From the NCBI GenBank assembly GCA_035506675.1, contig DATJOX010000041.1, positions 36,475 through 100,474 on the forward strand: a stretch of 64,000 bases of DNA, written 5' to 3'. The notes beneath the pieces were generated by a model. That model saw only the letters and a list, made by a program, of their open reading frames with translations, did no database searches and was not told where the DNA came from. Positions 1-64,000 of the stretch are shown here, one piece after another. The translations under genes and the position numbers were made by a program. This DNA comes from Methanomassiliicoccales archaeon (lineage in GTDB: Archaea > Thermoplasmatota > Thermoplasmata > Methanomassiliicoccales > UBA472). The first letter of the stretch is position 1, and every line of letters starts with the position of its first letter.

Positions 1-273
1 CGGACGATCTCGGATACGGTCCTGAAGCTCGCCACGCAGGAGAAAGGCGCGGGGAACCAAGTGGCGCTGGATGTGACCCCAGCCCGCAAAATGTTCGTCC
101 TCGGAGCGGTCCTCGCAGGCTGGAACAAGCCGATCTTCGACCATGTCTTCTATTTGCACATCGGCTCTCTGAAGAACGCGAACCGGAGCTACGTCGAGAT
201 TCCGAGCTCCATTCAGCACGCCCACGACATCATGGCCGATCTAAAGAAGGGCGGGAAGGAGGGAGGGGCATGA
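1..273 (+). CDS. C-terminal part of an unidentified protein (5' end outside window)
   Basis: Frame 1 is open from nt 1 to the stop at 271-273 (ORF track lists only 61..273). The stop overlaps the next ATG (ATGA at 270-273). No family recognised. Confidence 0.4.
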   Translation, partial: RTISDTVLKLATQEKGAGNQVALDVTPARKMFVLGAVLAGWNKPIFDHVFYLHIGSLKNANRSYVEIPSSIQHAHDIMADLKKGGKEGGA

Positions 274-1385
274 GCGACCTCACCGTCAGCAAGAGCTTCC
301 TGATGGCGCTGCTGAACGAAGGCGTTAGGCAGGGAAAGAAAAGCATCACGATCTACTCACCCCTCCTCGACGTGGACCTCGTCGGCGTCGACCTCGAAAA
401 GCCGTCGATCGAGTGGTTCGCCGAGAGGGCGCGCTACGACCGAGCGTTCTCCGAGGTGGAGACGAAGCTTGGCGACCCTTTGCTCATCAAGGACGTGCCG
501 ACGTACAACGACTTCAAGGAGGTCGTCGAGGACTCGCTGCTGGTGACGCCCGAGAACATGACCGAGCTGACGGACAACATTCGCCAGATCGAGAAGCAGA
601 GGAGGGGGAGCGCCCGCTATCCCAAGCAGACGCTGCTCGCCATCGACACCAACATCGCGTATCGCAGGCTGCTGAGCCGATTGCTGATGACGAGCGAGGG
701 CTGCGGACTCCCCGATTTCGATCCTTCCGACGTCGCGCTCGTGATCGAGAACCTGGTCCAGATGGAGATTTCCGAACGCGTCAATCGCAAGTACCGGGAG
801 CAGGACCTGGACGCTTTCAGGAAGGCGTACGAGAACCCGAAGCTCCTGATGACGATGTCAAACGGGGCCGTCAAAGAGAGCCGGAAGGCGCTCAACGCGC
901 AGGCGGAGCTGACGACGCTCCGGTCGAGGTACGCGGTCTGGGAGGTCGCGGGGGCGGCCTGGGACGCGGACAAGGAGAAGCGCGACAACGAGATGATACG
1001 CTCTCTGGCGAAGCACTCGATGCAGGAGCGCGTGGACGTCCTCTTTCTGACCGCGGACGACAAGGCGACCGCGACAGCGATGGCGAACCGCCTGCCCTCG
1101 ATCTCGCTGCGGTACTCTCGCGAGCTTCCTTCGATCGTCCCGTTCGACCCCTGGTTGTTCGTCGAGCTGCTGCACGATCTGGCGGTCGTGTACTCGGTGG
1201 TGGGGATAAGGGGGCTCGGGGTGCGCGTGCACGGCGACTGGGGAGGCAAGACCGCGGACGACTATCGCGCGGAGAGGGTGAGGCTCGCTTTCGAGGAATC
1301 CTCCACGATCGGCCAAGAGCTGGCTAGACAATGGCGCGTGGTGGAGCGCGTCCAAGCGGAGATTGGCGCGCGCTCTGTCACTTAG
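270..1385 (+). CDS. PIN-like nuclease domain protein with unassigned N-terminal region
   Basis: 371-aa ORF. It has PIN-type acidic signature strands: LLAIDTNIAYRRLL, then DNEMIRSLAKH and VDVLFLTADDKATATAMA. The N-terminal ~120 aa are not recognised. Translationally coupled to the upstream ORF. Confidence 0.5.
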   Translation: MSDLTVSKSFLMALLNEGVRQGKKSITIYSPLLDVDLVGVDLEKPSIEWFAERARYDRAFSEVETKLGDPLLIKDVPTYNDFKEVVEDSLLVTPENMTELTDNIRQIEKQRRGSARYPKQTLLAIDTNIAYRRLLSRLLMTSEGCGLPDFDPSDVALVIENLVQMEISERVNRKYREQDLDAFRKAYENPKLLMTMSNGAVKESRKALNAQAELTTLRSRYAVWEVAGAAWDADKEKRDNEMIRSLAKHSMQERVDVLFLTADDKATATAMANRLPSISLRYSRELPSIVPFDPWLFVELLHDLAVVYSVVGIRGLGVRVHGDWGGKTADDYRAERVRLAFEESSTIGQELARQWRVVERVQAEIGARSVT

Positions 1386-1794
1386 CGTAATGAAGACTGG
1401 AGCGTTGATAATCAGGGCCCTTACTAGAAAGTCGCGCGGGGATCCCGCAGGGGGCAGAAGTAGGAGAAAAGTCAGAAGTTTGAGCGTGGTCGCTGCGGCC
1501 ATTGTTGTAATGGCACAAGACCTTTTCCACCCCCTATTTTCAATTTCAGCCGATGGCTGGTGCCGGAATCATTCTTGCTAGAACACTAGGAGTGAGGAGC
1601 CCCCGTAAAACTTGTAAATGGTGGGGAAGTTGGAGAAGGTCCACGGGGACTCCCCGCTTCACCAAAGACGCGCTCGATAATGAAGGTTTTGACTGTACAT
1701 ACGCAGCCTAGGGACTAACGGAATCCAGCGAGTCGTTTTCGAATCGAATTCGCCTTTCTCCTTTGTCACGATTGGGCAATCGCCCTGCGAGTTT

Positions 1795-1995
1795 CTACTT
1801 GTAGGCAACAACAGTCACACCAAGCTCCTTTTCGGTGTCCTTGAGCTTCTTGAGCTTCGCCGTCGAGAGCTCCGCGTATGGGGCCTCCTGGAAGGCGAGC
1901 AACACGACCCCAAGTTCCTTTTCCAGCTTCTGCACTTTTGAGACATCACTCTTCGCCAGCTTTGCGAAATCGGGAAGGTAGACCATTAGGATCAC
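1795..1995 (-). CDS. small hypothetical protein with internal tandem duplication
   Basis: 66-aa ORF with two ~28-aa repeats: DFAKLAKSDVSKVQKLEKELGVVLLAF and PYAELSTAKLKKLKDTEKELGVTVVAY. A TATA-like agtatatagg (minus strand) lies ~25-30 nt upstream of the ATG. Confidence 0.5.
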   Translation of the reverse strand: MILMVYLPDFAKLAKSDVSKVQKLEKELGVVLLAFQEAPYAELSTAKLKKLKDTEKELGVTVVAYK

Positions 1996-2119
1996 CTAGT
2001 TACTGTTTGCAGCCCCAAGCCTATATACTTGGCCTTCGGCGAGAGCCAAGCCTGGAGACCCTGGGGACGCCTCGCATGCTTTAATAGCCCGATGCTTGAA
2101 AGTCAGAAGGGGATCAATC

Positions 2120-2464
2120 ATGACCATGCAGAAGAAGAACTTCGCGAATCCGGACGAGATTATGACTCCGCCTCATTCGCGGGTCGAGAGGATTACGATC
2201 GGGGATAGGACCATTGTTAAGCAGGTCTTTGAGCCAGGATGGCGATGGTCAAAGGACATCAGCCCGCTGGTCGGTACGAAATCGTGCCAGATACATCATT
2301 TCGGCGTTCAGCTCACAGGCAAGATGCACGTAAAACACGACGATGGACAGGAGATCGACTACGGCCCCGGAGACGTTTGGGACATCCCGCCCGGACACGA
2401 TGGATGGGTCGTTGGCGACGAAGCTGTTGTGTACTATGGGTTCTTCCAGGAAGCGAAGAAGTAG
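2120..2464 (+). CDS. cupin domain protein
   Basis: Cupin-2-like motifs: HHFGVQLTGKMHVKHDDGQEIDYGPGDVWDIPPGHDGWV. ATG 2120 (MTMQKK) is preferred over TTG 2096 because GAAGGGGA precedes it. Confidence 0.7.
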   Translation: MTMQKKNFANPDEIMTPPHSRVERITIGDRTIVKQVFEPGWRWSKDISPLVGTKSCQIHHFGVQLTGKMHVKHDDGQEIDYGPGDVWDIPPGHDGWVVGDEAVVYYGFFQEAKK

Positions 2465-2682
2465 AGCGCCTGGCCAATCGAGCCCGATGGCCCTGCAAGA
2501 ATCACAGCGACCGGAAAGGCGAGCTCAGTCCTTGCCCACCGCCTTCTTCACGAGCGCGCCGATCTTCGCTTCTTCGGAATCGGTCAGCCCCGTCAGCGCG
2601 AAAGCGATTGGACGGTGAGATCGGGCCACGGGTGAAGCAAACTTGAATCGTCACTGTGTGAGATGGGCACCGCGGCATCAAT

Positions 2683-3009
2683 TCAGGATTGGAGGCCCTT
2701 CCTCATCTCTTCGAGGTTCTTGCTAGCCACGGGCTCGCTCAACAAATGGTTTCTCAGGACGTCGCATTGGAACTCTTTGCAATCGGCGCAGGTCCTCACT
2801 CCTTTCTTTTCCGCGCACGGTCTGACCTTGCATTTCTTTGAGCACCAACCCGAGATCCTGTCGGACTTGCATCCATCGCATTCGACCTGGAGCCCGTCGG
2901 CCCATTTCTTAGCCAATCGCTCCTTCCATTCCTGATCGTTCGTTCTGGTCGCCTTAAAGAAGTCGCACTCTCGACAGTCCAAGCCACAATAGGCGATCAT
3001 GTCAAGCAT
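2683..3009 (-). CDS. Cys-rich DUF3795-like protein
   Basis: MIAYCGLDCRECDFF...CDGCKS...CKVRPC...CADCKEFQC is the typical DUF3795 cysteine pattern. Start chosen at MLDMIAYCG; the ORF extends to 3036. Confidence 0.6.
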   Translation of the reverse strand: MLDMIAYCGLDCRECDFFKATRTNDQEWKERLAKKWADGLQVECDGCKSDRISGWCSKKCKVRPCAEKKGVRTCADCKEFQCDVLRNHLLSEPVASKNLEEMRKGLQS

Positions 3010-3527
3010 CTTCCACCAGCGCAAGCGCGAAAGCACTTGGTCATGCGAGCGCTGGCATGGGTAATAACGATTGTACCGCCGTCTGGCGGGGACAGATGGG
3101 TGAGCCGATTCGAAAGGCGGCGGCTAGCGGCAAGCTGGACATAGCCATGGGCTTGGGCTCTTCTGAGCCGAGGCTAGAGGGCAAGGGGGCCGGGACACGC
3201 ACTCGAAAGCTCCCTGACGAGGGTGTGATTCGGGCTCCGAGCGACACAACCCTTTGGTCCGATTGTACGAGGGATGAATAATCGCCTTGCCTTCCCTCTA
3301 TCAGTGATGCTGAACCTCGATGAAACTCGCAGAATCTGGGTCGTCGGCCCGAACGGGATAGCGTGCCTAGTATTCTGCCCAAAGCAAGCTTTGGCTCTAG
3401 CCTCCGCTTCGACATAGTTTCTTTACCATGAACGGACTCTTTAACAAGCGGAGGGGGGCATCTGATTTTCAGAAAAGAATGGGAAGATGATAGGAGGGCC
3501 GTTTCAAGGGCGGTTGCCGCCGGGGCA

Positions 3528-4034
3528 GTGGTGGTGATCGTGGTGATAGCTGCCATCGTCGGCTTCTTCATGATGGGTGGAAGCGGCGGCGGTGGGAGCG
3601 GGAACCACACGTTGAGCGACATGAAGGCGGGCGACTATCTGAGGTACGATGAAGTGACGCATGGTGGATCAACACTCCTTGAGACGTATTGGATTAACGT
3701 CACCGCGGTGACCGCCACGAACTTCACAATACTCCTCACCCACATTATCAATGGCATTCTGGGGGATGAGAGCAACCATTCGATCGCGAAGGGGAGCGTC
3801 TACAGCGTGATCAGCGTGTTCTCAACTGCCTGGACCGACATGGGACAGACGACGCTCGACACCGCGTTGGGGTCGCGAGCCGTTGAACACTACCAGCACA
3901 GCGGTTCCGGGATCGTGAACGACTACTACGTGGGATCCAGTAACGGGATTCTTTACAAGAAGACAATGACCTTCGGATCCGAAACCAGTGAGATGAACCT
4001 GGTGGACAGCAACATAAGCTGGGCTTGGAGCTAA
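3528..4034 (+). CDS. hypothetical N-terminally anchored or secreted protein
   Basis: 168-aa ORF with a hydrophobic N-terminus (VVIVVIAAIVGFFMM) followed by a Gly linker. The start is uncertain: only GTG 3528 is canonical in frame, and a GGAGG lies 30 nt upstream. Confidence 0.5.
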   Translation: MVVIVVIAAIVGFFMMGGSGGGGSGNHTLSDMKAGDYLRYDEVTHGGSTLLETYWINVTAVTATNFTILLTHIINGILGDESNHSIAKGSVYSVISVFSTAWTDMGQTTLDTALGSRAVEHYQHSGSGIVNDYYVGSSNGILYKKTMTFGSETSEMNLVDSNISWAWS

Positions 4035-4039
4035 ACCCC

Positions 4040-4070
4040 TTCTTCTCAACTTTGTTTTGTCTTTCCGGCA
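4040..4070. terminator. T-rich tract between convergent genes (candidate archaeal oligo-T terminators)
   Basis: cttcttctcaactttgttttgtctttcc lies between the stops of 3528..4034 (+) and 4132..4869 (-). Confidence 0.3.
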
Positions 4071-4131
4071 ACCTGCGATACACGGCCTCCAAGCACTTGC
4101 TTGATCTAGAAACCTTTCCCGCTTTCTTCCC

Positions 4132-4869
4132 TCAAGCAATCTTTTGGACGACAAAACGATCGTCTCGGGCGGTCAAATCAAGGGCTTGCTCCGCCGTCAG
4201 GTGGGAACTGCCCACGTTTTGAAGGTACCGATGACATGTTTCCACTGCAGCGTTCATCTCGTTTCGCGTGGGTGATCGATAGGGCTGACCTGGGACCGGG
4301 ATGTATCCCATGATGTGAAGGGGGATGGCAGTGTTGAGCCCTGCGAGCCACTCAGCAATCCGTTCTACCTGGTCGATGCCAACTAACCCTGGAACCAGGA
4401 CGACATTGGCCTTCATCATCATCCCAGCTCTCACGGAGGCTTCGAAATTGGCGTATATCTCTCGCTTCGGCTTACCGGTGTATTCAAGGTGGGTCTTTTC
4501 ATCCCAGGCCTTTAGACCTACATTGGCACCGTCCAGGTGTGGGAGAGGTAACCGACTACCATTAGTATGCCCGAGGAAGGTCTCAGCGCCTAGAACGTTC
4601 TTTGCGAAGTCGATCATCTCCTGAAGGTCCTTGGCCACCGTTGGTTCTCCTCCCATGAAGTAAACCTTGTCGATCGAGACTGACTGCAACGCTTTCTTCA
4701 TCTCCTCAGTCGACAGGAATCGTTCGGGTCGCGGAAATGAAAGCCCAGGCTGCCCATTCGATCCGCTGCGCAGTTTGTAACTGCACACGTGGCAGCGGAA
4801 AGTGCAGCCATAGTTGTGGAGTGTGGCGAAGCGATACTTGCGATTGTAGGTAATCTCGAAGAACGCCAT
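4132..4869 (-). CDS. radical SAM protein (activase-like)
   Basis: CxxxCxxC cluster motif in YGCTFRCHVCSY near the N-terminus, with a GGEP motif (YFMGGEPTV) downstream. Confidence 0.75.
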   Translation of the reverse strand: MAFFEITYNRKYRFATLHNYGCTFRCHVCSYKLRSGSNGQPGLSFPRPERFLSTEEMKKALQSVSIDKVYFMGGEPTVAKDLQEMIDFAKNVLGAETFLGHTNGSRLPLPHLDGANVGLKAWDEKTHLEYTGKPKREIYANFEASVRAGMMMKANVVLVPGLVGIDQVERIAEWLAGLNTAIPLHIMGYIPVPGQPYRSPTRNEMNAAVETCHRYLQNVGSSHLTAEQALDLTARDDRFVVQKIA

Positions 4870-4897
4870 TTAGCTCGTCCCAATAGGTAGCACGTTT

Positions 4898-5158
4898 TTG
4901 TATTTCGTGCTATCGCTAGGTCGTCCTTTCATTCCCACCTTTGGTTGCCGTGACCGGGCGGGGGTGAAGACCGAGCAGATCGCGAGGATATTCGGGCATA
5001 CCGACACCCGCACGACCATCCGCTACCTCGGTCTAGACCTCGATGATATGCGCCTTGCGATGGAGCAGTATGCCAGGTATCAAAAAGGCGCGATTGTACC
5101 GAAAGTGGTACAAATCGAGGCACAGCCAGCAGATGGATGTGGGGGCACTGGGATTTGA
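4898..5158 (+). pseudogene. tyrosine recombinase (integrase) C-terminal remnant
   Basis: Only the extreme C-terminal box is present: AGVKTEQIARIFGHTDTRTTIRYL (LGHxxxxTTxxY with the catalytic Tyr). There is no catalytic core upstream, since the radical-SAM gene abuts at 4869. The reading frame runs into the 3' end of tRNA-Trp. Confidence 0.6.
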
Positions 5159-5310
5159 ACCCAGATCAGCGGGTTTCCACCACGTGGGGAGCTACCCCAC
5201 GCGAATTAACGGGTCACCGCTCCAGTTAGTCATCACCGGTCAGCAAACCCGTAAGCGATCATGCCCAATTAACTGGAGCCCGCGAGGATGCCGAATTACC
5301 CCATACCCCC
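5140..5310 (-). tRNA. tRNA-Trp (CCA) with a ~98-nt intron after position 37
   Basis: Minus strand. Acceptor GGGGGUA/UGCCCCC plus A73. D arm GGGU..UCCU. Anticodon stem GCGGG/CCCGC with loop CU-CCA-G. T arm CUGGG-UUCAAAU-CCCAG. Intron at about 5175..5272. CCA is not encoded. Confidence 0.9.
5214..5262 (-). ncRNA. box C/D guide module inside the tRNA-Trp intron
   Basis: C-like AUGAUCG (5262..5256), a 12-nt guide, D' CUGA (5243..5240), C' GUGAUGA (5236..5230), a 12-nt guide, and D-like GUGA (5217..5214). The guides pair with the anticodon loop and the position-39 region of the same pre-tRNA. Confidence 0.7.
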
Positions 5311-5322
5311 GTGTGTTGAGCC

Positions 5323-5430
5323 TTAACGCTTGCGCATCTTCTGGGCCCGCTTGCGGCGACGCATCTTCTTCTTGCGCCATTTCCACCGCTGCTTGCCTCG
5401 CTTCTTCCAAGCGCGTGAGCTTCGCTTCAT
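5323..5430 (-). CDS. rpl41e: ribosomal protein eL41 (L41e)
   Basis: 35-aa product MKRSSRAWKKRGKQRWKWRKKKMRRRKRAQKMRKR fits the archaeal eL41 pattern (KRSSRxWKKKGxxRWKWxKK..RR.KR) as I recall it. AGGA lies ~6 nt upstream of ATG 5430. It is hidden inside the listed ORF 5323..5532. Confidence 0.75.
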   Translation of the reverse strand: MKRSSRAWKKRGKQRWKWRKKKMRRRKRAQKMRKR

Positions 5431-5500
5431 TATTCCTGAACTCCTGGTATTGGCCGACATTCTCTCGGCGCTTAAGTACCTTTCTCTAGGGAAAAGCGAG

Positions 5501-5624
5501 TGGCGGGCCCGCCGGGATATTCGCCCTCTCAACGAAGGTTTCGAACCCGGGACATCTGGCTGACTCCCTGATCCGCGTGATCAGCTAGAAGGCCAGCGCT
5601 ATATCCAGGCTAAGCCACGAGCCC
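5501..5624 (-). tRNA. tRNA-Arg (UCU) with two putative introns (37/38 and T-loop)
   Basis: Minus strand. Acceptor GGGCUCG/CGGGCCC, G73, encoded CCA. D arm GCUU..UAGC. Anticodon stem CUGGC/GCCAG with loop CU-UCU-A. A 24-nt insert sits at ~5562..5585. The T arm CCGGG-UUCGAAA-CCCGG forms only if a 22-nt insert (~5517..5538) is removed. Confidence 0.75.
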
Positions 5625-5756
5625 GCTCGTGCACTCGATGCGTCTGCCCTGATTTATATCTTGAGCCAACGAAAGCGAGCCAGTCTGTCCCGCCGCGGAC
5701 CGAGCTCAGCGTTTATATCCCCCCGGCTCAGAGGTGATTCGAAGATCAGTGGTCGG

Positions 5757-6164
5757 ATGTCAAGCGATGACAACAAGGCGGTGGTCCGCCGCGTGTACGA
5801 TGAGCTGAACAAGGGCAACATGGCGATCGCGGACGAGCTGATAGTCGATAACTACGCGCAGCACAGCATTCTTCCGGTGCCGCAGGGAAGGAAGGGCTTC
5901 AAGGAGTTCTTCGCGTCCTTCGGGAAGTCGTTCCCCGACGCTCACTTCGAGGTCTTGGACATCTTTGCGGAAGGGGAGAAGGTGGCGCTGCGCTTCAAGG
6001 CGACGATGACGCACAAGGGCGAGTTCATGGGACTGGCTCCGACCGGCAGGAAGGTCTCCTTCACCGGGATCGACATCTTCGTCGTGCGAAGGGGCAAGCT
6101 CGTCGAGCACTGGGACGAGGTCGATCAGCTCGGATTCCTGCGTCAGCTCGGCATCGTCAAGTGA
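5757..6164 (+). CDS. SnoaL-like / ester-cyclase-like protein
   Basis: NKAVVRRVYDELNKGNMAIADELIVDNY...FTGIDIFVVRRGKLVEHWDEVD is the typical SnoaL-like cyclase fold signature. ATG 5757 is preferred over TTG 5661, and tttatatc TATA-like boxes lie upstream. Confidence 0.65.
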   Translation: MSSDDNKAVVRRVYDELNKGNMAIADELIVDNYAQHSILPVPQGRKGFKEFFASFGKSFPDAHFEVLDIFAEGEKVALRFKATMTHKGEFMGLAPTGRKVSFTGIDIFVVRRGKLVEHWDEVDQLGFLRQLGIVK

Positions 6165-6168
6165 AGCC

Positions 6169-6768
6169 CTAGCCGATGATCGCCGAGAGCGAGCTGTTCG
6201 AGAAGAGCAGCGCCGCTTCCACGAGCGCGAGGATCCCGAGGATGAAGAGCACCGGCCTCCAGCTCACGATCGCGCCCGCCAGGTCGGCGAAGAACTCCGC
6301 CACCCCGAGCACGCCGTAGACCAGCGCCATCACCACCAGCGCGATGATCACGATGACGATGGGCGTGAGGAACCCCGTGTGCGCGGACTTCTCGATCAGG
6401 TACAATCCGACGCCGGTGATGAGAGCCGCTACGAGCGAAATGATCAGCGCGACCTTCACCTTTCGGAACACGCGCATGAACAGCCCGAAACCGAGGATGC
6501 CAGTGATCCACATCGTCGAGCCGGGCCAGCCGCCGTTGAGCGCGATCATCACCGCTTCGACGATCATCACTGCCCCAACGATGAACCCGAGAGCGACCGC
6601 GATGTTGTCGATCCTCGTCTTCTTGCTCCTCCCCACGATCGCGATCACGAGCGCGATCAGGCCTCCGAGGAGGAGCAGGAGTTCGGGCATCGGTGACGCG
6701 GTCAGTTCGAACGCCATGCTGGAGAATATTGGCCCGACCAGTATAATAATTGCGTGCGTGCGCAGCAA
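6169..6768 (-). CDS. hypothetical polytopic membrane protein
   Basis: 199-aa ORF made almost entirely of hydrophobic helices. No family recognised. Confidence 0.55.
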   Translation of the reverse strand: MLRTHAIIILVGPIFSSMAFELTASPMPELLLLLGGLIALVIAIVGRSKKTRIDNIAVALGFIVGAVMIVEAVMIALNGGWPGSTMWITGILGFGLFMRVFRKVKVALIISLVAALITGVGLYLIEKSAHTGFLTPIVIVIIALVVMALVYGVLGVAEFFADLAGAIVSWRPVLFILGILALVEAALLFSNSSLSAIIG

Positions 6769-6813
6769 GTATTATCGGCCCGGGGGTCGGAATACCGAGA
6801 GGAGGAGAAGGAA

Positions 6814-7383
6814 ATGGAAGTCGCCGAGGCGATCGACAAGCGCCGCGCGTTGCGCGTGTTCGACCCATCGAAGCCGATCGAGCAGGAGAAGGTGGCCGCG
6901 CTGGTGGATTCGATGCGCCTGTCCAGTTCTTGCGGCAACAACCAGCCGTGGAGGGTGGTGATCTGCCGCGATGAGGCATCGATCACGAAGGCACGACTAG
7001 CGCTCACGAAGGGCAACGTCTGGGGCACGAAAGCCCCGGTGATAATGGTGGTGGCGGCAAGGGCGCAGGACGACTGCCGCTATCCCGACCGCGACTACTT
7101 CCTGTTCAGCTGTGGCCTGGCCGTCGGTCAGATGCTGGTGCGCGCGGTGGAGCTCGGGCTCATCGGTCATCCAGTGGCGGGATTCGACCCGGAGGTGCAC
7201 CGCCGGGAGTTAGGGATCCCGGCCGAGTACACGGTCATCACCACCATCATGATCGGATACCCAGGCACTGACGATTCGCTCCTCACCGACAAGCAGAAAG
7301 AACGCGAGAAGTTCAGGCCGGAACGCAAGGCGGTCGGGGACAACTTCTTCGAGGGACAGTGGGGAGTGCCGTTCAAGGTCTGA
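6814..7383 (+). CDS. nitroreductase family protein
   Basis: MEVAEAIDKRRALRVFDPSKPIEQEKVAALVDSMRLSSSCGNNQPWRVV is the typical nitroreductase N-terminus. Start chosen at the internal ATG 6814. Confidence 0.75.
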   Translation: MEVAEAIDKRRALRVFDPSKPIEQEKVAALVDSMRLSSSCGNNQPWRVVICRDEASITKARLALTKGNVWGTKAPVIMVVAARAQDDCRYPDRDYFLFSCGLAVGQMLVRAVELGLIGHPVAGFDPEVHRRELGIPAEYTVITTIMIGYPGTDDSLLTDKQKEREKFRPERKAVGDNFFEGQWGVPFKV

Positions 7384-7386
7384 ATA

Positions 7387-8277
7387 TCACAGGCGAAGAA
7401 GGCGAGCGATCGTGCCGCCGAGCACCTGCCCCTTCTGCTCCGAGGTCGCCCAGTCCTCCTCCTTCACGAACCTGACCCAGTAGTTGTAGGGATAGGCCAT
7501 GTCGAACAGCGGCCAATCAGAGCCGAATATCACCCTTCCGGGCATGTTCGCGATAGCCTCCTTGAGCCTGGATTTGCACGTCTCCGCGTCCCCTGGAAGC
7601 CATCCCTGCAGCGCCGAGCAGTCGGTGTACACCCTCGGATACTTCTTCGCGAGCGCGTACGTCTCCGCGCGGAACTTGCCACCGAGATGAGCGATGACGA
7701 GCTTGAGCTCGGGGTGCCTCGCGAGCACCTCGTCGAACAAAGCGGGATGGGTGTATTTGTCGTCCAAAGGTCCCCAGCTAGCGCCGCCGTGGGTGACGAC
7801 GATCAGATCGTGGTCCTCGACGAGCTTCCAGAATCCGGCCACCTTCTCCTCGTTCGGGAAGAAACCCGTGGCGGGGTACACCTTGACCCCTTTCGCATCG
7901 CAGTGCTTGACGTACTTCTCGACGAGCTCCCTGGCCTTGTCTCCCCGCAGCGGATCGACGCCGATGAAAGGAATCAGCCGGTGGTTGGCGTCGCGGCAGG
8001 ATTCGAAGACCCAATCGTTGTATGCCTCGATGCCGACCGCTGGAGCCTCGACCATGCCGAAGTCGAGAGGGAGTATGATCGCCCGGTCCACGCCCGCTTC
8101 GTCCATCGATCGCACGAGTGACGAGACATCTACCTGCGACATCGGCCAGTCCTCTTCCCTGTCAAGGCTCAGGTCGAGGATCCCATCCAATGCTAGGAGG
8201 GGCTCAAGGTAGGCGCGCAACAGCGAATTGGGGAGCATCTGGCGCTGCCAAACGTGGACATGGCCATCAATGATCAT
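7387..8277 (-). CDS. amidohydrolase-2 family metal-dependent hydrolase
   Basis: MIIDGHVHVW (HxH), then VVTHGG, VIAHLGG and FGSDWP motifs of TIM-barrel amidohydrolases. The start may be upstream, up to 8328. Confidence 0.7.
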   Translation of the reverse strand: MIIDGHVHVWQRQMLPNSLLRAYLEPLLALDGILDLSLDREEDWPMSQVDVSSLVRSMDEAGVDRAIILPLDFGMVEAPAVGIEAYNDWVFESCRDANHRLIPFIGVDPLRGDKARELVEKYVKHCDAKGVKVYPATGFFPNEEKVAGFWKLVEDHDLIVVTHGGASWGPLDDKYTHPALFDEVLARHPELKLVIAHLGGKFRAETYALAKKYPRVYTDCSALQGWLPGDAETCKSRLKEAIANMPGRVIFGSDWPLFDMAYPYNYWVRFVKEEDWATSEQKGQVLGGTIARLLRL

Positions 8278-8371
8278 CGTCCCACGATTGTGCCAAGGAC
8301 TGTAAATAGCCAACGCTCGGGACGGCACCGGCTAGAAATATAGGGTGTTCACAAGAAGCTCCGGGATTCGA

Positions 8372-8695
8372 ATGGTGAAAGTGAAGGTAGGCAAGAAGTC
8401 TGAGATGGCAGTGAACTCGATGATCGGCGTCAGCGCAGAGGAGAAGATGATACTCGTCGCCAACGTGGACGGCAAGATCTACTCGGTCCAGGGTTTCTGC
8501 ACACATATGGGTGGTCACCTGTACGAAGGCAAGCTGATCGGTAATGTGGTCAAGTGCCCTCGACACGGTTCGGAGTTCGACCTGACGACGGGCAAGAATC
8601 TCAAGGGGCCTTGGATACCGCTTCAGAAGAAGCCGGCGGACCTCAAGACATACGTAGTGATTGTCGAGGGCGACGATGTCTACGTCGAGGTCTAG
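8372..8695 (+). CDS. Rieske [2Fe-2S] domain protein
   Basis: CTHMGGHL ... CPRHGSEFD gives CxH...CxxH Rieske ligands. Start uncertain (8345 or 8372). Confidence 0.8.
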   Translation: MVKVKVGKKSEMAVNSMIGVSAEEKMILVANVDGKIYSVQGFCTHMGGHLYEGKLIGNVVKCPRHGSEFDLTTGKNLKGPWIPLQKKPADLKTYVVIVEGDDVYVEV

Positions 8696-8776
8696 CTAGA
8701 ACGCTTCCTGGGGCTCGGATGTCAGTGCTGCGGAAGAAAAGGGCACTAGGGGTCCTGCAAAGCAGCAGGAACGAGC

Positions 8777-8935
8777 CTAGCGCCGCACGATCGGCCTGAT
8801 AGCCCTGAAGCGCTCGTCCGTTCGCCTAAAGGATTCGGACAAAGAGAGATGTCCCTCGCTTTTCTTCGTCTTCTTCCCCTCCTTCACGGCAATGGCGAAG
8901 CCGGTCTCGGTCTTCTCAACGTTCGAGTAGGTCAT
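8777..8935 (-). CDS. possible small hypothetical protein (52 aa)
   Basis: Hand-translated ORF below the track cutoff: MTYSNVEKTETGFAIAVKEGKKTKKSEGHLSLSESFRRTDERFRAIRPIVRR. No homology recognised. Confidence 0.25.
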   Translation of the reverse strand: MTYSNVEKTETGFAIAVKEGKKTKKSEGHLSLSESFRRTDERFRAIRPIVRR

Positions 8936-8989
8936 TCTTCCAACCTCCGTAAACATCTACGTGAGCTGAAACGATAAACCCTTCGGATG

Positions 8990-9232
8990 CTACGAAATAT
9001 GCCGTTTCATCCCTCTGTTCAAACGGCTATTTTTAAATGGCCTACGTATTTCGTCAAGTATCTATATATGATTCTTAATAAAAATTTGTTGCATCTAAGA
9101 ATTGTCCATTAACGATTGACTTGTTAGATGTACGTCTTGCTACTACAAATAGTAATTAGACAAATCCGACTTAACAGTCCTAATTCGTATGATATCTATA
9201 TTTATACGAATAGCGCACGGTTGGCCAGTTGT
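8990..9232. other. AT-rich non-coding island with nested inverted repeats
   Basis: Nt 9061-9120 contain 15 G/C of 60, against more than 50% in flanking lines. Inverted repeats: ACGAAATA (8992-8999) / TATTTCGT (9047-9054) enclosing GCCGTTT (9001-9007) / AAACGGC (9021-9027), and TTCGTAT (9184-9190) / ATACGAA (9204-9210). Confidence 0.6.
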
Positions 9233-9338
9233 CAGAATGGGGATTGCGGAGCTGCATGTTCGTGCCTCGTCCGGCAGCAAGAAGAGCCTTCGGCTGCAGT
9301 CGAATCGACAACTGCCGACATTCTTGGGAATCGAGAAG

Positions 9339-9411
9339 TGGACCGGGCGAGATTTGAACTCGCGGCCTCTACCATGCCAAGATAGCGATCTTCCGGCTGA
9401 TCTACCGGCCC
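9339..9411 (-). tRNA. tRNA-Ala (GGC)
   Basis: Minus strand: GGGCCGG-UA-GAUC..GAUC-G-CUAUC-UUGGCAU-GGUAG-AGGCC-GCGAG-UUCAAAU-CUCGC-CCGGUCC-A. The G3:U70 Ala identity pair is present. Confidence 0.92.
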
Positions 9412-9459
9412 AGGTATTATCGCAAAAGCAAATGGCCTAGTTAAACCTTTGCCACTCGC

Positions 9460-10875
9460 CTAAACGTCCAAGCGCTGCTGGAATCTCATCTTTTCGCCGG
9501 GAACATTGGTCGGATACTCGCCTGTCAGGCAAGCCATGCAAAGCTCGCAATCCTGCATGCCGAGCGCACGCACCAAGCCGTCTAGAGACGTGTATGCGAC
9601 GCTGTCCGCGGTGATGAGCTTCGCGATCTCCTCCACGGTACGGTTGGTCGCGGCGAACTGCTCGCGCGTCTTCATGTCAATGCCGTAGTAGCAGGGCGCG
9701 CGAACAGGCGGGCAGCCGATGCGAACATGCACTTCCTTCGCCCCGGCACGCCTCGTCATCTGCACGATGCGGCGCATGGTGGTGCCTCGGACGATCGAGT
9801 CGTCGACGATTACCACGCGCTTTCCGCGGATCGTGCTCTTGATTGGATTGAGTTTGAGCGCCACGCCCTCGTCCCTAGCTGTCTGCTCCGGCATGATGAA
9901 CGTACGCTCAACGTAGCGGTTCTTCATGAACCCCTCTTCATAGGGTATGCCCGAGACCTCTGCGTAGCCAAGGGCGTGAGCGCGTCCCGAGTCGGGCACG
10001 GGCACGATCACATCCGCATTCACCGGCTGCTCCTGCGCTAGGATCTGTCCAAGGCGCTTCCTGGCCGTATATACCTCGAGCCCGTCGATCACCGAGTCCG
10101 GGCGGGCGAAGTATACCCACTCGAACATGCAATGCGCCTTGTGCGGCATCGCCGGCACAGAGTGCGATTGGAACCCCTGCGGGGTGATCTCGACGATCTC
10201 TCCCGGAACGACGTCCCGGACGAACTCACCCTGGAGCACGTCGAAGACGGCGCTTTCCGACGCGACCCCGTAGCCGTCGTTCAAGCGGCCGATGCACAAA
10301 GGCCGGAAGCCAAGGGGGTCGCGTACCCCGAACACCCTTCCGCCGAACATAAGTGTCATGGAGTATGAGCCGTCGATAACCCTCATCGTGTTCTTGATCG
10401 CTCGGATCGGGTCCGGATTCTGCGAGAGCTCGTTCGCCATCAGGCGCACGATGATCTCGGAGTCGGTGGTGGTGAGAAAGGCCCAGCCCTCCGACTGCAG
10501 CTTGGTGCGGATCTTCTCAGCGTTGACGATATCACCGTTGTGCGCGAGGGCGACCTCACCCTGCAGCAGCGAGACCACGATCGGCGCGACGTTCTCAGCG
10601 ACCGATGAGCCAGTCGTAGAATAGCGAACGTGCCCGATGCCGTTGTTGCCGCGCAGGTTCGCGACCGCACGCGGGGTCAGCACCTCATGGACAAGGCCCA
10701 TCCCCTTCACTTGGCGAATGCGGCCGTCGAAGATCGCCAAGCCGGCGCTCTCCTGACCGCGATGCTGTATGACCCGCAGTGCCTTTCTCAGAGAAGGGAC
10801 CGCATCGGTCGTCAACGACATCCCGACAACGCCGCAGAAGTGCTTGGGCTTGTCGGACAAGAGCTTACCTCGCAA
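9460..10875 (-). CDS. purF: amidophosphoribosyltransferase
   Basis: CGVVGM nucleophile Cys follows a short propeptide. The sequence has an Ntn glutaminase domain, a PRTase motif (VVIVDDSIVRGTT), and C-terminal Cys ligands. A TTG start abuts the rpl37e stop. Confidence 0.9.
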   Translation of the reverse strand: MRGKLLSDKPKHFCGVVGMSLTTDAVPSLRKALRVIQHRGQESAGLAIFDGRIRQVKGMGLVHEVLTPRAVANLRGNNGIGHVRYSTTGSSVAENVAPIVVSLLQGEVALAHNGDIVNAEKIRTKLQSEGWAFLTTTDSEIIVRLMANELSQNPDPIRAIKNTMRVIDGSYSMTLMFGGRVFGVRDPLGFRPLCIGRLNDGYGVASESAVFDVLQGEFVRDVVPGEIVEITPQGFQSHSVPAMPHKAHCMFEWVYFARPDSVIDGLEVYTARKRLGQILAQEQPVNADVIVPVPDSGRAHALGYAEVSGIPYEEGFMKNRYVERTFIMPEQTARDEGVALKLNPIKSTIRGKRVVIVDDSIVRGTTMRRIVQMTRRAGAKEVHVRIGCPPVRAPCYYGIDMKTREQFAATNRTVEEIAKLITADSVAYTSLDGLVRALGMQDCELCMACLTGEYPTNVPGEKMRFQQRLDV

Positions 10876-11043
10876 CTAGTGCGCCTTGGCCCAGTTGTAG
10901 GTCCTCATCTTTGCGGTCTTCCCGTACCCACAGGATGCGCACGCGCCCTTCCTGATGTTGTACGAGTGCTTGCCACAGCGGCGGCAAGGGACGTGAACCT
11001 TCTTGCTGCCCATCTTACCCATTGCGGGAGTGCCCTTTCCCAT
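10876..11043 (-). CDS. rpl37e: ribosomal protein eL37 (L37e)
   Basis: Hand-translated 55 aa: MGKGTPAMGKMGSKKVHVPCRRCGKHSYNIRKGACASCGYGKTAKMRTYNWAKAH. It has the CxxC...CxxC zinc ribbon of eL37. Below the ORF-track cutoff. Confidence 0.88.
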   Translation of the reverse strand: MGKGTPAMGKMGSKKVHVPCRRCGKHSYNIRKGACASCGYGKTAKMRTYNWAKAH

Positions 11044-11055
11044 GAAATCAACCCC

Positions 11056-11283
11056 TTAAGGTGAAATGTAGATGACGTTGTCCCCGCGGACGATGGTGAG
11101 AACGAGCTTCCGCACCACCTCGTTGTTGATCAGTTCCTCGGCGTTCTTGAGCACGAGGTTCATGTGGGGGTCGTACCCGTCAAGAACGCCCCGGTACTCC
11201 CGGTTCCCCTTGAGCTCCACGATGACCTGGCTGTTGATCGCCTGGTTCAATACCGCGAGAGGCTTCTGCATGCCCGAATTCAC
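11056..11283 (-). CDS. Sm-like (LSm/SmAP) protein
   Basis: Sm1/Sm2 motifs: [26 protein letters not shown] ... [10 protein letters not shown]. It sits in the conserved archaeal Sm-L37e arrangement. Confidence 0.88.
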
Positions 11284-11343
11284 CTAGCTGCGGGATAAAT
11301 GCCACCGTATTAAAGCCTTTTCATTCTGGACGCGGCGTGGCCA

Positions 11344-12474
11344 TCAAACGAAAGCGCCGATGGTGGGGGCATCCAGTCGGTCCATGTCGTAGAAGATTAT
11401 GCCTTCGCGAACGCCGTTTTGATCTAGCCTTCCGCCGGTGAGCGCGGCAAGCAGCGAGCACCTCCAAAGCAGGTCGAGGGCCGCGGTCGCGATCGCCCCG
11501 AAGTAGACGTTCGGAACGTAGTCCTCATAGCCGAGGTCGTCGAGCAGGTAGTAGGCGTGCCCGAGCATGCTGTCGCGACGATTCAGGATCCGGAGGTAGT
11601 CGGTGAACGCCTTCTGTCCGTCGCCGATCGGCCTCATCAGCGGGACCGTGAAAGGGTCGATGGTGCGCGACCGCTCGAGCTTGCCATCCTCCGCCATGAC
11701 GTACATGTCGAGCTCCCGCTCCTGGCTCATGAAGATGTTCCATTTACCTTGCGGATCGCAGTACACCGGCGAGGAGAACGGGTCCATGGAGTTCATCGAT
11801 TCGAGGGAAGTTACCATCGCCGACTGCTTGAGCTCGTCGAGACGGCGCTCCTCGCGCTCGAGCGCGGACGGCAGGATCATCTCCTCGTCCTCGACGGATG
11901 CCTCGAGCACCCTGCCGATGTACAGCGGATCGGCGAACAGAGGCAATTTCGCCTCGAGCTCCGCGCGAAGCTCCTTCGAATCATGCTCCAAACCAGCGTC
12001 GCGGCAGTTGGCGTAGAACTGCTCGTAGACCTCGCTCGAATCCTCGAGTCCCCTTGCGATCGCCGCCTTGTTCTCCTCCACAAGCTGCATGCCAAGAAGC
12101 GTTGCGTCCTCTCCCTGTCCGGTCCACACGCCCCGGCAGGAGAGATCGAGCTCGACTTGGGCCCGCGTGCTCAGGTGCACATGGAACGGATACGCTCGAC
12201 AGTAGTGTGGCCGGTTCTGATAGACGGAGCAGCGTCGGTCCTCCAGGAACGTGCAAGGTCCTCCGCCCTGCTTGAGCACGAGCGCCGTGTGCTTGTGCGG
12301 CGAGCGCCTCGTCACGATCCGCTCGGGGAAGTTGCGTTTAAAGAACTGCACCTCCGATTCGAGCAGCTCGGGCTGGCAGAGGCAGCAGAGCTGGCACGGA
12401 TCGACGCAGACGAACTTCCTTCCCTCCAGTTCGGAGAGGTCAAGCGGTAGGCTTCGGCTTGGGAACAACCACAT
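11344..12474 (-). CDS. YkgJ/UPF0153-type Cys-cluster protein with long C-terminal extension
   Basis: CVDPCQLCCLC ... GGGPCTFLEDRRCSVYQNRPHYCRAYPF is the CxxCxxCC zinc/iron-chelating domain. About 250 further residues are unassigned. The ATG overlaps the pyrC stop by ~35 nt. Confidence 0.6.
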   Translation of the reverse strand: MWLFPSRSLPLDLSELEGRKFVCVDPCQLCCLCQPELLESEVQFFKRNFPERIVTRRSPHKHTALVLKQGGGPCTFLEDRRCSVYQNRPHYCRAYPFHVHLSTRAQVELDLSCRGVWTGQGEDATLLGMQLVEENKAAIARGLEDSSEVYEQFYANCRDAGLEHDSKELRAELEAKLPLFADPLYIGRVLEASVEDEEMILPSALEREERRLDELKQSAMVTSLESMNSMDPFSSPVYCDPQGKWNIFMSQERELDMYVMAEDGKLERSRTIDPFTVPLMRPIGDGQKAFTDYLRILNRRDSMLGHAYYLLDDLGYEDYVPNVYFGAIATAALDLLWRCSLLAALTGGRLDQNGVREGIIFYDMDRLDAPTIGAFV

Positions 12475-13717
12475 CCCTGCCCATGCGCTCCCCGACCAGG
12501 GAGCCGTCCTCGGTGAGCATCATCCCTCTCAAAAAGGTTGCCTTCGGGAAGATGGCCTCCATCCCCTCGTAGGGCGTCCAGCCGCACTTGCTGTGCAATC
12601 TGCGCTTGCTGATCGGCACGACCTCGCGCGGGTCGAAGACGTTCAGGTCCGCGTCCCTCCCGACCTCGATCCTTCCCTTGTTGAGCGCGAAAATCTCAGA
12701 GGGCCGCTCGCTGCTCATGCTCACGAGCTGGGCGAGGGATATCGTGTCGCGCTTCACCAGCGCCATCATCAAAGGCAGCATCGTCTCCACGCCCGGAACG
12801 CCCGAGGGCGCGGCGTCGAACTCCTGCTCCATGTCCTCGATTGAGTGCGGAGCGTGATCGGAGGCGAGCATGTCGACGCGCCCCTTGACGAACTCGCCGA
12901 ACAGCGCGTCCTTCTCGATCTTCGTCCTGAGCGGTGGATTGGTCTTGTAGTACGCGGTTTTGCCCGAGGAGATGTCCAGTAGCAGGTGGTGCGGAGTGAC
13001 CTCGGTGGTGAACCCAGCAGATTTAGCGGCGTCTAGCCCCGCCTTGCTGCTCACGTGGCAGACGTTGACATTCGCTCCCTCCGCGATCTTCGCCAGGCGC
13101 TCGATCGCTGAGACCTCCGCCTGGATCGGGCGCGCCTCCTCGTGATCCTTCGGGTTCTTCTCCTCCTTCTTGACTATCAGATGCTGGTCCTCGGCGTGCA
13201 CGCTGACGACCTTGTCGAACTTCCTGGCGGTGGCGAGCACCGGCTTGATGTCCCTGTCCTCGGTCAGCAGGATCGCGCCGGTGGTCGATGACATGAACAC
13301 CTTGACGCCAACGACGTCGAGCACGATGCGCATCAAATTCGAGTCCTCGGTGCATCCGCCGAACAGCCCGTAGTCTACCCACGCCTTGTGGCGGGCGATG
13401 GACTTCTTCTCGAGCAGGTCCTCGCGGAGCACCGTGGGCGGTCTGGTGTTCGGCATGTCGAAGACGCATGTCACCCCGCCGTGGACAGCGGCGAGCGTGC
13501 CGGTCGCGAAATCCTCCTTCTTCGTCATCCCTGGATCGCGCATGTGCGTGTGCACGTCGATGCCCGCCGGCAGGATGATCATGTCGTTGAAGTCGTGCCT
13601 TGCATCTCCGCCAGCGAGATGACGCTTGACGCTCACAATCTTGCCCTCGTCGATCCCGATGTCCACTGGCTCCAGCCTTTCCTTGAGCCAGGCCCTCCCC
13701 GAGACGACCGAGTCCAT
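12440..13717 (-). CDS. pyrC: dihydroorotase
   Basis: GIDVHTHMRDPG (HxH), then SVHAED, HVSS and LASDHAPH motifs of cyclic amidohydrolases. Start chosen at MDSVVSG (13717) rather than the Arg/Ser-rich extension to 13810. Confidence 0.8.
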   Translation of the reverse strand: MDSVVSGRAWLKERLEPVDIGIDEGKIVSVKRHLAGGDARHDFNDMIILPAGIDVHTHMRDPGMTKKEDFATGTLAAVHGGVTCVFDMPNTRPPTVLREDLLEKKSIARHKAWVDYGLFGGCTEDSNLMRIVLDVVGVKVFMSSTTGAILLTEDRDIKPVLATARKFDKVVSVHAEDQHLIVKKEEKNPKDHEEARPIQAEVSAIERLAKIAEGANVNVCHVSSKAGLDAAKSAGFTTEVTPHHLLLDISSGKTAYYKTNPPLRTKIEKDALFGEFVKGRVDMLASDHAPHSIEDMEQEFDAAPSGVPGVETMLPLMMALVKRDTISLAQLVSMSSERPSEIFALNKGRIEVGRDADLNVFDPREVVPISKRRLHSKCGWTPYEGMEAIFPKATFLRGMMLTEDGSLVGERMGRDVVVPKPKPTA

Positions 13718-13721
13718 CGTA

Positions 13722-14312
13722 TCACGCGCTCTGCTTGCGGACGATCTTGCCGCGGGGCGTCTCTTCCGCGAAGATCTCCGCCTGGAACTTGAAGACCTTG
13801 CACTTGGCATCGAGCCAGGTATCGGGCGTCAGGCCCGCTTTCAAGCAGGTCTGGCCGAGGAACGTCTCCGCGTCCCACCCCCACTCGGGCGCGACCTGCG
13901 GCAAGAGCAACCCGCGGCAGAAACCCATTTCCATGATAAGCCCGTCCTTACCGACCTCGACCTTCGAGGGGAGCTCCTTGCGCGGCGACTTGACCTCTTC
14001 CGGGACGGTCAGGACGCTGATCTCGACCACCACGTGGTCCAGCTCGTTCTTCTTGAGATAAGGGAAGCGGGGATCGTGGCAGGCGCCTTCGGCCGCTTGC
14101 ACGAGCGCCTTCGCGAGGGAAAATACCGGTTCTGGATAACCGATGCAACCGCGCAACTCCATTTCCGGGTAGGTGTGAAGCGTGACGAAGGCGCCTCTCT
14201 TCTGCCGGAAGCTCTCAGGAGCGTCTATCTGGCCGGGCTCGGTGTCGCCGGCCTCCGCCTCGATCGCCCTCCTGGCAATCCTGACCGCCAATTCCCCTTC
14301 GCTGTCCTTCAT
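13722..14312 (-). CDS. AMMECR1 domain protein
   Basis: LRGCIGYPEP signature and the overall AMMECR1 pattern. Start at MKDSEGE; the ORF extends to 14345. Confidence 0.8.
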   Translation of the reverse strand: MKDSEGELAVRIARRAIEAEAGDTEPGQIDAPESFRQKRGAFVTLHTYPEMELRGCIGYPEPVFSLAKALVQAAEGACHDPRFPYLKKNELDHVVVEISVLTVPEEVKSPRKELPSKVEVGKDGLIMEMGFCRGLLLPQVAPEWGWDAETFLGQTCLKAGLTPDTWLDAKCKVFKFQAEIFAEETPRGKIVRKQSA

Positions 14313-14536
14313 TCGATCCTCTCTGGTGCGATGTAGATTCAGCAAGGACCGTTTTAAAGCTTGGCAAGAACGCCTGCGAGGAAGAGTATTACGAAAACAT
14401 GCACGCGCTAGGGGTTGAACCTTTGCCCGTTCTTGTTGTCACAGGGGGCGTCGCTACGTGAACCGTCGATGGGCGCGAGCGCGTTCCGCACCCGTCTGAC
14501 AATCCTTTTTCTAGCGGGGCATTCCTAGATTCAAAC

Positions 14537-15103
14537 ATGAGGGAAAAGGCGAAGGACATCTACGTTGGGGAGGTCATGAGCAAAGACCCGAAGACCGCGG
14601 GTCCGGGGATGTCCGCGCAGGCAGCGGCGAAGCTGATGCGCGCCGAGAACGTCGGGAGCCTGGTGATCGTCGAGGACCACCGCACCATCGGCATCCTGAC
14701 GGAGAAGGACTTCGTCGAGAAGCTCGCGGCCGAGAACAGGAGCGCCGCCCGCGTCACCGTCGCGGACATCATGACGGCGCCAGTGGTGGCGATCGGTCCG
14801 AGCGAGAGCATCACCTCGGCGGCGAGGAAGATGTCGGAGATCAAGCGGCACCGGCTGCCGGTGGTGGAAAACGGTCAGCTGGTCGGAATACTGACCGAGA
14901 ACGACATCCTCAGGATCTCGCCCTCACTGATCGAGCTCACCAGGGAGTGGTCGTCGCTCGGAGCTTGCGGACCCACGGGCATGCAATCGGCAACGGTCGA
15001 GTCGGGTTACTGCGAGAACTGCGGCATGTACTCCAACGAGCTGAGGATGGTCGATGGGAATCTCTTGTGCGCCGTTTGCCGAGAGACCGGACCGAGCGAG
15101 TGA
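14537..15103 (+). CDS. CBS-pair protein with C-terminal zinc ribbon
   Basis: Two CBS repeats (VGEVMSKDPKT...; VADIMTAPVVAI...HRLPVVENGQLVGILTENDIL), followed by CENCG...CAVC. Confidence 0.75.
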   Translation: MREKAKDIYVGEVMSKDPKTAGPGMSAQAAAKLMRAENVGSLVIVEDHRTIGILTEKDFVEKLAAENRSAARVTVADIMTAPVVAIGPSESITSAARKMSEIKRHRLPVVENGQLVGILTENDILRISPSLIELTREWSSLGACGPTGMQSATVESGYCENCGMYSNELRMVDGNLLCAVCRETGPSE

Positions 15104-15114
15104 GAGCCCGGCAA

Positions 15115-15363
15115 CTACTGGACGTCGATCTTCCTGAGCCTATCGCCCTTGCCTTCGCCCTTCTCGTTCCTGTCGCAAGCCTCGATGCGCGCATCGATGA
15201 GCGCCCGGACGGTGAGGAGGATCTCCTTCTTCGCCTTGACGGCGTGCTCGCGCACCTCCGGGGGCATTCCCTGCGTGGGGAACATCGAGTCCATCGCCAT
15301 CGCCATCTCGCTCCCGGCCCTCAGGAAGTGCGCCTGGGTCTCCTTGCTGAACATGGCGTCCAT
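15115..15363 (-). CDS. small hypothetical protein downstream of the ArsA-like gene
   Basis: 82-aa product from MDAMFSKETQAHF.... The longer listed ORF (to 15564) overlaps the ArsA C-terminus in another frame. Confidence 0.4.
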   Translation of the reverse strand: MDAMFSKETQAHFLRAGSEMAMAMDSMFPTQGMPPEVREHAVKAKKEILLTVRALIDARIEACDRNEKGEGKGDRLRKIDVQ

Positions 15364-15397
15364 GGGCGGCCTCCTCCCTGGCCACTCCGCGCTCTCT

Positions 15398-16612
15398 TCA
15401 GGCCTCTCCTCTTCCTTCTTGCTTGACTTCCTTGGTGCCACCCTTGGTCCCTCCAGTGAATCTGATGAGCAGGCGACCCTCCCGGAACTCCGCTTGGGAC
15501 GCCTCCTTCTTGGCGAGCGTGTAAGGCAGCGTGATGGAACGCTTGTACCAGCCCACCGTGACAATCAAGGTGTCCTCTGACTTATATAATTCTACTTCCT
15601 CCTTCTGGGAGAATGGCAGCTTGATGGACAGCGTGTCCACGCCGTGGTCGTCGTAGATCTCGAGCGCCTTCTCGCGGCTGTAGATCTGCGTCGGGTCGGT
15701 ATCGTCGAAGAGCATGTCCGCGAGCTTCTCGAGCGACGCCCTTCCAACGAGCTCGGTGCTGAACTGCGTCGCCTTCAGCATCTTCAGCGGGCTGAAGCTC
15801 TCGTCGATCACATTCATGTAGAACGCCTGCTCCTTGAGCTTCTCCTTGAAGAACGCACCCGGGGTGTTCTCGGGCAGCAGGCGATTGACGACCAGAGCTT
15901 CAACGGTCAGATTGTACAGGCTCAGGTAGGTGAAGGCGCGCTTGGTCTCGTTGATGACCATGCGCTCGGGGTTGACGACGAGACGCACGGAGCTGACGTT
16001 CGGGTCGGCGAGGATGTCGCGCACGGTGTGCAGGCGTTCGCGCAGATGCTCGATGTCCTCGAAGAGCTGGTCGGATGGCAGCGGAGCGCTGATGAAGCGC
16101 CCGACGGTCGCCCGCGCGAGCTTGATCATGTGCTTGAGCACCCGGTACAGCTTGTCGAAGTACCAGTCGGAGATGTCCGGGAAGGAGAGCAATCGCAGCG
16201 TTTCCCCGGTGGGTGCGGTATCCAGGATGACGACGTCGTACTGCTTCGTCTCGTTGTACTCCCAGATGTAGAAGAGAGCGGACATGAGCTCCATGCCGGG
16301 CCAGACGGACATCTCCTTCGCGGTGATGCCTTCGATGCCCTGCGAGGCGAGGAACTCGGTGAGGTAACGGTCGACCTCCTTCCAGCGATGCTCCATCTCG
16401 TAGAGCACGTCGACCTCCATCGCATCGAGGTTCTTGGCGACCTTCTTCGGCAGTCCGCTCAGCGGCACTTCCAGCGAATCTGCCAGCGAATGCGCTTGAT
16501 CGGTGCTGATGGCGATGGTGCGGTACCCGAGCTTGGCGGAGCGCAGGGCGGTGGCAGCGGCCACGGAGGTCTTGCCCACGCCGCCCTTGCCAGTATAGAT
16601 TATTACCCTTAT
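15398..16612 (-). CDS. ArsA/Get3-family ATPase with HSP20/CS-like C-terminal domain
   Basis: The P-loop GKGGVGKT, plus DTAPTGETLRLL, match the ArsA/Get3 family. The first canonical start (GTG 16579) lies inside the P-loop. The in-frame upstream sequence reads (I)RVIIYTGKGGVGKT, so a non-canonical ATA start at 16612 is proposed. Confidence 0.75.
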   Translation of the reverse strand: MRVIIYTGKGGVGKTSVAAATALRSAKLGYRTIAISTDQAHSLADSLEVPLSGLPKKVAKNLDAMEVDVLYEMEHRWKEVDRYLTEFLASQGIEGITAKEMSVWPGMELMSALFYIWEYNETKQYDVVILDTAPTGETLRLLSFPDISDWYFDKLYRVLKHMIKLARATVGRFISAPLPSDQLFEDIEHLRERLHTVRDILADPNVSSVRLVVNPERMVINETKRAFTYLSLYNLTVEALVVNRLLPENTPGAFFKEKLKEQAFYMNVIDESFSPLKMLKATQFSTELVGRASLEKLADMLFDDTDPTQIYSREKALEIYDDHGVDTLSIKLPFSQKEEVELYKSEDTLIVTVGWYKRSITLPYTLAKKEASQAEFREGRLLIRFTGGTKGGTKEVKQEGRGEA

Positions 16613-16712
16613 CCTAACACCAGCCAGAGATGACGGCGCTGCCCGTACAAAAAGATGCGGTGCGCTTTGACCGAGAACGACGTGGATGCAAGAAATGAAG
16701 AATAGGGGAAGG

Positions 16713-16819
16713 TGCCGGGGACGGGGTTCGAACCCGTGACCTTCGGATCTCCCTGGATGGGGTCTGGTTAGACTGAATCCCTATGAGTCCGACGCTCCAC
16801 CAGGCTGAGCCACCCCGGC
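16713..16819 (-). tRNA. tRNA-Met (CAU) elongator type, or tRNA-Ile2, with 33-nt intron
   Basis: Minus strand: GCCGGGG-UG-GCUC..GAGC-G-UCGGA-CU-CAU-A[intron]A-UCCGA-AGGUC-ACGGG-UUCGAAC-CCCGU-CCCCGGC-A. G1:C72 excludes an initiator. Confidence 0.88.
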
Positions 16820-16826
16820 GTTAGTG

Positions 16827-17621
16827 TCACTTCTCGTCGGAACTCTCGCTCTCCTTCGAGAGCTCCTCGGACTCCTCGGGGATCTCCTCTTCGCTGGGGG
16901 CGATCTCCTCGGTCTCCTCGGCCTTCGGGGCCTCCGCGGCAGGAGCGGCTGCCTCTTCAGGCTTCGGCTCCTCTGGTGGCGCCTCGATGATAGAGGTGTC
17001 CTGCGACGCCTTGCTTCCCATCTCGAGCACTTCGGTCTTGCGGATCTCGACGCGCTTGATCGGGACGATGACCTTAGAGACGTTGGAGAGCATGCGCGAC
17101 ATGTCGCCGGAAATGATCGACTTGACGAGGTCGGAGATGGTCATCTCCGCGGCTGCCTTCTGCGCCTCGGCCGTCATGAGGTTACGCACGGCGCTCTCTT
17201 GCGAGGCCTGAATGCGCTTGTCAGTGATGCTCATGGGCTTGATGCGGATCTTGTAGCCGTCCTTGGTCGTCACATCGATGACGTGGTCGGTCTTGGTCTT
17301 CTTACGCCTCGTGAGCCGGCGGATGTAGTCGCTGGTGAGGTCCTGTCCGACGAAGACGGTGTGCGCCTCGAACCCGCGCACGTCGTCCACGCGGAACTTG
17401 AGCTTCACGTGCATCTTGGAGAAGTCACCGGTTAGATCGTGCACGGTGACCTCGGTCATCCGGCCGATCAGGCTGGTGGCATCCGCGCTCGGCGTCTCCC
17501 CGAGGAGAGCCTGGTTGAACATCATAGGCGCGTGGATCTTGTACCACTCCTTCGCCTTCCATCGGTCCTTGACCTTGCGTGCGGCCGGTTTCGCTGCCGC
17601 CTTTTTCTTCTCATCGGCCAA
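16827..17621 (-). CDS. rps3ae: ribosomal protein eS1 (S3Ae) with acidic Pro/Glu-rich C-terminal tail
   Basis: KVKDRWKAKEWYKIHAPMMF...DLTGDFSKMHVKLKFRV is the typical S3Ae core. A ~55-aa tail follows: EAPPEEPKPEEAAAPAAEAPKAEETEEIAPSEEEIPEESEELSKESESSDEK. Confidence 0.88.
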   Translation of the reverse strand: MADEKKKAAAKPAARKVKDRWKAKEWYKIHAPMMFNQALLGETPSADATSLIGRMTEVTVHDLTGDFSKMHVKLKFRVDDVRGFEAHTVFVGQDLTSDYIRRLTRRKKTKTDHVIDVTTKDGYKIRIKPMSITDKRIQASQESAVRNLMTAEAQKAAAEMTISDLVKSIISGDMSRMLSNVSKVIVPIKRVEIRKTEVLEMGSKASQDTSIIEAPPEEPKPEEAAAPAAEAPKAEETEEIAPSEEEIPEESEELSKESESSDEK

Positions 17622-17724
17622 CTAATAGCCTCCGTGCTTCAGGCAGATTCGGAAACCCATCTACCTATTAAAGCTTTATCGGGTGGAGGCCCAGCACCCA
17701 AGGCCTTTGGAATCATGAACGACC

Positions 17725-18264
17725 TCACACTCCAGACGTAGCCGTGACCGACTCGCGCAAATCCGAGGAGGCGGCCACGAACCAAAGTATGAGGGCGAGA
17801 ATAAGGGGGTCGTGAGCACCTCCACCATTCCACTCGAGGAACATGTCGCCCGCCATTCCCTCGGGCAACAAACGAACGAGCACGATCACGATCTCCTTGT
17901 TGACCTCGTCGAGCATCACCCAACTCCGATGGACCGTGCCATTGGGATGAATGAAGAAACGCTTGCCCGAGGGCAGGAAGACTTCACTGGTCGCCTTTCC
18001 GCTGAGATCCATCTTTATGCTCGCTACTTGGCTTCCGCGAACGGCGGCAATGATCTCAACGTCAGGGCTCGACCCCGCCGGTCGTTCGAACCTGAGCATC
18101 TGCCCGTCGCACCATCCCTCTGCTGTCGGATTCACCAGACTTGTGAAACGCAGCCCTCCGATCAGGCCGTCCGCACCAATGAGTTGATAGGTGGAATCCG
18201 TTCCGTGAACGAGCGACCATCGCAGCCGGTTCTGTTGCTTGATGAGTCGACGGTTCATCGACAT
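17725..18264 (-). CDS. hypothetical protein
   Basis: 179-aa ORF with plausible codon usage. No family recognised. Confidence 0.4.
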   Translation of the reverse strand: MSMNRRLIKQQNRLRWSLVHGTDSTYQLIGADGLIGGLRFTSLVNPTAEGWCDGQMLRFERPAGSSPDVEIIAAVRGSQVASIKMDLSGKATSEVFLPSGKRFFIHPNGTVHRSWVMLDEVNKEIVIVLVRLLPEGMAGDMFLEWNGGGAHDPLILALILWFVAASSDLRESVTATSGV

Positions 18265-18332
18265 GCCAATCAGTGCCTCGACAGAAAAGCGTTCGGCTTA
18301 GTCAAATAGAGAGCGCCTGAAGCGGGGAGGCG

Positions 18333-18611
18333 CTACTTGCGCTCGCTTAGCACCCTATCCAGAGAACGCCGCGATATCGGCTCGAGCTCACAATCCTGCT
18401 CGGCGAGCCTCTTGTCCAGATCACCCACCGACCGCAAAGAATCCAAAAAGTAGGTCAGGTAGGACATCGTCCCCTCGACCTGCAGCGCCGCGAACTTGTC
18501 GCTCATCTTGAGTTCTCGCTTCAGGCGCCTGGCCTCCAAATTGAGGAATGGGCGCAGCTCCTCGGGCATCTCACCTACGGTGTACACGCCGACGAGCCGC
18601 GCTTTGAACAA
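18333..18611 (-). CDS. small hypothetical protein immediately downstream of hdrB
   Basis: 92-aa ORF starting 10 nt after the hdrB stop on the same strand. No family recognised. Confidence 0.4.
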   Translation of the reverse strand: MFKARLVGVYTVGEMPEELRPFLNLEARRLKRELKMSDKFAALQVEGTMSYLTYFLDSLRSVGDLDKRLAEQDCELEPISRRSLDRVLSERK

Positions 18612-18620
18612 GCCGACACC

Positions 18621-19472
18621 TCAGAGGTTGAACTTGACCTCGTGCGCTTCCAGGCCCAGCTCGTTCCTCGGCAGGCCGAACGCCATGCCATACAGCTGGG
18701 ACAGGTGGACGACCGGGATGTTGTAGCCGGGCAGGTCCTTCTGCGAGCGGTCGTACTGCAGGTGGCAGAACGGGCACACATCTAGGATCAACTGACCGTT
18801 GACCTTCTTGATGTTCTTGAGCTTCTCCTCGGTCATCTTCAGCGCGGTGGACGAGTTCCTCGAACGTACCCCGCCGCCGGCGCCGCAGCACATGATCTTG
18901 TCCTTGTAATTGATGCTCTTCGCGCCGGTGGCCTCGACCAGCTCGTCAAGGATGCGCGGGCGCTCCGGGTCATCGAGGTGCTTCACGCGCGAGGGCTTGA
19001 TGAAGTGGCATCCGTAGTGCACGGCGACGTTGTAGCTCAGGGGGTTCTTCACCTGGGCTTTGATCTTCTCCATCCCGATGTCCTTGTACAGGACCTCGGC
19101 GAAGTGGCGGACCTTCACGGTGCCGTTGTACTTCATGCCGACCTTGGCGAGGACTTCGTTGACCTCCTTCAGCTTTTCCGGGTGGTGCTGCAGGACATGG
19201 TTCGCCTCGAAAAGCGAGCCGAAGCAGCCGTTGCAGATCGTCATGAGGTCGACGCCCTTCTTCTCCGCCAAGGCGAGGTTCCTCGCTCCCAGCGCGAGCC
19301 AGGTCGTCTGATCGAAAGAGCGGATGACGCCGGGTGCAGGGCAGCAGCCCGCGCCCTCGAGCTCGACGAGCTCGACTCCGAGATGCTTGAACACCTCGCG
19401 GGTCGACTTCTCAATACCGGGGTACCTGTAAGGCGCGACGCATCCGAGGAACAGCGCGTACTTTCCGGACAT
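18621..19472 (-). CDS. hdrB: heterodisulfide reductase subunit B
   Basis: Two CCG domains (EGAGCCPAPG; IMCCGAGGG) with the typical HdrB N-terminus MSGKYALFLGC. The ATG overlaps the hdrC stop (TAATG). The 427-aa listed ORF is an alternate-frame extension across hdrC. Confidence 0.88.
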   Translation of the reverse strand: MSGKYALFLGCVAPYRYPGIEKSTREVFKHLGVELVELEGAGCCPAPGVIRSFDQTTWLALGARNLALAEKKGVDLMTICNGCFGSLFEANHVLQHHPEKLKEVNEVLAKVGMKYNGTVKVRHFAEVLYKDIGMEKIKAQVKNPLSYNVAVHYGCHFIKPSRVKHLDDPERPRILDELVEATGAKSINYKDKIMCCGAGGGVRSRNSSTALKMTEEKLKNIKKVNGQLILDVCPFCHLQYDRSQKDLPGYNIPVVHLSQLYGMAFGLPRNELGLEAHEVKFNL

Positions 19473-19993
19473 TACTTCTTCCCTCCCTTCATGAGCTTGT
19501 CGAATCCAGTGATCTCCATCACCTTGCGGAAGGATTCCTGCGCCTTCGGGTCGCCGGCGGTGGTCGGCGGGGCAGCGGGCAGGCCCATCTTCTTCCTGAG
19601 CTCCTTCATGTCGTCGCCGAACGGCACGGTCGAGCCGATCTTGAGCATGCTCTCGCCGATCTTCTTGTGCTGCTCGGACATGTAGCCGGCCTGCACGCCC
19701 ATGTTGCGGAGGATGAATATGATGTCGGTAATCTCGACCTCGCGCGGGCAGCGCTCGACGCACTGGTAGCACGTCGTGCACAGCCACAGCTCCTCGGTCG
19801 GGAGTACCTCGTCCTTCAAACCGAGCTGCGCGCGCCTGATGATCTGCCTGGTCCTGAAGGCCGTCAGCCTTCCGGACGGGCAGGACGCCGTGCACGTTCC
19901 GCATTGGTAGCAGGCCATGAGCGTGTCTCCGCCCGGCCCTCCGTTGATGACCTTCTTGGTGAATTCGGGGTCTGGTTCCACGACCTTTGCCAT
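19472..19993 (-). CDS. hdrC: heterodisulfide reductase subunit C
   Basis: Two 4Fe-4S motifs: CYQCGTCTASCP and CTTCYQCVERCP. Confidence 0.88.
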   Translation of the reverse strand: MAKVVEPDPEFTKKVINGGPGGDTLMACYQCGTCTASCPSGRLTAFRTRQIIRRAQLGLKDEVLPTEELWLCTTCYQCVERCPREVEITDIIFILRNMGVQAGYMSEQHKKIGESMLKIGSTVPFGDDMKELRKKMGLPAAPPTTAGDPKAQESFRKVMEITGFDKLMKGGKK

Positions 19994-20081
19994 GAGGTTA
20001 CACCTTGAGTCGAGGAAGGCCGGGACATTATATAAAGGGGTAAGGGAAAAGCGTCTGAGTATTACCTTAATAGGTTACGCT

Positions 20082-20894
20082 TCACAGACGCTCCCGCTTC
20101 AGCTCACGCAGCAACCAAGAGACCTCGGGCGTCTCCTCGCGATAGAGGGCGAGGATCTTGTGCTCGAGGAGGCTCGGGTCGGTGGCGGATGTGATCTTAG
20201 CGCCTTTGCGAAGAGCCAGACTTTCATTTATGAAGAAGCTTCGGTTCCCCTTCAACAGCGAGGTCAGCGAGCGCGTCGTTCCCTCGACACTGTACTTCAC
20301 GCCCTCGAAATCGAGATGGCGGAATCCGATCCTTTGCGCCCCATACTTGAAGCGCACGTAGCTCGGCCCGTGATCGACGTGCAGAAGGCGGTCCTCCGCG
20401 ACCTCCTCGAACCTCACGTCTTCCATCTCGTAGGCGCCGAGCGGATCGTCCAGTAGCACGACGTGCATCAGGCCAGCCTTGAAGTCCTTCAGATTCCGCT
20501 CGTCGTCCGATATCACCAGATCGTACTTCGCCTCGGAATCGAGCGCGGAAACGACGCCGAGAAGCAGCTCCTCGGTGAGGATGGTGCCCCCGACCACGAC
20601 GGACTCGCTGATCTTCATTCGCTCAAGGAGGGCCGCGTACTCGCGCGCAACCTCCTTCCCTTCCTCGGTCAGAACGGTGCCGACCGGAGAGGCCTGAAGG
20701 AGCTTCGTGCGACACTTAGCCTCCGTCTGAGCCAGATATCGGTGCAGGACCGGGACAGCGAGGCCGAGCTTCTCCGCCGCCTTCCTTTGGCTCCCTTGGC
20801 TGTAAACGGCTAACAGCACCTCGAGCTGCCTTGGGGTCATTGCGGCCCCATTTACCCTAAGTGATACAACCGGCTCGACCTGCACGGATAGCAA
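20082..20894 (-). CDS. LysR-type HTH transcriptional regulator-like protein
   Basis: LysR-like N-terminal HTH pattern: TPRQLEVLLAVYSQGSQRKAAEKLGLAVPVLHRYLAQTEAKCRTKLL...LTEEG. Divergent from the MFS gene. Confidence 0.5.
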   Translation of the reverse strand: MLSVQVEPVVSLRVNGAAMTPRQLEVLLAVYSQGSQRKAAEKLGLAVPVLHRYLAQTEAKCRTKLLQASPVGTVLTEEGKEVAREYAALLERMKISESVVVGGTILTEELLLGVVSALDSEAKYDLVISDDERNLKDFKAGLMHVVLLDDPLGAYEMEDVRFEEVAEDRLLHVDHGPSYVRFKYGAQRIGFRHLDFEGVKYSVEGTTRSLTSLLKGNRSFFINESLALRKGAKITSATDPSLLEHKILALYREETPEVSWLLRELKRERL

Positions 20895-20998
20895 GAGTGG
20901 CGGGTGATTACTTCAAGTTCGCGCTGGATGGGGTCCAAGGAGCAAACACAGCAAGGATTAAGGCCTCGGTACTGAGTGCCACTGCTCCGAGGCGCAGG

Positions 20999-22456
20999 AT
21001 GGACGACGAGAGGGGCTACCGGCGAATGGTCTTGCTGATCACCTGCATCGGGGCGTTCATGGCCCCGCTGGATAGCACGATCGTGAGCGTATCCCTGCCC
21101 GTGATGTCGCACAGCCTCAACATGGATTATGCGTCGATCATCTGGGTGCCGACGGCGTACCTGGCGGCGCTCGGAGTTCTCATCCTCGCAATGGGCAGGC
21201 TTTCGGACGTTCACGGGCGCAAGTCAATCTTCATGGCGGGCTTCGCGATTTTCGTGGCCGGCTCGTTCCTCTGCAGCATCGCAACGAATGGCAGCGAGCT
21301 GATCGTATTCAGGATAATGCAGGGCGTGGGGGCGGCGTTCTTCGGGGCGACCTCGCCGGCGATCCTCACCGATGTTTTCCCAAGGGCGGAGAGGGGAAAG
21401 GCCCTCGGATTCAACGCCATGTCGGTGTACGTCGGCCTCTCCCTCGGACCGCCTCTCGGCGGCTTCCTCACGAGCGCCCTCGGCTGGCAATCGATATTCT
21501 ACATCAACATCCCGATCGGGGCGGTCGTCATCCTGCTCGCTTGGAGGTACCTCAGGGAGGCGCCGCTGCAGTGTGAGTTCTGCAAGTTCGATTACGCCGG
21601 GCTACTGACCTTCGGCGTCGCCATCATAGGATTGCTAGTCGGCCTCACGCTAGGCGACCAATATGGTTGGACGAGTCCCGGAATAGTCGCACTCTTCGTA
21701 GTCGCGATTGCAGCTACGGTGGGCTTCGTCACGGTGGAGAGGCGAAAGGGCAGGAAGGGGCTCTTCGACCTCAGCCTGATGACGAAAAACCGTCTCTTCG
21801 CTTTCGCGAACATCTCTGCGTTCCTCGATTACGCAGCGTACTTTGGTGTCACGTTCATGATCTCGTTTTATCTCCAGGAGGTCCTGGGGCAGTCCGTGAT
21901 CGAGGCCGGCGGGGTTCTGCTGGTGATGCCCGTGACCATGGCGATCCTTTCGCCGATCAGCGGCTGGCTGTCCGATCGGATCGGTTCTAGGACGCTCTCG
22001 TCGGCCGGGATGTTCATCATTGGTGGAGGGCTGCTCGGGCTGAGCGCGCTGAGGGTCGATTCGAGCGTGGTGCAGGTATTGCTCGGGCTCTTTGTCATCG
22101 GAGTCGGCATGGGCATCTTCTCCTCGCCGAACACGAGCGCGGTGATGGGCTCGGTGGAGCGCACGCAGTTGGGAGTGGCCTCGGGTACCCTAGCGACTAT
22201 GCGGTTCGTCGGCCAGGCGGCGAGCCTCGCGATTATGGGGGCGATCGTCGCCTCGGTCGCGTCCGCCGGGATCCTGTCGTCGCTGTTCTCCGGTCTGCCA
22301 ATCAACGTGAGCGTGGCATCGGAGTCGTTCGTGAACGGAATGAGCCTCGCGTTCATCGTCTCCGCGGCAATCGCGTTCATTGGGGGGATAACGTCCCTGG
22401 CGCGTGGACCAACCCCGAAAAGAGCCGGTCCTGGCGGACCCGGAAGCCACGGATGA
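20999..22456 (+). CDS. MFS transporter, DHA2 (EmrB/QacA-like, 14-TMS type)
   Basis: LDSTIVSVSLPVM ... GRLSDVHGRK ... FRIMQGVGAA motifs with many TM helices. Start chosen at MDDERGY. Confidence 0.8.
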   Translation: MDDERGYRRMVLLITCIGAFMAPLDSTIVSVSLPVMSHSLNMDYASIIWVPTAYLAALGVLILAMGRLSDVHGRKSIFMAGFAIFVAGSFLCSIATNGSELIVFRIMQGVGAAFFGATSPAILTDVFPRAERGKALGFNAMSVYVGLSLGPPLGGFLTSALGWQSIFYINIPIGAVVILLAWRYLREAPLQCEFCKFDYAGLLTFGVAIIGLLVGLTLGDQYGWTSPGIVALFVVAIAATVGFVTVERRKGRKGLFDLSLMTKNRLFAFANISAFLDYAAYFGVTFMISFYLQEVLGQSVIEAGGVLLVMPVTMAILSPISGWLSDRIGSRTLSSAGMFIIGGGLLGLSALRVDSSVVQVLLGLFVIGVGMGIFSSPNTSAVMGSVERTQLGVASGTLATMRFVGQAASLAIMGAIVASVASAGILSSLFSGLPINVSVASESFVNGMSLAFIVSAAIAFIGGITSLARGPTPKRAGPGGPGSHG

Positions 22457-22509
22457 TCCCACCAAAAACCCAATAGGTTTTTATGCGGCACCTCGCTCCC
22501 CGAGGCGGA

Positions 22510-22974
22510 ATGAAACGCAAGCACCTCGTCATAGGCATCGGCTCGCCGCTAATCTCGGACGATGCGATCGGCATCCGGGTGGCGGAAGCGATCATGCGTC
22601 TCGAATTGCCCGACGTGGACGTCGAGGAGGCGAGCGTCAGTGGCCTGGATCTCATCGAGAAGATGATGGACTACAAGCGGGTGGTGGTCGTGGATGCGAT
22701 CGTGACCCACGATGACCCGCCTGGGACCGTGACCGTGCTCACGCCGAACGCGTTCTCCTCAACCGTGCACGGGGTAAACCCTCACGAGACCAACATCGCC
22801 ACCGCTCTGGAGCTCGGTCGCATGCTCGAACCGGAGCGATTCCCCAAGCAGATCTTCTTCGTCGCCGTCGAGGCCCTCAACACCGTCGACATCTCCGAGG
22901 AGATGACGCCGCCGTTGAAGGCAGCGCTTCCAGTGGCTGTCGACAAAGTGCTGGAGATACTGAGGCGGCCTTAG
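22510..22974 (+). CDS. hydrogenase maturation endopeptidase
   Basis: HLVIGIGSPLISDDAIGIRVAE ... VVVVDAI ... HGVNPHE is the HycI/HyaD/FrhD family pattern. Confidence 0.75.
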   Translation: MKRKHLVIGIGSPLISDDAIGIRVAEAIMRLELPDVDVEEASVSGLDLIEKMMDYKRVVVVDAIVTHDDPPGTVTVLTPNAFSSTVHGVNPHETNIATALELGRMLEPERFPKQIFFVAVEALNTVDISEEMTPPLKAALPVAVDKVLEILRRP

Positions 22975-24269
22975 AAATCGACCGCCGATAGCTGATCGAT
23001 CACGCCTTTGCTGCTCTTCCCGTTCGCGTGCAGAGCAAGCCCCATGTTCTCGCGCCTGAGGAGGGATTCGCTCACCCTGGCGATGTCCTCCTCCGTGACC
23101 TTTCCTACGCGGTCAAGGACCTGCTCTCCCGTCAGCGCCTTTCCCGTCTGCAGGTAGACCTCACCGAGGAAGAACATGCGATTCTCGACCGATGACTCCA
23201 GGCGCCGGACGATCATGCCCTTGAACCAGTGCTTGGCGCGGTCCAGCTCGTCCTTCTCCAGTCCATCTTCTTTGAGAGACCGAAGCTCCGAGGCGATGAT
23301 GCGCATCACCTCCACCGTCTCGTCCTCCGAGGTCGAGAAGAACAGGCTCGACATTCCAGTGTCGGAGAAAGCATAGGTCATCGAGTAGATCGAGTACACC
23401 AGCCCCTTCTCCTCGCGCACCTTCTGATAGAGACGCGAGGAGGTCCCGCCCGCGAGGATGCCGCTCACCAGGCCCTGTACGTAGCGGTCGGGATGCGAGG
23501 CCCTGACGCCAGGGAAACCGAGCGCCACGTATGCCTGATCACCTTCCCTGGGATGGAGCTCTATGCTCGGGTGGAAGGACGGAACGCGCCGCTCGGGCTT
23601 AGGTTTCGCTTTGGGCAAGGAATCGAAGCTCTCGCTCGCCCAGCGGACGACCTGGTCGACGTTCACCTTCCCCGTCGCCACCACCGCCATGTTCGGAGGC
23701 CGGTAGTTGCCGTTGAAGAACTCGCGGATCTGATCCGATCGCATCTCGTCGACGCACTTCACGTACCCCGCCTCCGGATCGGCCATCGGATTGCCCTTCC
23801 AAACCGTCTTCATGAGCAGGTCGTGGGAATAGGTGTCAGGGTCGTCCTCGGACATGCGTATCTCCTGCGTCACCACCTTCTTCTCCGTCCTGATGTCAGC
23901 ATCGCGCAGGAGCGGCGTCTGGATCATCTCGGCGAGAAGGCCTTGAGCGGTCGGCAGCGTCTCTTCGAGGGTCGAGACGTAGTAGGCAGTGACCTCCTTC
24001 GAGGTGTAGCCGTTCATCTCCCCTCCCGCCGACTCGATGTCCTGCGACATCTCCTTCGCGCTGTGCCCCTTCGTGCCTTTGAACAGCAGATGTTCGAGAA
24101 GATGGGCGACCCCGTGCTCGTCCGCCTTCTCGTCCCTCGAACCGACCGACATGTCCACCGCGACCGCTGCCGCCTTGGACCACGGAAGGACGTCGACCAG
24201 CACCGGCACCCCGCCGGGGGTCTTGATAACGCTCAGCTCCTCGATCTTTCCAGGCATGTGCATCCTCAA
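22971..24269 (-). CDS. M16 family zinc peptidase (pitrilysin-like)
   Basis: Inverted zincin motif HLLEHLLFKGT (HxxEH) with a downstream Glu. Confidence 0.8.
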   Translation of the reverse strand: MRMHMPGKIEELSVIKTPGGVPVLVDVLPWSKAAAVAVDMSVGSRDEKADEHGVAHLLEHLLFKGTKGHSAKEMSQDIESAGGEMNGYTSKEVTAYYVSTLEETLPTAQGLLAEMIQTPLLRDADIRTEKKVVTQEIRMSEDDPDTYSHDLLMKTVWKGNPMADPEAGYVKCVDEMRSDQIREFFNGNYRPPNMAVVATGKVNVDQVVRWASESFDSLPKAKPKPERRVPSFHPSIELHPREGDQAYVALGFPGVRASHPDRYVQGLVSGILAGGTSSRLYQKVREEKGLVYSIYSMTYAFSDTGMSSLFFSTSEDETVEVMRIIASELRSLKEDGLEKDELDRAKHWFKGMIVRRLESSVENRMFFLGEVYLQTGKALTGEQVLDRVGKVTEEDIARVSESLLRRENMGLALHANGKSSKGVIDQLSAVDF

Positions 24270-24388
24270 TTTGGGTTAGCACACGGAGGATACGCGATTT
24301 GAAGCTATTGCCGCCGAGGACGCCTCGCTGTCCTCGCTGTGAAGGATATAAGTAGGAGGGGGTGCGAAGCTCAAGCCAGGTGAACTGA

Positions 24389-25150
24389 TTGGCGAGCGAG
24401 ATGAAGCTTCACGAGTACAAGCAGCTCAGCTTCAAGAAGCCAATGGTCATCGTCGGGTTCCCGAGCGCAGGTTTGGTGAGCTCGATCGCCGCGAACTTCG
24501 TCGTGCGCACGCTCAAGCTCGAGAAGATAGCAACGATCCTCCATCCGGAGTTCCCGCCCTACGCGCTCGTGCACGAAGGCGAGATCTCGCCGCCGGTACG
24601 CATCTATGCAGGGAGCAGGGTGTGCGACGGCACCGGTGAGGAGTGCGAGCAGCTCATCGTCATCACGACCGAGTTCATGCCCGCGCCCCACCTACTCCGC
24701 CCTCTGAGCGACGCCATTGTCGAGTACTGCCGTCGGAACGATGTCAACACCATCGTCGCCCTCGAAGGCATGAACGTGGGCGAGAGCCCGGAGAAGCGCG
24801 AGGTGCTCGCCATCGCCACTGGTGAGAGGTGCCGGCGCATGCTCGAGAAGTACGGAATGAAGGAGCTCAAGGAGGGAATGGTGAGCGGGATCTCGGGCGT
24901 TCTTCTCTACGATGCCGATCGCTTGGGCTTGGACCTGATATGCCTGCTCGGACCGGCGCGCATGGACTATCCGGACGCGAGAGGAGCAGCGCGCCTCATC
25001 GAGAACGTCGCGAAGATGCTGCCGGAGCTGAAGTTGGACCCGGAGCCGCTGTTTAAGGAAGCGGAGCAGATCGAGAAGGACATGCGCGCGGCGGTGGAGG
25101 GGCTGCGCCAGGCGCAAAGGCCTTCGGAAGAGTCGGTCATCTACAGCTAG
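24389..25150 (+). CDS. PAC2 family proteasome-assembly-chaperone-like protein
   Basis: KKPMVIVGFPSAGLVSSIAANFVVRTLKLEKIATILHPEFPP is the typical PAC2 (DUF75) N-terminus. Confidence 0.7.
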   Translation: MASEMKLHEYKQLSFKKPMVIVGFPSAGLVSSIAANFVVRTLKLEKIATILHPEFPPYALVHEGEISPPVRIYAGSRVCDGTGEECEQLIVITTEFMPAPHLLRPLSDAIVEYCRRNDVNTIVALEGMNVGESPEKREVLAIATGERCRRMLEKYGMKELKEGMVSGISGVLLYDADRLGLDLICLLGPARMDYPDARGAARLIENVAKMLPELKLDPEPLFKEAEQIEKDMRAAVEGLRQAQRPSEESVIYS

Positions 25151-25181
25151 TTGCGCTCTTCCAGTCATCCGCGCCATACGC

Positions 25182-25193
25182 ATAGTTAATTAG
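25182..25193 (+). promoter_or_regulatory. TATA-like box upstream of the GTPase gene
   Basis: atagttaattag is centred ~30 nt upstream of ATG 25218, implying a leaderless or near-leaderless mRNA. Confidence 0.4.
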
Positions 25194-25217
25194 CGCGCAC
25201 GGGGATACTTCGGGGAA

Positions 25218-25727
25218 ATGGAGCGCAAGCGGATCATCAGGAAGGTCTGTCTTCTGGGCGACGGCGGCGTCGGCAAGACCAGCCTCGTCAGGCGTTACGT
25301 CGAGGATATCTTCAACGACAAGTACATCGTCTCTTTCGGCACGAAGGTCTCGAAGAAGGTTCTGAACATCGACGACGTCGAGCTGACGCTCATGATCTGG
25401 GATGTGCTCGGGCAGAAGAGCGACGACTCGCTGCATGCCGCCTATTACAAAGGCGCGAACGGCGCGATGCTCGTGGCGGACCTCACCAGACGGGAGACGC
25501 TCGAGCACCTGACGAAATGGCGGAGCGATTTCCTGAACGTCGAGAAGAGCGCAAAGACGATCATCGTGGGCAACAAGGCCGATCTGGAGATGGCCGTGAC
25601 CCCCTCGGACCTCGCCGCGCTGTCGAAGGCGCTCGGATCGCCGCTGCAAAGGACCTCGGCGAAGACCGGGGAAGGCGTGGAGCGAGCCTTCGAGCAGCTC
25701 GGCCAGAAACTGCTAGAGAGTGGTTGA
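25218..25727 (+). CDS. Ras-superfamily (Rab/Ras-like) small GTPase
   Basis: G1 GDGGVGKT, G2 candidate Thr in SFGTKV, G3 WDVLGQ, G4 GNKADL, G5 TSAKTG. No C-terminal Cys lipidation motif. Confidence 0.85.
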   Translation: MERKRIIRKVCLLGDGGVGKTSLVRRYVEDIFNDKYIVSFGTKVSKKVLNIDDVELTLMIWDVLGQKSDDSLHAAYYKGANGAMLVADLTRRETLEHLTKWRSDFLNVEKSAKTIIVGNKADLEMAVTPSDLAALSKALGSPLQRTSAKTGEGVERAFEQLGQKLLESG

Positions 25728-26673
25728 CGTGACGCACTACAACCCATTCTTCGTCATGCCCGGTTCGGCGCTCGTAGACCTGCGCGAGGAGCTAGAGCTC
25801 ATAGAGGACAAGGAAGCGGGGGAGACGCTCGCGCGCTATGGATATCGCGCTGGCGTCGGCCTTATCAGCGTCCTCGACCTGCGCGTCAAAGACATCCAGG
25901 AGCTCAAGGAAGTGCTTCCCCAGATCTGGTCGGAGACCGGGCTGAGCCGCATCAATGTGCGATCCGCGAATGAGGACGAGATCATCGTCGAGGCGGAGGA
26001 ATCGCTCGAGGCGTTGCACGGCCGGACCTGCGATTTCGCGCGCGGCTATCTGTCCGGCATCATCTCTTCGCTTCTCGACCGGCGCTATGTTGCGATCGAA
26101 AGGGAGTGTCTCTCGAAGGGCAAGCACGGCTGCGTTCACGTCCTCACGCCCGCCGGGGAGGAGACGCCCAAGGAAGCATCTGGAAAGAAGCAGCCGGTGA
26201 GCTACGAACTCGAGGCGGGGTACTCGTACATTATCGAGTCCGAGGACCCGTACGCGGGTTTCGAGATGTTCTCCGAGCTCGTGACGCACGGCTACAAGGG
26301 GATGAGCATCGTGCGCGAGTATCCCGAGAAGCTGCGTGAGCGATACGCGCTCGCCGACTCGCCGATGCTGTGGTTGTCCTATGATAGAGATGTGAAATAC
26401 GCGCGCGAGCCGACCAACGTCCCTCTGATCTACTCGGAGGTCAAAGCGTTCCTTGACAACGCGACGGACGGCGTCGTCCTCATCTCCGGCATCGAGTACC
26501 TCATCAGCCAGAGCACGTTCCTTAAGGTGCTGAAGTTCCTGCAGCTGCTCAACGAGAACGTGGCGGTGAAGGACGCCGTGCTCCTCGTCCCGGTCAGCCC
26601 GCAAGCACTGAGCACCCGCGAAGTCAAGCTCCTGGAGCGGGAGATGCGCGTGCTCCAACCATCGAAACCGTAA
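25720..26673 (+). CDS. V4R domain + DUF835-like domain protein
   Basis: The N-terminal half is V4R-like: ARYGYRAGVG...CDFARGYLSGIISSLL...ERECLSKGKHGCVHVL. The C-terminal half is DUF835-like: GYSYIIESEDP...GMSIVREYPEKLRERY...PMLWLS...VVLISGIEYLISQSTFLKVLKFLQLL. GTG 25720 overlaps the GTPase stop by 8 nt; alternative starts are 25729 and 25756. Confidence 0.65.
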   Translation: MVDVTHYNPFFVMPGSALVDLREELELIEDKEAGETLARYGYRAGVGLISVLDLRVKDIQELKEVLPQIWSETGLSRINVRSANEDEIIVEAEESLEALHGRTCDFARGYLSGIISSLLDRRYVAIERECLSKGKHGCVHVLTPAGEETPKEASGKKQPVSYELEAGYSYIIESEDPYAGFEMFSELVTHGYKGMSIVREYPEKLRERYALADSPMLWLSYDRDVKYAREPTNVPLIYSEVKAFLDNATDGVVLISGIEYLISQSTFLKVLKFLQLLNENVAVKDAVLLVPVSPQALSTREVKLLEREMRVLQPSKP

Positions 26674-26722
26674 CTACCGAGAAGGCAAAACTTAAGTCCC
26701 AAAATCGTTTTACTCGGAAAAT

Positions 26723-27193
26723 ATGAACCTGGTGCCCAAGAAGTTCTTCATTACTTCTGGCTGCGCGGTGAGCAAGGTCTCCGATCTGAACGCCTTCGAC
26801 GAAGCATTGAAAATGGCGAGGATCGGAGAGCAGAACCTGGTCTCCGTTTCCTCTGTACTGCCTATAGGCGCCAAGCAGGTGCCGGTGCGCGAGATGCCGA
26901 TGGGCTCGGTAACCTTCTGCGTTCTCGCTCAGATGCGAGGGGGCGAGGGCGAGATGATCTCCGCGGGCATCGCCTATGCGTTCCGCAAGGACGGCAAAGG
27001 CGGGTACGTGGCGGAAGGACACATGCATGGCACCAAGAAGGCTCTCAAAGAAGTCCTCGAATGGAAGATGAGCGAGATGGCGAAGCTCCGTCAGATCGAG
27101 CTGCGCACCATCCACTACGCCATCGAAGAGCTCTCGGTCCCAATGGACCACTACGGCGCCTGCATCGGTTCCTGCGTTTTCGTCGAGTATTGA
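26723..27193 (+). CDS. pdaD: pyruvoyl-dependent arginine decarboxylase
   Basis: VPKKFFITSGCAVSKVSDLNAFDEALKMARIGEQNLVSVSSVLP contains the self-cleaving Ser-Ser site region typical of PdaD. Confidence 0.85.
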   Translation: MNLVPKKFFITSGCAVSKVSDLNAFDEALKMARIGEQNLVSVSSVLPIGAKQVPVREMPMGSVTFCVLAQMRGGEGEMISAGIAYAFRKDGKGGYVAEGHMHGTKKALKEVLEWKMSEMAKLRQIELRTIHYAIEELSVPMDHYGACIGSCVFVEY

Positions 27194-27636
27194 TGTTCGG
27201 CGTCGTCGTCTGTCCCAAGTGCAACCGCGCGCGCGGCGTGAAGCTAGGTTCGGCGCGAGCGAAGTGCAACTACTGTGGGCATTCGATCGACCTGTCGAAG
27301 GCGAGGATCTTCTACAAAGCGGAAACGGAAGCGCAGCTTGCCGAGGGCGTCAAGCGGATGATGGAGCTGATCGCGACGCAAGGATTGGACGCTGACGCCG
27401 AGATCGCGCGCAAGCGCAAGGTCCCGACCGTCGATCGGAAACCGTCGAAGAAGGCCGTCAAGGACCCGCTCAAAGCGGCCGCACAGCTCACCGCCCTCCA
27501 CGGAACATTCGATCTGGGTTCGTTCCGCGAGACCCTCGGTATCTCATCTGACGAAGAGGCGACGAGCGTCATCGAGAAACTTCTCGGCGAAGGCGAGCTC
27601 CTCGAACCTCGGCCAGGCATCTACCGAGTCCCCTGA
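27193..27636 (+). CDS. zinc-ribbon protein (DUF1922-like)
   Basis: MFGVVVCPKCNRARGV...AKCNYCGHSI has a CxxC...CxxC N-terminus. The ATG overlaps the pdaD stop (TGATG). Confidence 0.55.
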   Translation: MFGVVVCPKCNRARGVKLGSARAKCNYCGHSIDLSKARIFYKAETEAQLAEGVKRMMELIATQGLDADAEIARKRKVPTVDRKPSKKAVKDPLKAAAQLTALHGTFDLGSFRETLGISSDEEATSVIEKLLGEGELLEPRPGIYRVP

Positions 27637-27641
27637 CGCGC

Positions 27642-28358
27642 TCATTTCGCAACTTTCTTCGCGACCTTCGTGGCCTTCGTCTCGAATCGCTTCACTTCCG
27701 TTTCCACGAGGTTCGGGATCATTCTTGTCTTGACGTACCAGAAGTAGTAGGCCACGATGACAGTGCCGATCGCCAGCGGGACCATGCTCAGCTCGAGCGG
27801 CAAGGCGCCCACACCGACAATGCTCAGATTGAATGCGATGTGAACGAGCGCCGCCTGCGAGAAGTAACTGAACGGGAGGCCCTTCACCACGCCCGCTCCA
27901 AGGGTGGCTCCGGTCGAGCCGTGAAGCAGGCAAAGATCAGCCGCCAGCGTGATCAACAGGACGTAATCGAGAGGCGCGAGCGACCCCAGCGTCGCGAGAT
28001 AGTAGAAGGCGTACCCCACTCCAAGCGCCCCGCCGATCCCGAGCCCGAGAGAGAGGCCGTAGAACTGCGTGTCCAGTCTTCTCTGGAACTTCGGGAAGTT
28101 GAGGATCATCAACTTCATGAGCTCCTCGGCGACGGCGAAGAGCAGCGCGTACAGGATGAACGCCACCCCGAGCTCGAACTCGAAGAAGTAGAGGATCGCG
28201 CCGATGATGAGCCCCATCGCCAGCATGAAGAAGACCCTGCGATCGTCGAAGAACGCCTTCTCGACCTTCGGTAGCGTGTAGTCGCGCAGCACCCAGTACA
28301 TCAGCGCCATCGCTGGCCCGACACCGATGATGCCCGCGGTGAGGAAGGTCAGGTCCAT
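27642..28358 (-). CDS. PrsW-like intramembrane protease
   Basis: Polytopic membrane protein with AVAEELMKL (EExxK), LLHGSTG and VHIAFN (HxxxN) motifs. Confidence 0.5.
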   Translation of the reverse strand: MDLTFLTAGIIGVGPAMALMYWVLRDYTLPKVEKAFFDDRRVFFMLAMGLIIGAILYFFEFELGVAFILYALLFAVAEELMKLMILNFPKFQRRLDTQFYGLSLGLGIGGALGVGYAFYYLATLGSLAPLDYVLLITLAADLCLLHGSTGATLGAGVVKGLPFSYFSQAALVHIAFNLSIVGVGALPLELSMVPLAIGTVIVAYYFWYVKTRMIPNLVETEVKRFETKATKVAKKVAK

Positions 28359-28406
28359 GCTCGCACGCCCTCTCAGCGCGTCTTCCTATATAAATTCTGA
28401 TAGCGT

Positions 28407-30296
28407 TCAGGTGACCAGCTTGTCGTAATAGTGCGCGACCACGCAAGCCTCGGCGCATCTCCCGCACTGCGTGCAAAGCTCCTCGTCGACCACCGGTCCG
28501 TCATGCAGTGAGATCGCTCTGCGCTTGCAGTTCTTCACGCAGATTCCGCACATGGTGCACATCTCCGCGCGCAGGAACGCCTTCACGCCCGATTCGAACG
28601 CCTTCTCCGCCTTCTCCGGCGTCTCCCCTGTCGCCACGACCTGCCCGCCGCCGAACGCCTTGACGGTCGAGTCCTTCGTCTTCGTGAGAGCGATCTCGTA
28701 TTCTTCGGAGCATCGAGTCGTACCGACTGTCTTCAGCACTTCGCCGACCTTTGAGAAGGAGCGCTTCCTCGGCACCGCCAGAACCCCTTCGATTGAGTAT
28801 CCTCCCGTCAAGCAAGCCGAGAGCCCTTTCACCATCGTCAGCTTCATGCGATCCGAGCGCTCCCGCGGCACCTGGAGACGGATCTCCTCCGCCAGCAAGC
28901 GCATCTTCGCCGGCAGCACCTTCCAGCGCCAGAACCCGAACTTGATGAAGTCCGCCGTCGCGCCGCCACCCTTCGCCCATTCCTCTAGATACTCCGTCCA
29001 CTTCTTGTGCAGCTCCGGCTGGACCCGTTTGGTCTCCTTCCATTCGGAAGCCAGGCAGGAGGGGCAGAGGTAGCAGCCGATGCGCTCGAAGTCCTCCTCG
29101 TAGAGCGGATTGTACTCCAGGCCCTTCCACCAGATGTAGGCCCAGACCTCCGCCGCCCTCCACTCCCGAATCGGGTTGAGGACGACCTGGTTCGGCACGA
29201 ACGGGTTCCGCTCAACGAACATCATCTGCGCTCGCGAGAACGACTCGAGTCCTCGGTTGCCTTCCACGGTCACCGTTCCCTCGGGGTAGGTGCGCTCGAT
29301 CACATCGGTCAACGGCGCGAGCTTGCAGACTTTGCAGCACCAGCGGAAATCCTTCGCGGGCGGACCGAACTGATGCACCTGCTCCCAGAACACTGAGCCG
29401 GCATCGGCCTGGATTAGCTTCTCGCCGTGCTTCGAAGCGAACTCGCGGACGTACCGCACCGTCTCGGGGAACTCAAGCCCGGTGTTCACGAAGATGAGAG
29501 CGAAGTCCTTTGTGGCCTTCTTCACCAGACCGTATGTGGCCAGCGAATCCTTGCCGCCGCTGAACGAGAGCGTCAGCGGCAGCTTGCTCTGCTTGGCATA
29601 TGACTTGATGTCGTTGACGCCCTTCGATTCGATCGCGAGCAGAGGTTCGCGGTTCGCCTCGACGAAGACGTGTTCGTCGCTCTTCCCCGCCTCCCAAGCG
29701 AAATCGGCGTTCGCGGCCCCATTGACGTGTATCGCCTTTTCCGCGCCCTTCATCTCGGTGCCATTCGCCTTCGCCCCGGCGGCCAGAACGAGGTTCCCTG
29801 CAAGCCCGATCACCGGGTCACCGGCGCGGACGTCACCACCGACCTCGAGGATTTCGGCACCGCGAACGTTCTTTCCTTTCAGATGGCCGCCCTGAGGCTT
29901 CAGCCGGACGACACCTTTCTTGGCATGCTTCACCAGCAGCATCGCGCCCGCCTCCTTCAGGTCGAGGACGAGCTGCTGTCGCCTCATGTCGAAGCGGAGC
30001 ATGGCCACGACCTCGCCATCGACGACCACCTCGTCCGTCCGGTCCTCGCCGGCGATCTTGTTGAGAAAGACCTGCACGCCATCGAGCTGGTCTCCGCACC
30101 GGAAGTGCCTCTCCACCAGGTCCGCCAGCCTCGCCTTGCTCCCAGACAGCGCCGGCCTTATGTCGCCCGGTTTCGAGACCTGGAACTGCCTGCCCGACGA
30201 GCCGCAGCGGCTGCATTTCGTTCCGAGGAGCAGGGTGTGGCAGTGGTCGCACCAGAGGAACGTGATCTTGCCATGCCTGCTGTCCTGGTCGCGCAT
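28407..30296 (-). CDS. PP-loop PAPS-reductase-family protein with N-terminal Zn-ribbon/PUA-like region and C-terminal ferredoxin domain
   Basis: LSFSGGKDSL PP-loop. N-terminal CDHC...CSRC. C-terminal CTMCGICVKNC...CTQCGRCAEAC. Start at MRDQDS (30296) is preferred over 30380, which leaves a divergent promoter gap. Confidence 0.65.
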   Translation of the reverse strand: MRDQDSRHGKITFLWCDHCHTLLLGTKCSRCGSSGRQFQVSKPGDIRPALSGSKARLADLVERHFRCGDQLDGVQVFLNKIAGEDRTDEVVVDGEVVAMLRFDMRRQQLVLDLKEAGAMLLVKHAKKGVVRLKPQGGHLKGKNVRGAEILEVGGDVRAGDPVIGLAGNLVLAAGAKANGTEMKGAEKAIHVNGAANADFAWEAGKSDEHVFVEANREPLLAIESKGVNDIKSYAKQSKLPLTLSFSGGKDSLATYGLVKKATKDFALIFVNTGLEFPETVRYVREFASKHGEKLIQADAGSVFWEQVHQFGPPAKDFRWCCKVCKLAPLTDVIERTYPEGTVTVEGNRGLESFSRAQMMFVERNPFVPNQVVLNPIREWRAAEVWAYIWWKGLEYNPLYEEDFERIGCYLCPSCLASEWKETKRVQPELHKKWTEYLEEWAKGGGATADFIKFGFWRWKVLPAKMRLLAEEIRLQVPRERSDRMKLTMVKGLSACLTGGYSIEGVLAVPRKRSFSKVGEVLKTVGTTRCSEEYEIALTKTKDSTVKAFGGGQVVATGETPEKAEKAFESGVKAFLRAEMCTMCGICVKNCKRRAISLHDGPVVDEELCTQCGRCAEACVVAHYYDKLVT

Positions 30297-30404
30297 CGGT
30301 TGCGATTGCGCGACTTCGTACTTCAAGCTATGCCGGTTCGCCTCCGAGAGGCATCTGGCTGCCTCGAACAATAAATGCACAAGAGATAAATAGCGAGACT
30401 CGCA

Positions 30405-31067
30405 ATGAGCGAGAAACCCATGTCAGGCATGTACGACGAATACGGAGCACTATACATCCCTCCTGGCTACGGAAAGATCCACTTCGGCCGGACGGAGCTG
30501 ATGCATATTGGAATCGCGGTGCTCGTCCTCACGCTCGCGTTCACGCTGGCGATGCTCTCGGGGAACTCGTACAGCCTCTACACGTTCGCGATCGTCTTCG
30601 CGATCGCCGCCGTCGCTGTGCTGACCGGATTCCTGCTGCATGAGCTCATGCACAAGTTCGTGGCGCAGCGATATGGGGCCTGGGCGGAGTTCCGCATCTT
30701 CCCGATGGGTCTGATGCTGGCACTCGTCTTCAGCTTCTTCGGCTTCGTGTTCGCCGCGCCCGGAGCGGTCTACATCCAAGGCAGGATCACGCCGAAGCAA
30801 AACGGTCTGATCAGCGCGGCCGGCCCCGGCCTGAATCTGGCATTGGCGGCGGTCTTCCTGGTGGCTTCGATGGCGTTCCCATTCGGCACGCTCGCCTACT
30901 TCGCGTTCATGACCGTGGGGACGATCAACTCCTTCCTGGCGTTGTTCAATATGGTGCCGGTCCCGCCGCTCGACGGCTCGAAGGTGCTGATGTGGAGCAA
31001 GCCCGTCTACATCCTCATGCTCGCCGCTTCCGCGGTCGCGCTCGCCTACGCCTGGGGCTTCATCTGA
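30405..31067 (+). CDS. M50 site-2 protease family metalloprotease
   Basis: LLHELMHKFV (HExxH) and NMVPVPPLDGSKV (NxxPxxxLDG) in a polytopic membrane protein. Confidence 0.82.
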   Translation: MSEKPMSGMYDEYGALYIPPGYGKIHFGRTELMHIGIAVLVLTLAFTLAMLSGNSYSLYTFAIVFAIAAVAVLTGFLLHELMHKFVAQRYGAWAEFRIFPMGLMLALVFSFFGFVFAAPGAVYIQGRITPKQNGLISAAGPGLNLALAAVFLVASMAFPFGTLAYFAFMTVGTINSFLALFNMVPVPPLDGSKVLMWSKPVYILMLAASAVALAYAWGFI

Positions 31068-31068
31068 G

Positions 31069-32511
31069 CTACTTCTCGAACGGCTCGCAGGGATAGCGCA
31101 GCTTCGTCAGGATGCTCCCTTCCCATTGCTGGATCTTCCCCGGGTTCAGGATGTTGTTTGGATCGAGCGCCCGCTTGATGTCCGCCATCGTCTGCAGCGC
31201 GGTCGCCCTCTCCTTCTGCATGTACGGAGCCTTGGAGATGCCGACCCCGTGTTCACCGGTGACCGTCCCTCCGAGCCCGATGACCGTGTCATAGACCTCG
31301 GAGACCGCCTTCTCTCCCCTTTGCCAGTAGTCCGTGGATGTCGGATCGAGAAGCATTTTCGTATGCAGATTCCCGTCGGCCGCGTGTCCATAGGTGCCGA
31401 TGATGACGCTGTTGCTCTTGGCGATGCGATGGAATGCGACCACGGCCTCGGGGATCCTGGAGATCGGGACAGCCATATCGTCGGCGAGCGAGACCGACAC
31501 GAAGCCCTCACCATAGCGGCTCAGCGAGGACATGATGCTCTTCCGCCCGTAGGTCCACTTCGCCATTTGCGCTGTCTCGGAAGAGACCTCCACGCTCGAG
31601 GCCCCAGCTTCCTCACAGACGCCGCGCACCAGGGCGGCTTCCTTCTCCACGATCTCTGGCTCACCGTCCACCTCGATCATGCAGAGGGCTTCGACGTCCG
31701 GAAATCCCGCGTGCACGGTCTTGTTGACCGCCTTGATGCAGGTCGAGTCCATGAGCTCGATCGCGGAAGGGATGATCGGCTTGGCGATGATCCTGGATAC
31801 GCACTTGCCCGCGAGCTCGAGCGTCGCGAACGCCGCCACGATCATCGCCGCCTTCTTCGCTTTGGGCACGATGCGCAGTGTCGCCTTGGTTATCACGCCG
31901 AGCGTGCCTTCGCTTCCCACGATCAGTCTGTCCAGTTGGTAGCCGGAGGAGTTCTTCAGGGTCCGTGTGCCAAGCTGAACGATCTCACCGCTGGCGAGGA
32001 CGACCTCAAGGCCGAGCACGTAGTCGCGCATCGCTCCGTACTTGATCGCCCTCATTCCCGAAGCGTTCGCCGCGACCATTCCTCCGATCGTGCACGCCTC
32101 TGAACTCCCTGGCGCGGTGGGAATCGAGAACTTGTGAGGGGCGAGCGCCTCCATCAGCTTGTCGAAGACCACTCCCGCCTCACAAACGCAGAGGAGGTCC
32201 TCGACTCGGATCTCAAGGACGCGGTTCATGCGCGTCATGTCGAGCGCGATGCCGCCGTGAAGGGGGACTGCACCGCCGCAGAGCCCGGTCCCCGCGCCCC
32301 TCGGCACCACGGGAATCTTGTGGTCGTTCGCCAGGTGTAGGATCGCGGACACCTCCTTTGCGGAGCTGGGGCGCACCACGATGTCGGGATCGCGGTGATG
32401 GATGGAGGCATCGAAGCCATAGGTGTAGAGGTCTGCTGGATTTGTCGAGTAGTTCTCCTCGCCGACGATTTCGCCGATTCGCTCGATGACGCTCCTCTCC
32501 AATGCGCTCAT
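31069..32511 (-). CDS. FAD-linked oxidase (GlcD / D-lactate dehydrogenase-like)
   Basis: N-terminal FAD-binding PCMH pattern VVRPSSAKEVSAILHLANDHKIPVVPRGAGTGLCGG, with C-terminal GGTVTGEHGVG. Start at MSALERS. Confidence 0.8.
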   Translation of the reverse strand: MSALERSVIERIGEIVGEENYSTNPADLYTYGFDASIHHRDPDIVVRPSSAKEVSAILHLANDHKIPVVPRGAGTGLCGGAVPLHGGIALDMTRMNRVLEIRVEDLLCVCEAGVVFDKLMEALAPHKFSIPTAPGSSEACTIGGMVAANASGMRAIKYGAMRDYVLGLEVVLASGEIVQLGTRTLKNSSGYQLDRLIVGSEGTLGVITKATLRIVPKAKKAAMIVAAFATLELAGKCVSRIIAKPIIPSAIELMDSTCIKAVNKTVHAGFPDVEALCMIEVDGEPEIVEKEAALVRGVCEEAGASSVEVSSETAQMAKWTYGRKSIMSSLSRYGEGFVSVSLADDMAVPISRIPEAVVAFHRIAKSNSVIIGTYGHAADGNLHTKMLLDPTSTDYWQRGEKAVSEVYDTVIGLGGTVTGEHGVGISKAPYMQKERATALQTMADIKRALDPNNILNPGKIQQWEGSILTKLRYPCEPFEK

Positions 32512-32786
32512 CGGAGGCGAATCCCCTCTCCGGTAATTTAACCCTGGCAGTAGCCACGCATCCATTCTCGACTACCTAGTGGATACTTTTTTAAGCTGGC
32601 CTGCACAATTGCGGTCCGCTCAACCGGACCGTGGTACCAAATGGAAGAGGCCTCCGCCGAATCTGAAGATGGTGATAGTAGCAAACGACGACCCGACACG
32701 CGGGTCACTGATTCTAGCATGGAAAGGATTCGGCTTAGAGTGACGCGTCGAACCAATGGCCATGGACGGATGAGGGGCCTGATCCC

Positions 32787-33455
32787 TTGAGCAAGAGGCC
32801 TGGGAAGGTCCCTCGGGAGGACGAGATCCTCGCCCTGCCCTCTGAGGACTGCACTCACATCGTGAGCGAGAACCACTTCTACAAGACCGAGGGCTACTAC
32901 GCGCTGGTCAAGAACGAAGTGAACGGGGTCAACACCCTTCCGCGCAGCAGCGACGTCATCGACGCCTACGTCGTGCCGATCTGCCTCGAGAAGGCCAAGC
33001 TCTGTGGGGTGGAGGTCTGCCACTGGGAGATCTCGTACACGGATGCTCCGGCGCCCTGCATCATCTATGGAGTGAACTACTTCTCGACACCGGGCGAGTT
33101 CTTCGTGGCCCAGGACCTCAAGCAGTCACAGCAGGCGGTCAAGCACGTCACGAACAACGGCCGATATCCATTCTGTTACCAACCGCTCGGGGAATCGGAC
33201 ATGCCGAAGAAATCGAACGTCATCTTCGGCCGGATCGCCTCCGACGATCCTGCACTCGCCAACCTGGCTAGTGGAGTTTACGAAGCGTTCCACATCCCGC
33301 TGGTCAGCATGATCTACGTGACCCACAACGGAGTCCCGCAGCTATCTTCGCTCGGGCCGGTGAAGTACTCGAAGCTCAACCAGCGCGAGAAGGAGATGCT
33401 GGGGAGCCGCCTCGGCGGCACGATCGAATGCGCAGGGGGCGAACGCGACGTCTAA
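32787..33455 (+). CDS. RLAN-like (RimK-like ATP-grasp N-terminal) domain protein
   Basis: HFYKTEGYYALVKNEVNGVNTLPRSSDVIDA resembles the RLAN core (Y..GYY.SLLAEARG..V.PS..T..D) as I recall it. TTG start uncertain. It ends 13 nt before the ATP-grasp gene. Confidence 0.45.
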   Translation: MSKRPGKVPREDEILALPSEDCTHIVSENHFYKTEGYYALVKNEVNGVNTLPRSSDVIDAYVVPICLEKAKLCGVEVCHWEISYTDAPAPCIIYGVNYFSTPGEFFVAQDLKQSQQAVKHVTNNGRYPFCYQPLGESDMPKKSNVIFGRIASDDPALANLASGVYEAFHIPLVSMIYVTHNGVPQLSSLGPVKYSKLNQREKEMLGSRLGGTIECAGGERDV

Positions 33456-33468
33456 TCTCGGCATCTTC

Positions 33469-34323
33469 GTGAACCGCCAGACGGTGTCGTCCGGGGATCA
33501 ACTGGAAACGCTGCTGCGCTGTCGCGATGCGGCGGAAGAGCTCGGGCACTCGGCCGACTTCATCTTCCCGACGGAGATCAAGAAGGTGCCGAAGACGGAC
33601 GGGCTGTTCATCCGGCATAACACCGACCCGATGAACATGGCGTTCGTCGCCGCGAAGATGGCCTCGCTGCACAACATTCCGGTGATCGACGACCCGCAGT
33701 CGATCCAGATCTGTGCCGACAAGATCAACATGTACTATCACCTGATGAAGAACGACGTGCCGATCCCGCGCACGGAGTTCCTCAGCCGGAAGGAGGTGAG
33801 CGTCCAGACCGCGAAAGTGCTCTTCGACCGCTGGGGCACGCCGCTGATCATCAAGGAACCCGGGACATCGTTCTCCGCCAGGGTCGAGAAGGCGAACGAC
33901 GGTGAGGAGTTCGTGCGCGTGGGCAGGCGCTTCTCTCGAATGTCCGATTGGATCGTAGCCCAGGAGTACATTCACTCGACCTACGACTGGCGCATAGGAG
34001 TCCTAAACGGTCAGTTGCTCTACGCCTGCCGCTACCACATCCCCGCCGAGACGTTCAAGATCCAGGCGTCGGTGAACGGACACCTGGTCTACTGCCGCAC
34101 GGAGAGCGTGCCGGTCGGACGGATCCCGTCGGCTGTCCTCGAGGTCGGGCTGAAGGCGGCGCGCTCGATCGGCAAAGGGCTGTACGGCGTCGACATAAAG
34201 GAATCGAACGGCAAGGTGTATGTGATCGAGGTGAACGACAACCCTTCCCTCGACGATGGCGAAGACGCTCATTACCCCGACGTGTACCACCGCATCGTGC
34301 GCACTCTTCTGGAGTCGAACTAG
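33469..34323 (+). CDS. RimK-family ATP-grasp ligase
   Basis: ADKINMYYHLMKNDVPIPRT ... PLIIKEPGTSFSARV ... IVAQEYI ... YGVDIKESNGKVYVIEVNDNPS shows the ATP-grasp motifs. Confidence 0.8.
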   Translation: MNRQTVSSGDQLETLLRCRDAAEELGHSADFIFPTEIKKVPKTDGLFIRHNTDPMNMAFVAAKMASLHNIPVIDDPQSIQICADKINMYYHLMKNDVPIPRTEFLSRKEVSVQTAKVLFDRWGTPLIIKEPGTSFSARVEKANDGEEFVRVGRRFSRMSDWIVAQEYIHSTYDWRIGVLNGQLLYACRYHIPAETFKIQASVNGHLVYCRTESVPVGRIPSAVLEVGLKAARSIGKGLYGVDIKESNGKVYVIEVNDNPSLDDGEDAHYPDVYHRIVRTLLESN

Positions 34324-34854
34324 TCACAAAGGATGAGCCCTGCGCCAGTCCTCGCGGATGACCGCCATGATGACGTCATCGGCGTACTCGTCGTTCTTGA
34401 AGTGATTGTGTCGCAGCAAACCCTCGCGCTTGAAACCGCATTTCTCATAGCACGAGACGGCGCGCTCGTTCTTCTGGTCCGCGTATAGCCAGACGCGCTC
34501 AAGGTTCATCTCGTCGAACATGTAGCCGAGGAGCACGTTGATCGCGTCCCGCCCGTAGCCCCGGCTCCAATGATCCTTCTCGCCAATCGCAATCCCGATG
34601 TCCGCCTTGCGATCGTGATAATCGACGTGGATGATCCCGATGTTGCCGATCAGCTTTCCATCGAGGGTCTCTATCGAGAACACTCTTTCCTCGCGATCCC
34701 GAAGGTGCTCGAACCAGCGCTCTTCTTCCTCCATGCCCATCGGGGGCGAGCGCAGCAGGAATCGCGTTACCTCTAGGTCGTTGAACCATCTGACGAAGGC
34801 CGGAAGGTCCGCTCTTTCGACCGCCCTCAGCCGGACGAGCTTACCCTGAAGCAT
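34324..34854 (-). CDS. GNAT N-acetyltransferase (RimJ/RimL-like)
   Basis: LRAVERADLPAFVRWFND ... IAIGEKDHWSRGYGRDA ... ENERAVSCYEKCGF. Confidence 0.8.
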   Translation of the reverse strand: MLQGKLVRLRAVERADLPAFVRWFNDLEVTRFLLRSPPMGMEEEERWFEHLRDREERVFSIETLDGKLIGNIGIIHVDYHDRKADIGIAIGEKDHWSRGYGRDAINVLLGYMFDEMNLERVWLYADQKNERAVSCYEKCGFKREGLLRHNHFKNDEYADDVIMAVIREDWRRAHPL

Positions 34855-35392
34855 CCTTCTTCCTCCTGTGATCGTCCACCAATATGCTCATCCGGCGTGC
34901 GTCCTGCCATCGCCCCTTGTGGAAATGATCCTGGCGGTACGTTCCCTCATCCACGAATCCGCTCGCCCGGTAGCAGGAGATGGCCCGCTGGTTGTAGGAA
35001 GCGACCCTGAGCCAGATGCGATGCAGATTGCGCGTGTCGAAGCCGTAGTCGAGCACCAGTCCGATCGCTTCCCTCCCGAGTCCCTGACCCCAGCGACTCG
35101 GCTCCCCGACCACGATCCTCAGCTCCGCGGCGGCGTTCCGCTGATCGATGTTCGCGAGCCCGACGACGCCGATCGGCTCATGCCCCTCGAGCATCTCGAT
35201 TAGGAACCACACGGAACCCGTGTCCCGCGTCATGCTCACCACGAACTCCGCCTCTTCCTCCATCGAGGTGGCGAAGTACATGTGCTCCGCCCCCAGGTCC
35301 TCGAGCACACGCTGATCGTTGAACCAGCGGTACATCAACCAGGTGTCCGTGGTCTCGAGCGGACGCAGCCCTATCCTCTTCCCCTTGAGCAT
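34841..35392 (-). CDS. GNAT N-acetyltransferase (RimJ/RimL-like)
   Basis: LRPLETTDTWLMYRWFND ... VVGEPSRWGQGLGREA ... YNQRAISCYRASGF. Start at MLKGKRIG. Its 3' end overlaps the next GNAT start by 14 nt. Confidence 0.8.
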   Translation of the reverse strand: MLKGKRIGLRPLETTDTWLMYRWFNDQRVLEDLGAEHMYFATSMEEEAEFVVSMTRDTGSVWFLIEMLEGHEPIGVVGLANIDQRNAAAELRIVVGEPSRWGQGLGREAIGLVLDYGFDTRNLHRIWLRVASYNQRAISCYRASGFVDEGTYRQDHFHKGRWQDARRMSILVDDHRRKKDASG

Positions 35393-35477
35393 TAGGCTGG
35401 GTATCCTCGCCGCCACCAAAAAGGTTGCCGTGACCGCCCGCAAAGGAACATAAACGAGAAGTGTGTTAGGCCGTCGC

Positions 35478-36110
35478 ATGGACCTGAAGATCGTCCTCAT
35501 GGGCCCGCCCGGCTCGGGGAAGGGCACTCAGACCGAACGCCTCTGCGTCGAGCTCAAGCTCACTAAGATCTCGACGGGCGACCTGCTGCGCGAATCGGTT
35601 CGCCTCGGCACCCCTCTCGGGACGAAGGCCAAGTCCTTCATGGATGCCGGCAAGCTCGTCCCAAATGAGCTGGTCATCGACCTCATCAAGGAGAAGATAA
35701 AGAACGTGAAGGGCGGAGTGATCCTCGACGGTTTCCCGCGCAACCTCGAACAGGCGGAGATGCTCGACAAGATCACCAAGGTCGATATGGCCATCGACCT
35801 GCAGGTCGACGAGGAGAGACTCGTGAAGCGCTTGACGCTCAGGCGGACGTGCCGCAATTGCGCCTCGGTCTACCACCTAGAGTTCAATCCGCCGAAGGTC
35901 GACGGGAAGTGCGACAAGTGCGGCGGCGAGCTGTATCAGCGCTCGGACGACACGGAGAAGACCGTGCGCGAGCGTCTGCGCGTATACAAGGAATCGACAT
36001 TCCCGCTCATCGAGTACTACAAGAAGAAGGGCATACTGAAGGCGGTCGACGGAGAGGGCGATATCGCCGAGGTCTACGCGCGCATCGTCAAGGCGATCAG
36101 GTCGAAGTGA
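35478..36110 (+). CDS. adk: adenylate kinase (bacterial-type with Zn lid)
   Basis: IVLMGPPGSGKGTQ P-loop. LID with CRNC...CDKCGGEL. Confidence 0.9.
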   Translation: MDLKIVLMGPPGSGKGTQTERLCVELKLTKISTGDLLRESVRLGTPLGTKAKSFMDAGKLVPNELVIDLIKEKIKNVKGGVILDGFPRNLEQAEMLDKITKVDMAIDLQVDEERLVKRLTLRRTCRNCASVYHLEFNPPKVDGKCDKCGGELYQRSDDTEKTVRERLRVYKESTFPLIEYYKKKGILKAVDGEGDIAEVYARIVKAIRSK

Positions 36111-36167
36111 CGCTGGGCAGGCACAAAGCAAAGGGTTAATTAGGGCCTATTTTTTAACCAGGTTGCG

Positions 36168-36243
36168 CAGCCCCGTAGTGTAGCGGTCAATCATGCGGGA
36201 CTCTGGATCCTGCGACGGCAGTTCGAATCTGCCCGGGGCTACC
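36168..36243 (+). tRNA. tRNA-Gln (CUG)
   Basis: AGCCCCG acceptor (A1:U72), anticodon stem CGGGA/UCCUG with loop CU-CUG-GA, T arm GGCAG-UUCGAAU-CUGCC, A73 plus encoded CCA. A/T-rich boxes (gttaattagg, tattttttaa) lie 10-35 nt upstream. Confidence 0.9.
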
Positions 36244-36278
36244 ATCCCTCTTCATTTTCGTTCCGGAGGAGCCGATGT

Positions 36279-37568
36279 TCACGCGATGAAGTGGTGACGC
36301 AGCTTCGTCACATCGCGGAACGGCACCACACCGATGATTCGCTCCTGCTCGTCGACCACTGGAATCGCACGGAAGTCGTACCTCTCGAAGAGAGCCTGCG
36401 CCTCCTTGAGCGTGCTGCCGGGACGTAGCGAGATGACGTTCGTCGTCATGATGTCCTGCATGAGCGCCGTGTCCGCGGCGGCCAGAAGCTCCTTGACATC
36501 GATGACCCCGAGCAGCCTGCCCTCGTCGTCCACCACGTAGAGGTACATCACGATGTCCTGGTTCTTCGCCATGTGATGGTACTGCAGCTGCGCCTGCTCG
36601 ACGGTCATTCCTGGCTGCACACGCACGAAGTGCATGGTGGAGTAGTTCGCGACGCGCTCCTCCTGCCTCTCCATGATGGCGCGCACCTTGTAGGCGGTAT
36701 CTGGGTCGAGGAGTTCGAGCAATTCGCTCGCGTCCGAGGCGGGGAGCGCGGAAAGGAAGTCGGCCGCCTGTCCCGGGGACATCTGCTTGATCAAGAGGGA
36801 CATCTGCTCTCTCGATATGAAGGGGACGAGTTCCCTCTGCACGTTCGGGTCGATCTCCTCCAGCGTGTCGGAGGCGTGCACGGGTTCGAGCTGGTTGAAG
36901 ACGACCATACGCTGTTCGCGGTCCAGCTCCTCGATCATGTCCGCCAGGTCGACTGGCTTGACCTCCGAGAGCTTCTCCCTCAGGACTTTTAACTTGATGT
37001 TGCCCTTGAACGTGCTCAGCGAGGGTGAAAGAGGCGCGACGTAGAGCCAGGGGATAACCTGGGTCGTCTCCTGCTCGACCTGAGGAGCACGCGCATCTGC
37101 GGATCGCCGGAATCCGAAGCGCCGCATGCGGCCATATCGGCTCGAATCCACAGAGGTGACGAGGAGCTTGCCGCGGGTCTTGACGAGTATCAGATCGTAA
37201 ACGATCTCGACCTCGGTGTCGTTGATGTCCAGGACCTTCTTGTCCAGGACGTGGTCGCGGAGCAATAGGGACTGCTCGTTCGGCTCGCCGACATAGGGGC
37301 CGAGGTCGGTCACGTCGAGCGTCACCTCCTCCTTGTTCATTGAGCGCACCTTCTCCCAGGGCACGATCAGCATCTTCTCTCCGAAGGGCCTTGAGAGAAC
37401 CAGGTGCGTGATCTCCGCGAATTTGTCGTGGTCGACTGCGATCATGTCCTCGAGCTTGCCAATCTTCTTCCCCACCACCGTGGCCCTGATGCCGAGCAGT
37501 TCGCTGAGATACAGTTTCTCCTCGGCGCCGCCGTTGTTCTTCCCAGCCGCTTCTGCCATCCAGTCCAC
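36279..37568 (-). CDS. soluble PRC-barrel + MgtE_N + CBS-pair protein (no MgtE membrane domain)
   Basis: N-terminal PRC-like region (LGIRATVVGKKIGKLEDMIAVD...LIVPWEKV). MgtE intracellular N-domain pattern (DLADMIEELDREQRMVVFNQLEPVHASDTLEEIDP...). Then two CBS repeats, and the ORF ends right after the second CBS. Confidence 0.7.
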   Translation of the reverse strand: MDWMAEAAGKNNGGAEEKLYLSELLGIRATVVGKKIGKLEDMIAVDHDKFAEITHLVLSRPFGEKMLIVPWEKVRSMNKEEVTLDVTDLGPYVGEPNEQSLLLRDHVLDKKVLDINDTEVEIVYDLILVKTRGKLLVTSVDSSRYGRMRRFGFRRSADARAPQVEQETTQVIPWLYVAPLSPSLSTFKGNIKLKVLREKLSEVKPVDLADMIEELDREQRMVVFNQLEPVHASDTLEEIDPNVQRELVPFISREQMSLLIKQMSPGQAADFLSALPASDASELLELLDPDTAYKVRAIMERQEERVANYSTMHFVRVQPGMTVEQAQLQYHHMAKNQDIVMYLYVVDDEGRLLGVIDVKELLAAADTALMQDIMTTNVISLRPGSTLKEAQALFERYDFRAIPVVDEQERIIGVVPFRDVTKLRHHFIA

Positions 37569-37569
37569 C

Positions 37570-37782
37570 TCACACCGATGTAAAGAATTTGTAGATCAGG
37601 ATTCCGATGATGAATATCAGATAGAGCCTGAGCGCCAATAAAGCGATCTTCGTGGCCCTGGTCATCTTGATTCTCGGCGTCCTGTACTTGTCCGTGATGT
37701 CCAGCAGCGGCCTGAAGCGCCCGCTGAACAGGCGGCGCGCGATGCTCCTCCGCTTCCCGTCGGTCATCTCGTCAGCCTCCAA
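37570..37782 (-). CDS. small single-pass membrane protein
   Basis: 70 aa with a basic N-terminus and a C-terminal TM (IALLALRLYLIFIIGILIYKFF). It overlaps the Nramp-like stop by 11 nt and ends 1 nt before the next start. Confidence 0.5.
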   Translation of the reverse strand: MEADEMTDGKRRSIARRLFSGRFRPLLDITDKYRTPRIKMTRATKIALLALRLYLIFIIGILIYKFFTSV

Positions 37783-39055
37783 AGGTTCCCGGGAACACGA
37801 CGCTGAGCGCGTAGAGCGTCGAGAGCAGGATGATCATTCCCACGATGCCCCCACCGATGATGTTCTGCCGGCGGGTGTTCTTGTACTTGCCCATCAGCTC
37901 CTCGCTGTTCAGCAGCAGCAAGAGGAACACGAGAGCTGCGGGGAGCAGCGTCACCGCGATCACCTGAACGAAGAGGGTCACAGTGACGAGGACCTGCTTC
38001 GTTGCGATCAGCACCACGAACCCTGCGCTCACGAGCAGGACCAGATAGAAGAGGTAGAACCAGCGCCCCTCCTTGATGTTGTTGTTGAGGGAGTGCGCCC
38101 AGCCGAAGACCTCGCCCACGGCCCAAGAAGAGGCGAGAGAGATGCAGATCGCCCCCAGCAGGCCGGCGTCGAACAATCCGATCGCGAGGATCGTCCCGAC
38201 CCAGTAGTTGACGCCCTGAAGCGCCACCGCCGCCTGAGCGGCGCTCTCGATCTGTTGTCCATATAGAAGGGTGCCCGTGACGATGATCAGGAAGACCGCC
38301 ACGACGACCGTCAGCGCGGAACCGATCGCGGTATCCAGCTTCCCGAAGGGGATGTCCTTCTCCTTCATCTGCTTGTCCACCACGCTGCTCTGCTGGAAGA
38401 AGAGCATCCAAGGAGCGATCGTGGTTCCGATGTTGGCCATCAGGAGGAAGAACAGGTAGCCGAGATTCCCTCCGGGGAGATTGGGGATCACGCCCCCGAG
38501 GACCTGCCCCACATTCGGGTGCACCATGATCGCCGCGGGGATGTAGATGAGGTTCAGGACGCAGAGCGCCAGCACTATCTTCTCCCACGTCCAGTACTTG
38601 CCGTGGAGCACGAGCGCGAACATGAAGACGGACACAATGACAACGGTCACGATGGGCGGGACCCCGAAGATGCTCAGGGCGGCTGTCATTCCGATGAACT
38701 CTGTGATCAAGGTGAGCCAGTCGGTTAGGGCCAGATCCCCCAGAGAGAACCACCCCCAGAACGAACCGAATGCGTCGAATATCGCTTCCGCATGGCCGCG
38801 CTTCGTCACCGCCCCGAGACGAACGGTCATCTCCTGCACGAAGTAAGCGATAGGGCCAAGAAGGATCAGGAACCAAATGAGATTGTAGCCATACGCGGCA
38901 CCGGTGACGGAGTAGGTAGTGATGCCACCGGCGTCATTGTCAGCGACCATCACGATGATGCCCGGGCCCGCGAGAACGAAGTATATTTGGAGCGTCCGGA
39001 TGAGCCGCCGGTAGCGGTAGTAGAAGCGCGCTCCAAACTTCATGGGAACGGGCAT
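37772..39055 (-). CDS. SLC11/Nramp-family transporter with NRMT-like (Mg-type) site substitutions
   Basis: Nramp topology and motifs, but the TM1 DPGN is DAGG (VADNDAGGI) and the TM6 GAxxMPH is GTTIAPW. The alternate-frame listed ORF 37764..38876 was rejected. Confidence 0.8.
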   Translation of the reverse strand: MPVPMKFGARFYYRYRRLIRTLQIYFVLAGPGIIVMVADNDAGGITTYSVTGAAYGYNLIWFLILLGPIAYFVQEMTVRLGAVTKRGHAEAIFDAFGSFWGWFSLGDLALTDWLTLITEFIGMTAALSIFGVPPIVTVVIVSVFMFALVLHGKYWTWEKIVLALCVLNLIYIPAAIMVHPNVGQVLGGVIPNLPGGNLGYLFFLLMANIGTTIAPWMLFFQQSSVVDKQMKEKDIPFGKLDTAIGSALTVVVAVFLIIVTGTLLYGQQIESAAQAAVALQGVNYWVGTILAIGLFDAGLLGAICISLASSWAVGEVFGWAHSLNNNIKEGRWFYLFYLVLLVSAGFVVLIATKQVLVTVTLFVQVIAVTLLPAALVFLLLLLNSEELMGKYKNTRRQNIIGGGIVGMIILLSTLYALSVVFPGTFGG

Positions 39056-39166
39056 GGCACATGCCCGATTTATAAATTCCCGACTGCCTTGGGCAATGGT
39101 TGCAGCCGCTCCTCATCGCGCGACAGTTTTTAGATGACGGGGTCAATCCGGTCCCGAGGGGAGTGA

Positions 39167-40324
39167 ATGATTTCGAGGGCACGGGTTCTGGCGAATCTGA
39201 AGAAGTACGACCCGGAGAAGATCAAGATCGGTGTGCTCGGATCGCACTCGGCACTGGACGTGTGCGACGGCGCAGTCGACGAAGGGTTCCGCACGGTCGC
39301 GGTCTGCCAGGAAGGCAGGGATAAGACATACTCGGTCTACTTCAGGGCCGACCGGGACGCCGAGGGCGAGGTGCGCCGGGGCATAGTCGACGAGGTCATC
39401 TCCCTCAAGCACTTCCAGGACATTATTGGCGGCGCGGTTCAGCAGCGACTCATGAAGGACAATGTGCTCTTCGTTCCCAATCGATCCTTCACGTCCTACA
39501 TCGGCATGGACGCGGTAGAGGACGAGTTCGAGCTCCCGATGGTGGGAAGCAGGAACCTCCTGCGCAGCGAGGACCGCGGCCTTGAGCGAGACTATTACTG
39601 GCTGCTCGAGCAGGCAGGCCTTCCCTACCCCCGCAAGATCGAGAAGCCCGAGGACATCGACCGGCTGACGATCGTCAAACTGCACCACGCGAAGAAGAAG
39701 CTCGAGCGCGGCTTCTTCACGGCCGCTTCCTACGAGGAGTACCAGGAGAAGTCGAAGCAGCTTCTGAAGCAAGGAGTGATCGACAAGGAGAACCTCGCCT
39801 ATGCGAGGATGGAAGAGTACATCATCGGTCCGGTCTTCAATCTCGACTTCTTCTACTCGCCGCTAGAAGAGCGCACGTCGAAGATTGAACTGCTAGGCAT
39901 CGACTGGCGGTTCGAGAGCTCCCTCGACGGGCACGTCAGGCTGCCCGCCCCGCAGCAGATGACATTGAACGAGGGGCAGAGGGTGCCCGAATATACGGTC
40001 TGCGGGCACAACTCCGCCACGCTGCGCGAATCCTTGCTCGAGAACGCCTTCGAGCTTGCGGAGAAGTACGTCGCGGCGACGCAGAAGCACTTCGCGCCCG
40101 GCATCATCGGCCCGTTCTGCTTGCAGACCTGCGTCGACAAGGACCTCAACTTCTTCATCTACGACGTCGCGCCGCGCATCGGAGGGGGCACGAACGTGCA
40201 CATGAACGTGGGGCACTCGTACGGCAACACGCTTTGGCGCACGGAGATGTCGACGGGACGAAGGCTCGCGAAGGAAGTGCGCAACGCGATCCTCGAGGAA
40301 AGGCTCGAGGAGATCGTCACCTAA
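39167..40324 (+). CDS. purP: FAICAR synthetase (5-formaminoimidazole-4-carboxamide ribonucleotide synthetase)
   Basis: KIGVLGSHSALDVCDGAVDEGFRTVAVCQEGRDKTY N-terminus plus the ATP-grasp C-terminal half typical of archaeal PurP. Confidence 0.85.
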   Translation: MISRARVLANLKKYDPEKIKIGVLGSHSALDVCDGAVDEGFRTVAVCQEGRDKTYSVYFRADRDAEGEVRRGIVDEVISLKHFQDIIGGAVQQRLMKDNVLFVPNRSFTSYIGMDAVEDEFELPMVGSRNLLRSEDRGLERDYYWLLEQAGLPYPRKIEKPEDIDRLTIVKLHHAKKKLERGFFTAASYEEYQEKSKQLLKQGVIDKENLAYARMEEYIIGPVFNLDFFYSPLEERTSKIELLGIDWRFESSLDGHVRLPAPQQMTLNEGQRVPEYTVCGHNSATLRESLLENAFELAEKYVAATQKHFAPGIIGPFCLQTCVDKDLNFFIYDVAPRIGGGTNVHMNVGHSYGNTLWRTEMSTGRRLAKEVRNAILEERLEEIVT

Positions 40325-40499
40325 GCGCCGACATTTGCGCCCCGATACTAGCGATAACATTCCGTCGCAGGAGGGGACTTTCTGGACGAGCCAGTATCCT
40401 CTTTCCTTTAAGCAAGCTTTATCTAGCACCAACGTATTCGGCACTCTAATCCTTACTCAGGGGACTCAAGGACACTGCTAGGAACCGTGAGGGAGGGAA

Positions 40500-43400
40500 G
40501 TGATGACAGAAATGCGAGCGAGGAAATTGGCAACAGGCATGCTGGTTGCAGCTCTGCTCTTGTCGTCCTTGGCGTTTATCATGCCGAGCGCGACCGTCAG
40601 TGCTGCCGTGGCATCCAATGCACAGATTTCGTTCAATGTAGTTGACAGTGCCGCTAACCCCGTTCAGGGAGCCACTGCGACGATAACTGAGGTTCACACG
40701 TCGAAGCAATACACGGCCACAAGCGACGCTGGCGGTCTGGTGACGTTCCTCGGAACTGGGACAAACGCAGTCCTCCCGGGATACTATCTCCTGACGGTCT
40801 CTAAGCCCAGTGTATACTCGAACGTCGAGTACCCCAGCATCGTCAAGTTCACCGGCACCGGGCCGGTCGCCCTGAACCTGGTAACGCTGCCGGCGACGAC
40901 CGGGACGCTATCGTTCACGATCACGCAGGCGGTCGGCGGAGCGAACGCAGCGAACGTCGTGGTTAAGATTTACGACGTGAACTCCGTGAGCAAGCTCCAG
41001 AGGAGCATCCCGACCTTCACCGGAACGAGCTCGGTCAACGTGTTCCCCGGCACCTACAAGGTGATCGTGACCGCGCCGGACCTTGAGCAAGAGGTCGGCA
41101 CGTTCACGGTGACCGCTTCCGCGATCACCCCGGTGGCCTTCGCCCTTAACCCGGCGGTCGCTGTCACTGGCTTCGTCTATCGGGACAACGTCCCGGCGAC
41201 GGGCGTGACCGCGTACCTGGTCAGCACCAACACCGCGCTTGATGTGGACATGAGGATCGTGCAGGCGCGAACCGTCGGATCGAACGGCTTCAAGTTCGAC
41301 GCCTACGCGGGCAACTTCAACATGATCGTCGACGCCACGGACGCGACGGCGAACATGACCGCACAGACGATCCTTCCGGCGAGCCCAGTGCTCTTCAACC
41401 GCGTGAATGTCTCCACTGCGACCGGGCAGTCCGACGTCAGCAACGTGGTGTTCGCGAACAACAACTGGAACACCTTCAACCTGACGCGCACCCTGAACGC
41501 GGGATTCGACATGCCGATGGCCAACATCGCCTACGGCATACCGAACATCCGCATGCAGATCGACTTCGCGTTCGGTAACGGCGACGGCACGGTGACGCAG
41601 GCGGAGGTCAACGCCTTCACCGCTCGAGCGCAATCGTTCGGGCCCGTGAACGCCACCTCTGACTTCATGACGAAGGTCAACAGCACCAGCTTCATCGTTG
41701 GCAGCACGGACTTCTCGCAGTTCGCCTTCAGCGGCCTGACGGGCAGCGTCAGCGCGAAGACCCCGTACGTCCTGAGCTCGCGCACCCAGTACAATGCGCA
41801 GACCACCCTCGGCAACGGCTACAACTCGTATACGGTGCTCGGGTATTGCAAGTACGCGACCCCCTCGATGGCCTTTACGACCACCTTGGACTGGCCGAAC
41901 GGGTACGAGATGACGAGCAACACCACGCAGTCGACCTACGTGACGGTCTCCGGCTATCTCAATGTGACCATCTCGACCACGCAGCGCCCGACCGGCGTCT
42001 ACGAGCAGGTGACGATGGGCATCCAGAAGTCGGTGGCTCCGAACGCGGTGGGCGCGGTCGGGGTTCCGTCCAACACGGCTTACGCGGTGACGGGAACCAG
42101 TGGCCAGCTTCTATACTACATCGTCTCGACGAACAAGCCGATAGTGTTCACCGGCAACGGCTCCTCTGACCCCAACGGCAACCCACTGAAGTACAGCTGG
42201 AACTTCGTAGGAGTGGGCGCTGTCGGACCGATTGCAAGCGCCTGGACGACGTTCACATTTGGGGCAGCCTCGTTCAACATCACGGTCGTCCTGACCGTGA
42301 CGGACGTGGCGGGTCTGACCGCGACGAACACCTTCTACATCAAGGCGGACGGCATCAACCCAGTGGCGGACTTCTCCGTCGTGAACAAGACCGTCTCCGC
42401 CGGCCAGTTGAACCTCGACCAGAACTCCGCGACCGTGTTCAACGGCGGACTGTCGTACGACCACATCGCCTCGAACGCTGACGTGGGCGTCATCAAGACC
42501 TACGTTTGGACCTGGGGCGACGGCAACACGACCACCGTGGGCGTCGGGCAGAACGTGAACGTGACCAAGACCTACGCTCGCCCGGGCACCTTCAATCTGG
42601 TGCTCAACGTGACGGACGTCGCCGGACACTACAGCCTGAAGTCGATCGTCGTCAAAGTGGCGGACAAGACGCCTCCGACGATCTCCTTCTTCGTGAGCAA
42701 GAGCGGCTCGACCGCTTCGATCCTCACCGCTCAGGAGAACCAGACCCTGGTGCTCAACGCGAACGCGACCTATTCGCAGTTCGAGCCGTTCAACTCTCTG
42801 AACTTCACCTGGAACATGGGTAACGGAGTGGTTCTGTACGGCAACTACGTCGCGAGCACCGCGCAATACCCCAACGGCTTCTACTACACGGGCATCAATA
42901 CCTACACGATCAAGCTGACCGTGAAGGACCAGTTGAACAACGCGGCGAACAAGACGATGTCTTTCACCGTGACCTCCCAGCCGCGGCCGGACCTGCGCAT
43001 GATCTCCATGAGCGTCTCGCCGACGGTTCTGAGCGAGGGCGAGACTGGCACGATAACGGTCAACCTGACGAACGTGGGCACCCTGCTCGCCGGAACGCCG
43101 ACCGTGGAGTTCTTCATCCTCTCCGCGAGCGGTTCGAAGACGAGCATCGGCACGAGCACGGACATGACCGTGAACGGCACCCCCGCGACCCAGTTGAAGC
43201 CGGGCGAGTACGGTCTGATCACCTTCAAGTGGACCCCCGACACCAAGGGCAACTACACCATCCTTGGCAGCGCGTCCACCGTCGGTGAGATAAACAAGGC
43301 CGACAACACCGACACGCTGGTCGTGACGGTGAACGAGGCGGCCTGGAAGGCGGTGGCGCTCTACGGCGGAATCTTCGCGGTGATCATCGTGGTCATCGTG

Positions 43401-43502
43401 CTCTTCTACATGCGCAAGAGGCTCCCGAAGCTCGGGCGCAAGAAGAAGGGCGAGGAGACCGTCGGCAAGAAGCCGACCGAGCCCCAGCAGAAGAAGAAGT
43501 AG
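40500..43502 (+). CDS. large cell-surface (S-layer-type) glycoprotein candidate with PKD-like repeats and C-terminal membrane anchor
   Basis: Signal peptide (LVAALLLSSLAFIMPSATVSA). PKD-like motifs (GSSDPNGNPLKYSWNF; YVWTWGDGNTT). Many N-x-S/T sequons. C-terminal TM (LYGGIFAVIIVVIVLFY) plus a Lys-rich tail. Confidence 0.75.
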   Translation: MMTEMRARKLATGMLVAALLLSSLAFIMPSATVSAAVASNAQISFNVVDSAANPVQGATATITEVHTSKQYTATSDAGGLVTFLGTGTNAVLPGYYLLTVSKPSVYSNVEYPSIVKFTGTGPVALNLVTLPATTGTLSFTITQAVGGANAANVVVKIYDVNSVSKLQRSIPTFTGTSSVNVFPGTYKVIVTAPDLEQEVGTFTVTASAITPVAFALNPAVAVTGFVYRDNVPATGVTAYLVSTNTALDVDMRIVQARTVGSNGFKFDAYAGNFNMIVDATDATANMTAQTILPASPVLFNRVNVSTATGQSDVSNVVFANNNWNTFNLTRTLNAGFDMPMANIAYGIPNIRMQIDFAFGNGDGTVTQAEVNAFTARAQSFGPVNATSDFMTKVNSTSFIVGSTDFSQFAFSGLTGSVSAKTPYVLSSRTQYNAQTTLGNGYNSYTVLGYCKYATPSMAFTTTLDWPNGYEMTSNTTQSTYVTVSGYLNVTISTTQRPTGVYEQVTMGIQKSVAPNAVGAVGVPSNTAYAVTGTSGQLLYYIVSTNKPIVFTGNGSSDPNGNPLKYSWNFVGVGAVGPIASAWTTFTFGAASFNITVVLTVTDVAGLTATNTFYIKADGINPVADFSVVNKTVSAGQLNLDQNSATVFNGGLSYDHIASNADVGVIKTYVWTWGDGNTTTVGVGQNVNVTKTYARPGTFNLVLNVTDVAGHYSLKSIVVKVADKTPPTISFFVSKSGSTASILTAQENQTLVLNANATYSQFEPFNSLNFTWNMGNGVVLYGNYVASTAQYPNGFYYTGINTYTIKLTVKDQLNNAANKTMSFTVTSQPRPDLRMISMSVSPTVLSEGETGTITVNLTNVGTLLAGTPTVEFFILSASGSKTSIGTSTDMTVNGTPATQLKPGEYGLITFKWTPDTKGNYTILGSASTVGEINKADNTDTLVVTVNEAAWKAVALYGGIFAVIIVVIVLFYMRKRLPKLGRKKKGEETVGKKPTEPQQKKK

Positions 43503-43587
43503 CGGAAACCCTTTCAACCCTCTTCATTTTTCATTCTTTCGCGGACGACGCGAAGCGTTCTTAACCCCCGACTCTTCTTTCAGAGCG

Positions 43588-44322
43588 ATGCTCTGGCGCT
43601 TGCTAGACGATGGTCCGTCGGACGCGGTGCGCACGGTCGCCACCGACGAAGCGATCCTCATGGCGCGGCACCTGCGCATCGTCCCGAACACCCTGCATCT
43701 CTACGTGCGCGAGAAGCCGACCGTGTCGCTGGGATACTTCGAGCGCGTTGAGGAGGCGGTTGACCTCGAGGCGGTCAAGCGTCACAACGTCGCGATGGTG
43801 CGGAGGGTGAGCGGGGGCAGCGCGATCTATACCGACCCAGGGCAGGTGATTTATGCACTGGCTCTAGACAACGAGGTCGTGCCCAATCCGCCGGAGGAGA
43901 CGTTCGAGGAGGTCTGTCAGGGCATCATCAAGGCGCTCGACATCCTCGGGCTGAAGGCGGAGTTCAAGCCCGCGAACGATGTGCTCGTGAACAAGCGCAA
44001 GATCTCCGGATCGGCGCAAACGCGCAAGTGGGACGTGGTATTGCAGCACGGCACACTCATGGTGGACACCGACTTCGACGTGATGTTCGACGTGCTGCGC
44101 ATGCGCAAGAAGGGGAGGACCAAGGACTCGGTCACGTCGCTCGCCAGGGAGCTCGGCGAGGTGCCGTCGATGGACCGGGTGAAGAAGGCGCTGGTGGACG
44201 GGTTCTCGAGCACCTTTGGGGTGGAGATCGACAAGGGCACGCTCTCGCACTACGAGCGTACGACGATCGACTCGCTGATTCGAGAGAAGTACGGCAGGGA
44301 GACGTTCGTCCTCTCCCGCTGA
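43588..44322 (+). CDS. lplA: lipoate-protein ligase A, catalytic domain only
   Basis: ATDEAILMAR...LHLYVREKPTVSLGYF...MVRRVSGGSAIYTDPGQV...KISGSAQ motifs. There is no C-terminal accessory domain, matching the split LplA/LplB type. Confidence 0.8.
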   Translation: MLWRLLDDGPSDAVRTVATDEAILMARHLRIVPNTLHLYVREKPTVSLGYFERVEEAVDLEAVKRHNVAMVRRVSGGSAIYTDPGQVIYALALDNEVVPNPPEETFEEVCQGIIKALDILGLKAEFKPANDVLVNKRKISGSAQTRKWDVVLQHGTLMVDTDFDVMFDVLRMRKKGRTKDSVTSLARELGEVPSMDRVKKALVDGFSSTFGVEIDKGTLSHYERTTIDSLIREKYGRETFVLSR

Positions 44323-44817
44323 TCACTTGTAGCTCTCGAGGTCGAGGAACGCGATCTTGCGCGCGTCCATGAAGAACCCGACCTTCTTGTGCAGCATGAC
44401 CGAGCGGGGGTTGTCCGGCATGATGGCGCTGGTGACTGCCTTCGCGCCCTTCTTCTTCGCTTCCTGAGCGACCTTCTTCATCAGCTGGTGGCCGATGCCG
44501 CGCCGGCGGTAGGAGGGATGCACGCCGAGGTTCTCGATCCAGACCGCCTTCGGGATGTTGCTCATGTACTCTACCATCTGCGCGAAAACGAACCCGACGA
44601 TCTGCTTGTCCTCTTTGGCGACGAACGAAAGCCCGGAGTCCAGGTAGTGCTCGAACGCCCCCTTGGAGGTCGCCCCGAGCTGGTCCACGAAGTTCTGGTT
44701 GAGGTCGTCCCACTTGCGGTGCAGGGTCGCCTCGAAGTACTCCTTCATGATGAAGAGCTCGAGCGCCCGCACGTGTCCCCTGTCCTCTTCCTTGAGCTTC
44801 GTGATCTGCAAGGTCAC
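44323..44817 (-). CDS. GNAT acetyltransferase
   Basis: LGVHPSYRRRGIGHQLMKKV acetyl-CoA loop. The GTG start overlaps the argS stop (ATGTGA). Confidence 0.7.
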   Translation of the reverse strand: MTLQITKLKEEDRGHVRALELFIMKEYFEATLHRKWDDLNQNFVDQLGATSKGAFEHYLDSGLSFVAKEDKQIVGFVFAQMVEYMSNIPKAVWIENLGVHPSYRRRGIGHQLMKKVAQEAKKKGAKAVTSAIMPDNPRSVMLHKKVGFFMDARKIAFLDLESYK

Positions 44818-46541
44818 ATCTCCTCCGGAGCAGCGATGCCGAGAGAATCGAGTACCGACCGGAGGGTCCACATGGTCGCCTCCACCAGGGACAGCCTCGC
44901 GTCTTGAAGCCCCCCGGAACGAAGCACCGGCACGTAGGCGTAGAATTGGTTGAACGCCGACGCCACCTCATGCCCGTAGGCTGGCATCACGTGGATCCGC
45001 CGCTTTTCCCCGCTCTCCCGGACTACCCCCGGGTATTGTGCGAGGACGCGGATAAGCTTTCTCTCGTACTCGTCCACCAAGAGCTCTGGGGCGGCGATTC
45101 TCTTGTACTCGCCTGCCTTCCTCAGGATCGAGCAGCAGCGCGCATGCGAATACTGGAGGAACGGCGCCGAGTTGCCTTCGAAGTTCAACGCCTCCTCCCA
45201 CTTGAAGACGAGCGCCTTCTCGGCCTGAACGCGCACGATGTTGAAGCGCAGCGCTCCCCGTCCAATGTCGTGCGCGATATGCTTCATGCGTTCTTCGCTC
45301 AGGTCGGTGCGGCGCTTCCTGACCTCATCTAGGGCCCTCTCCTCCGCCTCGTCGATGAGGTCGTCGAGGTAGACGACGCGCCCCTTGCGCGTCGACATGC
45401 GGCCTTCTGGGAGCGAAACGAAAGCGTAGAAGACGTTCTCCGGCGCCCGCTTCTCACCGAGCACCTTGAGCGCGGCCGCGAGATGCGCGAGACCGAGTTT
45501 CTGGTCCTCTCCCAGGACGTTGATCAGCTGGTCCGCGCGCCTGAACTTGTCGAGGTGATAGGCGATGTCCCGCGTGGTGTACAGTGTGGTACCGTCCGAG
45601 CGGGTGAAGAAGAACTTGGTGTCCCGGCCGTGGATCCCGAACTCCGAGAGGTCGAGATAGTAGGCGCCGTTCTCTTCGTGGCAGTAGGGCGTCTGCTTGA
45701 GGCGCTCGACTACTTGCCTGGCCTCTCCGTTCAGAATGAACTGGGATTCCCACGTGTACCCATCCAGAGTGATGCCTATCTCGCTCAGGGAGGACTTGAT
45801 ACCCGCAAGCATGCGCTCGGTCGTGCGGCGGACGAGCCTGATCACTTCCTCGTCCCCCGCTTCGAAGCGGCGCAGCATCTCCGCGATCTGCTTCTCGACC
45901 TCGGGGTCGGACTCGAGGAGCTCGTTGGCCCTTTGATAGTAACCGACCAGCAGATGGTCGTCCTTCTGGCGGTCCGAAGCGACATTGATCTCGCTCGGCG
46001 GCACGTTCTCCACCCCCCAAGAGAGGAGCACGACCTGCTTGCCGACATCGTTCACCAGGTACTCGGTCCTGACCTCGTACCCGCAACGTTTCAGGCAGCG
46101 GGCGAGCGTGTCACCGATGATCGGGTTCCTCGCCCTGCCGATGTGAATCGGACCTGTAGGGTTAACGGACGTATGTTCCAGAAGTACCCTCGTTCCCTTC
46201 TCATCCAGGGTGCCATAGCCATCCTTCTGGTCCAGGATCGCGTCGAGCGTCTCCTTCGCCAGGCGGACCTGGTCAATGCGGAAGTTGAGGTACCCCTTCT
46301 CGGCGAAGACCTTCTCGACCATCGGTGAGGGAGTGATCTTCGCTGCAAGCTCCTCCGCGATCGCCACCGGAGGCTTGCGCAACACCTTCGCGAGCGGGAA
46401 GCACGGAAAAGCGAAATCGGCGGCGATCTGGGAATCGGGGCGCTCGACATCCAGCACGACACTCACGCCCATGGCAGACAGAGTCTCGCTGACCAAGCGG
46501 CGGACCGCGCGTTCGTATGGCTCGTAGGGATCCAATCTCAC
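44814..46541 (-). CDS. argS: arginyl-tRNA synthetase
   Basis: Class I: SVNPTGPIHIGRARN (HIGH-like), with the DALR anticodon-binding C-terminus ending ...EEM. The GTG start overlaps the aRF1 stop (GTGA). Confidence 0.9.
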   Translation of the reverse strand: MRLDPYEPYERAVRRLVSETLSAMGVSVVLDVERPDSQIAADFAFPCFPLAKVLRKPPVAIAEELAAKITPSPMVEKVFAEKGYLNFRIDQVRLAKETLDAILDQKDGYGTLDEKGTRVLLEHTSVNPTGPIHIGRARNPIIGDTLARCLKRCGYEVRTEYLVNDVGKQVVLLSWGVENVPPSEINVASDRQKDDHLLVGYYQRANELLESDPEVEKQIAEMLRRFEAGDEEVIRLVRRTTERMLAGIKSSLSEIGITLDGYTWESQFILNGEARQVVERLKQTPYCHEENGAYYLDLSEFGIHGRDTKFFFTRSDGTTLYTTRDIAYHLDKFRRADQLINVLGEDQKLGLAHLAAALKVLGEKRAPENVFYAFVSLPEGRMSTRKGRVVYLDDLIDEAEERALDEVRKRRTDLSEERMKHIAHDIGRGALRFNIVRVQAEKALVFKWEEALNFEGNSAPFLQYSHARCCSILRKAGEYKRIAAPELLVDEYERKLIRVLAQYPGVVRESGEKRRIHVMPAYGHEVASAFNQFYAYVPVLRSGGLQDARLSLVEATMWTLRSVLDSLGIAAPEEM

Positions 46542-47779
46542 ACCCCCGTCCTGAATCTCAGTATGGCGGCGATGCCCCCGAACGCCTTCAGCAGCATCTC
46601 GCCTTCTTCAGAATCAGGCGAGATCAGCTCGACCTTCGTGCCCATCTTTTCCGCCTGGTCGTAGAAATCGTCGACGATGTCGACGCCCTCGCCGACCACG
46701 GTGGCGCCTCCGCATGCGGGGCATCTCACGGGTTCGGGAGGCTCGTCGCCTGTGACCATGTTCTTCCACCCACAGTTCTGGCACTCGATCGGATAGCGCT
46801 TCTTGCGCAACCCCTCGGAAAGCAGAACGGTATCGACGGCTCCGTGGCGGATCGCGTCTCTCACCTGCTCCTCCCCATAGGTCGCGAGGCCGCCGTCGGG
46901 CTTGCGGATCTCTTCGAGCAGGCGAGTGATCAGCTTCTTCTCACGCATGAGGTCGAGGTCGACGAGCTTGTCCTTCGCGCGCTCCACCAGCTCCTTCAGC
47001 CCGTATTCGTCTGTGTAACCAGTATCGAAGGTATCTATGACCTTCTTCTGCAGCTCGTGATGCAGGTAGCCTTGGTCAACGAAGAAGTTCTTGGTTGCGC
47101 CCGGGCCTCCGACCAGAATGCCCACGAGCTCCGTCTTGTTGAGGAATGCGTCGGTGGCAGTGTCTGCGATCTTCTTGTAGAACTCGTTCGCGGCGATCTC
47201 GATCAGGCGTTCGAAACGCTGCGCCGATTGACCGCCCATGCGGTGCTTGCTCGGTACGAGGGATTGGATGTTGCGGATGACCGTGACCCTCTTGCCACTC
47301 AGCATGCCCAGCGTCGCCTCGCTCCGGTCTATTACTATCAGACCGAACGCCTTCTTCTCGAGGAGCATGCCCTCGAGAGGCTCGAGGTAGAACAGCGAAT
47401 CGCAGCGGTAGAGGAACGAGGAGATCGGCTCCGGAGGCTCGAGCACGTGCTGCACCATGCGCGTCTGGTCTCCGCCCGCGGCCACTTCACCGACGAAGAA
47501 GACGACGCCGTTCAGAGGAGGCGACTTGAAGTACTTCAGGCGGGCGAGTATCGACTGGATCGCGCCCTGCACCGCCTTCCTGGTGCTCTGGGACTTGATG
47601 TTCGACGACTGCGAGTATTCGCCGCGGAGGTACCCGGCGACGTCGGATATCTGCTTCTCTGGAGGCACATAGACTGAGATTAGTTCGGTCCCGCGTCCCT
47701 TCAGGTTCCTGACCTCCTCTAGCGCTCGCTTGAAATCGTATTTCTGTCTGTCGGTTAGAGTCTCTCCGGCCTTTGCCAT
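46538..47779 (-). CDS. prf1: peptide chain release factor aRF1
   Basis: NIKS (SNIKSQSTRK) and GGQ (HRMGGQSAQRFERL) motifs, with a C-terminal Zn-ribbon insert CQNCG...CPACG. Confidence 0.92.
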   Translation of the reverse strand: MAKAGETLTDRQKYDFKRALEEVRNLKGRGTELISVYVPPEKQISDVAGYLRGEYSQSSNIKSQSTRKAVQGAIQSILARLKYFKSPPLNGVVFFVGEVAAGGDQTRMVQHVLEPPEPISSFLYRCDSLFYLEPLEGMLLEKKAFGLIVIDRSEATLGMLSGKRVTVIRNIQSLVPSKHRMGGQSAQRFERLIEIAANEFYKKIADTATDAFLNKTELVGILVGGPGATKNFFVDQGYLHHELQKKVIDTFDTGYTDEYGLKELVERAKDKLVDLDLMREKKLITRLLEEIRKPDGGLATYGEEQVRDAIRHGAVDTVLLSEGLRKKRYPIECQNCGWKNMVTGDEPPEPVRCPACGGATVVGEGVDIVDDFYDQAEKMGTKVELISPDSEEGEMLLKAFGGIAAILRFRTGV

Positions 47780-47841
47780 TTGCCAGTCAACCTATGGTTT
47801 TTTATCAACCCAAAAGGATTGGCGTTATAAATCTGTTGGTG

Positions 47842-48531
47842 ATGAGAACGGACCGAATTGTTGTTTCCCTTGGCGGATCGATCCTGATCCCCGATGAGGG
47901 CGATCTGGCCTATCTCAAGAAGCTCTCGGCCCTGATGCGCACCCTCGCCAACCGCTATGAATTGATCCTGGTCTGCGGGGGCGGCAGGGTGGCGAGATAC
48001 TACATCAGCACTGGACGGGAGCTCGGGGCTTCCAGGGACCAGCTCGACGATCTGGGGATCGCGGTCACGAGGCTGAACGCCAACCTTCTGCGTCTGGCGC
48101 TCGGGGACGTGGCGATGCCCGAAGTCCCGAAGAGCATTCAGGAGGCGACGCTCGGAGCCACCGAAGGCAAGGTGCTGGTAATGGGCGGGACCGTTCCTGG
48201 ACACACCACCGATGCCGTCGCGGCGATGGTCGCGGAAGCGGTCGGGGCGGTGAGGATCGTGAATGGCACTTCAGTAGATGCCGCGTACACCGCCGACCCG
48301 AAGAAGCACAAGGACGCGACCAGGCTCTCGGAGATCACGCACCAGCAACTCTACGATCTGGTGAACAAGGGTCTGCATTCCGCCGGCCCCTCGGACGTCT
48401 TCGACCGCCTTGGCGCGGAGATCGCGATGCGCGCTCGCATCCCCGTGTACATCGTGGACGGGCGTGACCTGGTGGATCTCGAAGCCGCCATCAAGGGCGA
48501 AAAGGTCAAGGGCACGGTCGTGCGTAACTGA
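47842..48531 (+). CDS. pyrH: UMP kinase (archaeal type)
   Basis: RIVVSLGGSIL ... LVCGGGRVARYY ... GGTVPGHTTDAVAA. Start at MRTDRIV. Confidence 0.85.
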   Translation: MRTDRIVVSLGGSILIPDEGDLAYLKKLSALMRTLANRYELILVCGGGRVARYYISTGRELGASRDQLDDLGIAVTRLNANLLRLALGDVAMPEVPKSIQEATLGATEGKVLVMGGTVPGHTTDAVAAMVAEAVGAVRIVNGTSVDAAYTADPKKHKDATRLSEITHQQLYDLVNKGLHSAGPSDVFDRLGAEIAMRARIPVYIVDGRDLVDLEAAIKGEKVKGTVVRN

Positions 48532-48546
48532 TTCTGCCCTATCGGG

Positions 48547-49371
48547 ATGCACGGGGCAGGAGTGTCGCACTTGGCACGCGATGAGCGCAAGCGAATGAGG
48601 TCGGAGTCGGATTGGGAGACGAGGATAAGACCGAAGACCCAGACCGGCGTGCAAATCGGAATCCTGTTCTGCGTCATCGGAGGGGCGATGCTCGCGTCCT
48701 CGTTCGTGCTTCCTTGGGCGACGCACATCGATCCCGCAACGCACGCGGTCGTGCGCACGTTCTACATCAACGATCTCTACACCCTCGCGACTGGCCCGAA
48801 CACCGCTCCCAACTACAAGTACCTCCTCGCCTACGTCGTCGTCCTCGTGGGATTCGCCTGCGCGGTGCTTTCCGCGCTCGAGCTGGCGGGCGAGAGGGGG
48901 ATCGAGCGACTGAGAAGGATCTCACCGCCAGCGGCCCTGGCAGCGGGGGTCATCGGAGCGATCTCGACGATAGCGTTGGTCTATTTCCTTAGCAGCGATG
49001 TCTTCGGCGATGCCTCGGTCCAATCCTCGTACGGCTCGGCGGTCTTCGTGTCCGTGTTCGGCTCTGTCCTGACCGTCTCTGGAGGGCTCACGATGGTCCT
49101 CGACTACCGTCATCGCATTCGCACCGGCGCAGGCTTCCGCGCGATGCCTGGCAATCACGAGCTGAGGGCGGCCCTGCGGCCGACCGGCCGGACCAGGCAT
49201 CAGTGGACCGAGCCCGCGGAGGATGAGGAGATCAAGGAAGAGGTGCTATCGAGACGGGAGCGACGGCATTCTGCGGCGGAGTCGGTCCAGAGCGGCGAGG
49301 TCTGCCCGACCTGCAACTCCGCGGTGATGGCGAACTGGAAGCTCTGCCCGATCTGCGGCACCGAGCTGTGA
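48547..49371 (+). CDS. hypothetical membrane protein with C-terminal zinc ribbon
   Basis: About 4 TM helices, then CPTCNS...CPICG. Start uncertain. Confidence 0.5.
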   Translation: MHGAGVSHLARDERKRMRSESDWETRIRPKTQTGVQIGILFCVIGGAMLASSFVLPWATHIDPATHAVVRTFYINDLYTLATGPNTAPNYKYLLAYVVVLVGFACAVLSALELAGERGIERLRRISPPAALAAGVIGAISTIALVYFLSSDVFGDASVQSSYGSAVFVSVFGSVLTVSGGLTMVLDYRHRIRTGAGFRAMPGNHELRAALRPTGRTRHQWTEPAEDEEIKEEVLSRRERRHSAAESVQSGEVCPTCNSAVMANWKLCPICGTEL

Positions 49372-50205
49372 TCAGCGGTCCTCGAGATCCTCGCTCTCGA
49401 TAGCCTCGGCGTTCAGCGAGTGCACCAGCTCCCTGATATGGGTGACGCGGGAGCGGCTCATCGACTTCTTGTGGATGTAGACGAACCTAGCGTCCTCGGT
49501 GTTGTGGAGGGCCTTCTGCATGGCGTCCAGGAGCTCCTCGTCGCTCGCCTTGTCGGAGAAGTAATATGGCATCATGTGGCCGAAGGAGACCCTCTTCGTG
49601 TCGATCACCTCGGTGAAACGAGGGGCGTAGTGCCCGCCGCCTATCCCAATTGCTTTCGGCGACCGGTCCACGGTCGTCTCCGTCAGCGCTCTGGCGATTG
49701 CCTTCGCCGCCTCCACGTTGCCCCAGTTGTCCTCGCCGCTGCCTATTTCGATGAACATCGTGGGCGTGCTCAACGTCGGACCGTGATGCGTCACTTCGAA
49801 CCCCACTTGGAAGGGCAGGCCGGTCGCCAGCTTCTTCAGCCTCAGCAGCGTGCAGGTCATCAGGTCCGGAGCCGAGGGGACTAGGGCCCCCGGTTTGCCA
49901 CCGAACTCCGCCTTGCCGAAGTTGCCTATCGGATGGACAGTGAGCGTGGGGATGCCTGACGCAGCACGGTGCCTTGACAAGAAGACGATCTGCTCAGGGG
50001 CGATGGCAATCTTCTGTCTCACCTCTTCGTCGACATCGTCGGTGAACAAATGGATCGGCTCGATGGTGACGAGCGCGTCATTCCCCTTGGCGTACCAGGG
50101 CGAGGAGCGGAATGTGCCCTTCTCATCCCACCCTCCGATCTCGAGCAGTCGGTCGCGGATGTTGACGCTCGCGAGATCCTCGAGACTGCAAACCAGTAGC
50201 CTCAC
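49372..50205 (-). CDS. dtdA: D-aminoacyl-tRNA deacylase, archaeal DtdA type
   Basis: (M)RLLVCSLEDLASVNIRDRLLE N-terminus, then TVHPIGNFG and IGIGGGHYAPRFTEV motifs. GTG 50205 is preferred over the long extension to 50376. Confidence 0.8.
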   Translation of the reverse strand: MRLLVCSLEDLASVNIRDRLLEIGGWDEKGTFRSSPWYAKGNDALVTIEPIHLFTDDVDEEVRQKIAIAPEQIVFLSRHRAASGIPTLTVHPIGNFGKAEFGGKPGALVPSAPDLMTCTLLRLKKLATGLPFQVGFEVTHHGPTLSTPTMFIEIGSGEDNWGNVEAAKAIARALTETTVDRSPKAIGIGGGHYAPRFTEVIDTKRVSFGHMMPYYFSDKASDEELLDAMQKALHNTEDARFVYIHKKSMSRSRVTHIRELVHSLNAEAIESEDLEDR

Positions 50206-50332
50206 GCGAATCCGAACGCAATACCATCGATTAATCCTTTCCGAAGCGAGCCAGCAGTCCTCCAGGCAGCCTCCGGTTATGCTACATGTGATAGCCACCG
50301 ACTTGACTCTAAATACCCCGTTTGTAGGTCCG

Positions 50333-51607
50333 ATGACGATGTCCAACAGTCTGACCGTAGGCGAGCGGATAATCATATACCTGGGAAGGTACCAACGGTT
50401 GAAGGACAGCTTCGATGTACCCTTCGATGTCAGTCAAGACGGGATCGCTGGAAGCCTCGGGATCTCGCGGGCGCACGCCGCTATCGAGCTCAAGAAACTG
50501 AAGGAAACCGGCGAGGTCGAGGAGCGCCTGGCGCACATCAAGCGCGGGAGGAACAAGCGCAAGGTATACTTCCTCACCGAGAGCGGGGAAAGAAGGGCGA
50601 CGGACGTGGCGGAGTACGCTCAGCGCGAGGGCATCGAGCTCGCACCGCTGCTGGACATCCGCCGTAGCAAGGGCACGGATTTCTATTGTTCACTGGCACC
50701 GGAGCTCAAACCGCTGGTGGCAGGGGCGTGCGTTTTCCGAAGGCCGTTCAGGCGCGAGGCGCTGCCCGAGAGCTCGGCGATGGTGTTGCCTGTCGACCGC
50801 CGGGGAATGGTGGACCTTCCGCAGGATCTCGCGAGGGAGATCGAGACCCTGCTCACGAGGGAGGAGAGCAAGGCGCATCACTCCCGAGCCGCGGACTACT
50901 GGTTGTCGGAAGGGGACCCGCGGGAGCGCCTGTATCACCTGATCAAGGCCGGGAGGAAGAAGGAGGCGGAGATGCTGGTGGCGATGCGCCCCAGCGCCTT
51001 CATCGACAAGGGCGACGAACCGCTCCTCGAGATCATCGCCGGGATCGAGTCGCCCTCCGAGAGGTATGCGTCCAGGGTGAGGACCGTGCAAGGCGAGCTG
51101 GCCCGCTCCCTCAAGGACTACAACTACTGCGCCGAGGTCTGCGGCGAGATGCAGGCTTCCTCGAACCCCGAGGAAATAGCGATGGGGCTCCTTATCGAAG
51201 GCAAGATGATGCGCGACACGGGGAAGGCCGAGGATGGGTTGGCGAAGCTCAGGGACGCGCAGAGAGTCTTCGACGTCGGTCCCCAGCTCAATCTCGAGAT
51301 CGCGGAGACTCTCATCCAGATCGGCAAGAGCAAGGATGCGCTGAGCGTCCTCGACTGGAGCCTGCAGCAGCAGCCGGACCCCGAGATCATCGAGCGCGGA
51401 CAGCTCCTCGCCGGCATCGCGCACCTCCGCGCGCACAACCCCAACGAGGCGCTGCGCTATCTCAGCAAGAGCATCGCGATGACGAAGAAGAAGGACAAGA
51501 AGGAATGGTACTCGGCGCTCGCTGAAGCCTATCAAATGGCGCAGATGCCGGAGCGGGCGCGCGAGTTCGAGGCGAAGGCCAATCCCCCGAAGAAGTGGGG
51601 CGAGTGA
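50333..51607 (+). CDS. winged-helix regulator-like protein with TPR-like C-terminal repeats
   Basis: N-terminal wHTH-like region (VSQDGIAGSLGISRAHAAIELKKLKETGEVEERL...KRKVYFLTESG), followed by helical repeat-rich sequence. The 5' part of the listed ORF 49850..51607 is antisense to dtdA and was rejected. Confidence 0.45.
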   Translation: MTMSNSLTVGERIIIYLGRYQRLKDSFDVPFDVSQDGIAGSLGISRAHAAIELKKLKETGEVEERLAHIKRGRNKRKVYFLTESGERRATDVAEYAQREGIELAPLLDIRRSKGTDFYCSLAPELKPLVAGACVFRRPFRREALPESSAMVLPVDRRGMVDLPQDLAREIETLLTREESKAHHSRAADYWLSEGDPRERLYHLIKAGRKKEAEMLVAMRPSAFIDKGDEPLLEIIAGIESPSERYASRVRTVQGELARSLKDYNYCAEVCGEMQASSNPEEIAMGLLIEGKMMRDTGKAEDGLAKLRDAQRVFDVGPQLNLEIAETLIQIGKSKDALSVLDWSLQQQPDPEIIERGQLLAGIAHLRAHNPNEALRYLSKSIAMTKKKDKKEWYSALAEAYQMAQMPERAREFEAKANPPKKWGE

Positions 51608-51611
51608 GCGG

Positions 51612-53150
51612 TCAGAAGATCCTACTCTGTCTCAGGATGTCCATGTCAGTGGCGTAGAGCTCTCGTATGTCCTTCAGGCCCCAACGCAGCATCGCCAGGC
51701 GTTCGAAGCCCTGCCCCCAGGCGAGCACCGGGTACTTGATGCCGTAGGGAGCGGTGACCTCGGGACGGAATATGCCCGCGCCCCCGAGCTCCATCCACTT
51801 GCCATTGTAAAAGACCTCGACCTCGAGGGAAGGCTCCGTGTAGGGGAAGTAGCCGGGACGCACGCGTATCTCGTCGAAGCCCATCTTCGAGTAGAACTCC
51901 TTGAGCACACCGACCAGCATGTCGAACGAAGCATCCTTCTCCATCAGGATGCCCTCGATCTGCGCGAACTCCGGGAGGTGCGTGGCGTCGATGGCCTCGT
52001 TGCGGAAGACGCGTGAAAGCGAGAAAACCTTGACCGGCGGCTCGGTGTGCTGCGAGAGATAGCGTATGGTGCTTACGGTGGTGTGCGTGCGCAATAATGC
52101 CTTCTCCGCCTCTTCCCGCGACCAAGCGTACCTCCAGCCGAGCGAGCCGGAGCTGCCCCCGTTCTCGTGGATCGACTTGATCATCTGCACGAGCTCCTCG
52201 TTCTCCAGCACGATCTTTGCAGGGTTCTTGAGGTAGAACGTGTCCTGCTGATCTCTTGCTGGGTGGTCCTGAGGCGTGAAGAGCGCGTCCATGTTCCAGA
52301 ACGCCGACTGCACGTATTCGTCGTCGATCTCCGTGAACCCCATCTGCAGGAAGATGCGCCGGACCTCGTCCGCGATCCTCGTGAGCGGATGCTTCTTGAC
52401 GGAATACTCGGCGGGAGCGAACGTGCGCACGTCGTACTTGCGGAACGTGACGTCCTTCCACTTGCCGGTCTGAAGCATCTCGGAGGTGAGCTGCGCAGCT
52501 TCCTCCTTCAATTCGATGCCGAGCGCGAGAACCTCGTTGCCAAGCGGGGCGAGCTCGAGCGAACGTGAAACGATCTGCTTCTCGGCGATAAGGTCCTGGC
52601 GGCCCTTCAGCTGCGCGATGATCTCTGGCCTTACATCCGCCTCGCCCAGGTCCTTGTCCATCAGCTGCTTGAGGACCTTCTCGTCATCGGTCTCGGCCGC
52701 CAGCGCGGCCTTCCCGATTTCGGTTAGAGTGATGAGCGTTCCCTCTGGCCCCTTCTCCATGCGGACCAGGTTCTTGCGGCGCAGCCAGCCGATCGCGACC
52801 GGCGTGTCCCCCTTGCCCAGGGAGGCCTCCAGATCGGGCATCTTTATGATCCCGTTCGATGCGCCGATCATGACTAGGGCTCGTCGCTCTGGAAGGCCCT
52901 TCGCGACGATCTCCTTGTTCTTCAGCGAGTAGACTTTCTGCGCCTTCTCGGAGATCTTGACCAGTTCCTTCGATTGCAGCCAAGATGCCCCGTTCATGAC
53001 CTCGACCTGCGAACCGAAACCGCCCGCCTCGAGGATCTGCTCTGGCGTCGCTGCGCCACCTAGCTTTCGCAGGGTCAGGAGCACCTTTCGCTCCTGATAG
53101 CTCAGCCCCTCCCTGACCTCCGAGGCGTTCATGCTGACAGAGAAAAGCAC
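51612..53150 (-). CDS. pheS: phenylalanyl-tRNA synthetase alpha subunit (archaeal type)
   Basis: N-terminal wHTH repeats plus a class II core: HPARDQQDTFY (motif 1/2 region), FRNEAIDATHLPEFAQIEG, GAGIFRPEV. Confidence 0.9.
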   Translation of the reverse strand: MLFSVSMNASEVREGLSYQERKVLLTLRKLGGAATPEQILEAGGFGSQVEVMNGASWLQSKELVKISEKAQKVYSLKNKEIVAKGLPERRALVMIGASNGIIKMPDLEASLGKGDTPVAIGWLRRKNLVRMEKGPEGTLITLTEIGKAALAAETDDEKVLKQLMDKDLGEADVRPEIIAQLKGRQDLIAEKQIVSRSLELAPLGNEVLALGIELKEEAAQLTSEMLQTGKWKDVTFRKYDVRTFAPAEYSVKKHPLTRIADEVRRIFLQMGFTEIDDEYVQSAFWNMDALFTPQDHPARDQQDTFYLKNPAKIVLENEELVQMIKSIHENGGSSGSLGWRYAWSREEAEKALLRTHTTVSTIRYLSQHTEPPVKVFSLSRVFRNEAIDATHLPEFAQIEGILMEKDASFDMLVGVLKEFYSKMGFDEIRVRPGYFPYTEPSLEVEVFYNGKWMELGGAGIFRPEVTAPYGIKYPVLAWGQGFERLAMLRWGLKDIRELYATDMDILRQSRIF

Positions 53151-53223
53151 CAGGCTATTTGCATTTTATGCACAATCAGGGCTGGACCTGCTGGCGGAGA
53201 TCGACCTCGCCGCGGGCACTCGT

Positions 53224-53808
53224 TCATGTGACGCTCTTGGGCCGATAACGAACCAGCACGTTCCCGGAGGCGAACTTGCGCGTCTCCAGGAGTTCGAGTT
53301 CGTGCTTGTCATCGAACCCCGAGAACACGGTCGTCCCCTCGCCCACGACGACGGGGATGATCATGAAGCGGAGCTCGTCGATGAGGCCGGCCTTCAGGAG
53401 GGTGACCGCGAGGTTGGAACCGCCGACCCCGATGTCCTTCCCGGGGAGATCCTTCAGTCTCTTGATCTCCCCCACATCTACGTCTCGGGCAAGAACAACG
53501 TTCCTCCATTTCCCGCTCTCCTGCGCGCTCGCGAGCGTCCTAGAGTACACAATCTTCTTCGTGGTGTTGAGAAGATGGGCGATCTCGCGATCGTCCACCG
53601 ATGTCGAAGGGTTCTCCTCGGCCATCGGCCAGTAGCCCTCCATCAGCTGATAGACTCGCCTCCCCCAGAGGTAGAGGTCGGTCTGCCTCAGCTGTTCCAG
53701 AGCGAACTTGTTGGTCTCGTCGTCGATATGGTGCCAGGAAATGTCGTGGTTCGCACCTTCGAACCGCCCGTCGATGCTCAGCGACAGAAAGAGGTAGAGC
53801 TTCCTCAT
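53224..53808 (-). CDS. RibD C-terminal / dihydrofolate-reductase-like family protein
   Basis: MRKLYLFLSLSIDGRFEG ... LWGRRVYQLM ... IGVGGSNLAVTLLKAGLIDELRFMIIPVVVGEG. Confidence 0.7.
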   Translation of the reverse strand: MRKLYLFLSLSIDGRFEGANHDISWHHIDDETNKFALEQLRQTDLYLWGRRVYQLMEGYWPMAEENPSTSVDDREIAHLLNTTKKIVYSRTLASAQESGKWRNVVLARDVDVGEIKRLKDLPGKDIGVGGSNLAVTLLKAGLIDELRFMIIPVVVGEGTTVFSGFDDKHELELLETRKFASGNVLVRYRPKSVT

Positions 53809-53869
53809 AGCAGGAGCTTGGTCGGTCCGGGTATTTGACGGTCGCCACCGCGAACGGTCGTCTCGCCGC

Positions 53870-54985
53870 TCAGGACTTCATCAGGAACTCGCCCAGCTTC
53901 CCCCTCGCTTCCTCGCGCTTCTTCTGGTGCTCCTCGAGGAACTTGACGAGCCTTTCTGACAAGTACTTCTTGCACTCACCGCAGAGGATCTCGCCCTTGC
54001 GGCACTTCGCCGCCAGCGCGTCCATCTGCGCGTCGTCTGGTTCGAACAGGTAGTATTGATACTTGTAGACCGCGCAGATCTCTGGTTTTCCGCCGGTCTT
54101 GCGTTGCTCCTCGGCGGAGACTGCCCCGCCCGTGAACGCGTTCGCGATCTTCTTCTTGACGACTTTCGGAGGATCGGTGGTGAATATCGTGGACTCCGGC
54201 ACCGAGGAAGACATCTTGTCGCTGCCGGTGAGTCCTGGGAACATCTTGCTGTGGATGAGCGCCGGTTTGTAGTAGCCGAGGCCCTCCGCCACGTCCCTCG
54301 TTACGCGGAAGTGCGGGTCCTGATCGATGCCACACGGGATGAGAATGGGCACGTTCTTCCCTTTCAGCTCCGAAGGGAGGAAGGCAGGCGCGGACTGCAT
54401 GCTGGTGTAGAATATCGAGCCGATGTTCGTGGAGTTGTCGAACCCGAACACCGCCTTCGCGGTCGAGAAGGTCACCTTCTTCGCGACCTTGAGCGCGAGC
54501 GGGTACAGCACGTCGATGTTCTTCGTGTCCACGATGATCTTCGTCTTGCTGACGTCGAAGCCGAGCGCGATCACGTCCAGCGCGTTCTCGTACGCCATGT
54601 TGAGCGTCTGCGCCTGCGTCGACTCCTCGTTGAACAGGAACTTCTCGTCATCGGTCATCTGGAAATAGAGCTCCGCTCCGAAGACATCCTGCAGCCACTT
54701 CGTGAAGATCCAGGGCATCAGGTGACCGAGATGCGTGTGCCCCGAAGGCCCCCGCCCGGTGTAGAGCACGAACTTCTCGCCCCTGTCGTACTTGTCCAGG
54801 AGCCACTCCAAGTCGCGCTGCGAGTACATGATGCCACGGCGCAGCATCGGATGCAACGGCGCATACTTCTCCAGCCTGGAGAGCATGTCCTCGTCGATCT
54901 TCTTGGTCCCGAATTTCTGGATCAGGAGGTCGTAGTCGATCTCTCCGGAGACCTCCCAAGGGGTGACGACGAAATCGCCCTGCAT
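53870..54985 (-). CDS. trpS: tryptophanyl-tRNA synthetase
   Basis: VVTPWEVSGEIDYDLLIQKFG, GRGPSGHTHLGH (HIGH), KMSSS. The archaeal/eukaryotic TrpRS pattern. Confidence 0.88.
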   Translation of the reverse strand: MQGDFVVTPWEVSGEIDYDLLIQKFGTKKIDEDMLSRLEKYAPLHPMLRRGIMYSQRDLEWLLDKYDRGEKFVLYTGRGPSGHTHLGHLMPWIFTKWLQDVFGAELYFQMTDDEKFLFNEESTQAQTLNMAYENALDVIALGFDVSKTKIIVDTKNIDVLYPLALKVAKKVTFSTAKAVFGFDNSTNIGSIFYTSMQSAPAFLPSELKGKNVPILIPCGIDQDPHFRVTRDVAEGLGYYKPALIHSKMFPGLTGSDKMSSSVPESTIFTTDPPKVVKKKIANAFTGGAVSAEEQRKTGGKPEICAVYKYQYYLFEPDDAQMDALAAKCRKGEILCGECKKYLSERLVKFLEEHQKKREEARGKLGEFLMKS

Positions 54986-55104
54986 GCTCTACCTGAGTGC
55001 GCGCTATCGCGTCGTGGCTAATCAAGCTTTTCGAACTCGCGTTCCTGTTGTGGCAGTCTGGACAAGAGAAAACCTCTGGTGAAACTTTTTTATCCGACCA
55101 GACC

Positions 55105-56220
55105 ATGGGTGCGCCAGATACGATGGATATCATCCTCTTCCTGCTCAGCTTCGTCGTCATACTCGCCGGCTGCGAGTACTTCACGAACAGCGTTGAATGG
55201 CTCGGGAAGAGGTTCAAGCTGTCCGAGGGTGCGGTGGGAAGCGTGCTCGCCGCCGTCGGCACCGCGATGCCCGAGACCCTCATCCCCTTAATTGCGATCC
55301 TTTTCATCGGCGGGGGCACTGGCCAAGAGATCGGCGTCGGCGCGATCCTCGGCGCCCCGTTCATGCTCGCGACCCTGACGATGTTCGTTTGCGGTGTGGC
55401 GCTGCTGGCGTTCCGCAAGCGTCGCCAGACGAACACGCTCCACATCAATGGGAAGCTGATCCGCCGCGATCTGAAGTTCTTCTTGCTCGCGTACAGCCTC
55501 GCGGTCGTCGCGGCGTTCATGCCCCCCGAGCTGCAGATCGTGCGCTGGGTGGTCGGATTCACGCTCATACCGCTCTACGCGTACTACACCTACATCACGG
55601 TGAAGAAAGGGGAGGGCGGGTGCGAGGAGGAGGACCTCAAGTGCCTGCATTTCCAGAAGTACATCGACCGGATGACGGGCAAGCCGAGGCCGGAGCCCGA
55701 CAACCCCGATGATGTGAGCGAGAGCTTCAGGAAGGCCTTTACGGACGTGCCCGAGCCGCCGACCTTCCTCATCTTCGTGCAGACGATCATGGGGCTGCTG
55801 GCCATCATCGTCGGCGCGAACGTGTTCGTGCAGCAGATCAACTCGACCGCGGCCTCGATCGGGCTGAACCCGCTGATCCTCGCGCTCATCGTCGCCCCCA
55901 TCGCGACCGAGCTGCCGGAGAAGTTCAACTCGGTGCTCTGGATACGCGAAGGAAAGGACACGTTCGCGATCGGCAACGTAACGGGGGCGATGGTCTTCCA
56001 AAGCTGCTTCCCGGTGACGATCGGCATCCTGCTCACCGATTGGCACATCGACCTCAACAACACTACGCAGTTCCTGCAGGCATGCGCGATCGGCATCGCC
56101 CTGCTGAGCGGGTCGGTACTGTACTGGAGGTCGAGCCACCGGGAGCTACACATGTCCGGTCTGATGCTCGGCGGCGTGCTGTACGTGCTCTTCTTCGTGC
56201 TGGTGCTGCTGAAGCTCTAG
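55105..56220 (+). CDS. Ca2+/cation antiporter (CaCA, Na/Ca exchanger membrane region) family protein
   Basis: Alpha-repeat motifs GSVLAAVGTAMPETLI and IVAPIATELPEKF. Polytopic. Start uncertain (55105 or 55123). Confidence 0.72.
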   Translation: MGAPDTMDIILFLLSFVVILAGCEYFTNSVEWLGKRFKLSEGAVGSVLAAVGTAMPETLIPLIAILFIGGGTGQEIGVGAILGAPFMLATLTMFVCGVALLAFRKRRQTNTLHINGKLIRRDLKFFLLAYSLAVVAAFMPPELQIVRWVVGFTLIPLYAYYTYITVKKGEGGCEEEDLKCLHFQKYIDRMTGKPRPEPDNPDDVSESFRKAFTDVPEPPTFLIFVQTIMGLLAIIVGANVFVQQINSTAASIGLNPLILALIVAPIATELPEKFNSVLWIREGKDTFAIGNVTGAMVFQSCFPVTIGILLTDWHIDLNNTTQFLQACAIGIALLSGSVLYWRSSHRELHMSGLMLGGVLYVLFFVLVLLKL

Positions 56221-56242
56221 GCAGATTATCACGAAAGCTGCC
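56220..56242 (+). promoter_or_regulatory. conserved motif copy 1 (GGCAGATTATCACGAAAGC) upstream of the E1-like gene
   Basis: It shares GGCAGATnATCACG with 57084..57102. It is also a small palindrome (GGCAG...CTGCC). A TATA-like cattttgtag sits ~35 nt downstream, with ATG 56286 a further ~26 nt on. Confidence 0.4.
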
Positions 56243-56285
56243 TCTCGCCGATTGCATTTTGTAGCCATTCGGCCTGGCCTAGGGC

Positions 56286-57071
56286 ATGGCCGGAGCGCTC
56301 ACCCCCGAAGAGCTCGACGGCGACCGTCTGGACCGTTCTCGAAGAGTGGGCTGGATCGACGTCGACGCGGTGCGCTCGAAGCGCTGCCTGGTGGTAGGGG
56401 CCGGCGCCCTCGGCAACGAGGTCGTGAAGAACCTACTGCTATCTGGCTTCGGATCCGTCACCATCGTGGACATGGACCGCGTGGCGCTCACGAACCTCAA
56501 TCGCTGCATGTTCTTCACGAGCGAGGACGCGGAGCTGAAGCGCAGCAAGGCTTTGGTATTGTCCGAGAGAGCCAGGCATCTCAACCCGGACGCGAGCGTG
56601 TTCGCCTTCGACTCGCGCATCGAGAGCATTCCCGCAGGCGTCCTAAGAGAGCACGACCTGGTCTTTGGTTGCCTCGACAACGTGGGCGCTCGCTTGCACT
56701 TGAACGCCCACGCGTACCATCTAAGGATCCCGTTCATCGACGGCGGCACGCTTGGGACGAGAGGAAAGGTGCAGGTGGTCGTCCCACCAGATTCACCGTG
56801 CCTCCAATGCGCCACCAACCGAACGCACGCGAAGGTGCTCGAGAAACGATTCAGCTGCAGCGGGAACGACGTCTCCTACTTCCAGCCGAGGTTCGCGGCG
56901 GAGATCACCACGACGAGTATCATCGCGGCGTTGCAGGTCCGCGAAGGGCTGAAGCTCGCCTCCGGGCACGAGGACGACTGCATCGCTCACATCCTCTACT
57001 ACGATGGGCTCCGAAATGCCTACGAAACCGTCGAGGTCTCCCGCGACCCAGAATGCCCTGTCCATGCTTAG
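56286..57071 (+). CDS. ThiF/MoeB/UbaA-type ubiquitin-activating E1-like adenylyltransferase
   Basis: VVGAGALGNEVVKNLLLSG (GxGxxG), VDMDRVALTNLNRC, KRSKA, GCLDNVGARLHLN, PCLQC, candidate catalytic Cys RFSCSG. Confidence 0.85.
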   Translation: MAGALTPEELDGDRLDRSRRVGWIDVDAVRSKRCLVVGAGALGNEVVKNLLLSGFGSVTIVDMDRVALTNLNRCMFFTSEDAELKRSKALVLSERARHLNPDASVFAFDSRIESIPAGVLREHDLVFGCLDNVGARLHLNAHAYHLRIPFIDGGTLGTRGKVQVVVPPDSPCLQCATNRTHAKVLEKRFSCSGNDVSYFQPRFAAEITTTSIIAALQVREGLKLASGHEDDCIAHILYYDGLRNAYETVEVSRDPECPVHA

Positions 57072-57083
57072 CTGGCCTATCTC

Positions 57084-57102
57084 GGCAGATAATCACGTAG
57101 CC
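57084..57102 (+). promoter_or_regulatory. conserved motif copy 2 (GGCAGATAATCACGTAGCC) upstream of the Ubl gene
   Basis: Near-identical to 56220..56238. An A/T-rich gggttaacaac sits ~36 nt downstream, with ATG 57159 ~35 nt further on. Confidence 0.4.
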
Positions 57103-57158
57103 TAACTGTGACAGATAGGGTTAACAACGCTCCAGGCCGGTCCGAGGGACGTGATAGG

Positions 57159-57398
57159 ATGACGGTGCGAGTGCGGGTGAGGAACGCCGAGACGGGCTCG
57201 AGCGTGGACATGGAGCTCGAAGAGGAGAACACGGTCCAGGAGATCATCGAGGGCGCCGCGGGCTATTGGGAGAAGGACGCCGGAGCGTACGTGATACGCA
57301 AGGGCAAGAAGCTGCTTCGCGGTCAGCAGTCGGTCCTGGAATCCGGACTGACGAACAGCGACGAGCTCGAGCTCATTCCGGACCCTGAGGGCGGCTGA
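57159..57398 (+). CDS. ubiquitin-like small modifier ending in Gly-Gly
   Basis: 79-aa product MTVRVRVRNAETG...SDELELIPDPEGG-stop. The alternating beta-strand pattern fits a beta-grasp fold. The stop overlaps the E2 ATG (TGATG). An alternative GTG start exists at 57108. Confidence 0.75.
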   Translation: MTVRVRVRNAETGSSVDMELEEENTVQEIIEGAAGYWEKDAGAYVIRKGKKLLRGQQSVLESGLTNSDELELIPDPEGG

Positions 57399-57907
57399 TG
57401 CCCCTCCCACCCGAGGTGCTAACCGCCCGGGTGAGGAACGAACTCGCCATTTGCCAGAGGAGCACGCGCCACCCGATCGAGCTGGGGGCCGGAACGAGGC
57501 TCGAATTCCCTCTGCGGATCGACGTCAATCTGCAGCAGATCCCCGCCCACGAGTGGCGCGGCGGCGAGGTGCAGAGGCGCTTCAACCACAAGTTCGTGAT
57601 GAAGATCACCCCCGACTATCCGTTCGAAAAACCTCAGGTCCAATGGGCGACGCCGATCTTTCACCCCAACATAATGATGCCAGAGGATGGGGGGTTGCTT
57701 TGCAACAAGCTCCTAGAAGAGTGGAACTTCAACTCTACTATCCTCCTGTTCATCAAGGGCATCGAGTTCCTGCTTCTGAACCCGAACCCGCTCAGCCCCT
57801 TCGGCACTGAGTCTTGCACGGCGGCGGCACAGTACTTCAACACTCACAAGACCAGGCACCTGCCGACGATGAAAGCGCCCCCGCCCAAGGTGGTGAGCGG
57901 GAATTGA
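57398..57907 (+). CDS. UBC-fold ubiquitin-conjugating E2-like protein
   Basis: DYPFEKPQVQWATPIFHPNIMMPEDGGLLCNKLL (HPN plus catalytic Cys) and LLNPNPLSPF, matching the eukaryote-type E2 signature. Confidence 0.82.
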   Translation: MPLPPEVLTARVRNELAICQRSTRHPIELGAGTRLEFPLRIDVNLQQIPAHEWRGGEVQRRFNHKFVMKITPDYPFEKPQVQWATPIFHPNIMMPEDGGLLCNKLLEEWNFNSTILLFIKGIEFLLLNPNPLSPFGTESCTAAAQYFNTHKTRHLPTMKAPPPKVVSGN

Positions 57908-57930
57908 AGCCCCCCAAGGTGGTGGGAGCG
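57878..57930 (+). repeat. imperfect direct repeat at the E2/JAMM junction
   Basis: cccaaggtggtg occurs at 57884-57895 and again at 57913-57924. This encodes PPKVV at the E2 C-terminus and again at the JAMM N-terminus. Confidence 0.7.
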
Positions 57931-58548
57931 AACGATCCCGCGCTCGAGGAGAGGGCGCCGCCACCGCTGGAGCGCAGGGGCGCGCATCGCTGGCTCTCCG
58001 AGAAATCGAAGCAATTGCTGGAAAGCGATCGAGAGAGAACGGACTTATTCATTTCCAAAATGGCGGAAGAGAAAATCCGCAATCACGCCGCTTCTGGCGC
58101 ATCCGACCGCCTGGAGGTTATGGGCTTCCTCCTCGGCAACGTCTACCGGCACCAGGGCATGACCTACTCCATCGTGCGGGACGTGGCGACATCGGACCTC
58201 GAGGCCACCTCGGTGAGGGTGCGGTTCCAGCGAGAGGGAATGGAGAGGCTTTTCGCCTCAATGGACGACTGCGGGTTCGACTTCCTGCTGGTCGGCTGGT
58301 ACCACTCTCATCCCGGGCACAGATGCTTCCTCTCGAGCACCGACGTGGACACGCAGAACAGTATGTTCGGGCAGCCGTACCACGCCGCGGTGGTCATCGA
58401 TCCGGTCAACCGAGAGATCGAGGCATACCGGATCGATAGGGGAGTGCCGGTCACCAGACCGTTCGCAATCTATTGGGACAAGCATCAGAACCCGTATTTC
58501 GGGGAGACCGTCAAGCACCGGCGCTTGAAGAACGAGCCGAAGCAGTAG
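57904..58548 (+). CDS. JAMM/MPN+ metalloisopeptidase (Rpn11/JAB1-like)
   Basis: EVMGFLLG (Glu) and GWYHSHPGHRCFLSSTD, an exact HxHx7Sx2D. TTG 57904 overlaps the E2 stop (TTGA). Other possible starts are GTG 57919/57922 and ATG 58060. Confidence 0.85.
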   Translation: MKPPKVVGANDPALEERAPPPLERRGAHRWLSEKSKQLLESDRERTDLFISKMAEEKIRNHAASGASDRLEVMGFLLGNVYRHQGMTYSIVRDVATSDLEATSVRVRFQREGMERLFASMDDCGFDFLLVGWYHSHPGHRCFLSSTDVDTQNSMFGQPYHAAVVIDPVNREIEAYRIDRGVPVTRPFAIYWDKHQNPYFGETVKHRRLKNEPKQ

Positions 58549-58551
58549 ATC

Positions 58552-59091
58552 CTAGACCCAGATCGCGTGGCGCTTGCGCATCAAGCTCTCCGTGAGCTTC
58601 ATGCGTTGCATGAGGACAGGTACGAGGGAATCGAGGAACATGTACGCGGAGGCCTCGAAGAGCGTGCCCAGAGGGGCCATCGTCGGCCTCATCTCATCTT
58701 TAGTGATCGGGATCTCGACGATGATGTTCGAGGCGCTTCCCAGCTTCGAGTGCCTCGTGCTCGTTATCAGCGCCACCTTCGCGCCCACCCTTCCGACGAT
58801 GTTCGCCGTCTGAACCGCGGACATCGTTTCTCCGGTGTTCGAGACGATGAGCACCAGATCACCCTCCTCGACGATCGGCGTCGTGCTCTCGCCGATGAAA
58901 TGCACGTCAAGCCCCATCTGAACGAGACGAACGCTGAAGGCTTGAGCCACGAGGCCCGATCGCCCGACCCCGTAGACGAAGACCTTCTTCGCGCTGATGA
59001 TCGCGCTCACGAGAGCCTCGATGCAGCGATCATCCACCCTCTCCAGGGCGCGCTGCACCTCAGAAATGATGTAGGCGGAGGATTCCCTCAT
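58552..59091 (-). CDS. SIS domain protein, 6-phospho-3-hexuloisomerase-like
   Basis: KVFVYGVGRSGLVAQAFSVRLVQMGLDVHFIGESTTP...LVLIVSNTGETMS is the typical PHI/SIS pattern. The ATG overlaps the upstream gene's stop. Confidence 0.75.
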   Translation of the reverse strand: MRESSAYIISEVQRALERVDDRCIEALVSAIISAKKVFVYGVGRSGLVAQAFSVRLVQMGLDVHFIGESTTPIVEEGDLVLIVSNTGETMSAVQTANIVGRVGAKVALITSTRHSKLGSASNIIVEIPITKDEMRPTMAPLGTLFEASAYMFLDSLVPVLMQRMKLTESLMRKRHAIWV

Positions 59092-60275
59092 TCATCATCA
59101 TCTTCGTCTTCTTCTTCCTCTTCTTCGTAGCGGGAGGAACGCTTCGTCGGCTTGGCGGGCTGCTTCTTGGAGGACGGCTTGCCCTTCTCCTTCTTGTTGT
59201 CCTTCTTCTTGCCGCTCTTCGCCTTCTCCTCCTTCTCCGGCTTCTCCTCCTTTTCCTCCTTCTTGCCCTTGACCTCCTTGGTCACTTTCTTGGTGAGGAT
59301 GCGCTCGTAGATGACCTTCATGTACATCGCGTCGTGCTCGAGCAGCGGCGAGGACGAGATGATCGTGCAGTTGGGGTTCTCGTCGACCAGATACTCGGCC
59401 AAGGGCTCGAAGCGCAGGTCGCCCTTCTTGATGGGGGTGACGCGCTTCTCGTTGCCCGCCTCGTGCTCGACGCCCGAGAAGTGAGTGTAGTACAAGCTGC
59501 CGACGTACTTCTTCGTCTTGTCGAAGAGCTCGCCGAAGTCCGCCGGCTCTTTCAGCACGCCTTCCTCGCGCGCGTGGTAGTGCGCGAAGTTGATGACCGG
59601 GACCGGGCCCTTGATGTCGTCGCAGAGATTGAGCACCTCGGCCAGCGAACCCCAGACCTCCTGCCTGCCGGAGATCTCCAGCCCGAGCTTGGGCTTGATC
59701 TTGTATTGCTTCCACCAGTCCGCGACCTCGCCGATGTTCTCGTGGATGTTCTCGGTCGCCTTCTTCTTGGAAAGCTTTCCGTAAAGGCCGATGTGCGTGG
59801 TGACCATCACCCCGCCCATGTGGTGAGCCATCAGGCCCGCCCAGCGGATCGAGTCCATCGACTTCGTCGTCAGCTCGTTGTTGATCGCGAGGTCCATGTA
59901 GTAAGGGGTGTGCATGCTCAGCTCGACGTCCAGCTCCTTCCCCATCTTCCCGAGCTCCTCGAGCTCCTTGAAGTTCTGAACTAGACCTGAGGCAAGAGTG
60001 ACGAGCGTGTCGTCCTCCTCGATCTCCTCGTCGAGGTCGGAGATCCGCACCTCCTTCTTCCCCTTGTGCCGGACGATCTCGACGATCAGGTCCGTCTCTG
60101 CCTTGGCGGGGGTCACGCCGACCTCCTCCTCGTCCGGCATGCGCTCGACGACGTTCACGCGCACCATCTGCACCTCCATCGCGTTGAGGCCGAGGTTGTG
60201 AACATCCTCGATGCCGTCCTTCAGCGTCCGTCCCTTGCAAGAAAGTGGAATGCCAGCGGGGCCAAAGCGGATCAT
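59088..60275 (-). CDS. xylose-isomerase-like TIM-barrel (AP endonuclease family 2-like) protein with Lys/Glu-rich tail
   Basis: MIRFGPAGIPLSCKG...GLNAMEVQMVR N-terminus typical of this family. The C-terminal ~85 aa are KEVKGKKEEKEEKPEKEEKAKSGKKKDNKKEKGK...YEEEEEEDEDDDE. The alternate-frame ORF 59098..60414 was rejected. Confidence 0.65.
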   Translation of the reverse strand: MIRFGPAGIPLSCKGRTLKDGIEDVHNLGLNAMEVQMVRVNVVERMPDEEEVGVTPAKAETDLIVEIVRHKGKKEVRISDLDEEIEEDDTLVTLASGLVQNFKELEELGKMGKELDVELSMHTPYYMDLAINNELTTKSMDSIRWAGLMAHHMGGVMVTTHIGLYGKLSKKKATENIHENIGEVADWWKQYKIKPKLGLEISGRQEVWGSLAEVLNLCDDIKGPVPVINFAHYHAREEGVLKEPADFGELFDKTKKYVGSLYYTHFSGVEHEAGNEKRVTPIKKGDLRFEPLAEYLVDENPNCTIISSSPLLEHDAMYMKVIYERILTKKVTKEVKGKKEEKEEKPEKEEKAKSGKKKDNKKEKGKPSSKKQPAKPTKRSSRYEEEEEEDEDDDE

Positions 60276-60428
60276 TAGAACACCTAGGTATCCTAAGCGT
60301 TATCAGGGAGGGCATATTTAAGTGCTCTCGGTTTGTGCTGGTGCCCGCCCGCGCTCGAGGACATCCGACGAGGGACGTGTTCCCTTTTATACTCCCAAAC
60401 GCCTTGATTGACACATCCGGGAAGGAAG

Positions 60429-60569
60429 ATGGTCCAACTGGAACTGATAATGGCCGAGGCGCCGGTGACGAAGATAAAGGTCGTCAAGGAGAAGAGGCGC
60501 CGAGAGAAGCCGAGGAAGCCGGATCGCCCTCGAACCAACCAGCGCGCCGCGAACATGAGAAGGCGATGA
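60429..60569 (+). CDS. possible very basic 46-aa protein
   Basis: Hand-translated: MVQLELIMAEAPVTKIKVVKEKRRREKPRKPDRPRTNQRAANMRRR. GGAAGGAAG lies directly upstream of the ATG. No family recognised. Confidence 0.25.
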   Translation: MVQLELIMAEAPVTKIKVVKEKRRREKPRKPDRPRTNQRAANMRRR

Positions 60570-60674
60570 CGGAACGAATGTGCCTCGCTGCGGCGAGAAC
60601 CGGCGCCCTTGAAACGTGAATGAGCCAGATAGACGGATCAGGCTCCGCTGGAACGCGTCCCATCGGCAGGCAAC

Positions 60675-60683
60675 CTTTATTAA
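60675..60683 (+). promoter_or_regulatory. TATA-like box of the rpl18e-rpl13-rps9-rpoN operon
   Basis: ctttattaa is centred ~52 nt upstream of ATG 60731. GGGAGAG sits ~10 nt upstream of the ATG. Confidence 0.4.
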
Positions 60684-60730
60684 CGACCTCTCTATTAGAG
60701 CCCCTACCCAATGTCGGGAGAGTCAGAACT

Positions 60731-61093
60731 ATGAAGGATACCAAGAAGACGGACCCCAACCTGGTGCTCCTCGTCGATTCGCTGAAGGCGAGCTCCAGGG
60801 AGAAGGGCGTCGAGATCTGGCGAGACATTGCGCTCCGACTAGAGAAACCCGCCCGCAGCTGGGCGGAAGTGAACCTCAGCCGACTGGAGCGCTACGCGAA
60901 GGAAGGAGACATCATCGTCGTGCCGGGGAAGGTCCTCGGGGCGGGGGCGATCAACAAGAAGCTCACCGTCGCCGCGTACAAATTCTCCGAGTCGGCGAAG
61001 AAGAAGATCGAGCAGGCGGGCGGAAGGCAGCTTACGATCCCTGACCTCGTGCGCGAGTCGCCGAGCGGAAGGGACGTGCGAATCATGGGGTGA
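60731..61093 (+). CDS. rpl18e: ribosomal protein eL18 (L18e)
   Basis: MKDTKKTDPNLVLLVDSLKASSREKGVEIWRDIALRLEKPARSWAEVNLSRL... matches the L18e pattern. The listed ORF starts earlier at 60620. Confidence 0.88.
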   Translation: MKDTKKTDPNLVLLVDSLKASSREKGVEIWRDIALRLEKPARSWAEVNLSRLERYAKEGDIIVVPGKVLGAGAINKKLTVAAYKFSESAKKKIEQAGGRQLTIPDLVRESPSGRDVRIMG

Positions 61094-61097
61094 GCAA

Positions 61098-61520
61098 ATG
61101 GTCACTGTGATCGATGCGAGCGACAACATCCTGGGAAGGCTGTGCACCACCGTCGCGAAGAAGATCCTGACCGGCGAACAGGTCGTCGTGGTGAACGCAG
61201 AGAAGGCGATCATCACCGGCTCGAAGGAGCAGGTGTTCGCGGGTTTCAAGCAGAAGAAGGACCGGGGCAAGGTCATCCATGGACCGTTCTACCCGCGGCG
61301 CGCGGACCTCATATTCAAGCGCACCGTGCGCGGTATGTTACCGTGGGACCGGACGAAGGGACGAGACGCGTACCGCCTGCTGAAGGTGTACGTGGGCGTG
61401 CCCAAGGAATTCGAGTCGACCGAGATCACGAAGTACAAGGGAGCGACCGAGAGGCTCAGCCGCGAGCGCTACGTGACGCTGAGCGAGGTCTCCCAGTTCC
61501 TCGGATCCAAGGTGAGGTGA
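61098..61520 (+). CDS. rpl13: ribosomal protein uL13
   Basis: VIDASDNILGRLCTTVAKKIL.GEQVVVVNAEKAIITG ... MLPW is the uL13 pattern. Confidence 0.9.
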   Translation: MVTVIDASDNILGRLCTTVAKKILTGEQVVVVNAEKAIITGSKEQVFAGFKQKKDRGKVIHGPFYPRRADLIFKRTVRGMLPWDRTKGRDAYRLLKVYVGVPKEFESTEITKYKGATERLSRERYVTLSEVSQFLGSKVR

Positions 61521-61525
61521 ACCTC

Positions 61526-61927
61526 ATGGCAGAACTGATAAACACGAGCGGGAAGAGGAAGACGGCGGTCGCCCGCGCGTCCGTCAAGAACGGCAGCGGC
61601 AAGGTGCGCGTGAACAGCGTGCCGGTCGAGATCCTTACTCCCGAGCTTGCGAAGCTAAAGATCATGGAGCCCTTGCAGCTCGCACCGGAGCGGGCCGCCA
61701 AGGTGGACATAGACGTGAGCGTGAGCGGAGGCGGAGTGATCGGGCAGGCGGAGGCGGTGCGAACGGCAATCGCCAAGGGCCTGGTCGAGTACTTCAAGGA
61801 CGAGGAACTGGAGCGGACATTCAAACAGATCGACAGGACGCTCGTGGTTTCGGACCCGAGGCGCAAGCTGCCGAAGAAGCCGCTCGGGCGCGGCGCGCGC
61901 AAGAAGCGCCAGAAGTCCTACAGGTGA
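61526..61927 (+). CDS. rps9: ribosomal protein uS9
   Basis: TSGKRKTAVARASVKNGSGKVRVN ... GGGVIGQAEAVRTAIAKGL ... DPRRKLPKKPLGRGARKKRQKSYR. The true ATG is at 61526, inside the alternate-frame listed ORF. Confidence 0.9.
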   Translation: MAELINTSGKRKTAVARASVKNGSGKVRVNSVPVEILTPELAKLKIMEPLQLAPERAAKVDIDVSVSGGGVIGQAEAVRTAIAKGLVEYFKDEELERTFKQIDRTLVVSDPRRKLPKKPLGRGARKKRQKSYR

Positions 61928-61932
61928 GCTAA

Positions 61933-62124
61933 ATGATCATACCCGTCCGCTGTTTCACCTGCGGGAAGGTCATTGGGTCCTCGTACCAAACCTTCGTGAA
62001 GAGGGTGCAGCTGGGCGAGGACCCCCAGGCAGTGCTCGACGATCTGGGCCTGACGCGCTACTGCTGCAGGCGCATGATCGTTGCGCACGCGGACCTGGTG
62101 GACGAGATCATTCCGCTGGGCTAA
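61933..62124 (+). CDS. rpoN: DNA-directed RNA polymerase subunit N (Rpo10/RpoN)
   Basis: [15 protein letters not shown] ... [11 protein letters not shown] shows the zinc-binding Rpb10 pattern. Confidence 0.92.
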
Positions 62125-62151
62125 ACCCCTTCATCAAACCCCTATTCTTCC

Positions 62152-62227
62152 GGGTCTGTGGGGTAGCTTGGTATCCTTCCAGCTTGGGGTGCTGGTGACT
62201 CCGGTTCAAATCCGGACAGACCCACCA
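62152..62227 (+). tRNA. tRNA-Pro (GGG)
   Basis: GGGUCUG-UG-GGGU..UCCU-U-CCAGC-UUGGGGU-GCUGG-UGAC-UCCGG-UUCAAAU-CCGGA-CAGACCC-A-CCA. Confidence 0.92.
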
Positions 62228-62311
62228 CTCGATTTATCCAGCATTTATATTTTCTCCTGGAATTGGAAATGTTTCTCGATCTGGATTAATCGCGGTTTGG
62301 GCAGTTTCTTA

Positions 62312-62434
62312 TTGCTGGCTAGTGCCCTCGACCGCGAACATCCGATTCAACTCCTCGAAGACCGCATCGCTGTGCAACCGTGCGCAGAAGCGATATGTCG
62401 TGTCCGGTCCCGAATGCCCGAAGTGCCAGGTGCG
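62312..62434 (-). pseudogene. IS5-family transposase N-terminal (DUF772-like) fragment
   Basis: A 41-codon start-less open frame: RTWHFGHSGPDTTYRFCARLHSDAVFEELNRMFAVEGTSQQ. PDxxTxxRFxxRL...FEEL resembles the InsH N-terminal domain. Confidence 0.3.
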
Positions 62435-62516
62435 CTAGCGACGCGACCAATCTGATTAGACTGCAAGACAGGACATATGGATTCTAAGAATGGTGAGTTC
62501 AGTTGACTTGCAACCA

Positions 62517-64000
<1,484 letters not shown>

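Follow-up and report, generated by a model that had tools for sequence, protein, structure and literature searches.

In the window analysed here (64,000 nucleotides of contig DATJOX010000041.1, from a Methanomassiliicoccales archaeon), a gene for a Rab/Ras-type small GTPase is followed at once by a gene for a protein that carries a V4R domain in its N-terminal half and a DUF835 domain in its C-terminal half. Do these two genes form a functional pair and, if so, does the partner act on the GTPase in the way of TRAPP, where Bet3-fold subunits are tied to Ypt1/Rab1, or in some other way? Little is known of the proteins that partner or regulate the small GTPases of archaea. In the Asgard archaea the GTPase genes are reported to lie, as a rule, outside the operons of candidate regulators, in MK-D1 outside those of Roadblock, longin and TRAPPC3 (PMC10933270), so that matching GTPases to their GEFs and GAPs is hard. 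In the present module, by contrast, the coupling of GTPase and partner is strict. The host is a methanogen-related archaeon.

The GTPase gene (25218-25727, plus strand) starts with ATG and encodes 169 aa. Inspection of the ORF and its strings found it where the earlier note had placed it, with all five G boxes: GDGGVGKT (residues 14-21), SFGTKV (39-44), WDVLGQ (61-66), NKAD (119-122) and SAK (147-149). The G1-G5 set is complete, including the P-loop GxxxxGK[ST], the catalytic Gln of DxxGQ, NKxD and SAK. The 121 orthologues show little or no variation in G1 (GDGxVGKTS), in D62, G65 and Q66 of the G3 motif WD[IV]LGQ, in the N, K and D of NKxD and in the S and A of TSAK; at residue 39 in switch I, 80% of them have Ser and 20% have Thr. 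When the profile searches proposed in the earlier note were run, the protein fell in the Ras family of Pfam (PF00071, 125.6 bits against a cutoff of 21.6, residues 9-165), with lower scores for Roc (93.4), Arf (46.4) and MMR_HSR1 (16.5), and TIGR00231 matched at 66.1 bits (cutoff 42.5). The nearest solved structures are those of Ypt7, Rab7 and Sec4 (~105 bits), and a Thorarchaeota Rab scores 94.7 bits. Judged by eye, YYKGA and LVADLT resemble RabF4 and RabF5, and RabF1 and RabF3 are not kept among the orthologues. Only 2 of 120 GTPases have a Cys among their last 6 residues, where a prenylation or lipidation Cys was looked for. We regard the protein as Rab-like by best match but as no bona fide Rab, and we propose, judging from the intact motifs, that it would be a soluble, catalytically competent switch.

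The partner gene (25720-26673, plus strand) encodes 317 aa, or 314 aa when read from a GTG at 25729. The protein consists of the V4R domain, a disordered linker and the DUF835 domain, and its AF2 model has a mean pLDDT of 85.7, with 82-94 across the V4R region and low confidence in linker residues 147-155. We collected 242 homologues, and most of the 120 listed have both V4R and DUF835 matches in Pfam. The V4R domain (25762-26157, plus strand, about residues 15-146) scores 29.4 bits with PF02830 over residues 99-144, slightly under the cutoff of 31. The assignment is nevertheless backed by an NCBIfam match to the V4R region of MsvR, by profile alignment with PoxR and MopR and by the fold search, and most of the homologues carry a precomputed PF02830 match; two relatives (P0251 and P0255) reach 44-47 bits, and a V4R-only paralogue at locus L042 reaches 60.4. 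Foldseek placed the domain in the alpha/beta fold of the V4R/Bet3/H-NOX type, with a probability of 1.00 to MopR, PoxR, DmpR, MJ1460 and Bet3 and with rmsd values of 2.7-4.5 Å over ~150 columns; E values were 3e-8 to 1e-6 for MopR, PoxR and DmpR, 4e-5 for the V4R protein MJ1460, 5e-5 to 2e-4 for Bet3/TRAPPC3 and 1e-4 for H-NOX.

The cysteine-containing string on which the earlier note had based its V4R assignment, CDFARGYLSG...ERECLSKGKHGC, is present in the partner and spans C104 to C138. In the profile alignment C104, E127, C130 and C138, the putative Zn ligands, coincide with the C...E-x-x-C...C pattern of PoxR and MopR, and the pattern is kept in 114 of the 120 homologues. The reading of this half as V4R with a Cys pattern is supported. 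The Cys/Zn site is lost in the GTPase-linked clades P0267, P0301 and P0304, and Zn or redox sensing is therefore not the universal input of such proteins.

The C-terminal half had been read as a DUF835 domain, with a RecA/KaiC-like fold but without a P-loop, and this reading holds. The domain (26200-26670, plus strand, about residues 161-317) scores 98.4 bits with PF05763 against a cutoff of 33.1, over residues 181-309 and profile positions 9-136 of 136, and Foldseek matched it to FlaH/ArlH (3e-5), KaiC (3e-5), PH0284/PH0250 (~1e-4) and Rad51. The Walker A motif GxxxxGK[ST] is found in none of the 120 homologues, whereas the genuine KaiC neighbours at loci L065 and L070 possess it. DUF835 has been classed as an inactivated KaiC ('iKaiC') output domain, and it stands behind a REC input in REC-DUF835 response regulators (PMC5847659); we also found it behind another input, in a HisKA_7TM-DUF835 architecture. 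The partner shares with these proteins a P-loop-less C-terminal DUF835 placed behind a sensor or input domain. It differs from them in that its input is V4R, not REC, PAS or 7TM, and in that the tie to a small GTPase is seen only in the V4R subfamily. Pfam searches detected no DNA-binding domain in the partner.

The two genes make up a real unit. A TATA-like element, aGTTAATTAG (25183-25192, plus strand), lies ~27-36 nt before the GTPase ATG, with the box itself, TTAATTAG, at about -35 to -28. An archaeal TATA box is usually centred near -26/-27 from the transcription start, and from the position of the present one the transcript is predicted to have no leader or a very short one. In ~45 of 47 orthologous loci an A/T-rich 8-mer begins -32 to -36 from the ATG, despite diverged surroundings. 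This conserved position supports the view, already put forward in the earlier note, that the operon has its own promoter element and a predicted leaderless or short-leader mRNA. At the junction (25720-25731, plus strand) the partner has alternative GTG starts: from that at 25720 the partner overlaps the end of the GTPase gene by 8 nt, up to its stop codon (TGA, 25725-25727), and that at 25729, whose equivalent is used by several related loci, leaves a spacer of 1 nt. The junction is tight with either GTG, and the suggested translational coupling is supported. In the orthologous loci it is an ATGA with a 4-nt overlap in ~25 cases, a 1-nt spacer in ~16 and a TGATG in 2.

Gene-pair conservation had been set beforehand as a test of the proposal, which passed it both within the Methanomassiliicoccales and in several further clades. 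In the Methanomassiliicoccales (~47 species genomes), the GTPase lies directly upstream and on the same strand at every locus with a full-length partner. Starting in reverse from a divergent GTPase (P0236), we found a V4R-DUF835 gene 14 nt downstream in all 24 contigs read. Taken alone, this adjacency proves little, because the order shares one syntenic block, HycI / M16 peptidase / (PAC2) / GTPase / V4R-DUF835 / PvlArgDC / Zn-ribbon. In the window the neighbours of the pair are HycI, an M16 peptidase, PAC2, PvlArgDC, a Zn-ribbon protein and a membrane protein. No PADLOC family matched the GTPase or the partner at E values up to 0.01, and with a housekeeping context of this kind a defence system was rejected. 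Mirror-tree analysis does not help either: the partial r of 0.49 between GTPase and partner is the highest value for the GTPase, but M16-HycI gives 0.54 and unrelated neighbour pairs give 0.40-0.54, so that the signal is unspecific and has no discriminating power.

The other lineages are more telling. Other V4R-DUF835 clades, whose flanking genes are unrelated, show the GTPase linkage too (9 of 11 informative clades), and in every lineage the linked GTPases are Ras-family proteins (120-145 bits) that have their signature motifs in common with the GTPase of the window. Gene order varies. The GTPase precedes the partner at L074, L075/L076 and L078 and follows it at L072/L073; multi-copy clusters read V4R-DUF835 / GTPase / V4R-DUF835 / V4R at L042, GTPase / V4R-like-DUF835 / GTPase with overlapping genes and with Roadblock and V4R genes close by at L063/L064, and two GTPases, V4R-DUF835 and three KaiC ATPases at L065/L066. 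In P0304 a GTPase, a V4R-like and a DUF835 domain are naturally fused into one protein, with the Ras domain at residues 6-180 in a continuous ORF devoid of Ns; this fusion was found only once, in a single MAG, and carries DIPGE as its G3 motif (Q to E). A homology search seeded with it recovered only P0304 itself and one unfused relative of 315 aa; such fusions are therefore rare. Conversely, none of 13 loci with DUF835-only genes has a Ras-like gene within ~6 kb. An adjacent GTPase is absent in two V4R-DUF835 clades (L067 and L070/L071), and the partner can therefore exist without the GTPase.

Because of this conserved linkage, the coupled junctions, the fusion and the DUF835-only loci that have no GTPase, it is well supported that GTPase and partner form a functional pair, a so far uncharacterised signalling module. 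The idea that their adjacency has no functional link and is mere inherited synteny would suit the block structure and the mirror-tree result within the Methanomassiliicoccales. It is hardly credible, however, and is effectively refuted by the cross-lineage data: the pair recurs among unrelated flanks and in either order, is found in clusters with several copies and once as a fusion, its junctions overlap by 1-8 nt, and all 65 Ras-like ORFs in the 790 kb of loci examined adjoin or are fused with a V4R-DUF835 gene, with no Ras-like gene elsewhere in these flanks. Could the pair then be a known system under another annotation? ArvA, of the Haloferax volcanii vesiculation system ArvA/ArvB/ArvC, is likewise a small GTPase, and in many Euryarchaeota conserved partner genes lie downstream of it (PMC10927574). 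Like the present GTPase it belongs to a widely inherited operon in which a conserved partner follows directly and a Zn-ribbon comes further downstream, here two genes after the pair. However, ArvA is annotated as MMR_HSR1 (PF01926), has Arf as its closest Pfam family and bears an N-terminal amphipathic helix, and ArvB and ArvC are DUF2073 (SepF-like) and DUF2072 proteins (PMC10927574). The present GTPase belongs to the Ras family, only ~8 basic residues precede its strand 1, and neither DUF2073 nor DUF2072 occurs at the locus, where the partner is V4R-DUF835 and the Zn-ribbon protein matches DUF5817/DUF1922; identity with ArvABC was rejected on account of these partner domains.

The MglA/MglB module and the actinobacterial conservon offer a parallel, in that a prokaryotic small GTPase stands in one operon with a partner of its own that is not a GTPase, and that such pairs are conserved and now and then fused; a Roadblock gene lies near the module at the related locus L064. 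Yet the partner is a Roadblock/LC7 protein there and a V4R-DUF835 protein here, and the present GTPase is Ras/Rab-like with canonical DxxGQ and NKxD motifs. The earlier note had remarked that the usual MglB/Roadblock partner is missing, and indeed there is none in the operon, nor did a low-sensitivity phmmer search with a single query find one in the window. With a V4R-DUF835 partner and the canonical Asp in the G3 motif WDVLGQ, an MglA/MglB module was rejected, and it has become scarcely conceivable that the pair is an ArvABC-type vesiculation system or an MglA/MglB-type polarity module otherwise annotated. For the MglA and Rup GTPases, Wuichet and Sogaard-Andersen 2014 (PMC4316618) describe no neighbour of the V4R or KaiC type.

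If the pair is functional, what would the partner do? One answer is that its V4R domain, a probably dimeric Bet3-fold unit, exchanges the nucleotide of the Rab-like GTPase and so anticipates, in a prokaryote, the tie between Bet3 and Rab in eukaryotic TRAPP. The likeness is measurable: here too a V4R/Bet3 fold is genetically tied to a Rab-like GTPase whose best solved relatives are Rabs (Ypt7, Sec4, Rab7), the N-terminal domain superposes on Bet3/TRAPPC3 with target-normalised TM scores of 0.62-0.71, including the Thorarchaeota TRAPPC3 7yh3, and the GTPase linkage follows the V4R-containing DUF835 proteins, not DUF835 alone. V4R is also regarded as the likely ancestor of Bet3 (PMC2253512). In the Foldseek ranking, however, Bet3/TRAPPC3 stands below MopR, PoxR and DmpR, which are better matches in both structure and sequence (E ~1e-7) and whose bacterial-type Zn site is retained in the partner, and Pfam gives no match of the partner to the Bet3/TRAPP family at E values up to 1. 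Moreover, Bet3 needs the longins Bet5 and Trs23 for exchange activity in TRAPP, where these two subunits make up most of the exchange site for Ypt1 and the C-terminal tail of Bet3 contributes to it, and no longin gene of the Bet5/Trs23 type lies in the operon or among the window neighbours. An additional pseudo-KaiC domain further sets the present module apart from TRAPP. We consider a TRAPP-like GEF improbable. Of the proposal of a GTPase/GEF or GTPase/effector pair, the functional pairing is supported by the conservation and the fusion, and the GEF role drawn from TRAPP is not, with a V4R nearer to MopR, PoxR and DmpR and a locus devoid of longins.

The partner might instead be a GAP or an effector, in that the GTP-bound GTPase would alter the action of DUF835, for example its association with KaiC-type hexamers, or in that the partner would shut the GTPase off, much as MglB switches MglA off. 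Ras-family switches with an intact catalytic Gln and no obvious built-in Arg finger, as in the present GTPase, typically need a GAP. In proteins of other architectures DUF835 lies at the C-terminus and behaves like an output domain, and genuine KaiC ATPases cluster with the module at L065 and L070. This KaiC co-location is nonetheless anecdotal, being confined to two clades and absent from the window, where a low-sensitivity search found neither a KaiC nor a second V4R gene. Sequence inspection across the clades also revealed no universally conserved Arg/Asn or other catalytic-finger candidate in the partner, and on balance we hold this reading to be unlikely too.

We favour, with a probability of about 0.6, a self-contained two-gene signalling operon in which a GTPase switch and its cognate V4R-DUF835 partner bind each other. 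That the two proteins interact physically, through which domain they do so, which way regulation runs, and what the ligand and the output downstream would be are all points that we infer. The partner would be a cytosolic protein in which a Zn-stabilised V4R, serving as a small-ligand or redox sensor, is joined to the P-loop-less KaiC-like DUF835. The V4R half may communicate with the GTPase, and would either set its nucleotide state, as GEF or GAP, upon a hydrophobic or redox cue, or read that state; we regard it as doubtful that V4R itself binds to the Rab-like GTPase and controls which nucleotide the GTPase carries. The DUF835 half would then relay the signal, as it apparently does behind REC, PAS and 7TM inputs, possibly to genuine KaiC-type ATPases.

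The best structural matches of the V4R domain, MopR, PoxR and DmpR, are phenol-sensing activators of the NtrC type and have the C...E-x-x-C...C pattern in common with the partner, and MsvR, whose V4R region is matched as well, is a redox-sensitive regulator of methanogens (PMC3729527). Those proteins link V4R to AAA+ and HTH domains, or to HTH, and regulate transcription, whereas here V4R is combined with DUF835 and a GTPase. The earlier note was aware of no functional description of such a module, and we likewise found no published account of it, though Makarova et al. 2017 (mBio), reportedly on KaiC-like signalling hubs, may mention this neighbourhood.

In conclusion, the Rab-like GTPase described here has one defined partner, to which it is coupled strictly and closely and in one case fused; this partner carries the fold thought to be ancestral to Bet3, and a pre-eukaryotic link between the Bet3 fold and Rab GTPases has therefore become testable with two small soluble proteins. 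If V4R does bind and regulate the GTPase, the Bet3-fold/Rab relationship of TRAPP would be older than the eukaryotes, and a ligand-gated two-protein switch would survive in the Thermoplasmatota, wired to a KaiC-type network through a pseudo-KaiC domain. Through the module, the function of DUF835, an 'inactivated KaiC' type of domain in which archaeal signalling proteins abound, would become accessible for the first time. Even as an ordinary sensor-switch that lacks TRAPP-like activity, the pair would extend the known partners of prokaryotic small GTPases by a new class.

The GTPase gene occupies positions 25218-25727 (+) of the window (169 aa, ATG start) and is followed by the partner gene at 25720-26673 (+) (317 aa, GTG start), whose first 8 nt overlap the end of the GTPase gene, stop codon TGA (25725-25727) included. 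Starting instead from the in-frame GTG at 25729 would leave a 1-nt spacer; a group of related loci use the equivalent start. Since the partner homologues have their N-terminus just ahead of a conserved NPFF(V/I)MPGSAL motif, either GTG (25720 or 25729) is possible, and whichever is used, the arrangement implies a tight coupling of the two genes. Both ORFs lie where the earlier note had placed them, and their translations contain all the motifs that it quoted. Among the Methanomassiliicoccales loci, the two genes overlap by ATGA in about 25 cases, are separated by 1 nt in about 16 and meet at a TGATG in 2, the few exceptions being visibly frameshifted or broken assemblies. The G+C content of the window is about 60%, with the pair of matching composition, and the nearest database proteins, at 98% identity, come from Methanomassiliicoccales MAGs. 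In about 45 of 47 loci, an A/T-rich TATA-like element begins 32-36 nt before the GTPase ATG, in surroundings that have diverged. Given the usual distance of archaeal TATA boxes from the transcription start, the predicted start falls at the ATG or a few nucleotides before it. This conserved position supports the earlier suggestion that the pair has its own promoter and would be expressed from a leaderless or near-leaderless mRNA.

The upstream protein looks like a soluble Rab/Ras-like switch, apparently catalytically competent. Its assignment to the Ras/Rab-like GTPases, first made from its G boxes, is borne out by the profile scores (Pfam Ras 125.6 bits, Roc 93.4, TIGR00231 66.1, Arf 46.4), and among solved structures it comes nearest to Ypt7/Rab7, Sec4, Rab21 and Rab2 (~100-105 bits), with a Thorarchaeota Rab at 94.7 bits. 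An alignment of 121 orthologues shows little or no variation in the G1 motif GDGxVGKTS, the D62, G65 and Q66 residues of the G3 motif WD[IV]LGQ (Q66 being the counterpart of Ras Q61), the N, K and D of NKxD and the S and A of TSAK. Where Ypt7 has its Mg-binding Thr in switch I, the orthologues have a Ser (80%) or a Thr (20%). No long N-terminal helix is seen in this alignment. A C-terminal Cys occurs in just 2 of 120 homologues, which leads us to reject a bona fide prenylated Rab, and the canonical G3 motif excludes an MglA-like identity.

The V4R and DUF835 assignments of the partner hold at the level of both profile and structure. Pfam gives 98.4 bits for DUF835 (residues 181-309) and 29.4 bits for V4R (residues 99-144; cutoff 31), and an NCBIfam match spans the V4R part of MsvR. 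The AlphaFold2 model, built with 20 homologues, is confident (mean pLDDT 85.7) and has two domains with a disordered linker (residues 147-155) between them. In Foldseek searches against the PDB, the N-terminal domain matched best the V4R domains of the phenol sensors DmpR, MopR and PoxR (E 3e-8 to 1e-6), then the V4R protein MJ1460 (4e-5) and Bet3/TRAPPC3 (5e-5 to 2e-4), and also H-NOX. C104, E127, C130 and C138 fall on the C...E-x-x-C...C pattern of PoxR/MopR in a profile-to-PDB alignment, a pattern kept in 114 of 120 partner homologues among the matches listed; in the PoxR/MopR structures the matching residues bind Zn. The C-terminal domain matched FlaH/ArlH, KaiC, PH0284/PH0250 and Rad51 (3e-5 to 2e-4). 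None of the 120 partner homologues among the matches listed has a Walker A motif, whereas the genuine KaiC genes in related loci carry one, in agreement with the RecA/KaiC-like fold devoid of a P-loop given in the earlier note. Galperin et al. 2018 (PMC5847659) count DUF835 among the output domains of archaeal response regulators, as an inactivated KaiC (‘iKaiC’).

The pair is conserved in related genomes. Scanning one genome per GTDB species yielded 61 partner loci, and the GTPase gene lies directly upstream on the same strand in every Methanomassiliicoccales locus with a full-length partner (~47). Reciprocally, a V4R-DUF835 gene is located 14 nt downstream of the divergent GTPase homologue P0236 on all 24 contigs examined. 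In one Methanomassiliicoccales-like MAG (L024, 3312-4491) the GTPase gene is present in two tandem copies ahead of the partner. This adjacency is weak evidence when taken alone, because the order keeps the synteny of the whole block, which runs from a HycI-like protease and an M16 peptidase, usually followed by PAC2, through the pair to a pyruvoyl arginine decarboxylase, a Zn-ribbon and a membrane protein. Immediately 5′ of the pair, at 24389-25150 (+), lies the gene of the PAC2 family (proteasome assembly chaperone-like); it is absent from L004, L020, L032, L039 and L080-L085, which otherwise retain the synteny, and is thus not part of the module. The small Zn-ribbon protein (27193-27636 (+); DUF5817 and DUF1922 matches both below cutoff) keeps its syntenic place in the Methanomassiliicoccales loci, two genes 3′ of the GTPase, and its ATG overlaps the decarboxylase stop. 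Elsewhere in the window, an Rfam tRNA match at 16713-16819 (-) (107 nt, 57.6 bits), where ARAGORN makes no call, is probably an intron-containing archaeal tRNA.

The decisive evidence for the pair as a unit is its linkage outside this synteny, which effectively excludes chance or mere synteny as the cause of the pairing. An exhaustive profile search returned 3311 relatives (E up to 1e-3), among which the full V4R+DUF835 architecture forms about 25 clusters at 50% identity; in most of the remainder, DUF835 follows a different input module, HisKA_7TM for example. Nine of the 11 informative V4R-DUF835 clades, including that of the Methanomassiliicoccales and a gene fusion, are GTPase-linked, and the linked GTPases are all of the Ras family (120-145 bits) with the signature motifs of the window protein. 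The GTPase gene lies upstream in L074, L075/L076 and L078, the order is reversed in L072/L073, and in L065/L066 two GTPase genes precede V4R-DUF835 and three genuine KaiC-type ATPase genes. The GTPase is absent from L067 and from L070/L071, the latter flanked by KaiC-type ATPases. In the Thermoplasmatota loci L063 (2832-5264) and L064 (1-3919), a V4R-like-DUF835 gene sits, with overlapping junctions, between two Ras GTPase genes, the second being longer by ~100 aa at the C-terminus; the opposite strand carries, within 2 kb, one gene for Roadblock/LC7 and another for a stand-alone V4R. In an uncultured archaeon, L042 (1273-5196) is a multi-paralogue cluster of V4R-DUF835, GTPase, V4R-DUF835 and a V4R-only protein (V4R 60.4 bits), and the same MAG has a further V4R-DUF835 paralogue on L077. 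No Ras-like gene was found within ~6 kb of DUF835 genes lacking V4R (0/13 loci, from Altiarchaeota, Methanofastidiosum and other Thermoplasmata), and all 65 Ras-like ORFs in 790 kb of related loci adjoin, or are fused with, a V4R-DUF835 gene. These predicted genes show that the GTPase association tracks the V4R-containing subset of DUF835 proteins.

The fusion protein, P0304 (527 aa), carries Ras (residues 6-180, 64.6 bits), a V4R-like region and DUF835 (104.6 bits) in a single chain. It was found once, in a single MAG, where its gene (L062, 8001-9584) reads as one uninterrupted ORF free of Ns, with a junction lacking a homopolymer run and stops in the other frames. In its GTPase domain DxxGQ is replaced by DIPGE (catalytic Gln to Glu) and SAK by SAI, and switch I is followed by an insert of ~25 residues; this domain may be a slow or locked switch. 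The survey as a whole shows an old association, surviving rearrangement, duplication and fusion.

How does the pair compare with known GTPase systems? The window Zn-ribbon occupies the relative position of ArvC but belongs to a different Pfam family, and ArvABC is rejected as ArvB is DUF2073 and ArvC is DUF2072 (PMC10927574), not V4R-DUF835. An MglAB/conservon identity is discarded given the canonical G3 motif and the lack of a Roadblock partner (cf. PMC4316618), as is a defence system, neither protein matching PADLOC families. TRAPP is a Rab GEF, and the fold-level resemblance of the partner V4R to it is real: the Bet3/TRAPPC3 matches, which include Thorarchaeota TRAPPC3, reach a target-normalised TM of 0.6-0.7. 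However, the DmpR/MopR/PoxR domains are nearer than Bet3, and longin subunits are absent among the neighbours, leaving a TRAPP-like mechanism only a minority possibility.

Our results point to a competent switch GTPase, predicted to be co-transcribed and translationally coupled with a sensor-type V4R and pseudo-ATPase protein, and we propose that the two proteins bind each other, the partner being a possible GEF, GAP or effector. DUF835 is found behind varied input modules (REC, PAS, 7TM, V4R), of which the V4R type alone has a GTPase; the V4R half is thus more likely to face the GTPase, with DUF835 acting as a generic transmitter. A hint from two clades is that DUF835 might talk to KaiC-type hexamers, as genuine KaiC-type ATPases (PF06745, Walker A present) cluster around V4R-DUF835 in L065 (6896-11068), which has GTPases, and L070 (4154-4891 and 7768-9835), which has none. 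A low-sensitivity search of the window found no KaiC-type ATPase gene. The V4R input could be a hydrophobic ligand, by analogy with MopR/PoxR. Alternatively it could be redox, as in the MsvR of methanogens, where V4R Cys residues are tied to redox (PMC3729527); the Cys cluster is lost in several GTPase-linked clades, so Zn/thiol chemistry is not a universal signal. In two unrelated loci the module has a gene for a UbiA-family prenyltransferase as its immediate neighbour: in L062 (6195-7898) this gene stands 5′ of the fusion, and in L078 (1123-2055) its first base is the last one of the V4R-DUF835 gene. Such an adjacency may be a hint that the V4R ligand is a lipid or prenyl compound.

The three domains are individually known, and the NCBI names of the proteins are ‘Rab family GTPase’ and ‘DUF835 domain-containing protein’. 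A Rab-like protein was listed in a ‘Thermoplasmatales archaeon’ without analysis of its context (Surkont and Pereira-Leal 2016, PMC4915359). We found no description of a conserved, sometimes fused GTPase/V4R-DUF835 module in the literature covered, which leaves aside one KaiC-hub survey. From its gene content, we would rate the module among the small GTPases encoded together with a regulator or effector of their own. In Asgard archaea, operons that join GTPase genes to those for Roadblock, longin or TRAPPC3 are reported to be generally lacking, making the regulators hard to assign (Tran et al. 2024, PMC10933270), and a strictly coupled V4R-GTPase pair stands out against this background of unlinked GTPases. 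For the V4R/Bet3-Rab question, the pair is a clean system open to experiment, and it gives a first entry point to the function of DUF835.

Follow-up and report, generated by a model that had tools for sequence, protein, structure and literature searches.

Nramp-related magnesium transporters (NRMTs) constitute a fourth route of prokaryotic Mg2+ uptake. One of them, EleNRMT from E. lenta, is an uncoupled transporter of Mg2+ and Mn2+ with 11 transmembrane (TM) segments, and its description supplies the published criteria by which the clade is recognized (Ramanadane et al. 2022; PMC8806188; PDB 7QIA). On the genomic setting of these transporters, Shin et al. (2014; PMC4072509, Fig. S5/S6) reported that most NrmT genes adjoin a gene for an MgtE cytoplasmic domain, and proposed feedback regulation for the NrmT and MgtE-N-like pair; both the gene pairing and the feedback idea have thus been known since 2014. 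The one co-expression experiment published for a pair of this kind comes from the same paper: the two proteins of A. capsulatum, produced together in B. subtilis, gave no better Mg2+ rescue, and the A. capsulatum NrmT-group protein is described as rescuing a Mn2+ transport mutant fully and Mg2+ uptake weakly (PMC4072509). The passages of that paper considered here make no mention of a single-pass third component or of a PRC-barrel, and the third gene considered below appears to have gone undescribed.

The locus analyzed here belongs to a Methanomassiliicoccales-like archaeon and lies within a window of 64,000 nucleotides (the whole stretch of DNA that was analyzed). Three tightly packed genes on the minus strand, from 39055 to 36279, encode an NRMT-type transporter, a single-pass micro-protein, and a TM-less sensor (Table 1). 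The two large components and the proposed feedback logic are common to this cassette and to the pair of Shin et al. (2014). We consider it somewhat probable that the operon is, in all the steps of the mechanism set out below, a regulated NRMT-type divalent-cation uptake system. Chance is ruled out for the ORF and homology findings at the locus; the comparisons that follow establish the homologies and the fusions, the signature of the site, and the strict linkage of the three genes.

Table 1. Features of the three-gene operon, in coordinates of the window
Feature	Coordinates	Strand	Length	Basis
NRMT-type SLC11 transporter	37772..39055	-	427 aa	Pfam, EleNRMT match, site residues
Single-pass micro-protein	37570..37767	-	65 aa	Homologues, alignment, public gene call
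TM-less sensor, PRC-barrel region + MgtE_N + CBS pair	36279..37559	-	426 aa	Pfam, AF2, Foldseek
PRC-barrel domain of sensor (residues ~29-79)	37323..37475	-		Pfam PRC in orthologues, AF2 strands
MgtE_N helical domain of sensor (residues 201-297)	36669..36959	-		Pfam, TtMgtE alignment
CBS pair of sensor (residues ~303-420)	36300..36653	-		Pfam, TtMgtE alignment
Putative archaeal promoter	39050..39076	-		Read from the sequence; function putative

The sequence-only reading had located all three ORFs correctly, but its starts for the two downstream genes have given way to better ones. The 70-aa micro-protein that it described, overlapping the transporter gene by 11 nt, is the maximal ORF, from TTG 37782. 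The ATG at 37767 is the better-supported start: it is separated from the NRMT stop by 4 nt, is preceded by GGAGG at a distance of 8 nt, and yields a protein of 65 aa that agrees with both the public assembly gene call and the homologues. The 429-aa form of the sensor starts at GTG 37568, 1 nt past the preceding stop, and ATG 37559 (426 aa) is the more likely start. The transporter may be 423 aa long, if its start is ATG 39043 on a leaderless mRNA. A TATA-like TTTATAAAT (39076-39068, minus strand) stands before the NRMT gene, and a palindrome, GGGCATG-tgc-CATGCCC (39066-39050), overlaps its first ATG; a conserved operator at this palindrome was considered and rejected, the palindrome not being kept in the closest relative (L001). 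To our knowledge, archaea are not expected to use the M-box. An Rfam search of the window, 11 bacterial loci, and 1 Eggerthellaceae locus found neither an M-box nor any other riboswitch, the only matches being tRNAs. The Clostridium NRMT operon, by contrast, carries an M-box riboswitch, and Shin et al. treated an upstream M-box as a marker of Mg2+ specificity, though not a universal one (PMC4072509).

The transporter matches the Pfam Nramp family (PF01566) over its full length (E 5e-76) and holds MVADNDAGGITTY and NIGTTIAPWMLFFQQ, exactly as quoted when Mg-type site substitutions were first proposed for it. Every published NRMT substitution is indeed present among the site residues D41, G44, T211, A214, W216, Q221, E119, and Q364. 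In alpha1 the Asp is kept and the Asn is replaced by Gly (DPGN to DAGG), with D41 and G44 aligning with EleNRMT D55 and G58; in alpha6, Ala has become Thr and Met has become Ala, and G210-T211-T212-I213-A214-P215-W216 is identical to the GTTIAPW of EleNRMT. The proton-pathway histidines of alpha6b are gone, with W216 and Q221 in their place (Trp and Asn in EleNRMT), and Q364 (alpha10) and E119 (alpha3) are invariant in the NRMT alignment. Judged from bit scores against solved structures, the transporter does not group with the Mn2+/Fe2+ Nramps: its best match is EleNRMT (7qia; E 1e-55, 193 bits), whereas the best MntH, DMT, or NRAT structure reaches at most ~76 bits (about 1e-20 for MntH). All sequence criteria that have been published for the clade identify it as an NRMT. 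Conservation of the NRMT motifs across 80 related loci was left unused as evidence, since these loci were retrieved with those motifs and the argument would be circular.

EleNRMT and CabNRMT (C. acetobutylicum; Shin et al. 2014) share with the window transporter the SLC11 fold, identical site motifs (NDAGGI(T/S)TYS and IGTTIAPWM), the retained alpha10 Gln and alpha3 Glu, the loss of the alpha6b histidines, and a neighboring gene for a protein with PRC, MgtE_N, and CBS domains. They differ in sequence, with only 34% identity to the archaeal protein, and in gene order, which is reversed in the window, where the transporter comes first. Like EleNRMT, this 11-TM permease would most likely import hydrated Mg2+, and also Mn2+; import would proceed without proton coupling, with the membrane potential as its driving force.

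The partner protein had been described as a soluble MgtE_N-CBS protein without a pore, and several lines of evidence agree. Pfam matches cover MgtE_N (E 9e-20) and the CBS pair (E 9e-22); residues 190-418 align with the cytosolic domain of T. thermophilus MgtE (TtMgtE; PDB 2YVX, 2ZY9, 5X9H) at E 2e-32, the N domain and CBS pair of the two being homologous; the top Foldseek matches of its AlphaFold2 (AF2) model (pLDDT 89) are MgtE cytosolic-domain structures (E 4e-20); and no hydrophobic or TM segment was found in it. The PRC-barrel also ascribed to it holds up by way of its relatives: the match of the window sensor alone falls below the cutoff (E 0.0017), but 19 of 22 orthologues match PRC, the best of them at E 2e-12. 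The AF2 model has beta strands in this region, and beyond it lies another beta-rich module, which extends to about residue 140. Compared with MgtE, the sensor carries an additional PRC-barrel region of about 190 aa at its N-terminus and lacks the plug helix and the five-helix pore domain (PF01769). Because only 7 residues follow the D250 equivalent and no hydrophobic segment is present, the sensor is, on its sequence, the MgtE cytosolic module alone and not an MgtE channel; in the window, a LeuT-fold carrier that is encoded in trans and unrelated to that channel takes its place. By similarity, the full-length proteins nearest to it are MgtE channels with a PRC-barrel. Its 150 best representatives include 12 full-length proteins that combine PRC, MgtE_N, CBS, and the MgtE pore, and such proteins (~595-656 aa; P0401, P0443, P0455) have the domain order of the sensor and align over nearly all of it but, unlike it, keep the plug helix and pore domain. 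The sensor may have descended from the cytosolic part of channels of this kind.

As the Mg2+-sensing part of the cassette, the role that the sequence-only reading had given it, the module is partly intact. Four of the six non-plug regulatory Mg2+ ligand positions of TtMgtE are kept in the window sensor (E59 as D231, D95 as D267, D226 as D395, and D247 as D416) and two are lost (D91 to G263, D250 to K419), while E258 and D259, ligands of Mg2 and Mg3, are absent along with the plug helix. Across sensor orthologues the D416 position is nearly invariant, whereas the D395 position, equivalent to D226, varies. At the ATP site, TtMgtE Y170, R187, D188, N203, and F227 correspond to Y339, K356, E357, T372, and F396 of the sensor, that is, to two identical residues (Y and F), two conservative replacements (R to K and D to E), and one change. 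Mg2+-gated operation of the cassette is something we infer from sequence.

The third component of the cassette, the micro-protein, is real and conserved. Its homologues form at least 2065 clusters, the best 120 of which have lengths of 54-83 aa, and their alignment reveals a conserved core (P31-R-I-x-x-T36, L46-R47-x-Y49-L50, and K60-F61). The protein has one hydrophobic helix, at residues 41-57; because its N-terminal 41 residues hold 13 K/R against 3 D/E, the basic N-terminus suggests an N-in orientation, and the basic juxtamembrane segment would face the cytosol. Searches of Pfam and NCBIfam families gave no consistent match (22 members, E up to 1), and a PDB profile search returned matches at chance level only. 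An origin as a remnant of MgtE TM1 was considered and rejected: the micro-protein does not resemble the MgtE membrane domains of PDB structures, and is unlike both the PRC-type MgtE proteins and the fused TM helix of the Eggerthellaceae sensors described below. In enterobacteria, the small membrane proteins MgtS, MgtR, MgtU, and MntS modulate Mg2+ or Mn2+ transporters. These tiny single-pass or amphipathic proteins offer a functional analogy; however, no family-level (Pfam/NCBIfam) sequence relationship to the micro-protein was detected, the transporters differ, and the micro-protein, unlike them, would itself be a part of the transporter, one that can be detached in evolution.

The evidence for such a part comes from long NRMT-like proteins (540-558 aa) on Burkholderiaceae, Ralstonia, Rhodococcus, Streptomyces, Methylobacterium, and Pandoraea replicons, which share 38-42% identity with the window transporter and have an NRMT-like site too (DAGA/DAGG with GTTVAPW). 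In the extended proteins of Burkholderiales and Actinomycetes, the C-terminal extension, with its extra TM12 and TM13, is homologous to the micro-protein (hhalign 90%, E 1.6e-6), over 40 aligned and mostly hydrophobic columns that a plain HMM search recovers only at E 0.03-0.5. The last helix carries the P..T...LRxYL...K hallmark of the window micro-protein, whose equivalent is there joined to the transporter via TM12, whereas in the window it is a separate gene. The topology is consistent with this: an odd helix count leaves the C-terminus outside, TM12 brings the chain back to the cytosolic side, and TM13 then runs N-in to C-out, as does the free micro-protein. In light of this homology, the micro-protein is probably a transporter subunit; it would be a detached TM subunit, the counterpart of TM13 in the longer proteins. 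Near the genes for the long proteins, the sensor gene lies upstream (Rhodococcus, Streptomyces) or is absent within 3.5 kb, and in Acidiphilium and A. caldus the small gene adjoins the transporter even without a sensor gene. Eggerthellaceae (the EleNRMT clade) present a different arrangement, in which the sensor gene abuts the NRMT gene and there is no small gene. Their sensor has its own C-terminal TM helix and an acidic plug-like segment, whereas the window sensor has neither and is accompanied by the separate micro-protein gene instead; we count the Eggerthellaceae helix in favor of a sensor that acts at the membrane.

The gene linkage, whose conservation mattered to the sequence-only reading, is complete in relatives: all three genes, with one micro-protein homologue each, occur in 77 of 77 related loci uncut by a contig end, and these span archaea and more than 10 bacterial phyla. 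The order of the window recurs in 64 loci, co-directional and with a median spacing of about 0-10 nt, and the other 13 have the order NRMT, sensor, micro-protein. A fusion of sensor and micro-protein in the latter was rejected, as a stop codon always intervenes. No fourth conserved gene or dedicated regulator was found, the next most frequent family being present in 13 of 80 loci; the three-gene cassette is therefore the unit. The sensor C-terminal motif L.H[HR]F and the micro-protein N-terminal motif EIN.KY occur together in 39 loci, are both missing from 12, and are discordant in 14, a co-variation that is only a hint, since the regular expressions are crude and phylogeny confounds them. The cassette is also found on Citrobacter freundii and Serratia marcescens plasmids; the gene table of the Citrobacter plasmid has no entry for the micro-protein. 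Several plasmid-borne relatives sit in heavy-metal resistance islands, a setting that hints at roles other than Mg2+ supply.

In the mechanism that we propose, the sensor would dock on the cytosolic face of the transporter and micro-protein complex and would slow transport when cytosolic Mg2+ (possibly with ATP) suffices. This would be a feedback brake for an uncoupled carrier, as is built into MgtE and CorA. The physical complex, the direction of regulation, the ligand sensed, and the substrate are the parts of this proposal that we infer. A more far-reaching version, which we offer tentatively and regard as possible but rather doubtful, sees in the cytosolic Mg2+/ATP sensor of MgtE a gating module that is portable and that here regulates an unrelated LeuT-fold carrier in trans, in an obligate three-subunit complex whose dedicated single-pass subunit, the detachable last helix of the transporter, is the docking or coupling site. 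If this were true, the missing third subunit might be the cause of the published negative co-expression result. Against gating stand the changes of D91 to G and D250 to K, the missing plug helix, and the variability of the D226 equivalent; against Mg2+-gated operation stand the null result for A. capsulatum co-expression and the rescue of Mn2+ uptake by the transporter, as reported by Shin et al. (PMC4072509). The lack of an M-box and the heavy-metal islands of the plasmid relatives also weigh against Mg2+.

Some of these same points feed the alternative that survives best, although we consider it unlikely: that the architecture is as described, the substrate is Mn2+ or another transition metal, and the sensor answers that metal or the energy state. 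It draws on the full rescue of the Mn2+ mutant and weak rescue for Mg2+ by the A. capsulatum protein (PMC4072509), on the carriage of Mn2+ by EleNRMT, on the absence of a Mg2+ riboswitch, on the partial retention of the MgtE Mg2+ ligands, and on the plasmid copies, which lie beside ArsR/SmtB or RcnR/FrmR-like regulators, CDF pumps, and heavy-metal P-type ATPases. It must, however, accommodate a transporter in which the soft Met ligand that selects transition metals has become Ala, in which the Thr important for Mg2+ interaction in EleNRMT is present, and whose site motifs match exactly those of the one NRMT with demonstrated Mg2+ transport.

MgtS and MgtU stabilize the Mg2+ transporters MgtA and MgtB in enterobacteria. 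This precedent counts toward a second alternative, in which the sensor, instead of gating, serves assembly or stability or acts as a chaperone or buffer that takes up the imported metal ion, and the micro-protein stabilizes the transporter. Shin et al. likewise raised chaperone activity as an alternative, and reported that the transporter works without its partner in heterologous hosts (PMC4072509). We nonetheless judge this quite improbable, given that the homologous module in MgtE is a well-characterized Mg2+/ATP-dependent gate (PMC5882242, PMC5529423) and that the sensor's nearest relatives are real MgtE channels. That the sensor and micro-protein form an independent minimal MgtE-like channel, a second uptake route co-expressed with the NRMT, is very improbable: the sensor-then-small order in 13 loci does mimic an MgtE truncated after one helix, and the Eggerthellaceae sensor carries a single fused TM helix, alignable with MgtE TM1, but the micro-protein is unlike any MgtE membrane domain, is homologous to part of NRMT-like transporters, has one helix without MgtE pore residues, and persists where the sensor gene does not.

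We therefore return to the reading of the operon as a regulated NRMT-type uptake system. A brake is needed for an Mg2+ carrier that is uncoupled and runs on the membrane potential, and the cassette may reveal how such a brake is provided. The micro-protein, which is conserved yet uncatalogued, and which one lineage has fused to the transporter while another has a TM helix of the sensor in its stead, changes the relevant co-expression from two proteins to three, and the plasmid cassettes of Citrobacter freundii and Serratia marcescens place it in genetically tractable hosts. If the reading is true, the cassette would be a clear case of the ligand-sensing domain of a channel being reused to control a secondary-transporter fold.

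In the window, three consecutive minus-strand ORFs with almost no spacing encode the transporter, a small single-pass membrane protein and a sensor (see table), and in a public gene call made independently on an identical contig the products are likewise 427, 65 and 426 aa long. A convergent tRNA-Gln downstream closes the three-gene unit; upstream, a gap of ~110 nt separates the transporter from a divergent purP-like gene (DUF1246/DUF1297). The intervening TATA/palindrome element was not conserved in the closest relative (locus L001). The palindrome could be an operator, or it could mark a transcript that begins at ATG 39043 and has no leader; the spacing that archaea usually keep between TATA element and transcription start suggests that the mRNA may be leaderless and translated from this second ATG. 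The cassette has an archaeal host: the genes neighboring it are housekeeping genes, and the closest relatives of the transporter are from Methanomassiliicoccales MAGs (85% identity). Elsewhere in the window, an Rfam tRNA match, not reported by ARAGORN under default bacterial settings, suggests an intron-containing archaeal tRNA; a long ORF is probably a surface protein, since the same gene in a public contig has PKD and CARDB domains; and two mutually similar ORFs look like N-acetyltransferase paralogues.

Features of the three-gene locus and other elements in the window
Feature	Position	Strand	Description
Nramp-family transporter gene	39055-37772	minus	427-aa ORF
Small ORF, maximal form	from TTG 37782	minus	70 aa
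Small ORF, likelier start	ATG 37767	minus	65 aa; GGAGG 8 nt upstream
Sensor ORF, maximal form	GTG 37568 to 36279	minus	429 aa
Sensor ORF, likelier start	ATG 37559	minus	426 aa; GAGGTG upstream
TATA-like TTTATAAAT, then palindrome GGGCATG-tgc-CATGCCC (7+3+7)	39050-39076	minus	palindrome overlaps transporter's first ATG
Rfam tRNA match	16713-16819	minus	107 nt
Probable surface protein ORF	40500-43502	plus	1000 aa; N-terminal signal-like helix, long Thr/Ser/Asn-rich region, C-terminal TM helix with basic tail
Putative N-acetyltransferase ORFs	34324-35527	minus	176 and 228 aa, consecutive, slight overlap

A scan with two NRMT motifs, using one genome per species, recovered at least 595 loci, of which the best 80 (54-85% identical) were analyzed; these derive from Methanomassiliicoccales, Methanoregula, Methanothrix, Bathyarchaeia, Nitrososphaerota and many bacterial phyla. 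The gene linkage proposed from the sequence alone is conserved: in all 77 loci uncut by a contig end, homologues of both the small protein and the sensor follow the transporter on its own strand. The window's gene order recurs in 64 of these, and 13 more distant loci have the order transporter, sensor, small protein. Spacers are a few nucleotides across loci, and no further gene is conserved around the cassette in the 80 loci; it is therefore a self-contained unit, exchanged between archaea and bacteria. In six of the 13 reordered loci (L059, L068, L076, L077, L079, L080), a share that does not clearly exceed the third that chance would give, the small ORF is in frame with the sensor gene with only one stop codon between them; readthrough would join the two into a sensor with a TM helix, as in the Eggerthellaceae protein.

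The transporter has a full-length Pfam Nramp match (E 5e-76), and its best solved-structure relative is the Eggerthella lenta NRMT (EleNRMT, 7QIA; 193 bits), with MntH, DMT and NRAT structures all at or below 76 bits. The NRMT site as defined by Ramanadane et al. (2022; PMC8806188) keeps the alpha1 Asp, replaces the alpha1 Asn with Gly, the alpha6 Ala with Thr and the alpha6 Met with Ala, loses both alpha6b histidines, and keeps the alpha10 Gln and alpha3 Glu. The window residues (D41, G44, T211, A214, W216, Q221, Q364, E119) match this definition, so the substitution pattern given in the sequence-only reading is correct. EleNRMT has 11 membrane segments and transports Mg2+ and Mn2+ without proton coupling (PMC8806188); by analogy, we infer the same topology and transport for the window protein. 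The main rival explanation retains the same architecture, with Mn2+ or another metal as the substrate. It is favored by a member of the wider group, from Acidobacterium (A. capsulatum), which restored Mn2+ uptake well but Mg2+ uptake poorly (Shin et al. 2014; PMC4072509), and by the fact that no Mg2+ riboswitch was found in the window or in 11 bacterial loci.

The large partner consists of the cytosolic module of MgtE preceded by a PRC-barrel region, as the sequence-only reading had it. Pfam matches to MgtE_N and the CBS pair are strong; residues 190-418 align with the cytosolic domain of Thermus thermophilus MgtE (E 2e-32); and the best Foldseek matches to an AlphaFold2 model made from 86 relatives (pLDDT 89) are MgtE cytosolic domains (E 4e-20). 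The PRC match falls below threshold in the window sensor alone, but 19 of 22 orthologues have it (best E 2e-12). No hydrophobic segment, and hence no pore, was found in the window sensor. Mapped through the T. thermophilus alignment, the regulatory Mg2+ ligands of MgtE (PMC5882242) are partly kept (E59 as D231, D95 as D267, D226 as D395, D247 as D416) and partly lost (D91 as G263, D250 as K419). Because the sensor ends seven residues past the D250 equivalent, it has neither the plug helix nor that helix's E258 and D259. Across orthologues, the D416 position is nearly invariant, D267 mostly Asp, and D395 variable. Among the MgtE ATP-site residues (PMC5529423), Y339 and F396 are identical, K356 and E357 conservative, and T372 changed. 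With this partial retention, the module looks capable of binding ligand; the erosion of its Mg2+ set relative to MgtE also favors Mn2+ or another metal as the substrate.

When 1.84 billion representative proteins were searched in full with HMMER, 304 sensor relatives scored E 1e-30 or better. Most of the best 150 are TM-less and of 405-450 aa, and one has a single C-terminal helix. Twelve of these 150, of 593-656 aa, look like complete MgtE channels carrying a PRC-barrel region at the N-terminus (PRC, MgtE_N, CBS, pore; P0401, P0431, P0437, P0443, P0444, P0455, P0463, P0472, P0473, P0497, P0499, P0510); among six examined with Pfam, the pore domain PF01769 was found in five, and PRC in five. 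Because such proteins occur among its best relatives, the sensor probably descends from a PRC-barrel-bearing MgtE subfamily via pore loss. A literature search found no paper naming both PRC-barrel and MgtE.

The small single-TM ORF is real, with a homologue in every complete locus, but the 70-aa form initially proposed is less likely than the 65-aa form, which has the GGAGG motif and the public gene call in its favor. The family is conserved around one helix, P-R-(I/V)-x-x-T ... L-R-x-Y-L ... K-F; there are at least 2065 homologue clusters, the best 120 listed being of 54-83 aa and called "hypothetical" or "uncharacterised" where named, and no Pfam, NCBIfam or PDB relative was found. Long NRMT-like proteins (540-558 aa as annotated in RefSeq), from Ralstonia, Burkholderia, Caballeronia, Pandoraea, Methylobacterium, Rhodococcus and Streptomyces replicons, carry DAGA/DAGG and GTTVAPW, and their ~95 additional C-terminal residues form a further helix, a basic linker containing WRMPPL, and a final helix bearing the P..T...LRGYL...K hallmark in register with the small protein. 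Profile-profile comparison of the extensions with the small-protein family gives 90% probability (E 1.6e-6, 40 columns). The topology is coherent: eleven helices leave the C-terminus outside, helix 12 returns it to the inside, and helix 13 has the N-in/C-out orientation of the free small protein. A TM-less sensor gene lies upstream of the long NRMT-like gene in Rhodococcus and Streptomyces; in Acidiphilium and A. caldus the transporter is followed by an unfused small gene, and no sensor gene lies close by. The fused extensions, and the retention of the small gene without the sensor, indicate that the small protein travels with the transporter and not the sensor; it can be read as a detachable transporter subunit.

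The EleNRMT clade differs. In Paraeggerthella and Xiamenia loci, the sensor gene directly precedes that of the transporter, no small-protein homologue was found, and the sensor has a C-terminal acidic plug-like segment and its own TM helix aligning with MgtE TM1. All 72 complete sensors in the window's clade, conversely, are free of TM segments. At L083 (JARCCX010056829.1), the gene ahead of an EleNRMT-like gene (69% identical to EleNRMT) encodes not the usual sensor but a 709-aa protein in which no Pfam domain was found.

The cassette also occurs on plasmids. At 66% identity it lies on the conjugative IncHI1B plasmid pPSV of Citrobacter freundii (L085, NZ_LR881935.1, 5001-7713), adjoining an ArsR/SmtB regulator, a heavy-metal P-type ATPase and a Tn3 transposase, and it recurs on Serratia marcescens plasmid CP068396.1. 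The incomplete PLSDB gene table for pPSV gives the transporter and a "CBS domain-containing protein" and leaves the intervening small ORF unlisted; its 6220-6450 frame matches the profile at E 4.5e-16. Plasmid NRMT-like genes of Burkholderia, Caballeronia, Rhodococcus, Methylobacterium, Pandoraea, A. caldus and Acidiphilium (L090-L094, L086, L089) often lie among metal-resistance genes (RcnR/FrmR-like repressors, DmeF and other CDF pumps, CadR, P-type ATPases, MerE), and in Acidiphilium cryptum an MgtC/SapB gene follows the small gene. These surroundings suggest a role in metal stress, and likewise favor a substrate other than Mg2+.

The genes, domains and linkage described in the sequence-only reading are confirmed, and its interpretation is partly supported. 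Its central idea, the proposed recruitment of an MgtE sensor to an NRMT, is not new: it was largely anticipated by Shin et al. (2014; PMC4072509), who report that most NrmT genes adjoin a gene for the MgtE N-terminal cytoplasmic domain, speculate on cytoplasmic feedback regulation or a chaperone role, and describe one test in which co-expression left Mg2+ rescue unchanged. A literature search found no paper linking "Nramp-related magnesium" with CBS. The homologies, the site residues, the gene linkage and the fusions are established. On the Mg2+ reading, we infer a physical complex in which the transporter would be an uncoupled, potential-driven Mg2+ (and Mn2+) carrier, bearing the small protein as a single-pass accessory helix, and the cytosolic MgtE-derived sensor would slow uptake once the cell has enough Mg2+, perhaps together with ATP. 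No description seems to exist in the searchable literature of the third component and its homology to the transporter extension, of the sensor's alternative anchoring by a TM helix, or of its PRC-type MgtE ancestry; together, these features give a concrete, testable three-subunit model.
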